A stretch of DNA of 63,510 nt, filler included, from Platydemus manokwari (taxonomy: Eukaryota): assembly GCA_037951405.1 (NCBI GenBank). It is 6 parts of 6 records of this genome, joined end to end, with 100 filler letters (N's around TTAATTAATTAA, not from the genome) between each part and the next. Parts side by side here need not be neighbours in the genome. Positions count along the whole stretch, not along the records: positions 12,107 to 21,879 come from JBBMOY011206432.1; 5 more parts are not named here. One strand, 5' to 3'. This document shows, piece after piece, positions 1 to 63,510 of this stretch. Positions within the stretch are counted from its first letter, which is position 1, and every line of letters starts with the position of its first letter. The notes under the pieces were generated by a model. That model did no database searches and was not told where the DNA came from. It saw only the letters and a list, made by a program, of their open reading frames with translations. The translations under genes were made by a program, and so were the position numbers.

Positions 1-2141
1 ATCAAGGTTATCAATAATATCTTTGACCTTGTTTCTCGTTATTGCTTCACTGATGAACGGGTCAAGTACTAGGTTGCATCTCTGTTTAAATATACTTCTT
101 GTTATTAGGCGCATATGTTTCTCAGAGAAAAGAAAATAATTTTCCTTGTTCACTATTGTCTAGGTGCCTCCACCGATTTTTGATAAATTCTTGATCGATG
201 TGCATCAAGTACTTTTTGTCTAATCATCTCTATGTCTATTGCTATTATTTATAAATCAATTAATTATATTCGGAAATTGGTAAAGAATAAAAAAGAAATA
301 AAATTTTAAGGTTGATGGATTTTAAAATAATAAATATTTAAAAGACGAAGTAATAAAAAATGTTTAAAATTTAAAATAGTGATGGAAAATCCTAGGTACA
401 AAGTACCAAATCTCAGCATCTATATAAGATGACGAATTTCCATCACAATTCACTCTCAAAAATTGCGAGTTGAAAAATCTTAGATTACATTATAACATAG
501 AAAACACGCCAAACGATAAATCAACAATGCTATAATATTTTTAATAATTATGATAATAAATATTAACCTAAATTCTTCCGAATTCCGAAGGGTCTCATAT
601 TCGGAATCAATATTTAAAAAATTTATTATAAATTTTATAAGACAGAACAATAAGTTCTCACGTTCCGGTTAGATCAATTAAACGATTTGTTTTAATAAAA
701 TCTTTTGTTTGAGTTACACGTTCGATTAGAGTTAATTTTTGTTAATTGATTTGCACTATCATATATAAAAGTGTAATTCATTTGTTTATTTGATTTGAGT
801 AGCAGTTTTAAAATCATATTAAAAAACGCACGTTTTTGAGTTGAACCTAACAACAATAAACAACAAAATACACAACCCAAAGGCATTCAGAGTCAGTATA
901 ATAATTTAGCTGATATTGATCAGAACCTTGACTAGATCACATTGATAACCAATATTTAGTTTAGAAAATAAACCAAATGCAGAATCCAATGAAATACAAT
1001 ATTCGAATATTTTATGAAATGAAAATGTTACAAAAATTAATTCCATTTATTAACGACAAGGAAATATATTATCGGAAAAAATGAAAGGATAAAGGAATTC
1101 GATATTTCACTGTACTACGAACACAGCTTAAACAAGTTTTCCACCTTTAGTAATTTCAAGCTAAATGTCGAATTATTAAATTTAATTTAGGTAGAAAGAA
1201 GATAAATCGATAATCAGAACAATTAAATTTCATAAACTATGAAAAAGCAAAAAATTAATATTGATATCAAGCAGTAATTGATCTTCAAGATCTTGTACTA
1301 ATATTTAAACGAATAGCTCAAAATGAATCGATTTTTCGCAGCACTGACTCAAACGAAATTCTTAAATTTAGAGAAATTCTGGAATAATCAATAATTTATC
1401 ATGAATTTATTTGTTGTTTTTCACATTTTTTAAATAAATTTATGATAAAAGGAAAAATATTGTTCCTTATGTTTTTAAAGAAATCGATAATTTCATGAAT
1501 AACAATGATTTTGTTTGGACCAATTATTTTTTGTAGAAAGATTGGAAAAAATGATGTTTAACTTAGTGGCATTGTTTTAATTAAGTCGAATTTGTTGGTA
1601 ATGTTATTGTTCAAAGCTTTTTCATTATTAAGCATGTGAAAACAAGGGATGAAGACTATTTACAGTTGGACCTTGACTCTGAGGACGATTAATAAGCAAT
1701 CAACTACTGGACGTTGCCAAGAGAAATGTGATAATAGGTTCAATCGCAAGAGAGAATCTATGTTATAAGTCGTGAATTATCGCCGTTAACCAATTAATCA
1801 TTGTCTTAAATAGATATTTGTTTTTTATTATAAAATTATTATTATTATTGAATATTAAATTAATTTAATAAAATTCAGGATTTATTTAATTTAAAGAATC
1901 GATCGATTATTAAAGATTTTTGAAACAGCTTATAAATAGTAAGCGACCAAATTTTCATTTCAAGTGGCATTATTAACATGATAATGTTTGGTTTGATTTG
2001 AAATGAAAATGCGGTCGCTTACGGTTTATCAGTAGTTTCAATAATTGAATTATTATATTAGTAATGATTACGATCAAAATAATAATAAAAATGTGATCCG
2101 ATCAATCAAATCACATACAAATCAAGATATCTCAATGGGAA

Positions 2142-3606
2142 TTAATTCCAAATTACAAATATTTCATCTGCCTTGATGAAATCGGACTCGAGTTGATCAA
2201 AAGGCACATTCAACATACAGGCGATCTCTTCCAAATTGTGGGTTCCATCAAGCAGTTCTGGTGGAATCTTATAATTAGCTAAGCTCGTTCCATCAGCGAT
2301 CTTGATTGGATGGCCGTGGATTCTGCGAATCAAGCCTTCCATCTCGGCGAATTGGATCTGCTCGCAATCAAAGGCGAGAAATCAATGAGATTTTAACAAA
2401 AAGAATCCAAACGTACCAATTGTTTGCAATTGATCATCGAATTCGTCATTTCCAAAGTGGATTCACAATCGGAAACCTTTGTATTTGGACCCAAGACGGC
2501 TAAAGCTCGCAGGGCGGAATCGGCAATTAGATCGATTTTCTCATTGTCGTGAAGTTCATTTCTGTCATCCAGTGTCTACAAGAAGAAAAACCTTTGTCAA
2601 ACGATCATTTCATCATCAATAACAAACATATTCGACGAGTCGTCGGCGTAATTTTGTATCTCGCCACATTCGCCTCAGTTTCGGCATGCACATGTACATC
2701 GCTCCGGGACGGAACGGTGCGACGGTTTTCACGGCTCCAACACAGCCGAGATTTTGCACACAAGCCCGTACCACCTTCAAGTCGACCGCCGAACGTTTGG
2801 CAATTTCCCATACTCGACTGTTGCCATCCAACAACGGTAGAAGCCGCTGGCAAGTGAGATCGAGAGGAATGAGATGGCGATTGGAATTGAGATTTAACAC
2901 TGGAACTTGCTCGCTTTCAACGAAAACACTCGTTTCAGTTTCAGCGCCCATCTATATTTGAATGATTGACGATCAATCGAGTTTGTCGAGCACAAAACCA
3001 ATTTATTTACTCGCAAATAAATCGTCCCAAATCCTTCCCACGTGTATTTACACATCCCTGTTTCTTTTAAACTACAAAAAATATTCTCTAAACAACCGGT
3101 GATGACCTCTTTATCAGTACAATGAAGTATCCCGGTTTCTTGCTCAAGAGAATGGAAAAATCGATTCACGTTTCGAACGAGATTTTCATATGAGATCAAA
3201 TTACTTGAAGCTTCTTCATTGACAACAAAGCAAACATTAAACAGAAATTTATTACGCGGATATTTTGAATTTTCCAATGATTGTAAACAACCAATCACAA
3301 ATTTTCCATCGACTTTACTCACAATCACTCGATTGGCAAGATCTTCCTTTGTGATAACAAAATTGGATACTTGGTCGAAATGATCCTAAAAAATTTCATT
3401 AAAATAATTTTTCATTTTAAAAACATTAGTGCTTTTGGAAAAAAATCAGGATATTGAGCAAAGTTGATTCGTCCAAGTGAATCATGAAAAACACTATAAA
3501 AAAGACCACATAATTCTCGACATTCCTTATTTTCTAAATTCTAATAAAAACTAAAAAATAAATTATATGATAGAAATTATATCTGTACTCTATGAAGCAT
3601 TTTCAT
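2142..3606 (-). CDS. NPRL2: GATOR1 complex subunit NPRL2 (nitrogen permease regulator 2-like), 6 exons, about 399 aa
   Basis: Exons 3606-3589, 3540-3433, 3385-3011, 2951-2628, 2575-2417 and 2357-2142 splice to a 1200-nt ORF. Motifs match NPRL2: GLFYSVFHDSLG (FFSEFHPTLG), FVITKEDL, KYPRNKFLFN (arginine-finger KYSRNALLFN), DLTCQRLLPLLDG, VRACVQNL, LIQFAEMEGLIRR, LDGTHNLEEIAC and terminal FVIWN. Introns are 47-59 nt; intron 2 is GC-AG. Exon 1 is the least certain. Confidence 0.93.
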
Positions 3607-4049
3607 TGATAATTATATATTAATAAATTCGAAATAAATTAAATTTTGAAAAATACCAAAAATAAAACTAATATTAAAACAATCATGGTAAAAATGAGAA
3701 ATACCAATTAGCGCTGAAATTTGGTTTGATATTTTTGATAAAAAAGTACAATAGTAAAAAGAAATCATATCAACTTTTCCAAAATCAGAAAATTTCAATT
3801 TAAAATGTTTAACTTGAACAAATAAATGGTTGTGTGGGTTTAAAAATAAGATTTTATTTTCATAAATATCTGCTCAAATATCAACTATAACCGGTATCAA
3901 TTGTCAATGGTAGAAACAAAAGTTAGTGGGGTTTCCATTTAATAATCCTGTTCCTAGTAGAAATTAGGTTCCATTAAATTCAATTTTAAATATATTATCA
4001 ATTTAATATATAATCATAGAATAAATATAAAATGATTCTAACCACGATG

Positions 4050-5240
4050 CATCTGCGGCTACGAATTAGCCATTCAATACACACAGGCTAACTATCTACC
4101 TATCAAGAAAGACTTCGAAAACATTTTGAAGAAAAACAGAAGCAAAAATCAAGTCTTCCTATATTCGATGGATCGCACACGAAAGCATGTGAAAATAATT
4201 GCTTACTAAAGAAACTATCTAAAGAAACTTCGACTTCAGCGAAATATAACAAGAAAAATATCCAAACTTATGCAAAAAGGACCTGGATGCTCCTGAAAAA
4301 AAGGTCAGCTGTAAAGACTTAGAAACAAAAATCATACTCAAGGTCTTTACAAAATGTCTAGATTACCAAGAAATAGCTACCGAATGTATAATATGTACGA
4401 CATTGAGGATATCACCCCCATGAAAGAGGGTCTATATCGCTAAATCATCTCCTGGCGCACTATTGCTCTCCTCAACTACAACTATAAAATGTTCACAACT
4501 ATTCTGTGGAAGCTACTGAGAAATTAGATTAATGAAAACAACCTAATGAATCCACTCTAGAAGAGCATAGGTTCAAGTGATGGGTGTGCCGAACACAACT
4601 TTTAACTTCGAGGTATTTTAAAAGAACACATGAAAAAAATCCATAAGGTTCGTAAAGAAGCCCGTCCTTTATTAGATCTTGAAGCGATGTTCACAAGATA
4701 TCTCTACAATAATTGTCAAACCACTCTTAAATTCCTCTATTATAAAACTATACCAATCAAAATTGAGAGAGGATTCCAGTGGAGCTGCACAATTTCTATA
4801 TTTTTATTCAACATTCCTATGAATTTAATATTGTTACAAATGGACAACTATCTCTTTGGAGACCTTATAATTACAAATCATCTAATTTCATGCATCGCCT
4901 ATGCAGAAACTATAGCGATTATTGCGAAAAACAAAATGGACTCCAAATAATGATCCAAAAAGCATGGGTTTTCGGTTTCCAATTTGGGTACATGTTCAAA
5001 CCCTCAAAATCAAAGTACTTATAAAATCTAAAAGCAAATACTAAATTGGAGGAGCTTATGATGTAAAAGAAAAAAATTCCTACAATCTCTATATAGGAGT
5101 AAATTTCTGTACATGATATAATTGAAGGACTTTTTGCAGACATGGAAACTTCAATAAGAAAACTGGAAAACGCATGTTGTGCAATCCAAAGTAATCTTAT
5201 ACATGAGAAATTACTAAATCACTTATACCAGTGTCAGCAA
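4050..5240 (+). mobile_element. Decayed non-LTR retrotransposon reverse-transcriptase remnant (R2/NeSL-like)
   Basis: RT motifs appear in order with stops and frameshifts: WRTIALLNYNYKMFTTIL (about 4453), DGCAEHNF (about 4580), IKIERGFQWSCTISIFLFNI (RGVxQGxxxSPxLFN), and CIAYAETIAII (YADD degraded). Boundaries are approximate. Confidence 0.75.
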
Positions 5241-8200
5241 AATTAATATAGATTCAATATTTTACAGTGGGTGAATGTTGTAAATTGAACTGTTCGCATA
5301 TACTGTTTTTAACTAATGTTATCGCAAAACATATCTCCGTTTATTTTGAATTTTTTATTTATCGCATAGTAGTTTTCTCGTTTTCCATTTAAATATATTG
5401 ATACTATTTTTATTTGCCTATAAATCTGATAAAAATTTATTTTATTCTATTCATTTATTTACTATTTTTCTATTATTATAACTCTATATTAATATTATTA
5501 TTATTCTATTCTCTATAATAATTTATTTCATACTTCATTTATTTATTTTATAACTATAAAACTATTTAATGATTATTATTATTCTATTATATATTTAGTA
5601 CTTCGATTATTTATTAATTTATTATTTTATTTTACTTTAAATATTATTCAATATTTAAATTACCTTTATTTGATCTTTATCACCTCTTTTACTTATTACG
5701 ATTTACTACTTATAATATTATACCCTTACATAATTCATAAGATCATATTAATGGAATAACAAAAATAATTATAAAATACTATTACGAATAAATAAATATA
5801 TCAATAAATAAATATTATCAATCATATGCAAAATCACAGTCTTTAAAAAGTTTAATGAATATCAATTTAAAACTTTAAATGTTATTGGAAATATATTTGA
5901 TTTATTTGGGTTGATTTTAGGCTCATGTTGTATATTATGTTTGAATTGGGCTTATAATGTATGTTTTTGATTTGGAATCAGATTATAATTGAATATCGTG
6001 CTTTATTTATGAGATTATATCATATATGTTGGGATTGAATTTTGTGTTCGGTTTATAAGATTATATCATAGATGTTGGGTTGGTTTGGGTGTGTCAATCT
6101 GCAAAACTATGCAGCAGAATTTTTTGTGAAGCCGTCGTAGCAACATTCCATTTCCAACAATATGAAAAAATTTGAAATCCAATTTAATGAATATAAAAAG
6201 CATTACAAGAAAAAATGTTAACTTCGATAAATAAATATGTGCAAACAAAAATTATTTAAAATAAACTGGATTTAGAATCAAAAAGAAGTCTTAAAACGAA
6301 AATTATCATAAAATAATTTTAAATTAAAATAAGCAAAAAAAATTTGATTTAAAGCAACATTTTTTTGGTTTTAACTAGAAAATCTACAATTCTAAAAACA
6401 GTAATCAAATTATTGTCAAAAATAAAATANNNNNNNNNNTATCACAAAAATAAGGTTGTTGATAAAAATAAATAACTAGTGGAAGAATTACTAAAAATAA
6501 AGATAAAATAAGACATACACAGAGACATATGACCTCAGAAAATATAATATATACTAGCAATTAGACATTCATAAGCATTTTAATTTAAGCACGAAATTAA
6601 TTTCAAGCTGTATTATTGAATTTTTGCAATTATTGAAACCATTTCTTATGATATCAATGTTGACAGCTTGTTTCACTTTATGAACAATCATACCACAGTT
6701 ATTGCAAGAATTAACTATGGTCATTGCATTTTATAGTTGAGAACCATAGAAGGAATATGAATCAGCTCAAAATAATCACTCTCTACAGATTTAAACATGA
6801 TGTTTTTCATTAACTGCAAAATCTGTCTCAGGAATTTTCTTTTAGTTGTTGCTGCTTTCATACTTGAAATAAAATTGTGCAATAGTTGAGCTATAACAAA
6901 GAAGGTAAAATAGATTAAGATAAAAATTCTTAAGAATTTGACCTGCAGCAACTGATAATTACTACATAATATGATTTCGATTTGCTGCAATACTTTTTTA
7001 AACTTTATCCATTAGTTGGAATATAATAGGAGTATAAGGAGGACTTACGAATGGTACGTAGTAAAATAAATTTAAATTTGAAGGCTCAGTAAAGTTTACA
7101 AGTTCCACGTCATTGATATCAAACTCGTTTACAAAAGGGAAAAGATTTGGTATCTGAAGATTAAGGGCACTTTTTTGCTATATAAGCAAAGGCGCGTCTA
7201 AGGGCCTATTCAGAAGACAGGGAATTATTAATTTCAGCAATGGCCATTCTTATTGATTGGTTTGAAGTTCATAAAGTTGAATATTTGCAGTGATGAAAGA
7301 ATTAAATCTTTCCTTGTGAATGAATTCTATGTGAAAGTAAAATTCTCAATTCGCTGCTGATTCCAAATAACTATTGCTGTTTTTCTTCTATTCAAACAGC
7401 CCACGCATTGATCCATGGAAAATTTACACTGACTTAAAATATTTGTTCAGTAACATTTACGACACAAAGTTTTATAATGTGAAATCATAAACTTCGTAGA
7501 GTAATGCTTGACATAATCTCTTCTCTCTAACTTAGTTTCGACTTGGTAAGCTCAAGATGAAAATTAGTCCCTAAAGTACCAGTATTAAAAAATGTTATGT
7601 TGATTTATGTAGTTTAAACATTTAATTTGGGTTTTGAAATTATTATTTTTTAAATTTTATTAAAAAATAAAAAACTTTCCTAATTTATAATCACAAAATA
7701 AGTTTTTGACAAAAAAATTAAGAAATAATAAAAAATAAATATGGTTATTTGGCTGAATTTAAAATTTCGAAACTTATGAAAACACCCATTAACGCAACAA
7801 ATATTTATTCCAAATCCATTCAAAATCAACAAATACTAAGTCACTCATTAAAAAGCCATAAGCTGAATTATCAGTTTCACGAACAAAAACTGTTTTAAAA
7901 TTTATTTATTCTTTCTAAAATCTTATAACAAGTCTTTGTAATTAATGAAAATTATTTCTTGTCCATAATTCTATTTTATTTTAGATAAAAATGAATTGAA
8001 GACAAATTTTGAAATATTCATTTCAATCATATCGAGTAATCTTTGAGATAAAAATGAATTTTTATAATTTATAATTATTAGCAGTTTTCTGTTTCTCGTT
8101 AATTAAAAGATTACAAAAACACAAACCAACTAATAAACGAAATTAAATTTAAAATTGATGCAATTTTTTGTAGTCAGTTTTGATCGAGGAAAATTATCCG

Positions 8201-9631
8201 ATAAAGATGGCTGCAGTGTAATAATTGATATGTTAAGGAATTACAGATTCATTTTAACGTATTAGTTCAAAAAATAGCCTAATTTTGTAAATAAATATTT
8301 TCCGGATTAATATTTGATTAGGAGCTTAAATTTGTATTTTAACACACATGATTTGATAATATTTGTGATTTTATTTTTATTTGGTTTGATATTTTAATTC
8401 TTATTGTCATTTTATTTCATTAAAATAAGCATGGTTTCAAGTGTCTAAGAACCTTAAATTTAGTGATAACAGTACATAATATATCCACGTTGTTATCGAT
8501 ATAATAATTCACTTAAAATTAAGTTTACAACGATTTACCAATTTATTACCTACGAATGATATTTCATATGCTTGTTGAGTATCTAATAGAGAATTTTTAT
8601 TGAAAGCATATCTTAAAACCCACGATAATATTCTGATAGAACGAGCCACCAAACCAAATTTCTAAATTTAGAATACCAATGACTATTATTATATCAATAA
8701 AAAATTATATTGAATAATTTTATTTTAATTATTAATAATGAGTATTTATGAAAAATAAGAGACACTTTTTATATTGGTAAGTTGATGTAGATAATTCAAT
8801 AGAAAATTTTTACAAAACACATTACCCTCTATTCGACTTGGATTCAAAATCAATTCGATTATTTCATTAAGTCAAAGCTCAATAAGATTTATTTTATCTA
8901 ACTTTTAATATGCATTCTACTTTATATAATAATGATTATTTGATTTAACTTTTAACTGATATTTGTGGGACGTTGTAAATCTTTAAATACTGCAAAATAT
9001 CTTGTATATTACCACAATTTTGTATGGTACATATGTATATTTTATTTTCAGTTATTATAAAATTTATATAATTAATTTAACGAAAGTTATTACAAAGTTG
9101 AAGTTAGAATAATAAGATACGAACAATAAACATGAAAGGCCAAGATAATAAATTGTGTAAGAGTAGTAAAAATTAAATATAAAGGAAATAATATTTATGT
9201 TTAGATTACTAAAATAGCGAAAAAAATTCTAAAGTTAGTGAATAATGGAAAATTTGCTTTAGGACAAGTAATTAAAATATTTATTTTCGTTTGCATCAAG
9301 AAAATCAAGTTAGATATCAAAATTCCGTTGGAATGGTTCATGAAAGGTGAGAATAAATATGCTTTATCGATGAAAATTAGTTTTGACTACATAATTCAAA
9401 GATAAAAGTGTTGCTAAGAGTAAATCAGTCCAAATTTATATAAAATAGAGTTAAATCATATTAACTAACTCTAAATGCAAAGTTTATAATTAATGATCAC
9501 AATATTTATAGAAAATCATAACATCAAACAATAATGGTTCGAAATCACTATCTCAATACTCAAGCCAATATTCAACACAAGTGGGATAGTTAAATAGTGG
9601 CAATGATAACAGCCATACAGACTAATTGTTA

Positions 9632-11314
9632 CTATGTTTTTCCTATTATAAGAGAGCGCTTATATTATTTTCCAACGAGAAAAGTGGAGCACCGCTTATA
9701 TTTAGAGGAACACTTATATTTTTTTTACCGATTACTTATAAAATCGTAAAATTATAATATATTTTCATTATAATATTTCAAATATTTAAAAAAGATACAA
9801 GTATTTTAATTAAACACAGTTAAATCGTTCTCTTCTGCGACATCTTCACAAAAAACAAGATTTTGAACACTCAATTAATTCCTGTAAATACAGTTTATCT
9901 TTGATAAGTACTGATAATCTCTCATTTTTTGCTATGAAGCTTTCTTCGAATAAAGCCGACTTGTCCAGATAGGCAGGCTTCAAAGCTTTTTTGACATAGT
10001 TATCATTAATTTTAGTCCAGTCGTTATTAACTCACTTGACTATTTCTTGGATATTCGGTTTTACAGAGTTCCCCTTTTCATTTCTCATCATTCTCTTCTC
10101 AATACACTCATTGATTTCTAATATAAGATTGTCCTTAAATGGCTGATTTGTCACCAAATCTAAACTTTGAAAATACCATGTCATTCCAGCTGGTATCATT
10201 ATTTGATCAACGTCTCTCACTTTAAGAAAATTCTTGATATCATTGTCACGATGAGTGCTGGCTGAATCCTATATAAGTAAACCTCTTTTATTTCCTCTAA
10301 AAAAACATTGGCAACGTTAGGTCAATTCATTTTCTAGTTGCTGCCTGGGTACTCTATGTCTTTTCTGTTTTCAGAATGTACACACCAGACACCTGCTCAA
10401 TTTTATTTTCTTTCCTTTAATAGTAATAAAAGACGTTGGGTTTGTTCCATACAAACGAAGTGTAAGAATATAGGTAACTCTATGGTTTTCATAGCCTGTT
10501 GAAGGAATATAGATTGAAGATGCCCCACGAATGTCTACTGTTGTCTGCGAATCTTGTCTCATAAACACAGCTGTCTCATCCATTGCAATCATATACGACA
10601 ATTGCTATTTCTGAAAATCAATATTATCAACAAATCTCTTATACATTATTGCTCTCGAAACAATTTCATTATCCTCCAATTTAAAAAGAGAGGTTCCCTT
10701 TCGGATTAATAATTCATTACGAAGTAAAAACCTATCAACCCAGTGCGTTGAGGTTTTTAAAATTCAACATTTCATTTTTGAAGGCCAAATCTACTGCAAA
10801 GTTTTGAAAGTCACATGATTTAACGATTAATCCTCTTGCTCTGCGGTTAATGATCCAATCAGTTATGGTATTTTATATTTTATTTATTGATGGTGTTCTT
10901 CACATTCCAACTTTTCTCTTCTTATTGTTCCCATTTGCAACCGACTTGCGTAGGTTTGTATAAGTAGATCTCCACCTTTGAACCATCTTTATGTTAAGGT
11001 TTTTTTCCTTGCAGAAAACGATTAGGCTCTTGTCTCTAGACTCTTCTACAATCAACTTCTTATATTATACGGTGTAACTTTTTCTAGATTCAGCCATTTA
11101 TGATGGGAGAATTATATTTATTTAAAAGCCTTTGAAAATTTTAAAGATTGATTCAATACAATCTTCATTGATATGTATGCATGCATAATAATTGCATATT
11201 TATATAGTATTTATATTTACCTCGGCTTACATTTGAAGGGCCGCTTATATTTTTACAAGCAATAAATACGCTACCTCTTATATTCGAAATACCGCTTATA
11301 ATAGGAAAACACGG
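9632..11314 (-). mobile_element. Full-length, non-functional pogo-superfamily DNA transposon (DD35D, POGK/Passer-like)
   Basis: TIRs ctatgtttttcctattataag and cttataataggaaaacacgg are flanked by TA on both sides (9630-31, 11315-16). Subterminal (c)cgcttatat repeats occur at both ends. The transposase on the minus strand starts at ATG 11097 (MAESRKSYTV*YKK..., Brinker/HTH-like) and contains MDETAV, DSASTH and QSLD, with 35 residues between the last two Asp. It carries several stops and frameshifts. Confidence 0.9.
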
Positions 11315-11951
11315 TAGAAAATCATATAAAAGTCAAATAAACAATAGTTACCGACAAAAAAGACTGGCAAATTCTTGTGAGATTCAACTCCTTTTTATAT
11401 AAGTGCTTGTTAGCAAATTTTCTCGTACATTACGTAGTATTAGCGTATCTCAACGTTTGTATTGATTATCGAGTTCTATGTATGGATTGATAGAATTAAC
11501 TGATTGGCTATTCCAACGTACGCTTATCAATCCTTTGAAGATTATTTCTAACATATCCACACATTAATTATGTTTATTATTAATTAAGTTAACAATGATA
11601 CGCCATTATAGATTTGAAATTATAATTCTGATTTATTCTTATGTAAAGAAATAAAGTTTTTAATTTATTAAACGAGTTTTTCTTTGATGGCTACATGAAC
11701 GAAGTCATATACTGAATAAAATACGACAATTAGATTAAGTATTCAAAGAAAATCATGTACTTATTCTTGAGTTTTAGTAATTTGAGATATTTATTTACAT
11801 TTTTTTAGTCCAAATTTGATGATCCATTAAAATATTTTTGAAAGTGTTGCTTCTGATTTTTAGTTTTTAACTCGAACACATTATTTAGTTTTATTTGCAA
11901 TTCTAACTACAGACCGATATCGAGTATCTTAATTGGCTATATTATCTATAT

Positions 11952-12006
11952 CAGAGGTGGCCAACTTTTGTGGACGTAAGATCGACTTTTCATTTGAATA
12001 ACATCT
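11952..12006. mobile_element. Left end of a hAT (Charlie-like) element, cut by the contig end
   Basis: cagaggtggccaacttttg...aagatcgactttt is preceded by atctatat, which resembles the NTCTAGAN target preference. Confidence 0.45.
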
Positions 12007-12106
12007 NNNNNNNNNNNNNNNNNNNNNNNNNNNNNNNNNNNNNNNNNNNNTTAATTAATTAANNNNNNNNNNNNNNNNNNNNNNNNNNNNNNNNNNNNNN
12101 NNNNNN
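12007..12106. other. Artificial contig-joining linker (also at 21880-21979, 32274-32373, 44014-44113, 53281-53380)
   Basis: The identical 44N + TTAATTAATTAA + 44N spacer occurs five times. TTAATTAATTAA gives stop codons in all six frames. Confidence 0.98.
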
Positions 12107-12864
12107 ACTATGCAAAATGTACTTTAAATAAATAAATATTTTTCAAAAAAAACCGAAATTTTAAGGTTATACACCTAATACATACTACCCAAATAACTTG
12201 TCAGAGAGCTGAAAATCAATAATTTTATTGAACTTCAATTAATATACACCTAAAAAGGTGCAGACATCTTAACGCATCAAAGACATATGAGAAAAGGGAA
12301 GAAAATCTACCAATTAAATATAGTTAAATTTTCTAAAGTTTCGAACAAATAGGGAAACCATATTCAACACGACACAAGTTACACAGATAACACAGTTAAC
12401 TTTTTACAGGAATTCAGTCTTTTATGCTCATTAATCTTTCGTGTATATATTTCATTGTCTTTTGTCAACTGAGGCTACTTGATAGTGATTTAAATTCTCA
12501 CGTTTTATTGTATTGCATTTTGCCAAATTATATTTTACTTTATCGATAATGTGATCCAATAAAAATATAAATATCTATTTCTTATTTAAATTACTTATTT
12601 CTCTGTTCTCCAAACAATAATTTATTCGAAACGGGAGGATGTCATACGAATAACGTGTAGAATTTAAATTCCCATTCAATGTTATAATCAATCAAAATTT
12701 GGCATAATAGATTCGATCCGATAATATTCAATAGTAAAACATATTTTTAAGCAACTTTAAAAATAACTTAATATTAATGAAGAAATAATAATTTCGGTAA
12801 AGATCAACATGACTACATTAATTTAACAGCTTTGGGGTGCTCCCAAAAGAATAATTAAATCTAC

Positions 12865-15800
12865 CTGGATAAACATGTTGTCTGCCTCTGATATTTCTGG
12901 GTCGTTGCTATATGATTTAGCATCTAAAAATTGCCTGCATGTTTGACCCTCGTGGATAGCATTACAAGGAATACAGTTTACCTTTTTACAGAGAGGACAC
13001 CTAAAAGACTTCACATCTTCATCGTAAGCAACCCATGCAATACAGTTAACTTCTTTACAATGAAACGATCGTTTTTCCTTTGCCTCGGCCATTCTCAGGC
13101 TCAATTCTTGATATCTCAAATATTCTGCGTCACTAAGCATCTACAGAATGTTGGCAATGGAAAAATGAGAACCCAGGAAAACCTACATGTCGAATTTCTC
13201 GGTCTTCAACAAGTCCCATGCAATTTTCTGTAGGACATTTTACTTGTGCATCTTCAGCATTGATTAAATAATTTCTGAAACACTCCCTAAAATTAGAATT
13301 TCTCAATATTTTGTAAATCTTTCTTGAATAAATTTTAATTGGTAGGAAACTTGCTTAAAGAATCTGTATGTCGAAAATATATTTCTGCTAAAACAAATTT
13401 CTATGCGATCCAAAAATTAGAATAAAAATTTAAGTTGCAATGTAAGGAAATTTATAACCCTTTCTTGTTGTTCACATCAGGTTATCAGTGACGATTGATG
13501 GTAAAGAATTTTCAATAATTCACCTTACGGCTTGGACTTTTGTAGATTGATGAATTAACGGTATACCCTCGTTACCAAAATAGAAATAGAGAATCATACT
13601 TAACCTATCGAACCCAATTTTCACTAATGATAATCACCATTACTAGTGTGGATGAACAACAATTTTGAATTGGTTAAAAATTTATTTTATCGTTTGAATA
13701 TACCATATAAGCATCTGAACTTACTTATGATAACAAATAAACAACACGATCAATAAATGCACTTATTGCTGAAAATCAAGATATAAAAATAAAAACAATT
13801 AAAATGGGTCATGTGATTCATATTGTCATCCAGGCGATATACTTAGACAATCACTGGAGATAGGACAAACACGTTTTAATAGAAGTGAATATTCAGATGT
13901 ATTATTTCATTTTTGCTTCAGACACACCCATACACATATTTATAATTATTAATGATACGTTGGCATTGATAATATTTGCAATAGAACTAACTTTGAAATA
14001 TTATAAATGAAAGAAATATTATCAAATAAATCATTTCAAAACTTTCAATCAATAATTTGATTTAATAGATTTTTATTATGATAGCTGACAGGTTATACCT
14101 TCTAATTAATGAAAATATTTATAACGTTAATGAGATTGGTACTTTTCATCTGGACTCCATAACTCATTAGTTTTTGACGACTACGCATCTACAGTACCAT
14201 AACAATATAGTGCCTCCTTGTGTTTTTTTCAATCAATTATTAAGTCATGTTTTGTTTAATCATATTTTATTACAATTCTACTGTTTATCATTATGCATTA
14301 TCCACCCTATAAGTAAATATAAATTTACTTATATGAAGAATGCTTTTTAAAATTTCTATCACTCTTCCAAACACAATAATCGAAGAAACCTAAATTAATT
14401 GTCTTATCTACTTATTACTTACTTACATACTTATTGTTACAGCATCATTCCAGACAAAAACCTGTCACTTGTTCGGAGACAAAATTTATACAAAGTCATA
14501 TAACTCAATACCAAATCAGTACTTAAGATACTATAATAGTAACTTCTTATTGGTGAGTTTCAACCGTTAAACAGTCATATTTTTTGAAATGTTTAATGAT
14601 GGTCTGAATAAAAAGAATTGCAAATTATAGAACGATTCATGAAATCAATAAAGTTCTGTGTAGGAAATACTGAATCAAAATCTATCTCATATTGTGATAA
14701 GTGATGGAAAATCGAAACATTATTAAATATCAAAACTAATAAATCATTCTAGGCGGATTTGAATTTTCTAATAATTTCATATTTTTCCACTTCTTAAAAA
14801 AAATTCATTGATTCTCACATTCTGCATTTTATTAGCTCCAAAGCATTTCGAAATCTATCCCCATATCCATCTCTTTACTGTATTTTGATCATAGCTCAGA
14901 AAAAATAGATTCGTTGACGGTGTTTTTGATACAAACCCAGAATTGAAGAATACTCGAAGTATCTTCGAATATCGATCAATTTATAACCTTGATTGGTACA
15001 TTTCATATAGATTTGAAATTCATACACGGCCATCATATTCTATCAAGAATAGGCTATGATGACATGGAGTCCATTTAAAACAAATCATGAATATGCTATA
15101 CGAGTATCGTTCATGAGATTGATAATTCCATCTCTTATTCAACATACATTCATAAATAATAATTAAATACACATTTCATTCAATACATTATTTCCCAGCT
15201 ATATTTACTGAAATCAGCACACAACTCTAAAATAAATCGAATAAATGTTGGTAGCAGAATGAGAATCCATCAAACCGTTCCAGCGTAATTTCCCTGCCGA
15301 ATAGTACCAATAGTGGGGAATGATCACAAACAGTATTTCAATGGCTAACAAATGTAACGGTTCCTCTATAGTTTTAGATAATAAAAGTATTGTTGAGGTT
15401 CTAAAGAATTGAAAGTTGCAATTTGTATGTCAGTACTCAAACGCACTACTCAATACGAACAGGAATAACTCAAACTCAAGAAAAACTTCATAAATCAATA
15501 TATAACAGCAACATATAACTTGGCTTCAAACTGGCAGTTGGACATCTTCACATCAGTACTTATACTTGAAATTTGTGTATTATTTGTGCATCACGTCCTG
15601 ATTTGATCTTTCATTTCTCAAGTTCCAAATGGATTTATTGATTTTGAATACTCGGGATTGGTAAATCCCTATATACGTATTACTGTGTGGCAATGTCCAT
15701 ATTTCAAATTAAAATTCTCCAAGTAAGTCAGCTGTGATTGATTGATTTTCATGTCTGTATGGTTGTGTAAGAATGCAAATAAGAGTTCCAAGAGCCAAAA

Positions 15801-16425
15801 TCACATTCTTTTATGAGATTTCGTCTCTGCTTAACAGTATCTTTGAAAATTAGATCGATATAATCTGTGATTTTATTAATCCTTATAGCGAAGTACTCTT
15901 AGGAGAAGTATTTTAGGTCAAATAAAGACTCACTTGCATATTGTATGAAGACAACTATGCAATATTATAGCTTCACCAGCCTCACAGTCCATCATGCATA
16001 CAGGACATTCTGTGACTTCACTGGTATTTGCAATCGCCATCTTAGATAAGAGCATCAAATTTTTGTAAGTTCTGGTCTTTTCCTCTTCCATTTTTCTCAT
16101 CATTTCATTTTCCAACTAATTTTTAAAGGACTGAAATCAATCTAAATAAACATTGAAAAAGGCGAACCTCAAGAGCTCGTAATTCTGATTCTTTTTTTTC
16201 GGTAAAAATTACAATTTCCTCATCAGTCGGATTCCAATAGCTTGGCACAATATATTGCTCTGGTTGATTGTTACTGCACACCTCGCAAAACTTATTGAAT
16301 GGTAAATTGATAAATGTGCAAGAATCGCAAGCCCATCCTATTTTCGGTAGCTTGAAATCGCTATCGGTTTTCATCTTGTATTCAATCCATTTTTGAAATT
16401 TTTTGTAATGTGATTCATCGAGACC
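12865..16425 (-). CDS. RBCK1: RBCK1/HOIL-1-like RBR E3 ubiquitin ligase (NZF-RING1-IBR visible; RING2 beyond the contig end; 5' exons probably about 17840-18480)
   Basis: Exons 16425-16168, 16115-15934, 13286-13187 and 13140-12865 splice in frame with GT-AG introns of 52, 2647 and 46 nt. They encode the NZF GWACDSCTFINLPFNKFCEVC followed by the HOIL-1-like tail PEQYIVPSYWNPTDEE, RING1 ECPVCMMDCEAGEAIILHSCLHTICKEC...VKCP and IBR SFHCKEVNCIAW...FRCPLCKKVNCIPCNAIHEGQTC. Confidence 0.9.
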
Positions 16426-16969
16426 CTAGTATTTAATTTTAATGAAAATCTTTATGATGCAGTAAATCCAGACATAATATTTGATCCATAATTACAATTC
16501 TCTCAAATTTAAAATTAGAAAGGATATTCGTTTTTACAAATAAAGTACTAAACGAGAGCAATTTTCCTATAAAATCATTATTTGGATATCAAAAAAATCA
16601 CATTGGAAAAAGCATTTTTAAGCGTGAAATGCTTTAATTGAAATAAATAAAATTATCCCCTGTGAAAAGTATAACTGTGCCTTGGAAACAAGAAGTTGCA
16701 ATCGTACACATTTAATTCGAGAAATTAAAAGGATTTCCCATGACAATCGGTGCTTACCAGTGAAAAAGAGGGTTTTCGTAAAATTATGCCCTTTATACAC
16801 ATACATACATACACGAAATTCTCAGTAATAAATATAACTCAAACTTAAAAATATAATGGCAAATATAACTAAATATGGATATATGTGTTACAAAAATAAA
16901 ATAATATTCTTCGTGTTTTATTAAGAAAATCCTTTATCGATCAAAATATGAGATTTGAATAATATAGAT

Positions 16970-17193
16970 CAGGGGTGCGCAAACTAGGAGGCGCGCCCCT
17001 AAGAGGGGCTTGAAAATTTATATTGGGCGTGTCTAAAATTTGATAAAATTATTAATTAATAAAAAAGCATAATTTGAATTATATCTTGCTATGAAGAAGA
17101 TATTTATTTCATTTAACAAGTATTTCATATGAGAGCGTCAGCAGCTAATATAATAAAAATAGAGGCTCAATTTAAAAAGTTTGCGCACCCCTG
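16970..17193. mobile_element. 224-bp hAT-type MITE
   Basis: Perfect 16-bp TIRs caggggtgcgcaaact / agtttgcgcacccctg (Charlie-like CAGGGGT end). The 8-bp flanks atatagat and gcttaaac do not match each other. Confidence 0.8.
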
Positions 17194-18947
17194 GCTTAAA
17201 CAATACTTTTGTATGGATAAAAAAATAATTAAATTTTTTTTTTGAAAGAATGTAAATTTATTCACAAAAAGAAAAATGAAATACAATGATAATTATGTTC
17301 ATAAGAAGTTAAGAGTTATTGAAAAAATAATTTTGTGTATGAAATCATATTCTCGAGATCATATACTTGAAAATATAATAGTTAATGATGATCAATATGA
17401 TATATTTTTTAAAAAATGATTAAGTGTCTGTACCAAATTTAAAAAATTACAAAATAATTTAGAAGAAAGTAATATATGGCTATAATTAAAATACATTATA
17501 TCGAAAAATAAAATACTTTATTAAAGAGAATACGGATAGCAGATGATATATTCAAGTGAAAAAATTAAGAGGAAATTTAGTAAAATTATTCATTAAGAGT
17601 TAAATAATAGCCAAACGAAGTACTTTACTTTTCAAGAAAGCTAGAAATCGGAGGTAGGCGTAATTTGTTATTAGCTTTGTAAAATTTTTACGGTTGGTGT
17701 AGCATTGGTGTAATTATCGTAACATGATTAAATAAACCTTATAATGTATCATGGAAATATATGAGAGTATTCATGTATAAAAGTAGACTTACGGTGTTTC
17801 GTATCAACAATGAAAAGAGGTTCCGAATTGGTATCTCACTTTCATATACATAAGTAATTCCTGATTTGTGACCATATTGTTGGAGTCATTATTTTTCTTT
17901 TAAATATAATGTGAGTCCGATACTACCGATTGAAATGTAATGTCAATACATTAACACAAAGAATGTGGCAATAAAATTTATTTGAATCCACAACAAATCT
18001 ACAAATATCTAACAAATGAAAATTTCAAATATCTTTATAATAAATGTTTCCCTTTTATTCAATAATTATATGTTATTTCACAAACACAATTAATTTCACA
18101 TTTACACAAAGGTTCAAATTTACCCAACCCCACAGTTTTAAAAACGAAAGTCAACAAAAGAAGATTAATCTTTGGCTGATCTGATAGTCTGTTCTTTTCT
18201 GTTTTATGCTTTGATAGAAAGTTGAAGTTTAATAAGAAAGTGTTAATTTGATAAATTTCCAAAGACTGTCAGTGAGTGTGATCCAGCGAGAAGATTTATG
18301 GAGCTTCTCTGATTTTGGAATTTTGTCAATATCAACTTCTTATCGTATGTTCACATGTACAAATATATTTTAAGAGTTTGAAATTAAGTTACATTTAATT
18401 ATTACAGTAAAATTGTTGCTTCACTAAACAGAAACTTCAGAAAAAATTGGGCACTGATTTATAATTTTCACATTACCACTTATTTAAAAAATTAGTAAGT
18501 AAGTTGAAAATAAATTCAATATAGTTTAATTTTATCAGTTTTGCTAAGAATTTTTAAATAATTATCATTTTTTATCCCAAAAGAAAGTTCAAAATATTGT
18601 GTAAACTTGAAATGAGTCTATATCTTGATTATATATGAACAAAATGCATTTTAAATGTAAAAATTACTTTGGTAATATAATTCATATTCTATAAGGCAAT
18701 ACTAAGCTTGAAAAGCCTATCATAATGTCTTAAATGACAATTTTTAACATTTTTACTTTTAGATAATTAGATTTGTTTCTATTCAAACTATTATTGAATT
18801 TTTAGTTTGTTTTGTTTATTTATTTAAATTGTCCTAACATATTTTAAAATATTTTAAAATTCTAACGTGCTTTAAAGATACATTTTTTAAATAAATAAAT
18901 TATTGAATTTATAATTAAAATATTTTTATTAAACTATTATATAATAG

Positions 18948-21063
18948 GATAGTCTTGAAATATATCGAAATGAAGATAATTCTATTTTAACAAACCATCA
19001 GCCTAGTGGTGATAATGTTCTTGATTATTATACAATTGTATTGCATCAATCCATTAATTTCACAAAGTGTTTCGTTGTTTCAAATTTAAACGGTGAATTA
19101 ATAACTTACCACGAAGAAGAAAATAATTTGGTAATAATTGTTTCTCAATTAAAAATTTTTTTTTTCAATTAGATTATTAAAAAAGATGGATATAAAGAAT
19201 TGGTACCAGAAGAATTATTTAACAAAGCCAATAAGTGTATTAAATGTGCAGTTGATAATTTTAAGTCGTTGGACTACGACGTTACGGTTGGATTATTTAC
19301 TGTTGGTTTATAATTGTTATTGGAATAAATAGAAAATTATTTGTATGAGCATTTGTACTCATCGCAATATTGTCGTTGTTTGGAGCAAGAAATCTGGTAA
19401 ATCGTTATACAATGCACTGACAGAAGAAGATATCAGATGTGATGAAGCTTGTCAAAGATTGATTCAAAAATCCTGGCGAAAATCAAGAACAAATTTCCAA
19501 GTAAATTATTAAAAAAATATCATTAATGATGGCTGTCAGCATTTATGTGGTCTCCCGATCAGTGCTAAGTGGGCTGGAGTGAAGCTGAAATGGCTCATTG
19601 AGAATATTAGCTCAGTGCAAGAAGTGTACAAAGATGGTGATCTCAGATTCGGAACCCTTGATACATGGTTGCTGTGGCAACTGACCGGTGGCCAATGTTA
19701 CGCCACTGATGTCACGAATGCCAGCTACACAATGCTCATGAATCTGCATCGATATTCGTGGGATTCATCCATCTGTAAATTTATCGAGATCGATTTGTCA
19801 ATGCTGCCAGAAATCAAGAGCTGCACAGAACTGTTTGGCAAAATTGCTCACGATTCTGATAGCGGTGTGGCAGGATTGGCTATTACAGGGTGTGTGTGCG
19901 ACATAAAGGCCAATATTATTGGTCATCAAGGAATGCAGCCGGGTTCTGTGAGCCTTCATGTCGACTCTGAGCTCGGTGCAAGTCATGTTACGATATCAGT
20001 TGGTGAGGAGGTGCTCTTCTATCGGTACGTGTTGAAAGGGGTCGGTTTCATGTTAAGCACGGCCTCATATCAATTCGGTAGCAAGGCAAATGTTAATTAT
20101 TCGTTGGAGGTGAGTTCAGTTTGTATTGGCTTGCTTGTGTGTCATTGGGAGACAATTTGCTCCAATCGAATCGCTTTGTGCTCGCTAAATGGGGGTGGGG
20201 GTCCTTTTTGGGATAAAATATCATCATTTTGGGATTCCGTATTTAAATAATGTGTGTATTGTTGCTAGGCAACACTCTACAATAGTCAGAACTTATTGCC
20301 ATGGTTTCGTGACTGTTTGCGCGTCGTGTCGAGTACAGATGATATTGATGCGGTCGCTAACTCGGTATCAGATTCCAACGGTTGCTATTTCATCCCAACT
20401 ACTGGAGCAACACACAGCCCCCTCGAACGCAACCAGTATCGACATGTCAATCTGTGGGGCATCAATCTCACCAATTCACGGCCAGGCCATATCGTGCGGT
20501 CTGCTCTCGAAGCTGTTGCTGCTGAGGTGGCCAATTTGCTCGCTTCCGTCACCAGTGTCGTCGGTAGACCGTACGAGATTCTCAATGTTGGCGGACGAGG
20601 CCTGGAGCGTAGCGATGCCTTTTGCCAGATCCTTGCCGACTACACTGGACTCAAAGTCGAGCGGCTAGCTATGTCGGAAGCCGTTATTATTGGAGGAGCT
20701 TTACTCGCCGTTGTCGGGGCTAATTTAGACCCTTCTGGTCTCCAGGGACCGCTGAAAGAGGGATTCTCATGTCTGATGGTTCCTGGCGAGCGGAGAAAAC
20801 GATGTCGCCAATGGATTAGCTTGGCCAATGAGCAAGAATTGCTGGATCATCGATTCTGGATCGGTAGCGATGATGAAGGCGTCTTGAATGTCGATCACAG
20901 AGGTGCGGTACTGCCTGTGAGAAACAAGAAATATTTATCCTCTCAGCGCAATTGGGTGTGGAAGATTCTGTCGGTGCTAATGATTGGCACCCCTTTTACG
21001 CTGATTGGGTTCGGTGCTGCACTCCTCATTAGCAGTAGCCACTCTAGATTTAATAAATTGTAG
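18948..21063 (+). CDS. Glycerol kinase-like (FGGY family) protein, probably catalytically dead, with C-terminal transmembrane helix; start codon not located
   Basis: Exons 18948-19130, 19173-19286, 19333-19500, 19540-20109 and 20269-21063 (GT-AG introns of 42, 46, 39, 159 nt) give 609 codons plus stop. GK-fold motifs: GKSLYNA, GLPIS..AGVKLKWLIEN, FGTLDTWLLWQLTGG, TDVTNASYTMLMNL, MLPEIKS, GCYFIP, HIVRSALEAVA, QILAD. Confidence 0.88.
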
Positions 21064-23066
21064 TTTTGTTCTCTCTTGTGTGATGTGACTGTGATCGATT
21101 GTGACTGATTTGTAATTGATTGTGATTGGCTGATATATTTGAGTGCCATTTATCCAATATTTATTGCTATACTAATCATTATTATTGATCTCAATCTCAC
21201 GCACACACAATTTCCTTTATCTTGTTCAATGGAAAATCATTCCGATATCGTGACTCATCCAATATTTTATTGGTTGTTCTTTTATACATGTTTTTCATCC
21301 ATTTTTATCCAATAGATTTGCTGTTATATATTTATGAGGGATCGTCAAAATGGTAACTCAGTAATTACCAAGAATTAAATTTTCGATTTTTATTAAGTGG
21401 AGATTTGACTATTTGTATGAAAATTTTGTTTCAATTATATTGGTGATATAAATATTATTGTACTCATTATTTCATTAAACCTTTAACCATGACATTTTGC
21501 AACTCAATGATATGATTTATAATGAACCTTGGAATTGGTCAAGTGGGTTACTTCAAATTATTATCATTAATATTTATGTCTACCAGACCTGACTTATAAA
21601 CAACCTTTATAATTCAATTAATTTAATTGTTTTGCTAATGAATGAATTCCGTCTGAATTGTCGTAATCACTTTTCTATTATTTTTAACATTCATATTTCT
21701 ATTGTGATTTGAAGTTCATTCATTTTAAATGTAAACTTACCTTTACAATATCGTCCAGATTTTCTTGAGGCAATTTTAAATAAATGATTTATGAAACAAC
21801 ATTCAAATTTCAACTAATGATTTAATTGAAAGAGAATTTAATTGAATTGTTAAATTTTTAAAAATGGATTACTATTTGANNNNNNNNNNNNNNNNNNNNN
21901 NNNNNNNNNNNNNNNNNNNNNNNTTAATTAATTAANNNNNNNNNNNNNNNNNNNNNNNNNNNNNNNNNNNNNNNNNNNNTGAATGCTTCTTCTGTCATCT
22001 TTGTTTTGTGGGGAACTGCGTTTTGTATTGTAAAAAAAAATTCGATGATTATATTATATCTGTTATTTTCAATTTTGTATTTTATTTTTATTATTATAGT
22101 CTTCATTATTGTTATTATTATTATAGTTATTTAAATCAAATATTAAACATTGATAATCGGTCACGATTATTCCGATTATCGATTCAGTAAAACAATAGAC
22201 AATTAATGATTTCATAAACGCATTCAAAAATAAATTTTCCTTACAGCTAAATTGCAAGAAACTACCACGAGAATTTTAATTATTCAGAACATAAACAATA
22301 TTGATAATGAGAGGGAGAGATAGTGCAAAAATTGAAAGATTGGAGAAACCAATAAACGTTGAGCGTGGAAATATCTCCACAAATATATATCATAGAAAAA
22401 AATAAGTTTTTCGCAACGAAATAATTTATTCATAAAAAAGGAAAATCTTATCAATCTGGAGCGCAACAAATAAATGCTTGAATTATGTAGATGCTATCGT
22501 CTGCCATCTACAACGATCGCTGTGTAATTATTATGACGGTTTCGGTCAGCAGCTCAGACATCCTCACACGCCCGATGAATGGAATATGTCAACATTTCTG
22601 TGGATGATAATCGTTCATAATTGCAGACTTCACAGTTAATATTATCGTTGACAACGACAGTAACAACAACAAAACGTCACGTAATAAAATTTCCCTTCTG
22701 TAATGGAATCAAAACACAATTCACACATGCAGATATTTTTGTGGGAAAAAAAATTACTAATTCAATCCAGAAAAAAGGCGAGAAATCGAAACTGTATCGG
22801 TATTTGAATCATAATTTTTTTTTCCATTTTAAAACCCACAATGGAGAAAAGTCTAGTCGATATGCTTGAGGGATTTTGTGAAAAACATGAATAGCATATC
22901 GTCATGTAAAATCTGTAGAGCTATGATATATATCAATTTCGGTTTTTTTATTAGTATTAAATATATGTTTGAGGATTTATAATTATAGAAATTATTGTGA
23001 AGAATGATATTGGAATTAAATTTAAGTTGATTATGGTGCATTTGTCGATGACATCCAAATATCTAG

Positions 23067-23067
<1 letters not shown>

Positions 23068-23098
<31 letters not shown>
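23068..23098. repeat. (TA)n(TG)n microsatellite
   Basis: Read directly from the sequence. Confidence 0.9.
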
Positions 23099-23409
23099 AA
23101 CATGTGTGTGGCAGTGTATGTAGCATAAGGTTAACATGTTAATATTTATTTTAGAATTTTATCCTAGTCAGCGGTGAAATGCGAAATACCTTTGGAATTG
23201 AATGAATGAATATGGATAAAAAACGGAGAACAGTTTACTACCTGTTATGATTATGTATCGACCTATACTCCGAGTGTCTAAGACTACAGTTATTTTTCAG
23301 TTTTAGTATGACAGAAAATTTGTATGTAATTGCAATAAATCTTTGAAATCAATCACATGGACTGTAGGTATTAGGTGGATAACATTTTATGATATAGATA
23401 TTAAGGTTC

Positions 23410-23945
23410 GTTGTGATAATATGGAGAAGAGGTATAATACTAGTAATATGGGTAACGGAGACCATAGGGACAATGACGTAAATGATATTGTTAGTATGAA
23501 TGGCATCAGTATAATGAAAATGAATCATATAGATTTAGTAGATAATAGGAATGATATTTTATTATATGAACGATATGAATAATAATCATTTTGTGTGTCA
23601 ATATAGGCACTATTTATTAATAGGCCTAACATGAGATAAGAATAATATTGAATAATAATGGGATTATAATGATAAAATTGTATAATAGGGAAAATATGGA
23701 TGCTGTGGATAATGGGGATAATCTCTGAAATACATCGAATACAGAGAATACGCATTAAAGGGATAATCGAGTTGATTTTGGATTAAAGTGATGAGGTAAG
23801 GATGGTAAGAATAACACGAATTACTTCGATCATATTTATTGTATTAGTGACATGGATGTAAGTAATAAAATTAGTAGAGATAAAATGGATTGAAGTGATA
23901 GAGGAAATAAGTTTGTACAGTAAGGATAATAGGAATAAAATGAGA
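23410..23945. repeat. Degenerate purine-rich minisatellite with about 9-nt period (ggataatag-like)
   Basis: Units such as gggacaatg, tagataata, tggataatg, gggataatc and aggataata recur. The ORF-track peptide shows xxN triplet periodicity. Confidence 0.45.
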
Positions 23946-24659
23946 ATCCAGTGGATTTATCTTTCCACTCACCTACTTTACGGTGTATAGAGTTCAGAAA
24001 AACACTATCGATAATATATTAAAACTTTAATTATGAAAAACTCTATCAGCCAGTTATCAACTAAATCGTGAACAAGAAAACACCCCTCTTCTCAAATCAT
24101 TCGAGTTTTGAATAAATGTTAAATAAAGTAGTTGAAATTATTTTTCATTTCACATTTTCTTGTCGCCTAGCGATGGCTGTTCAAACAATATCTGGTTTGA
24201 ACACAGCAAAATGAAATCTGAAAATAAAAACCATTCGGATAAAATGTCAATATCGTCTTTGTTATTCTCTCAAAAATTGCTAGAAAATACAATCATCACA
24301 TTCTCTCTCATCTGTTTCTAAAAGATATCTCAAATCATATTTCGGTCATTATTATTATTATTTCAAAATATAGGGCGCCTTGTTATTGTGATTAGGACTG
24401 TCATTAATCTTTGATTGTTCCTATGATTTAAATGGCAAAATGAATTCAAATATGGCTCAATTATCCAACAGCATTTTCATTTAGGCAGTCAAATCTATTT
24501 TTCAGATGAGATTCAAAATATTTTATTTGATATATCGTTGAAGTTACTAGTTTAAATCTATGAGTCTTGCTTACTATTAAGTGTGAATGCAAATATCATT
24601 CGTTAAATTAACTGACTGTTTCAGAAAATATTACAATCACAAGATAAATAAATAGTTAT

Positions 24660-26000
24660 TGTCATTGTTACCCTGATGTAAAAGGTCACTCATAAGGATT
24701 GGGGCTGGTTAATTGAGATTAGATAATTTAGATTATAAATATTATGGGTAGTAAGATTAGTGGGATGGTTAAGAAACGTTATTGTTCTTCTAGTATTTGA
24801 TGATTAGAAGAAAACATTAATGCCAGTTACGATATTTTAAATTGAGAATTACTGTGTTCAAATTAGAAAGTGAGTTAATATGGGCTAGGCTTATTGATTT
24901 GATGACGATGACCGAAATAAAATTTTGCGTAGACAAAGTACAGACAAAAGCCAGTTTTAATAAAGAAAAATATGATGTATTGATTAGGAAGGAAAAATTA
25001 TAAATGCTAGCTTGAGTGAGCAAGACAATAATGAAACAAATGGCACTATTAATAAGTATTAAGTGGTGAATTAGTTGATGACTATCGAATAAAATGTAAT
25101 GGAAATGGATGTATTGTTAGAAAAGGAAAGTGATTATATTATCTCTGAAGTGTAATTTTGGATATGATGGAATAAAATTCTCAAAAAGTTTGAAGTGATT
25201 ATTTTTATGGGGTTGGTGGTGCAAATGAGTTTAGTGAAGTCCTGAGATAATTGTGGTGTAAGATAAAATTTAAAAGATAAAATTTTAAACAGTATTTTTA
25301 ACAGTATTCCTAAGGGTTTTATGAATCATTTGAAGGTTCGGATGAAGTTCATGGAGAACAATGTCAGGGATCAGTAGTGTGATTGAAATAAAAGATTTGT
25401 GTTCGAGTTGGTGAGTGTCACTAGAGTTAAAATGTTGTGCAGTTTGTGATTTAAGCTTGACAGATTAATTTTATAGAGTTTTAATTAGAATGAAATGGTT
25501 GATTTTGTTGTTGAGACTGAAAATTTAATGTTGATGTGGTTAAGCAGATTTAAAATCTGGCGTATGGGAGTTTTTTTGTAAAAATATTGAATCGAGTAGA
25601 TTTTAAATTTAAAAGAGGAGTTAATTGAAGGGTTAAAATGATATGGATTAAATGAGTTTTAAAATTGTTAATTATGGGTTTATGTTTCTTTTAGTTTAGT
25701 AAGTGCTTATAAATCTTAGGTTTTCCAATATTTTAGGGTAAAATTAGGCGATGTTTTGTTATAGATCGGGCTGTTGGATATAGATGTTTCAATGCGAACA
25801 TGATAAGTGGTGTAAGCATCTTCGGAGAGAATGTAAATTAAGATTGGCGATATAAAACTTATACATTTCTCTGTGAGACCGATCAGTGAGAGGACTTTAA
25901 CATTGTCAGAGCTCAAATAGCTTGAAACGTTAACATTTAAAATTTCAAGGAAGACTTAATAGATGGAGATTTACAAACTTTTGCTTCAATTGAGTTGTAT
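24660..26000 (-). mobile_element. Possible highly decayed non-LTR retroelement
   Basis: Strong strand skew (G/T-rich on the + strand). Weak minus-strand motifs: LYKINLSSLNHKLHNIL (APE N-terminus-like) and PFTSG*Q (GVPQG-like). Confidence 0.3.
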
Positions 26001-29000
26001 TTATTGAAATTTAGGGATTTTTGGTTTAGAAAGTTTCTAACGAGATCATATACTATCTTCAAGTAAATAACGAACATTTCACGCTTAAATTTGACATGGA
26101 TAATCAGATCAAACCAAAGAGTAGTACTAATTTCGAAAGGAGTTGAGCTTATATCGATATGAAGATCAAATGATCTCATATATTGTCCAAGTGGATCTAG
26201 AACTATGCTATCCTAGAATATATATAGTAAAGATTGTTCTATGTGAACCCATTGTGTTTAAGCTGTTGCGCCTTGAAGACTATTAACAACCAGTGTTGAA
26301 AACTAATGCAATACATTTCTGGAAGAAAATGAAGGTCTGAAAGATTTTATCCTATGAAGGATGTCAGTTGTTCTAAGTGAAATTTGACATTTAATAATGT
26401 TTGGGTCAGTATTGCTACTAACTTATGTAATAGAAATTATTCCTTTACTATGATTGAATCGTGTTCCTTCAGCCCACTTATTTTTTGAATGAATGAGTGT
26501 GCCTGCTTGAAACTGAAAGATTTTTTGTGCTTTTCCGAATCTTAGATTTAGTTTTATAGTCTTTGAATTTGCCCTTGTTGTACTGTTGTTTGTCAATTTT
26601 TGCTTTATGATTTAATTTGTTATTGCAAATGATATCATTGGGTATTTGTTGTTCTGATGGCATTATGCAAACTCAATAACATAAGTTTGGTTTTCTCCTT
26701 TAAATTAAACAACACAATTTTTAAATTACAACCGTTAAAATTGATTACAAGATTACAAATAGGCACGCCATTTTAATTCAACTACATTCTTATCTTTCCG
26801 AAGGATTGACTGAAATTTACTTGCCGATACTCGAAAGTCCAATGGTTTGTTTCAAGTAAGTTGGGTGTATTAAATTTCAAATATTATTTATAATTAATAA
26901 TAGGCCCAGAAGGTCAGAACATGATGGGGTGTTATTAATTTTAATTGCACTTTTACAACAGATATTTATCTTATCAACTACGGCTTTCTCAAGCAATAAT
27001 CCTCATTTTCAGACAGTTATTCTTCGAATAATAACATTTACTTTCGAGATCAAGTTATTAATACTAGCTAACTTTCTCTCTCCAAATTGATGACGATGCT
27101 GTCGAATTAGTCGTTGTATTGAAGCTTCCTCATGATGTAGATTTTGTACGAATTGTATAATTTCAACAAATTTATTTAAACTATTCACGCTTTTGTTCTA
27201 TTTTTATGTATTTATTCTAAATATTCTTCTAAAATGCCAAACGTTGACCGTCGTCTGATTTCTTATTCATTATCGTCCACGTTATTTCCAAATAATGAAA
27301 TTTAATTTACACGTGTTTTATTATTCATAATTGGTTTTCATTTTTATCTTGTATTAATCATTGGTTTTACAAAGGTTATAATTAAATAATAATAAGATAA
27401 ATTGAATAAATATATAATTATTAGGTTACAAATGCAAGTGAAATCGAATATCGAAGGTCAAAATATTAGTTGGCTGTCAAAATCCAACATAAATATTCAA
27501 TTTAATATGAAACTGGATTTTGATATGGATTGCTGGTTTGGAATGGTTTGATATAGATTCTGTCAGCTATCGGAATCAATTGCTTTATTAAATCTTTTTG
27601 ATTTTCAAGGTATCTCCTTTGTTCTTCAATTTCCATGTTCTTATTCTGCTTACAATGAGCATGTAAGTAGTGAATTCTCCTGATTTTGTTAGAACGTTCA
27701 TCATCAAACATCCGACTTACACACGAGGAATACTCTTCCCAACGATATTTTGGATTAGCATGTACCGACTTTTATCTTATTGAGTTGCCATGATAACCTC
27801 ATTTATTGATTTAATATTTGTTTAATTTTGTAAATCTTTATTGCAAACCTCTCTGCGAATAATAATCAATGGAGTTCAAGTAATAGAAAATTGGGCTTAA
27901 GTTATAAAAAAGGGTCCTTTGACCCAATTTTAAAGTAATAAATTGAGTTATTTGATATTAGAATTTATTTGTAATCATATTTTAATGAAAATTTAGATTA
28001 AAAACCAAAAATCAACTCTAATAATCAAAAAACCATGTATTCAATTCCCGCTACTATATTTGGCACTTTCAAAACATTCCTCGACAATTCCTACGACGAT
28101 ATTTAGACCTTCAATGATATTTCTATGTCAAGATATTTCTTTATTGGCAAGGAATCTACAAATTTTGTTGTATCTCAATAAATAATTTTTAATTGTTGGT
28201 TTTATTTTAATAAAAATTGTCAATATTTGTTGATTGTTAGTTCACTAATGGATATCATTTTGTAAATATAATTTTTTTGTGTGCACCAAAAATACTTTAT
28301 TCAGAATGTCGAAAAGTGACAAGGCTGAATTGTTGAACCAAGTCCGTATTTGAATTCCGAAACTTCTTATGTATTTGTGGCATCTTCACCTGTAAGATTT
28401 CTTTGATTTGGATCGTATCTTCATTTGATTAAAACATCGACAGGTTTGGGATCTATATATCCAATCTATTAAATAGATATTAATATACTTATTTTGAGAG
28501 AAAAAGAAAGTACCTTGATCCTGGCACTTTACGATATTTTAGAAATCACTTTTTTATAAAATAGCTCTAAAAATCTTAGATATCATTCCAATTGATTCTA
28601 ATGTTAAAAGAAGTTTTTCTTTAATTTTCAATTAATTGCATTTTGACCTACTTTGACCCTTTTTGCAAATAATTAATTTTTAGTAGATTTTAAAAATCCT
28701 GTGCATATAAACAAATTAATATTATTTTATAAAATTTAAAAATTTAATTCACCTAGAAATTCTCACATTTCCCTTTTTAATAAATCTTTGATTTTATTTG
28801 TATCAATTAACTCTACCGAAATCTGTGCATATTTATCAACATAAAAATATCTAATTCATCTATCGTTTTTATAACTTCTTTACATATTCTTTATATCTTC
28901 TTTTTATATATCTTTAATTATTCTCTTTATATATCTTTATATCTTCTCTTTATATACTCTCTAGATATTCCCAATACCTACCTCCTTCTTTTCTATAATT

Positions 29001-29048
29001 TTCAGTCATTGATCTTCTTAAAATCGATTCCAGATGCGTGGTTGGCAA

Positions 29049-29110
29049 GTAAGCCGCTACTACTTTATAAAACACACATCGAAAATGAACTGAAAAATCA
29101 CGACACCAAA
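29049..29110. repeat. Dispersed repeat family C (copies also at about 51866-51930 inverted, 52748-52780 inverted and partial, and 63426-63490)
   Basis: The shared core gtaagcc(g/a)ctact...catcgaaaa(t/c)gaactgaaaa..cgaca is found on three contigs. Confidence 0.65.
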
Positions 29111-32100
29111 TTATATATTTAAGTACATTTATATAAACAAATTAATATAATTTTATATAAAATTTCAATTAAATCTTTTAAAATTTAATTCTCTTAAAAA
29201 TTCTCACAATTATTATAAAGCTTACCATTAGAATTATATTATAAAGAAATATTATAAAGCTCTGTTAAAATTTGAATTCTGTCTCTGCGTAATGATGCCA
29301 ATAATTAGTGGTATTCAAATTGAAACAAAATAACCATTGGTACTAAATTTTATGGTTAATTAATATATCGACAATGAACCGGAAAACGTGATATATAATA
29401 ATGGTAAATTTCACAATTACGGCTATGAAGCACTTTATGGTAGCATTTGGGATTCATTGAGAAAATTTTCTCGCTAAGCTTTGCATCCAATATATTAGTC
29501 GTGAATTACCAATTCGAGATTTATTATACAAGCTTAATTAGAAGAAGTGATTTGGAAAATGAAATTTTATATGGTCGAATATTTGAAATGTTTTATCCTT
29601 GTTTAAGATTAACAATTTGTTTTGCGTTAATTATAATTTTGAATACCATTTTATAAACACCAGGTAGAAAATTAATAAATTCAATGTTGTGAGTTTAAAT
29701 ATTTTTAAAACTTTGTTATTTCACTGCATTTTCTTCCAATAAAAATTTTATAAGGTGAATGCGATTCAATTTCTGTCAATTATTTCATCTCAAACTATTA
29801 CTTGTGCCATACACTTCATTCTATAAATCCAATTGACTGTAGCAAGGAATGTTTTAAGGTTTTTTTTCCTATAATCTACACAAGTAATTAACGAAGCAAG
29901 TATTTTTAGTTCCAACACCTCGAGCATCATATAACATATCTCAATCAGGACATCGTCAAATGTCACGATAAACTTACAGGCTCGATCAAATTATATAAAA
30001 TCAGCAATGAACTCCTCAACTTGAACGATAAATAACTTGAAAAAATTGTTATCTGATTCTGAATTATGTAGATCCCTTATTATTATTCTATACGTATGAA
30101 CCATGAATATTCTTTATTAGAAATTCTGAATATTGTGATCTTTATTGAATAACTTTATATTTTAGATAAGCAATTACTGAAATATTTTTTAAATTGTTGA
30201 AGCTGTCGAGGTAGAAATTTCGAGACTTTTGTAGTAAATTTAATTAAATTCTTTTTCGAGAGTTCACAATATTAGAAGGAAAATTTTAGGAGGAGATGCT
30301 CCATTTAAGTTTCTTAATAAGTTTATAAATGATGATAACTGTGTGATTATTTTTGATACTGTATCTCAAATCGACATTGTTGTAAAAATGGAAAAAGAAC
30401 GTTTGAGGGAATGGAGAAACTCTGCTTAAATGATAACACATGTAAGTGTAATTTTAAAAGAGAAATCGTTGAATTTAGTAAAAATTTGATAAAACTATTA
30501 TTCTTGCAAATCAATCAAAAGAAACTTTGGGAATCTTCTAATAGAAGAAGAGTATTATCAAAAATAGAGCATTGAAGCAGTAAGCTTAGTAGAATAAACA
30601 ACCATGTCTGAGAGGAGAACATCCAAAATAAAATTGCCAGGGACAAAAATTCTCAGAACGAAAAATGCCCAAAGCAAAAATTTAGAAGTACTCAATATTA
30701 GAAGTAATAAGACGTTAGCAGTATAAACAGATCTCCAGAATTCCATAGATTCATACAATTCAAGTACTTATCAATAAATTTTTATCAAATAATTTAATTG
30801 CAATGCTCTTAAGAGAAATGTTACCCATAAATTAACCAGTCAAAATTCGTGTGGAACGTTTGACATCTTTTTAAAACTAAGTTTTCTCTGACCTTTTTTT
30901 CCTTTTAGATTTGGATAGCATTAATTCCCAACACTTGTTGCTAATCACCTTTGGGGCATAACAGTTTGAATACAAAAACATATTACATCACATATTTTAA
31001 ATTTTAATTATACTTATAAATAATAAATGAATATAATAAATTTTCAGTCTCAATTATTTTAATTATCACATTTGTATTCATATATAGAAGCACGCAACAC
31101 GTAATTTACTCACTTCTAAGAATCATATAATGATAAAATAGGTTCAACCATGTACCAGGTTTTAGTTGCAATACTATTTTATTATTAAATTATCAACAAT
31201 TCATTGCGGTTGATTTTAATCGTCAACATCATCATTAGGATCCTGCCATCTGTCTATTAAACCAATAGGGAGTTCCATATTCTTTTAAATGTCCTATAGC
31301 CCTTATTTTAGACTCAGATTGTCTCTAGCGAACGAAATTCCTCTGTGTTTAAGGTTAAAGATGGAGAAGACATATAATATGTTGAATCAAGATTGCTCTT
31401 GATTCGAAAGCCTTCTATTGAATCTGCTAATATATTTACATGTTGTTTAAAATATACAATTATTTAATCACATAATAATTAAAATTATTATATTACTCTC
31501 TTTATTTGCTATTTCACTCAATTTTAATTTTGAATTAAGATATTTAACTGGCGGAAGAGAAGTTTCATTTAAAATTTCGAAAGAAGTTATGTAATTATAT
31601 GGGTAAATTCCTTTCTTTTTCATGATAGCATAATTTTCTGAAAAATATTTTTATCAGGAGATGACATAATTCGTCTTGTAATTTCATTTCGGTTGTTTCA
31701 CATATTTTCCGATAAATTTGAAAAAATGTTCCAGTTATAAAATAACAACAATATATATATCACAAATATTTAATTTTTGTTCTGATCTTACTTTATAGTT
31801 TATTTTCACTTTCATAAATGGCTCAAATTTTTAATATAAATATAATTGATTTTTCCATTTTTTTTCATGATATGACTGTTTGATGTTTCGAATATATAAT
31901 TCCCTTTGTTGAAATATAAATTGGAAATTAACTTTATTTTTTTCTTTGATTTTCATTCCAAAAAGAAGTTGATTTGTTTTAATTATGTTTTGAAATGCTC
32001 CCCCCGATAATTTAATATCATAAACATTTATTTTAAAATTATTATTTTATTCAAAAATTTAATTTCACTAATGAGTGTTGGAAAAGTTATTTGTTTTACA

Positions 32101-33024
32101 TTTAATTCATTAATGTGATTTATATAATGTCCTGGTACATTCAGAAGTCTTGTTCCATTAATTGAACACAATAGGTTAATATATAAAATATGTAATTTCC
32201 AAAATTTATTAAATCATTATAAAAATAAAAAAATAATAAAATTTAGGGGTTAAAATTACCGGTTAATACTTTTNNNNNNNNNNNNNNNNNNNNNNNNNNN
32301 NNNNNNNNNNNNNNNNNTTAATTAATTAANNNNNNNNNNNNNNNNNNNNNNNNNNNNNNNNNNNNNNNNNNNNTCGACATATTTATGCATGTCTAATGGG
32401 TACGACTAATATCTTTCGAATTCTTCTATGACCATTTTAAATTTATTTGCATTTTATCTGATGAATATAAATGAGCTAATATAGAATATTTAGAAAACAA
32501 TAATTTGCAATATTTATTAGAGAATTGCTTCTAAAATGTAAATGTATTTAACAATCACCTGCTAATACATTTATTTTAACAATATTTATTTTTATAGATT
32601 TCAATTCAGATATATTCCATCTGCTAGCTTTAATTTTCAACAAGTCATCAGCTTATTATTGATTTAAGTTGCTAATAACTTCTAATAATTATAAAAATCA
32701 TAATCATACAAAGTATAAATATAAAATAATATTATTACATATTATTATTACTAATAATCACATCAACCTAAAACGAAATAATGTGCGAAACAAAGCTTTT
32801 AAAATTCGAGTCAATTAATTCAAAAGTTCAAAGATCAATTAAATAAAAGCTGAAGGATCAGCTAAATGTAAAATATTGATTGAACTTTGGATTGGTCAAA
32901 TTTGAAAATATATTTCGAATTGTGTTGATTATTCAGGATTAACTTTAGTTGTGTTGATTATTTGGCATTGTTGGAATTGGTTTGTATTATTGAAATTGGA
33001 TTTGGGATTTATTGAGTTGATATT

Positions 33025-33360
33025 TGGAGAGGTGTTATTTTAAATGCAATTTTCTTAATACATTTACTAAATATCGGGAAATAGATTACATGATTTAATT
33101 CTTTAATTTACAGATAACCTGGAGGAACACTGTTAGCTGAAAAACTATAAATAATATTTATTTTTTCTCCATGTACATGACTTCCATCAGCTATTTAACA
33201 TTCAACATCTATTGATGTAAGATTTATTTTATTTTCTGATAATTGATTTCAGGGAGCATATCCCTTATTATTATCAAATCATAATACAGATCCTAAAGTA
33301 ATAAATTTTAAATTTCTTTTTATAATTAGTTAAAATTTTAAAATTGCTTTATCAGATTCT
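33025..33360 (-). pseudogene. Decayed Polinton/Maverick (adintovirus-like) penton / minor capsid protein gene fragment
   Basis: One frame reads TLGSVL*FDNNKGYAP*NQLSENKINLTSIDVEC*IADGSHVHGEKINIIYSFSANSVPPGYL*IKELNHVIYFPIFSKCIKKIAFKIT. This follows the recalled Polinton penton C-terminal pattern (GxLLGF...SE..V.I..I...C.I..GSY.NG....I..F...VPPGYKI.E.P..VIYLP.....I..I). It has in-frame stops. Confidence 0.7.
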
Positions 33361-36358
33361 ATTTATATATTATGTGTTGGGTTCTTAATACAATCGTTTT
33401 AGAAAAACATCACCAACTTTATAAACCCGAACACTTTTCTGTATTCCTTCATTTTTATTAGAATTTCTGGATCACCTGATGGATTCTATATATTTCATTG
33501 ATATTAAACAAATTTCATCTAATTTTAAAGAAAATGGAATACTAAATCTCCATTCTGATTTTTTACTAAAGGATATTATTATTTTTTCTATTTTTATTCA
33601 GAAATTTGTGTTAGACTCTTTAGCCCAAGAGGAACATCTTGAAAATCGGAAGAACAAAAATTTTAAAGGTTATAATATTTGGAAAGAATAAGTTTATATT
33701 TAAACGGATCCTTAAATGGGTCCATATTCCAACAGGTAAGATTTTCCATTTAGTAAGTTATAAACATTTATTTATCCTTTATTTTAGTTGATGATCTAAT
33801 GATCTTGGATTCTATTATAACAGCATTTATTATGGTTTCCTTCATTATTTGTTAAATTATGTTAATGTCAACAAGTCATCAAGTATAAAGTACCAATCAA
33901 GTCATTATTTCTTTGAAATTGACTTTATCATTTTTAAATTCTTTAAGATTTGATATATTTTTGTTACAGTTTCTACGCATCTCATTATAAATGGTACGTT
34001 ATGTTAGAATAACTCATCCTCGTTTTCTAATTGACTAGTTTGAGCTAAGAACACTATTTGCATTCTTGATCAGATTCCATCTAACCATTGGCATTTTTTA
34101 GTCGTCGTTTCTTTTTTAATTCTACTTCGTGAAAGATGGCATACTCATTAACCATATTTTTATTTTAGATATTAGATCCTTTCATAATAAGCAATCGGTG
34201 CGATACCTTGTCAGTTGCTGGGATTATGTCTATTACAAAATATATTTTATAATTCAAGAACCATTTCTGCTATAATACTTTATTTCCTATCCTTCGAACT
34301 TTTATCTAGCCTGTCTTGACTTATCATTCATGAATAATCAGTGAATTTTAACTAGTTTGTTTAGAAGGGAATTGTATCCTATTTGTTTTTAGTTGTGTTT
34401 TTGAATAAGAATGAAATGATAATTTTCCTCTTCATTTACTTGTTCTGATGCAGATGTACTGAAATGGAATAGTAGATCGCTATCATGCATCCACAATAAT
34501 GATGGGATTTCTAACTTTTTATTGATAAAGATAAATGCTGTATATGAAATTCGTCTGAATAACAATCAGGATTAGACACTGGGATTCTTTTTCCTTTTTT
34601 AGACAATGAGATGTTACTAGAGTTAACTGTTTAACCTCTTCCTTTACTGATAGATACTGATGATAACTAGTATGTGAATTTTGGATGAGTTACCTACACG
34701 AAAATTTACGGTATGACAATTTATGAAGTGGGATATATTAGCTGGAAGATTTTCAAAAAGGGACATTGTTCCCTAGTGATGCATACAAGCCTCGTAATCT
34801 CCCTGCAATATCGTGCCTTCGATTTCCATTGGCAAAAGAAATATTACTTTGTCCCTTGACATCTGTAAAGTAAGTAGTTTCTAATCATCCTTTGAGCAGT
34901 TTCATCAAAAACATTATTAGTTAATGTAAAATAGAATTTATTATTAATGTGATCACATACATTCTGTTGGATCCTGTTATAAATGTATCGAAATATTGAG
35001 ATTATGAGGATGTCTAAAAACTTTTAATCATAAGAACATTCATGATGATAACGTTAACGATGAATTCCAAACAATTTGTATAAATAATGATTCAGTGTTA
35101 ACATATTTATTTTAATTCGCTGTATATCTTTTTATGAATTATATATTATATTAAATGAAATTTTTTTATAATCTATTATAAGTGTGATTCTTATATTAAA
35201 AAGGGGCAATTATTTGCAAGGCAATGAAGATACCATTATGTAAATTCTATTATTCGGCATGATTATTTTATGTTTTATTAGTAATTCAATGTGAAAAGGC
35301 TTCATTTTTATATTTGGCTCAATATCAATAAATAAATTTCCATTTTAAATATAGCCCGATAAATAAAATTCCCTAATTTAAAAATGAAAACAGATCTGAT
35401 AGAACAACTATACCAATGTAATATGAGGAAAACCAGAAGGAACAGTCAGCTTTAAAATATTTAAACCCGATTTTGAGATAATTTAATTTGTCAGGGGATA
35501 GCACTATATTAAGAGACTCAATTAGTAATTATATTTGTTATCACTATCGACTTAACCCGTCTCAATGAGCTATTATTTATATTGCAAGTGTAATTTTCCT
35601 TATTTAGCTTATTCTTCACCTTGCACAACCTTATCATGTGAAAACAAAAGGTGTAGCAACAGTGATGTCACATATAATTTGATTTTAATTTATCTCAATT
35701 AATGCATACATTATCTCTACTATCAATATTTAACACCAGATTTATTGATTGTAAACGTTGTTGTAACTCCAATTGGTCTTTCTTCTTCTGTGACATAAAG
35801 GATCAGAAGGTTTTGTTTTTTGAGTTGCTTGGTTTTCTATTTTTCATGTTAATAGAAATTCTTCAATTTTTCTCAGTTTTGCAACCGGATACTCTTTTAA
35901 ATTCTTAAAGACTAACACTGCGTAATAACTTTGAAAATTTTAAATAAATGTTTGGATACCGTGTAATTTTATCTGTGATCGCATTGACTGTATAATCTTC
36001 TAAGTACTTTTGTATAAAATAAAAAATAAAGAACATTAACTAATACAATAACCTTATTAACAAAAAGGAATTTGAATTTGTTATTTTTGTCTACTCCAAA
36101 AAAAATTTTAATATAACTTTCTTAAAGTAACCTTTTGTTTAACTCAATCAATTTAATTTGAGTAACCATAGTATCTATAACATTGATTGTCACCTTTTAG
36201 CAACGACTTTAATAAGTTGAAGGCAAAATAATATTTACTTCAATTAAATGCTTAATTTTTCAGTCAGTTAATAGATAATGTGGATGATTACAGACATTGT
36301 TAAAGACTAATATTAAATAAGAAATAATCCAAAAACATCAAATTTATTTAATTTTTTA

Positions 36359-39300
36359 TCAGTAATATATTGTCCTAGTACGATGCATTGGTACCGTGTC
36401 AATAGGTTCTTCGAATTGTCTCCGATAATCCCACAGATAATTGTCCACCAGAACAGAATTTACGCATATACTTTTAGATTTAACAATTGATTTGATTTTA
36501 TTCACCATAATCTAGAATATATCCAAATTTATAAATTTTATAAATATAAAAATTTTAACAATTATTTTATTAACACATTGACGGACAGTAAGAACAAATG
36601 AAGTTCGATATTGACGGTTATAGACACAAGTGTCCGTCAACGTGTTAATAAATTTCTATCAACTACTACCCAGCTTAAATTCACTGAAACTCACATTCAT
36701 TTGAAACCGTTTGATAATCGGTCACGTTTCACATATAAATCATTAACAAACCATAAATTAAAAAGTATAAATTGTTAATTTAAGAAGAAAATAACATTTA
36801 TCTAAAAATAACTAACAACATACAGTTTATATTGTCAACATGTTCTCATTAAGTAATTACCATCGAGCTATATCGATTAATCAATAATTCAATCGATTAT
36901 TTATTTCTAATGGTAAATTCAGTCATATCTATTTTCGTATAATGCTGCTAATATACGTGATTCCGTAATCAATGTAACAACAGGTGAACTTATTAAATGC
37001 AACAGATAACAATTTATTATCAATTCAGATTAAATAAGGTGAATTAGCGATATAATCAAAATAAAATATTCCAAAAGGTCAAATATAGAATTATTCTTCA
37101 TCAAATACAATGTAAACAACTAGAGTCCAATATATATATATAATTTCTGAAAAATAATTATCGACAGATGTGATATACGATTCCATGATTATATATCGAA
37201 TTTGTGATATTTGATCAAAGTAATACAAGAAGAAATCAATACATTGAAATATTATTCATTCGAATCCAAGGACAAATAATGTAAAAAACTTACTTCAATA
37301 CATTGCAAGGTGACACCTCTAATTTCAACTTCACGTGGATCACCATTGATTAATATTTGTTCTAAATGATTGATAAATGACAATGATGAATAATGAATTC
37401 GAACTATTTTCCAAATGTTTTTGTAATTCATCCGAATATTCAATTGCATGAAAATAGGCCAAAACCTGAGGCACTCTAAAGAATGAAAACACATATAGAG
37501 GAACTTACAAATAAAATCGATATCAAATTATGTTTTTCGAACATAATGTCAATTAATTCCAAAGATTTTCAAGTTGGTATGTATAACAATAGTGAAACCC
37601 CTTCTCCCTACGAATGTTAATGCTTTTCATTAAATTTAAAATACTACGTTTGGAAACCTTGGATCGGTTAGTGCTCTACTCAGATAATGAGGTGAGCGAA
37701 GACGAGAAGGCTCCCATAACAATCAGCTCATATGATGCATGGAAGAGCAAGATAACGGAGGTGAAACCCTTGCAGACAACAGCAGAGATAAAAACATCAA
37801 CATCCGAAAATACAATAACAAAATACACCCTAAACAACAGAAATACAGTTCAAAAAGGTGATGGAAACAATAGAAACCAACTGGAAATGGAAAGCATAGG
37901 AAAAATGAGTTGGAACGTAAATTAAGACTCTTATGGGTCATTGGAAGATTCATGGTACTGCTTCAATATTCATTCATTTGATCCCGATCTCAATATGCAA
38001 ATTCCAATACTCGAATATTTGTGAACAATTGATATTGATAATTGATTTTACATTCTTGTGAATATTTGATATTCTTGACAATTCATCTTGACTTTTTCGA
38101 TTTATTGATTATGATTTATCTCATCAACAATTTGTCATTTGTAAAAAAAATTGATTAATTTTTGTAAATTTTACACAAAATATATATATTTTATAAAAAA
38201 AGTTAGCTAAAATAATTTAGCCAATTTTATTCAAATAAAAAAAGCAGAAATAAAAAGAAAATTTAATTAATAATATTAAATGTTGACAAATTAAATAATA
38301 GAATTTTTAATGTCAATAAAATTTAACAAATTTTTAAGGTTAAAGAACTTTTAAAATCATAAATAATTAGGATCAAGGTAAATGAAATGATCAAAATTTG
38401 TGAGAAAGATGGAAAATTCTAGGTACAAAGTACAGAACTTCAGCAACTATATAAGCTGATGGATTTTCATCACAATTCACACTTTAAAAAATTCGGAAGT
38501 GAATTACATAACTTTGAAAGTTCGACAGAAAAATATAATTTAAAAAACATAATTTGGAGAATGTACGATCTTTTAATAAATCTAATTGATAAACAATAAA
38601 AGCTGCTCAAATATATATTTTAAATCTAACTTTTAGGAAAAAATAGCGAAGTTCTCACGTTCACGGTGAGATAACTGTACCAATTTGTAGAAAATAATTT
38701 TACGTTTGAGTTAAACGTGCGTTTTTAATATTTGTTGTGAATAATATAAATAAAGATTTTAATTGTACATTGTTATTTGCTTGATCATTCAATTCATTAT
38801 AAAATTCAATACAATAAAATAATAGAACTTATGTTGTTGTGTTGCTAATAATATCTATTTAAAACATCCATCAGGATCCAATAAATGAATAGATTAAATA
38901 AATGAAATCAAACCATTCTCACATACCGATAATCTGCAAAAGCAGTCAAGCTATCAATGTCGTAGAAATGACCCAGTCCATCATTTTCAAAACAACACCA
39001 AATATCAGCAATCAATATTTGTGCTCTCTTGTAAAGACATACTAAAGTTATTTGGATTATTAATTGATTCATTAAAATTTTATTATCAATTATAAAAATG
39101 TCAATTCATGATCCGATATGAAAATGATTCAGGAAAATATTGATTAAAAAAACAAGTTAATGCAATGAATATCAATATTCAAAGAATGATATATTATTGA
39201 AATGAAATTCATTACATAATAATATCATAGAAATCATATCATTTTGATGATCTTGTTGGCCACCTAAATACTGGTAATATCTTATTTCATTTCATTTCAA

Positions 39301-41412
39301 TAACTAACTCATCAACTCATTACATTATTCTCTCACTACATCAGTATAAGCTTAAATGTTTTACTGATATTTGATCAGGAAATGCAACTTTAATACAACC
39401 TCGCTTACGATTCGAATGATTTATGCGGATATGCAATCATTTATTCAAAATAATTAATTTTTTAATCAGCTAAAAACCGGATAATGACCAAAATCCATAA
39501 TCATACCCGGCCTCTTTCATCTCAGAAACCTTTATGCTGCAAAAACACTCAACCATCGCTGAACCTTCATATATTTTAATGACTTGGAAACATTTTTTTG
39601 TAAAATAAAACACGTTTATTGTAAATCCATTAATGAAGAAATATTATAGAATAATTTAGATCCTTGCAAATATATATATTCATATATTTAATATTATGTT
39701 AGATTATTATTAATATTATTATTAAATCACACGGCCAATAGTGAGACATACTTTATTACAACACAATATAATAACATACGAGAATCAAAGTCACGGCGAT
39801 AAAATGAAACCGAAAACGAGTCATGGCCACCAGTGAACCGAGGAGCCGAAATTATTAGTTGATATATCAGGGTGGTTACTAGCTTGCAATTCTTGATGAG
39901 AATCAACGTTTTTAATACATTGTATTATATATGGGAGTTATGTCATGTTGTATATGATTTCCTATTTGTTTGAAACACCAAAACTCTACACAAAGAGTTT
40001 CATTGGTAAATTTTCATCTCTTGTCATTGTGATTTGTACACCATTTATGTTTGTTCTTTTCTGCTGATATGTACCAATGACAATTGAAAAGATCAACTAT
40101 CAAACATTTACAGATCTATGATTGGTTACTTGCAAGTGTGTCCTCTTCAAAAGGGTTGCTACAGAGTTGATAATACTTTTATGTCTAATGGCCACGTCCT
40201 TAACAATTATTTGCAATAATTATCGAATTCCTTGAAAATATTATCTAATATTATCAATCCGAGTTCATACAATTTCTAATGGATTGGTTTGTTAGGCAAA
40301 TGTGATTTTTCTTAAATCAACCAAAACGGGACTCGGACAAGACAATAAAGCGCCCAGAATTATCAACAAGAATAGAAGGTAGTGGTTTTAATTGGATGAA
40401 AGTTTCAATTAAATTACCATTATTAAAGTGCCAAAAGATATTTTTGGGAATCATTTTATTAATTTTGAATGAAAATCGGATTATATTAACAAAGTCATTC
40501 CAGTGCTGGAAAAATTAATCATATCATCAAAAGCATCCAAAACATTTCATGTATTTTTATATAATTTCAATTTATAAATAAAAATTCTTATAATCAAAAA
40601 TAACATGAAATTATAAATAATAAAAATCGAAAACCTAATTTTTCTTTATAATAACACTGATCGCGGTAGGAATTAAAATTTTCGATAATTAATTTTAAAA
40701 GATTTTGAGCCGAATTTTTTGATTGGATAACACAATTCATAAAATGTCCTTCAAATTTCTAGTTAAAAAGAAATATTAGAAAAATTACCAATAAATAAAT
40801 GAAACCTCAATTAATACAGAGCCAGCTTCATTTAATGCTGCAACTCTTTCATTAGCCAGTGGTAGAGATTCGTTATTATGAGAATAAAATATATCATTGA
40901 ATTGTTCAATAGTTATTTCTTTCATAAATTTTGGGTTTGTAAGATCAATTCCATTCTGTAGTAATTATTGACTTATTTGTTAGCTAATTAAACATTACGT
41001 CAATTGCTCTATTAACAGCTGCACAAATTGACCAGTATCCGGTATAAGATTTATCTTTGTAATGCACTGTAAATTTCGAATTATTATTATCAGGCCAAAA
41101 TGAAAAATTAATTGTATCTATGAAAAATATCCTAAATATCTCGAATATATTACATATTATTCGAGTATTTAGTAATCAAACCAAGATATTGCACTTTCAT
41201 TCATAAACTTAGGATTCAAATCATGTTCCTTCCACGATTTTAAACTATAATTACTATTTAAAAATGCCGTTGAAATCTGATTTAATAAATTCATTATTGA
41301 ATATATATATACAAAATGTAACTTCGTTGCACAGTTTATCAACATTTTCGGGATTTATATGAACATAATCAGCATTTAACGAAATAAATTGAGCAGATTC
41401 TTTAGGCAACAT
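36359..41412 (-). CDS. QNG1: Queuosine 5'-phosphate N-glycosylase/hydrolase (queuosine salvage protein, C9orf64/DUF2419), 9 exons, 332 aa
   Basis: Exons 41412-41323, 41276-41182, 41131-40999, 40955-40806, 40758-40635, 39041-38927, 37475-37405, 37361-37294 and 36511-36359 splice (all GT-AG) to 999 nt. Motifs: [84 protein letters not shown] and HRTRTIYY*. Confidence 0.95.
36574..36644. mobile_element. 71-bp piggyBac-type micro-MITE in the last QNG1 intron
   Basis: TTAA|cacattgacggaca ... tgtccgtcaacgtg|TTAA: 14-bp TIRs with one mismatch and a TTAA target-site duplication. Confidence 0.75.
38408..38725. repeat. Dispersed repeat family A (second copy at about 379-730)
   Basis: The blocks gatggaaaat(c/t)ctaggtacaaagtac...tcagca.ctatataag.tga.g.attt.catcacaattcac and agttctcacgttc.(g)gt.agat...gtttgagtta.acgt.cg are shared in the same order and orientation. 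Confidence 0.75.
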
Positions 41413-41535
41413 AGTTTATTCTAATAATTTGATTCTTTATTTAAATGTATGGAATATTATTTAAACAAGGATAATTCTTTATCATAAAAGATTTTTGTAA
41501 TAATAAATTTTATGCTTATCATTTATAAATATTTT

Positions 41536-43186
41536 GGCTTAAGTTTAGAAAAAAGGTCTTTTGATCTACTTCCGTTATAATGAATTTTCGTGTATAATTT
41601 TGTATCTTAATTTCATATATAACCGTTATGTTTGATTTATTCGTATAATTCAGATAATATCTCATTTTTAAAGATGTCTAGTAGTGACAAAACATAGTTT
41701 TAAAACCAATTTTCCATTCTAATCACATCACTTCTTTATGAGTTTTTAAATTTTAATTTTTATAATTATAAATCGAGTTAGTTAATTACAGACATGTGTA
41801 ATAATATCGTTGCTTATTTTTATAAAATAATTGTAAAAATTGAGAATATCTCTCAATTGGTTTCTATTGTTAAAAAAGGGGTCTTCGCTAAATTTTGATA
41901 AAGTGCAATTCGATCTGCTTTTTTCATGATTTCAAATAATTCAATGTTAGGAGATGTGTTAAAGATTGTCGGGTTTTATATATAATAATGATAAGTTCAA
42001 ATTACAAATGCACAATTTGTAAAAAGATAGAGATTAATGCTGTGATAATATTAGATGGATTTTTTGGCAATAATAAATTCCCGAATATGGGCACCCTAGA
42101 TCGTCTACTTATCTGGACTCCAAACAGATAAGAGGTTGTTATTGCTTGAAACACTCTGGTGATTATAATAAAAATAATATTTAAAATATAAATGATAAAT
42201 AATTGAATTAAAATGAACAATACAAAACAAAACAAAACAAAATATATTGATCTACAACTGATAATTGAATTACAATAAATTTAAATCACTCAAGACACTT
42301 TTCGTTATTGTGGGAGGAAAGAGATGTGTAGTCGAGTAAAGAGTAAAGGGCGTATCGCTTAGATGCTCGGGTAAGCCTCTCGTGACAAAAAGTTGAAATT
42401 GGGAAACTTTTTAAGCAGGAACCTATATGATATTAAAAGACCTTAAGACTAAGAATAGCCATGGGTCCGAAAATAATTAAGAATTTACTCGTAGAAATTG
42501 GCATAAACATATCTTCAAGAAAATCTTCGGTTAGAAATTGGCATTCAATAATTAGCTGCGGAATTGAGCTGGTGACGTTCATCCAAGTTTAAAATAAATA
42601 GCTTCTTGCAAAAAGTAGTCGAATATCGTAAATGTGAGTAGTCGAAATTGTGCAAGTGCTGTTTGTTTATGCCAATATATATACTATTTGGTGTCTTATT
42701 GTGAATCATACATCTTGTTGCTATTTTTGGTATTAATAACATTCTATGCTTGGTAACATATGTTGCTAATTTTAGTATATGTACAGCATAGGTTACTATT
42801 TTTAGCCTATTGTGTCTATTTATGGCAACAAGTGTGATTATTTTAGTTTTACGTACACCGTTGGATCTAGTTTTTAGATTTCAATGTTATTTTACCCAAT
42901 GACCTTAATGTCGATTAATTTTGGTGAAGTAAAACAAATTTAAAAATTTTATGAATATTTTTTGTATTTTTTGAAAAAAAAATTAATTTTATTATTTTTA
43001 CTTATTTTATGCTTTGGTTGGGTCAAAATGGATAGATATTTAAGCTCTAGTGTATTTAATATTTGATTTCAAACAACTAAAATTCTTCATAAGTACTTTA
43101 AACTGTTTTTAAAGAATATAATTAAATAACTAATGCACTCAACAAATTTAAAACTTCGTTTAAGGAGCCTTTTTTAAACTTTAGCA
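41536..43186. mobile_element. TIR element of family B carrying an internal insertion of about 1.1 kb (about 41945-43040)
   Basis: Ends ggcttaagtttagaaaaaaggtc and gagccttttttaaactttagca are inverted repeats. The two flanking parts align, inverted, to the uninterrupted copy at 49956-50525. Confidence 0.65.
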
Positions 43187-43920
43187 ATATTTTAATTAAA
43201 TTATTATAAATAACATTCCTAAAACATTTTTTTCACAAATATTTTTTATTTATGCTTGTATTTATTATGGTTTTTATCTATTAATGGTTTTATCAAATAA
43301 CCTCTTTTATGTTTTAATTTGATTTTTTTATATTTATTTGATTATATTTCCTTTTTTATAAAACATTTTATTTTATCAACGACATTATTCAAAGTTTCGT
43401 TTTTATCTATTAACAAATTATCAGAATTACATTTTATATTTTCGAATATATTTACGGATTGAAATTGGGATTTGGAATTGGTAAGAAATTGGAGATTATA
43501 ATTAGTTCCAATTATAATTCCAATTCTTCCAATTTCAGCTTTTTTTGTTTTCTTCCCAGGCTTCTTTCAGACCGAGCAAGTGTTATCATGTGTTATCGAA
43601 TTCTTTGCTCACCAATTTTGATGTAATTCAATATCTTACCGACTCTATTTCAGCATTCTTCGTTTTCCATGGTTCATATGCTTTGACGGTCGTGGTATTT
43701 TCAAACTTTCTTGAAATTTTTATTCCATCAATATTTCTATAAAATTTCCTATGTAATTTCTTAAAATCGATATAGATGATTTAAAATTATTTTAAAAAAA
43801 TCTTATAAAAAACAAACTTATAAAATATTTGCGACAAAGATTGAAAAATAAAAGTGGCACATTTAAAATCTGAAGAACTGTTGGGGTTACTATTTCTTAT
43901 TTTAATGTGAGATATTGAGA

Positions 43921-44013
43921 GATATTAAAGAAGTTATAAAAGAAAATATAAAAACGTAGATGAAAAAAACATATTAAAAGAAGTTATAAAAGAAAATATA
44001 AAAATTTAGATGA
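43921..44013. repeat. Tandem repeat of about 53 bp at contig end (related sequence inverted at about 28855-28960)
   Basis: atattaaagaagttataaaagaaatataaaaa..tagatga occurs twice. Confidence 0.75.
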
Positions 44014-44113
44014 NNNNNNNNNNNNNNNNNNNNNNNNNNNNNNNNNNNNNNNNNNNNTTAATTAATTAANNNNNNNNNNNNNNNNNNNNNNNNNNNNNNN
44101 NNNNNNNNNNNNN

Positions 44114-44180
<67 letters not shown>
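44114..44180. repeat. (AAT)n microsatellite at contig start
   Basis: Read directly from the sequence. Confidence 0.95.
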
Positions 44181-44188
<8 letters not shown>

Positions 44189-47100
44189 AAATAATGTTCT
44201 ATATAAATACATATTACAATAGCAGAGGTTTAAATCAATAAAAAACAGAACCTAACTATTAATTAGATTATATTGATAATTATTAAATGAAAAATTCAAA
44301 ATGAAAATTATCTTATTCGCAATTATCAAATTCAAATTTAAAGATCATCACATTTTTAATTCCTTTAATTATTATCCGAATTATTGCCTTTGATTTTCTC
44401 AGTTCAGATTTCTAACGATAAAGCTCGTTTTAATTCAAATTTCAAAAATCAAAAAATTGAACTTAATTTATATTCTGCTTCGTTGTATTTATTTATATTT
44501 CGTTTATTATCAATGGGGAAAAAATTTAAAACTTTCCCTCCTAGCTAAATAAATGCGACAAAAAATTTAAACATAATATCAAAATGACAGAACCTATTAT
44601 TGAATGATTGAGTGAAATATTTTTGGAACACATTATCGACGAGAGAAGTCAAAATGCTGTGTTGAATGTTAGAATGAATTCTGATATATAATTTACTAAT
44701 TATTGTTGATAAAAATTTTCTTCAATCGATGATGTTTCAGTTTTATTTCTGATGAGAAAATGTATTTTTCAAAAACCAAACATATATGAATTAATATATC
44801 GTTAAATATTAAATTCATTTTTTAGAATATATCTAAGATCTCTCGACATTTATCTACAGGCACCAAATTGATTATCGAATTAAATATTTGAACATTTTAC
44901 AATGGTACTTTACAAGATGTTAAAATTGTTTTTTGTTAGCTTCTAATATGCTAACGATTTGAAGAAAGTCAACCCACAAAAGTATATTTAGCTAAGATAT
45001 TGATACAAATTATTTTAATCCGTTTTTAATTGTTTATTCTACACAAAATGATTAAAATTTATTCATAAAAACTGCAAAATTATTTGCAAACAGTCATTGA
45101 CAAAATGAGAAATCGATATCCTATAAGTTGACCTTGAAATTATAAAATATTTAAGTTTAATTAATAAATACAAATTTAATTTTTTTCCAGATAAGCACTC
45201 TAATGTTTGCGACAGATCTGTTAATATAAAACCAAAATAAAATTTCTACAGATGCACATGACCGAGAAATAATCGATAGTGAATGAGTTAAATTTTGGTT
45301 GGTTTGAAAGAAAGGGTAAATTGTCGATGGTTTATATCATACTGTTGATAAGAGAGGACTTTCAAACCAATTTACGTGTTGTTTAACTGCTTGTAATTGT
45401 CAATGGTTCAGTCACCAATATCCTTTCAATTCTCACATAAAATCTTTCACAAATAATAAAAAAATTTAAAAATTCTTAGCATCGACGATTGTGTTGTGTT
45501 TGTAATTAAGAAAAGATTTTTCTCGATTTCTTTTGATAAAATACTTTCCCAGTAATAAAATAAAGACAAACAAAGCCACCATTAATTAATTAATTATCAC
45601 ACAAAGATTCTCGAATCTATTTCTTACCAACTATAATATATTATAATGACAACTTGCACGACGGCCAAAATTGACGTCTAAAATAGGAAGGTGTAATTAT
45701 TATTTTTAAGTTAAACTTTATTTTCGAAACGTCCGTTGACTAATAAGATCTATTCAAATTTCTTTATAATTCAATTCATTTAATTAGACTGTCTTTTTGA
45801 TAATGTTCTTTGTAAAAACCTTATTAAATTAGAATTTATGAAAAAAACTGATAACAGTCTGCAAACAATCTTTGCTCGGTTTCTTTCGTGCTAGCTATTT
45901 GACAATAAATTCTATTTTTATATTTTGTAAGTTTATTGTTCGTCTATGGGAAATACTATCATCATTATGAAATTATAACAAAAAAAATTCCATTCAAATT
46001 TCCCAGTAAGGTCAGATCTGTATATTTGAATATTGTGTGTGATAAAATATTGGAATTCTATTTCATTCTAAATAAAATATAAAACCAATATTTTACTCAT
46101 TAAATTAAGTAGTACATGTTTATGTACTTAGATTTCATGTTTGACTCTTCACTTTCAAAGAAAGATGATTTCTGACTATTATAAGAATCAATAATTTCGT
46201 ACAGTAATTCTTATTTACCGTCACGGACTTCTTGAATTGACAAAATTTTTTCATAAATTTGCTATTTCCTAAGGAGAGCCATTGTCCCATCCCTCAGATG
46301 CTGTACATTAACCTTTAAAAATATCTTATTTTCTCCTTGTATTAACAACAATTCGTAAATTTTGTACCACATAAAGATCTCTTGTGTAAGTCGCTCACAC
46401 TTGTTATATCTCAAAATAAACGAGAATAAGAAAACATCAAGAGTCTGAAATAAAACAGAGTTTAAAACTCAAATTTTTACATCCTTCATATCTGTTTCCC
46501 CAGATCCCGGACACTCACTCACAATGAAATAAGACAACCAATCAAAGACCAAGAAATACATATACATGTATCATTTGAAAAAAAGTTACTTGAATAAAGT
46601 ATATAAAATTACTGCAATCGACTAACATAACAAACAATTTTCTTGGGTTTTCGTTTATTAAAATGATATTTAAATGTAATAAGACTAATAAGTTGGTTTA
46701 CCATCTTCTAAAAGAATATAAAACTTAGCATCGATATATACGAAACAATGAAGCTTTCTTTATAGTATTAAATTACACACACACGGGTTTGTAACAACGT
46801 TGAAAAATTAACTTGGTTTGTTGACATCAACATAAAAAGTAGTTGAAACTCGAGAACAGTTTCTACAAGTGAAATATAATTATCGATTTTATAGATCACA
46901 ATATAATTGTTGAACATTTTTTAACTTTGTAACAAGAAATATTGATTAAGTATTGATTTATAATTTGCCAAACTTATCTAACTTCAAAATTTACGAAGCG
47001 ATTTTAAATTTCTCAAGATAGATTATAACGTAGTGTTAAGATAAAATATTTTATTACAATAATTTTAATGACCCTTACTAGTTAGGAGGAAATCCTCATT

Positions 47101-49955
47101 AATGAAAAACGTAAGGAAAGGTGAGAGGAAGAATCTTAATAGATTTAAACGCAGCGTACTGATGTAGAAATAGTCTAGGCTTCACATGATGTTTTCAAAT
47201 AACTTTCTGTTGCTTGCGTTGGATGAAAATTTAATTTTAGATAAAAATTTCTTTTATAATTGAGAGTACTAACTAGCGATAATAATTCTTTAAAAGATTT
47301 CACCAGTTTGAAGATATTGATCTAATGTAAGATAATTAATATGAATATTTCGGAAATAACAGTTGTGAGGGATAGTCATAGACAGATAAATGAATCGTTA
47401 TGTCATGGTTACGAGGTATATTTGCTTGTCTGCATGTTGATCAATAGCTGTGTAATTGTTTCATTATCAGTTAATACTTGTCAATATAAACTCCCACCAT
47501 TATAAATGAGATGATTTATGAAGATCATGTCACTTTAATCAATGTATTTTTATATCAAATGTTAAGACCTAAAAATTCAATAATGAGGTGCGGCAATTTT
47601 CGTTTCCTATTTTCTTTATTTTATATCATCTGTTACTAGCCTTCTTCTTATGTTTATTTTTTAGACGTTAATGTTTTAATATTGTTCGATTTTACTTTAT
47701 GGTCAGTCAGTCTTTCAAATAATTTATAAAAACCCCTTTTTAATTTTCTAGATTTAAATATTTTTTGTTTAAATAAATAGTTTTAACAGTTTCTCAAATA
47801 AATTTCCTTTGATATTTATACTATTATCAATTAAATATTTATAATTTTATCAGATGGAAGAACTCCACTTTAAAATGCCACTTAACTTGACTATAGCTTA
47901 TGGTTTTGAAGATCAACTTATATCTCTTAAATGTGAAAATGTGGAAAAGAATCTTTTTGATTTCCTTAAACCATTCATTTTATTACTTCAATTTATTCGA
48001 CTCGTTTTTCTTATCATTGGTTTTTATGAATGAATCTAATCGGATTTCAAATATCACAAATCAAGTTTGGGACAAAACAAGTGTCAAACATTAAGGATTC
48101 CTTAACGAATACATTATCAATGAATAGTATTTCTATCACTATTTCTGATGTTATTCTTGCCGAATTTGAGAGGAAATTATTTTTTAATTTTGTTATTCTT
48201 GCGAAATAATTTATTAAATTAACTCAAATAGAGTATCCTGTTATTTCGAAGAATGTCTAGTTAAAAATTCGTCCATCTTAAATTTAAAATTTTCAGTTAT
48301 TCTCGTCTCTTTTCACCAACAACGGTCTAATAATGAGGCTGGGATTACGATTTATATTTTCTTTTAACATGAATATGATTAGAAGTGAGTTATTTTGAAA
48401 ATTATTTTCTTTCTTGACTATACAATATTTTCATCGGCAAAAATATAATAAGTTCCAACAGAAAACCAAATAATTACCATTGATTAAAATCGATAGTTAT
48501 GTTTTTACTAGAACCAAATTTTAACTAAAAATATAAAAAACTTGTTATAAATAATACACTTTTCTGATTCATTATATTTAATTATAACTAGTACTACAAA
48601 TCCTATTTATTTGTTTCTTATATATTTTTTCCTTCAATTCAACCAATAAAATTTAATTACACCTGTACATGTGATTTTAAAATTTTCGTAACATGAAATA
48701 CATCAACTTTATGTTGTTTTTCTTGTGTGAATTTACTTTTGTACCCCAATAATACACAGATATTTACACATGACAATAAAAAAGCAATTGCCGATCACTT
48801 GTAATTTTCTTTAATTTTATTTTGAAAGTTTTTAGGAAACGTTAATTGTGTTTTATATTTCAATTTTTAAAGAAATAAAACTTATTGGAGTGGTTTTTTC
48901 TTTATCGTTGTAATCACGGTGCGACTAAATACCAAATCATAAAGTAAAATATTAGTTCCTCAAATCCAATCATCAGAAAGAAAGAACAAGCCGTAATACT
49001 GTTATTTTGTTTTGAATTTATGCGATAATATTTCTAAGAATGAAGACATTGTATATAATTAATAATTGCTTCAATTTATCAGTAGTTTTTCGTCGTATGC
49101 CTTTGTAAACATCAAATAAATCTTGTCAAATCTTGGTCCAAATATTCAAAAACATAAAACTCTTGTTTAGTTAATAGAAGTTTATAAAGAAATTTAAAGA
49201 ATTTGAGAAGCAAGTTATAAAATAACAGTATTATAAAAATCGAAGTTCTCGTTATATGATAGGCCACAGTTTGAAGGATTTTTTGTCAATTATTATTCCT
49301 TCTTATTTCAATTTAGAGCAATTTGTTCCGATTTGTGAGGCTAAAAATTCATCTGAATACCAAATTTATATCCCAAAAATGGAAATTTTCATAAATGAAA
49401 TAACTCTGGCATACGTTATTATGACAGTCGAGCCTAATATTTGGAAATATTTTCTAAAGATTTTCAAGAAAAAAAGCAAAGATTGTATCGATGTCTATAT
49501 AGCAGATCTATTTGAGACCATTTATTGAAGTATTTATCATAATTCTCTTCGAAAAAAGATGTTTTCTAAATTTTTTTAAATTCCTTTATAAATTGTTTTA
49601 ATACTAGACATAATATTTCTTTGGCACACAACATTGCGTACACCAATTATCATTACAACAAATTACACAGATATCATACGCACATCCTGGTGTATATACA
49701 ATGAATTTTATTCTCTATATCAGGGTAGCTAGAAAAAGAAATATACACTCAGTTAGTTAGATCTAATTTTTAAGCAAATAAGCATCTTTTCTATTTTGTT
49801 TATAAATGAGTCTTTTTGTTCTTACTCCGTTGAAGTATGAATTTGATATCCAATAATTTCATACTAAATGTTTTTCATCCAATACAATAAAAATCTGAGA
49901 TTGACAAACATTATTAAGTCTATAAAAATAATTTAAGATAAATGCTAGGAATAAT

Positions 49956-50525
49956 GGCTCAAGTTAAGAAAAAGGGTCGTTAAATAAAATTGGTTTGGTG
50001 TATTGCAAAATATTGTATAGTTTATGCCATTATATTCTTTAGAAACATTTTGAACTTTCTATTTAAGTACTTAAGATAAATTTTAGTAGTTTGTAATAAA
50101 ATATTAAATGCGTTAGAGCTTCAAAATTTCAAAAAATTGATTATTTGAAAAATTTATCAAAACAGGTCGGATTGGAATTTACTAAAAATTAGCGAGGGCC
50201 CATTATTTTAACATTAGATACAAATTGAAAGATTCTCCAAATTGTTATTATTATTTTATAAAAATAAGTAATGTCTGTAGTTAACTAACTCGATTGATAA
50301 TTGAAAAAATTTAATTAAAAATCTCAAAAAATCATATAAAAATGTTTTGACTACAATAGAAACTTAATTTCAATCTACTTTATCTTTATTAGAAATCCTT
50401 AAAAGCGAGGTATTAACTAAATTACATGAATTAATCAAGCATGGCAATTATATATAAAATGTCTCATGCGCAAAAATTCATCATTACTAAAGTACCTGAA
50501 AGGGCCAATTTTCCTAACCTACGCA
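49956..50525. mobile_element. MITE of about 570 bp, TIR family B
   Basis: Degenerate TIRs ggctcaagttaagaaaaagggtc / gggccaattttcctaacctacgc. Internal atgtctgtagttaactaactcgatt matches the reverse complement of 41771-41795. A third terminus lies at about 27894. Confidence 0.65.
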
Positions 50526-53500
50526 AAAATTATAATTAATTATCCATTTTTTGAATTAAATGTTATAATTAAACTATAACTCGTGATTATGTATTTATTC
50601 TAAAGGTTTATTAAAATTATAATTCGTGATTTTATTTGATTTAAGATGTTGTAATTACAAATCGAATATTAAAACAATGTCGAAGAGTTTTAATAAATTT
50701 AATTTATTAGTACGAATTTTATAATTGTATCTTAAATTGTTAAAAGAAATCGTAATAATCATTATTTCAACTATGTATTACATTATAATATTTTAAACTA
50801 GATTTCATTTATAAATTTATAATATCAACTAACAGATTAATATTTCAAGAACAAATTCCAAAAAGCATTTGTAACAAAAAACCGTTTCGTAATTGAAATA
50901 TTTCTGTCTACCCAACAGACAATTAATTGATAATACAAATTTATCGAAAATATTTAATTAGTTCAGGTTCTGTTTTAAAAATCCTAAATGAGAAATCGAA
51001 TTCATTTTTCCTATAGATCTTATCTAGATATTTTATTAAAGTCGATATCATAGAAAAGAACGATTAATAACAATTTATGGGCCAATTAAAAATTCAATTT
51101 TTCTCCGCACACAAATAACAACCAGAAACGAAAAAGAATAATGGACTTCAAAATTACAATTTGAAGAAGTTGATAAACTTTTAATTTTTTTTTGAATATT
51201 TTTTTTCATCTCATTTATTTTTTGGATTGACTTTCCGGGAGCTATTTTTACAAGCCACGAAAAACATAAATTATGTTTCTTTATTTTGGAAGTCGTCTTT
51301 TTATGTTCAATTTCGAGTTGAATTTGTTTTTTTTTATTTTCTTGATTTATCAATGATAGTCGATATTATTAATTACGATATTTGAGTACAATTGTTATCT
51401 ACACTTAAGTAGATTCGAAAACATACAAATAATGGGAATATATTTGTTTATTATTAACTGATTAAAATTTATATTTTCTTATTTTTTTTATCCTAAATAA
51501 TCGATATTAATCGTTTTAAATTTTCACAGATAAAAAAGTATTATTAACAGAATTAACCAAAAGATTGGCATTTACGATAAATACTATACAATGAGATTTT
51601 GAATAAATTATGGAATGGCTATGATATAAATATTATGAAACCTCGAATAAAACGGAAAAGGTCTCCGTTGCGTCAATATCAGAAATCAAGATTGGTCGAG
51701 TATTAAAATTGAAAGAGTCCATAAGTTCATTACCTTTGCGAGATATTTCAAATGAATTGGATTTTATATGAATTAAAATTTCAATTCTAATTTAATTCTA
51801 ATTTTATATGAAATCATATTCGCGTAAAATTAAATCTATTGGTTTAAATATTTGTATTAAAATAGATTTGTGGTGTCTTGACTTTTCAGTTCGTTTTTAA
51901 TGTGTGGTTAGTAGTAGTAACCTTAACTACAATATTTACTTTTTAAAGGTTAAAATGCAAGAGAATTTCCCTACATAAATTGTGTTTGGATATTTCGATG
52001 TTTTGTTTGATTTGTAATTTTCGGAATTAGATCGGAAATCGAAAAACAAAAATTACTTAATGTGGATTTTGGAATATTTTTCTTCGATATCTTTCATCGT
52101 CTTATTATCTTTAGAAATTATATTATCAAAAATATAACACTTCCATTAAAGTACTTCTTACATTTCCAATGGCAATACTGTTATTTAGTTATTGTGTCGA
52201 GTCAACCCAATAAGATGTATCATTTAAGTAAAACCTCATTTATTGATTCCAAAAACAATTCATCAACGAGAATCCAAAAATATTACACATCACTAAATCA
52301 ATTTATCTAATTTTCAATACAGTGTTATAAATTTATCTCATATCGACGATCGATAAAAATAATTTCTTAGAACTTTTAGCTGTCAGGAAACGATATCCAT
52401 TTCAACTCTATTGATGTTACCAAATGTCACTGAATAGAAGTATTCTACGTATGATAATTCATTTCATAAAACCAATAGATTCAATAAGTTGATTTGGAAT
52501 TAAAATGTAATAACAGCGAATGAGAGTAAGCGAAGTTTAATAAAGTGGTTGTGGATTCAAATCCACGTTTGTGTGAATTATAAAATGTTAGAGGCCATGA
52601 TTTAAAAATTTTATAAATAATTTCTTACCGTTTTAAATTAAACAAATCATTTAATCTATCTTTAAATAATTTATTTGAGTGTTTTCGTCTAATATATATT
52701 TGTGGATTGACTTTCTTATATTTGGTTTCGGCACGAATTTAATTAAATAGTAGTGGCTTACAATTGGTATATCCTATACTATTTGGTATATCCGTGTATT
52801 ACTTGTTAGGATTGTCAATATTTCGATGATGAAGTATTCAAAATGTGTGTGAATCACGTGAATCAAACCGAACATCTATAATAATTTTTGAAAAAGTGTT
52901 CCGACAAAAATTTTTTGTTAAAAAACAATGAAGCTCGAATGTCAGTGAAAATATTAAAATGCTGAACGAATAAGCCGTTAAAACAAGCATAGTCGGAAAG
53001 TTTTACTGAAGAAAATTTTTTAAAAAGACGCAAATTTTTACATCTTAGCTAAATATTGATTTTTAAATTTTATTTTCTCAAACATGGCGATAAGAAGAGC
53101 TAATATTTGACACAAGCAGAGTTAAAATGATTTGTCTCCGATCAGTTTTATTGAACATTGTTTGCTGAATAAAATATTAATTAAAATGTTATCGGCGTTT
53201 TGTCGAATAGGAAATAAATGGGTTGAAAAACATTAAAATTTCTCGTTGTAGGTTCATCTTTTATACAAAGGATTTTTTATNNNNNNNNNNNNNNNNNNNN
53301 NNNNNNNNNNNNNNNNNNNNNNNNTTAATTAATTAANNNNNNNNNNNNNNNNNNNNNNNNNNNNNNNNNNNNNNNNNNNNAAACATTGAAAAATTTATTA
53401 TTTTCATGAGATTCAAAGTTTTGTAAAATTTTAATAATATGATATCTTGTCTAATATTATTTGTAATATTATAATAACTTTTATTTAATTTTCCTTAAAA

Positions 53501-53869
53501 TTAAAATCCGAATTGAGATTTTCTAAGAAATTCTATCTGTAGTCTTTTAATTTCTCCATTGAATTTTTTGAGATATCAGTCCTATTATTTAAATAACCTA
53601 ATTTCTTCTTATTCTATTCAATTTTCATTTAACTTTCAATGAATTGTAAAATTTATATTTGAAAATATATTTGAAGAATTTAGAACAGAAAATAATCTTA
53701 TTTATTTCGAGACAATTAGTCATAGGCGGTAGAAGCAATATTTACAAAATGCCAAAATATTAACATTATGTTGTTTTGTATTTTGTCTATTTGAAAAATC
53801 GTGTATGTTGATGTGGTTTTGTATTTGATTTAATCTTTTTTTAGTAATTAATAATTTTGTTAATAATGA

Positions 53870-58976
<5,107 letters not shown>

Positions 58977-61900
58977 TATATATATTTAGCATGATTGGTT
59001 TGGTTTTTTCTCAAGTATTTATATTTGATTTGATTAATGATGTAAAAAAGTCTGTAAAGAAGACCTTGACTTCGAATATTTACCTTGATTGATATTTTGA
59101 AGGTGTCTAATAATAGAGATTATTTTATTCTGAGTTAATTTTTATTTATTTCATATCGGTTGAATCTTGTCAATAGTGCATATTTTTGATTTTTTTGTAG
59201 TATATATATTTTCTTAGTAATAGAATTATTTGATGTCAATAATTTTAAGTGGATTTTTCAAAATTATCCATTGCACTGAATATTTTGAATATAGAAAAAT
59301 ATGAAAATACTAAGATAATAATGATAATAGGCTTATTTAGTATCTGATGGAATAAAAATAATTAAGTTTAACCAATTAGTACTCTTCAAATTCAAAACGC
59401 ACAATGTAATTGATCTAGATTAAAAGAAATTAATTAACATCTACAATTTAATAGTTTTAATCATTGAATATCAATTATAGACGAATTTCATTTCATTTTT
59501 GTTCCAAAGAAAGGGTAATTTTTGATAAAAATAATGTAGTATTCTGTAAATTTTGGTGTTTTGAAGAATTTTTTTAATTTATGTAAATGAGTTTTCAAAT
59601 TTTATTCAGTACTAAATTAATTGTATAAATGCTTCTGAATCAATGATTTAATGGATCTTATCCAGAATTATAAAATCCAAATCAACTAAGTGGACAAATA
59701 ATTATTCATATTGCATGTATGTTCAGTTATGTCATTTGATAAATTATTTGGGATCAATTTGATATCCATTGGGTTCTTAAATAAATTCGAAATNNNNNNN
59801 NNNATTTTATTAGTCTGTTGATTGAATAAATATTTATTTCAATTATATGCACAGTCTTTTTAGTTTCAAGAAGAGCAACTTTGATAGATATTTGATTTTG
59901 TCTCAATATTTTAACTATTTTACTTTTAAAAAGGCGTTTATGATATCCTTAATATCTTTTGGTGCGACAGCGACTCCTGTTCAATGTAAAAATGTTTAAT
60001 GAAAATAAATAAAGTGATACTAATCCAAAATTATAAATTTCGTATTAATTAGTATTATTGTTTTGTATAATAAGTACTTTTTTTGAATTTTGTATTTCAT
60101 AATTTTTTCATTTTATAAATATTTACTGCTTTATTTTTGCAATGTGATTTTTAGAAGTGCGGGCACTAAATATTATTAACCGAATATGCTTTTTGGAAGA
60201 AAATATGATTTACATTTGATAGTTGATTTGTTATAAATTGATTTCGGAAGAACCATCATTGGTGAATACGGTTTATTACATATTATATAAAGTAAATTTT
60301 GTTTACAGACTTCACTTAGAGCTAAATAACAAAAAGCTAGTGTTATTTCATTTTTTACAATTAATTATACACCGTTATCCCGTAATCTGTTTCCAAACAG
60401 ATAATAATTGATCAAAGACAATGCAATTTTTATTGTCCACACGAAGGTTCCTTATAATTTGCAACTTTTCTCATTAGGAAATTTTCTACTATATATAAGA
60501 AATTTAATTTTTTTTAATTTTTGTATATTTACATTGCATTTTACAATTAATAACTATTTTTGATATATAAACTTTGATATTTCGTTCATATTCTTTAATT
60601 GTTAGTATTTGTTATCTAATTTTGAAAATCATATTATTTACAAATTTAGGTTGTATGTAATCATGACATATGTACCTTATCTCGTTATAATCAGTAGGTA
60701 TCTTATTAATGCATATTTAGGTAGTATGTTCATAATGATGAAATAATATTTTAATTAATGAATTCATAAGAAGACTTTGAGCGCATTTTTTTCTGCTTGT
60801 GATGTCCTTAGATAATTTAGTAGGTAAATTACTTATGTTCGCCTAATTGAAATGTTAAAGCTTATGGCCAATATTTTAAATAAACACGTCACTTAATGTT
60901 ACCGCAGTTTGCTTATAAAAATATAGCTAAAGTCTATTTAACATTAAATTATAAGGTTGAGCATCAACGATTAAAAATCTTAGAATTCGATTTAGTACAT
61001 ATAATTGATTATTAATATCAATGTCACCCAAACATTCTCAACTATTATCAATTGTCTGAATTGATAAGTATCGAAAATAAACTGAATAACTACTGTCTAT
61101 TTTATGTTTGTCTAACAATATTTATGCTTGACATTTTTATTGCGTTTATTTCTTATCATAACACAAAATCATTACATTATCATTAAAACATTATTCTAAA
61201 AATTCATTAGTCGTCGCTAATTTCGTATTCTTTGTCATAACACAATTTATGAAAACCCCTTAGGAGAACTTAGAATTAGTGAATTTCGATACGAGGCAAT
61301 AATATTACTACATTACGCAGCATTATTTTTTGCCAAGAAGAACTTTCAATGATTTGTCGACGGAAAATTCTTCTTTTAAAAATATGCTTATAAAAAAAAT
61401 AGATATTAAAATGACAATAAAAAGGAAAAAATAAAATTCAATTTCTAAAATTTCAATAAATTTTCAGTAAAATTTCAATTTGAATTCGAAATAAGATAGA
61501 AATATTAAAAGAGAAAAATAAAATTAAAAATATGATCCTGGTGAACAACACCGCAAAACTTAAGGAATAAAACAGTATGCAACACGCTTTTTAAGCGAAG
61601 TGGGTATATAAAGCTGAGCACTAACGTAAAACTCGGACAAATAGTAATATTACAAATTAATCAATAATTTGAAATGAAATGCTTTATTGTAAAGCAACAT
61701 CAAATATTTATTGAAACGCAGCATTACAACTACTTCTGACTCCATTGAGGTGTGTACGGAATTGCTACATCAATGAATCTATGAAAAACTGCCAACAATG
61801 TGATTTTTTATAAATATTAATATGTGAATATATTTTCCTTTTTTGCCTTGAGTTTCTATAAATAAAATGAACGCGGGAACGGATTCCTAAATAATAATAA

Positions 61901-63510
61901 TAAATTAATTAATAAGATAATAATAATGGCATTATAAAAGTAAATTAATAAATATTATATAATATTTCTAGCATAATTAGGAATACTATGTATGTTTAAA
62001 TTTTTAATGGTTCTAGATGCCTTTAGTAATACTTATGACGTGCAGGTTACCTAAACGTATTGAAGATACTAAATGTTGTGAGTTAATATCAATTGATATC
62101 TAGTTGATATCTTAAAATGCCGATTATAATAGTGATAAAATTAAAACTTCGACTTGGGTAATCGTAATTTATTTACAAAATGATAATTTGAACAAATGAA
62201 TAAAACATTAGAAAGGTGTTCAGCATATTGCGTTGTCCACCCAACGCATATACGTAAAAGGTACCAATAAGAGTTGACTGAAAATTTATTTATAAACTAA
62301 ATTATTATTTGCGTTGATTGTAAAATAGTGCAATGAAAATATAATCAAAATATTTACTAGCAATTGAAATAGCTTGTTGATAAAAAATTTTTTTTACTTT
62401 AATAAATTCATTTTAACAAAGTTTCTTCAATAGCATCTAATAGAATAATAAATTTCTCGCCGAATTATAGCTTCAGGTAGAATAAAAATTTCTTCGTCGA
62501 TTGCTATTCTTGTAGTGATATATTTTATGGATAGTTTACATTGATCTGTGCTCTCTATATGTACCAAAATTTGTGCGATTGTCGTGTGGCACTGCTTTAT
62601 TTTGTTGATATTAACTTTATTCATAGAATACAGTATAATACACTCTTCAGAATGGAATCTACTTAATTTCCTAATAAACACCCGTACTTTTGAATCAAGA
62701 TTAATCGAAATCGATCAAATTCAGAACAGTAAGATAATACTAGGATTAAAATTCTTAAACAGAAATAAACATAAAATTCAACTAATAAATTAATATAATA
62801 ATTGCTATAACTTGGATCATCGAACTTGATATTTGGGCTCTTAATTGGGATTTGAGAAATTTGTTTAAATGTATACAACTTGCGGTTGGTTGAGATTTAG
62901 AATTAGTTTAGATTATGGTTGGGTTGTTGTTGTGCTTTATTTATTACTGAGTGCTGAATACTGAACATTATTGGATGAATTCTCACTCAACATATAGAGT
63001 TAATTAAAAACATTACGGAATAAAAAAGAGATATAATTTAAATATAAATTCTATCAAATCATTTATAAAACTCAATTAACAAGTCTGATTTAAGATTAAA
63101 ACCCATAATAATTCCAATGTCTGACATAAGAGATTGAAGAAAGTCTGTGAATTAAATAGTCTCAACTTTTAAACGATTGCAACAAATAAAAAGGAAAAAT
63201 TCAGGTAGCAAGTAAACATGTATAATTCACTATAAAAATACCAGATTTTTGTGATCGGTAAACCTACCTAGATTTTCTTTGCAAATTTCTTTCATCTTTC
63301 CAGTGATTACCCTTTATTTTATTCCGATCGTGAGACGTGTATAGTTATTTATATTTTATAGATCCAATCACTCATTTTAATTGTAAATGATAATAGGCGT
63401 GTTGCGATTTTATAGTATAGTATGTGTAAGCCACTACTGTTTTATAAAAAACGCATCGAAAACGAACTGAAAAGACTCGACATTCAATTCTATTTTAAAG
63501 ACAATTATTT

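Follow-up and report, generated by a model that had tools for sequence, protein, structure and literature searches.

In glycerol kinase (GK), D10 of the phosphate-1 loop binds Mg, T13 and T14 bind the phosphates, and D245 is the catalytic base. A phosphate-1 D.G.T loop and a phosphate-2 GTG loop are needed for ATP-Mg binding throughout the ASKHA superfamily. To our knowledge, mammalian sperm provides the only known case of non-catalytic "moonlighting" of GK at mitochondria. GK2 and Gykl1 are recent mammalian retrogene copies, highly similar to GK, in which the catalytic motifs are essentially intact. These paralogues show no detectable kinase activity and are adaptors on the outer mitochondrial membrane (PMC5566117); the adaptor role involves interaction with PLD6 and formation of the mitochondrial sheath (PMC5566117, PMC6473107, PMC8609336). 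The last 29 residues of mouse Gykl1 are necessary for targeting to the outer mitochondrial membrane (PMC5566117), and the GK2 tail was selected as a putative tail anchor for testing (PMC6849228). GK-like arrays sit on VDAC lattices, and GKs form conserved dimers (PMC8609336). No description of a motif-ablated FGGY/GK pseudoenzyme was found in the searchable full-text literature.

A candidate for such a protein is encoded in a 63,510-nucleotide stretch of Platydemus manokwari DNA (assembly GCA_037951405.1), called the window below, which joins parts of six records with filler between them; the gene lies in the part taken from JBBMOY011206432.1. It occupies 18948-21063 on the + strand, in five exons bounded by GT..AG, with 614 codons followed by TAG (Table 1). 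On balance it is best read as a lineage-restricted GK paralogue that encodes a catalytically dead, tail-anchored scaffold with the GK fold. Homology was searched with single exons, and the exons were joined for alignments, dN/dS and trees; the orthologous protein P0003 served as a full-length proxy. A previous sequence-only reading of this DNA had proposed an intact, spliced GK paralogue of 609 codons, and had named an FGGY phylogeny, dN/dS and an AlphaFold comparison as ways to check it. A spliced GK homologue is indeed present at this place, as judged by the five exons, the FGGY_N and FGGY_C matches and colinearity with GK. "Intact" applies to the frame, which is open downstream of the 5' end; the count is 614 codons, and exon 1 (E1) lacks an in-frame ATG.

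Table 1. Features of the GK paralogue. Positions are those of the window; motifs are named after canonical GK, with residues in E. coli GlpK numbering. L001 (with its protein P0001) and P0003 are orthologues and form a clade with the window gene.
Feature	Position	Strand	Description
Candidate first mini-exon (speculative)	17761-17766	+	ATGAGA, then GTATTC; would yield M-R-DSLEIY, matching M53-R54-DTLEIY of P0003
Exon 1 (E1)	18948-19130	+	61 codons; bears the conserved N-terminal peptide DSLEIYRNEDNS and a degenerate phosphate-1 loop
N-terminal peptide	18948-18983	+	E1 residues 1-12
Phosphate-1 loop, DQGTTS	19044-19061	+	HQSINF in the window and L001; HQSLYF in P0003
Exon 2 (E2)	19173-19301	+	43 codons
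GW.EHDP (E2)			GYKELVP in the window and the clade
Exon 3 (E3)	19333-19500	+	56 codons; Pfam FGGY_N 6e-4
NQRET	19357-19371	+	THRNI in the window; THRNI / THSNL / TSRNA across the clade
W103 (E3)			E in the window and the clade
Exon 4 (E4)	19540-20109	+	190 codons; Pfam FGGY_N 1.8e-21; PDB top match 7nie_A, a GK, 3e-32
Y135-F (E4)			K-W in the window; K/R-W in the clade
ASRT (E4)			ASYT in the window and the clade
GDQQ	19897-19908	+	CDIK in the window and the clade; D245 kept, Q246 lost
Phosphate-2 loop, AKNTYGTGCF	19951-19986	+	KNTYGTGCF region reads SLHVDSELGASH in the window, replaced by S-L-H-V-D-S-E-L-G-A-S-H; lost in the clade, with a 6-residue insertion
Exon 5 (E5)	20269-21063	+	264 codons and TAG (21061-63); FGGY_C core, variable linker, predicted TM helix, basic tail; Pfam FGGY_C 1.2e-18; PDB GK 6e-14; 72% identity to P0001/L001
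Adenosine motif, VDGG	20587-20601	+	VGGRG; VSGRG in P0003; D lost, R inserted, glycines remain
ETTALGAA helix			EAVI(I/L)GGA in the clade
Predicted C-terminal TM helix	20965-21030	+	ILSVLMIGTPFTLIGFGAALLI, then a 10-residue tail, SSSHSRFNKL, net +2

The protein carries Pfam FGGY_N (PF00370) followed by FGGY_C (PF02782), matched by E4 at 77 bits (cutoff 28.8) and by E5 at 68 bits (cutoff 27). E1 and E2, searched singly against Pfam and PDB, gave no meaningful match; both are colinear with GK in the full-length alignment and correspond to the first N-domain strands in an AF2 model of P0003. That model was computed from an alignment of 63 rows, including the window and L001 exons, and has a mean pLDDT of 81.8. 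Values are mostly >90 over residues 80-590, the equivalent of E1-E2 included; residues 1-76 and 593-624, the latter a disordered linker, are of low confidence (most pLDDT <50), and residues 624-655 form one long helix. In Foldseek, the model superposes on T. brucei GK (8y1t) with a TM score of 0.91 (target length) and an rmsd of 2.3 A, and all the top matches listed are GKs. Judged on this orthologue, which is 77% identical, the two-domain FGGY/ASKHA fold is retained. Residues 1-130 of E4 are the best preserved part, with 48% identity to the canonical consensus as against 22% in residues 131-190; outside E4 1-130 the identity is 20-30%.

Two orthologues with 72-79% identity were recovered: a 2.7-kb Logan contig (L001) and a UniParc protein of 659 aa (P0003). 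A word search with E5 returned one protein, P0001, which is 72% identical and is encoded on L001, and an exhaustive HMMER search with E4 returned an ORF of L001 (P0002) and P0003. HMMER scores with E4 fall from about 340 to 128 bits past these sequences, where the canonical GKs begin. Neither word searches with E5, E4 and full-length P0003 nor two metagenome scans gave members beyond L001/P0001/P0002 and P0003, and no contig encoding P0003 is on record. The clade as known consists of three sequences.

At the DNA level, the five exons of the window and L001 align in frame, with mainly third-position differences and not a single frame disruption in either genome. The four introns are at identical positions and keep GT..AG throughout, and their sequences have diverged, with indels. 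Per-exon dN is 0.13-0.18, E1 included, with dS at 1.7-2.2 or saturated. E1 is 75% identical at the amino-acid level (dN 0.149, dS 2.15), and its stretch containing HQSINF is nearly invariant between the two genomes. Overall omega (LWL85) is ~0.09, with dS saturated. By this pattern of substitution, the gene is under strong purifying selection and is not a pseudogene.

The three sequences form a clade of their own in trees, with 100% support (SH-aLRT). The stem of the clade measures 3-6 substitutions per site and the branches within it only 0.03-0.2, a contrast that suggests a burst of change on the stem followed by conservation. In a tree with named taxa, the stem joins beside mollusc GKs within the animal GKs (support 85), and it is not drawn to the long bacterial, algal and nematode branches, where long-branch attraction would pull. 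The best-scoring named proteins are mollusc and crustacean GKs, at 32-36% identity. The gene is an animal GK paralogue, probably protostome or spiralian. Orthology to GK2/Gykl1 was considered and ruled out, the clade being separate and placed near the mollusc GKs, not with the vertebrate-like sequence.

For the active site, two alignments of the three clade members were made, one against 20 canonical GKs and a later one against 52; the E. coli numbering is consistent with the PDB alignment ranges (E4 residues 4-135 against chain residues 129-259). All three members retain only 71 of the 149 columns that show at least 90% conservation among the 52 canonical GKs. The lost columns include D10, G12, T13, E84, W103, Y135, R188, Q246, the K-NTYGTG-F block and the D of VDGG, and the losses cluster in nucleotide-binding and glycerol-binding elements. 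Only D245 of the glycerol contacts R83, E84, W103, Y135, D245 and F270 is kept in all three, and R83 is kept in two of the three; E84 is N, W103 is E, Y135 is K or R, and the F270 column holds H. Because both phosphate loops are lost, the protein is predicted, with good confidence, to have no glycerol kinase activity. The changed columns of the former active site are 62% identical within the clade, compared with 63% for ordinary columns. The old pocket thus appears to evolve like the rest of the protein, with no sign of a specially constrained new ligand site.

These results agree in large part with the sequence-only reading. Every substitution that it listed (D10H, E84N, W103 to E, Y135 to K, CDI, the lost KNTYGTGCF, VGGRG) was reproduced in the alignments with 20 and 52 GKs. 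Its pseudoenzyme under selection is upheld by ablated motifs common to two orthologues, by conserved intron positions, by an omega far from 1, and by an orthologue model that superposes on solved GKs. The phylogeny likewise places the gene in a separate, long-stemmed clade near mollusc GKs, apart from the mammalian testis paralogues.

The coding sequence as modelled is 5'-incomplete. In both the window and L001, a TAG (18945-47) abuts E1 and supplies the acceptor AG (18946-47), and no strong phase-0 first exon of the form ATG...GT(A/G)A was found upstream of E1. P0003 reads M53-R54-DTLEIY in its N-terminal part; its residues 1-52 match nothing upstream of E1 within the window, so they lack conservation and could stem from a faulty prediction. 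A speculative source of the start codon is the ATGAGA mini-exon of Table 1; the chance of such a match to the start of the P0003 peptide in the 2.1-kb upstream space is estimated at ~0.03-0.05. Alternatively, the AUG might be donated by a spliced leader that ends with it, as happens in flatworms. As regards a possible N-terminal signal peptide, the first 26 residues from E1 are polar and acidic, and of low confidence in the model. The peptide at their beginning, D(S/T)LEIY(R/K)N(E/D)(D/E)NS, is kept in all three species and is not present in canonical GKs; it sits in a low-confidence, likely disordered region of the model and may be a short linear motif.

The introns of the window gene are 42, 31, 39 and 159 nt long. 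Intron 2 is very short in both genomes, 31 nt in the window (19302-19332) and 24 nt in L001 (419-442), with GT..AG and an in-frame stop in each, and its position is also skipped in the P0003 protein model. An alternative genetic code that reads through the TAG was ruled out, conservation stopping at the TAG in both species (window and L001). A 2.9-kb contig of run X1, a DNA run and the only public one with the locus, equals the window base for base and shows no joints; X1 may be the sample behind the window assembly, and hence would add no independent support.

The surroundings of the gene have features of their own. A GC island of 46-49% extends over 19.6-21.1 kb of a piece that is otherwise AT-rich (20-33% GC), and the gene has flanks of 20-30% GC. 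Both GC and GC3 climb steeply from 5' to 3' along the gene in both species: in the window, GC3 rises from 0.18 (E1) to 0.51 (E5), and in L001 (47-2235) from 0.41 to 0.84. Biased gene conversion is one possible source of the E4-E5 island. Just past the stop, in the 3' UTR region, an imperfect short tandem repeat (TGTGATTGAT-like, period 10/21) lies at 21079-21128. The upstream neighbour, at 12823-16374 on the - strand, resembles an RBR-type E3 ubiquitin ligase, with an IBR domain at 12826-13140 (Pfam 4.5e-5), a RING-like ORF (CPVCMMDC...C.H..C) at 15930-16115 and a RanBP2-type zinc-finger-like ORF (W.CDSCTF.N....FCEVC) at 16123-16374. The gene adjoining the GK paralogue has a ~2.5 kb gap between exons, so that intron sizes in this genome look bimodal.

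The sequence-only reading had pointed to a hydrophobic helix at about 20965-21030 and a basic tail, and both are there. The helix is the highest Kyte-Doolittle peak of the window protein, with a 19-mer value of 2.09 (2.0-2.2 in all three proteins). The peak spans residues 586-604 of 614, leaving 10 residues after it, and the other peaks are buried strands and helices of the FGGY_C core. The 19-mer consensus is V(L/I)MIGTPFTLIGF..ALL(I/V), in which IGTPFTLIGF is invariant in all three species; in P0003 the helix is modelled as residues 624-655. In the three proteins a basic stretch, RNKK...RNW.WK, precedes the helix, and 8-10 residues with a net charge of +2 to +3 follow it. A single predicted TM segment close to the C-terminus is the tail-anchored layout, and the protein is very likely to be anchored in a membrane through it.

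Of the canonical animal GKs retrieved, 110 are 500 aa or longer, and 53 of these have a comparable hydrophobic helix at the C-terminus; they come from bivalves, gastropods, crustaceans, insects and hemichordates and include a vertebrate-like sequence. Since such a tail is widespread in canonical animal GKs, and GK2/Gykl1 also use theirs, the distribution indicates that the anchor is inherited from a GK ancestor and is not an independent invention. The description of the protein as independently evolved thus holds for the loss of catalysis, which occurred in a clade separate from the mammalian testis paralogues, and not for the tail. A tail hydrophobicity of ~2.1 with a charge of +2 to +3 does not discriminate reliably between mitochondrial, peroxisomal and ER targeting. 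By homology, the mitochondrial outer membrane is the most likely target, with about an even chance.

The paralogue shares both Pfam domains and their order with canonical animal GK (EC 2.7.1.30), is colinear with it over the whole length and has its fold, as judged by the orthologue model (TM 0.91). Its hydrophobic C-terminal tail is of the kind seen in many GKs from molluscs, crustaceans, insects and hemichordates and in vertebrate-like ones. It differs by an identity of only 27-36% and by the replacement in the clade of the phosphate loops, the VDGG aspartate and most glycerol contacts. Further differences are clade insertions, at phosphate-2 and ahead of the LLTT strand, a longer linker before the tail, and the conserved N-terminal peptide, D[ST]LEIY[RK]NEDNS. 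GK2/Gykl1 provide the closest functional analogy to the paralogue; they are not orthologous to it, and their motifs are essentially intact whereas those of the clade are thoroughly replaced. With ASKHA/sugar-kinase-fold pseudoenzymes, the clade shares an ATPase-fold scaffold kept under selection after the nucleotide loops were lost.

The favoured scaffold reading leads to the following model. In this descendant of an animal GK, both phosphate loops, the greater part of the adenosine motif and most of the residues that contact glycerol have been replaced, and neither productive ATP-Mg binding nor phosphorylation of glycerol is expected of the protein. Its moderately hydrophobic tail, flanked by basic residues, would be inserted post-translationally into the mitochondrial outer membrane, as in GK/GK2. 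There the protein would act as a non-catalytic adaptor or scaffold, using the conserved GK surface. By likeness to GK2/Gykl1 and to the GK-like arrays on VDAC, a scaffold or adaptor role is the most likely one. Residual or altered ligand binding is possible, given that D245 and the glycine-rich GGRG remain and that two of the three species also keep R83. The unspecial conservation of the pocket columns is compatible with a scaffold and is not positive evidence for one.

The protein could instead be a regulatory partner that heterodimerises with active GK, as a tether or modulator, or a membrane sensor with a remodelled cleft for a ligand. The best-conserved stretch, E4 1-130, belongs to the non-catalytic portion of the fold, D245 and the glycine-rich remnant of the adenosine motif persist, and conserved GK dimers are known (PMC8609336), all of which would suit such a role. 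The sensor, which the sequence-only reading had offered beside a scaffold, fares poorly: conservation of the changed pocket columns does not exceed that of ordinary ones, and this background level argues against a new specific ligand site. Taken together, the regulator or sensor is rather unlikely. More doubtful still is an enzyme in disguise, an FGGY-fold kinase or transferase with another substrate and an unconventional nucleotide site. It would explain the full fold, the strong selection and the D245 found in all three, but both phosphate loops are replaced by bulky or hydrophobic residues, phosphate-2 carries its 6-residue insertion, and D245 is the sole glycerol contact, out of six, that all three keep.

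A decaying pseudogene, or an annotation artefact with fortuitously open frames, would account for an E1 without ATG, for E1 and E2 being invisible to Pfam when searched singly, for an intron 2 of only 31/24 nt, and for a sole public run that is DNA. It is nonetheless very improbable, with 614 codons open over five exons in two genomes and a full-length protein model in a third species. Eight splice-site pairs are all GT..AG at identical positions, in introns that have diverged, and the low omega at saturated dS extends to E1. The assembly itself is matched base for base by the X1 contig, although perhaps from the same sample.

A wider form of the scaffold reading can be put forward only tentatively. 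An invertebrate lineage, probably spiralian, may have converted its tail-anchored GK to a motif-ablated protein with an obligate structural role in the mitochondrial outer membrane, independently of GK2/Gykl1 and with the sequence change taken much further. The GK-like proteins of mammalian sperm still resemble enzymes, so that their structural and enzymatic roles are hard to separate. Here the fold and tail appear to be held under strong selection despite the loss of the sites, which suggests a non-enzymatic function of the GK fold on which selection can act; a paralogue that has discarded its ATP and glycerol sites and kept fold and tail would be natural evidence for such a function. It would also be a clean tool to find the partners of that function, and would add an FGGY-family example to the catalogue of pseudoenzymes. 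If this wider form is true, the GK fold would have been recruited repeatedly as a scaffold at the surface of mitochondria, such as on VDAC lattices, and the clade would represent a natural separation-of-function allele of GK.
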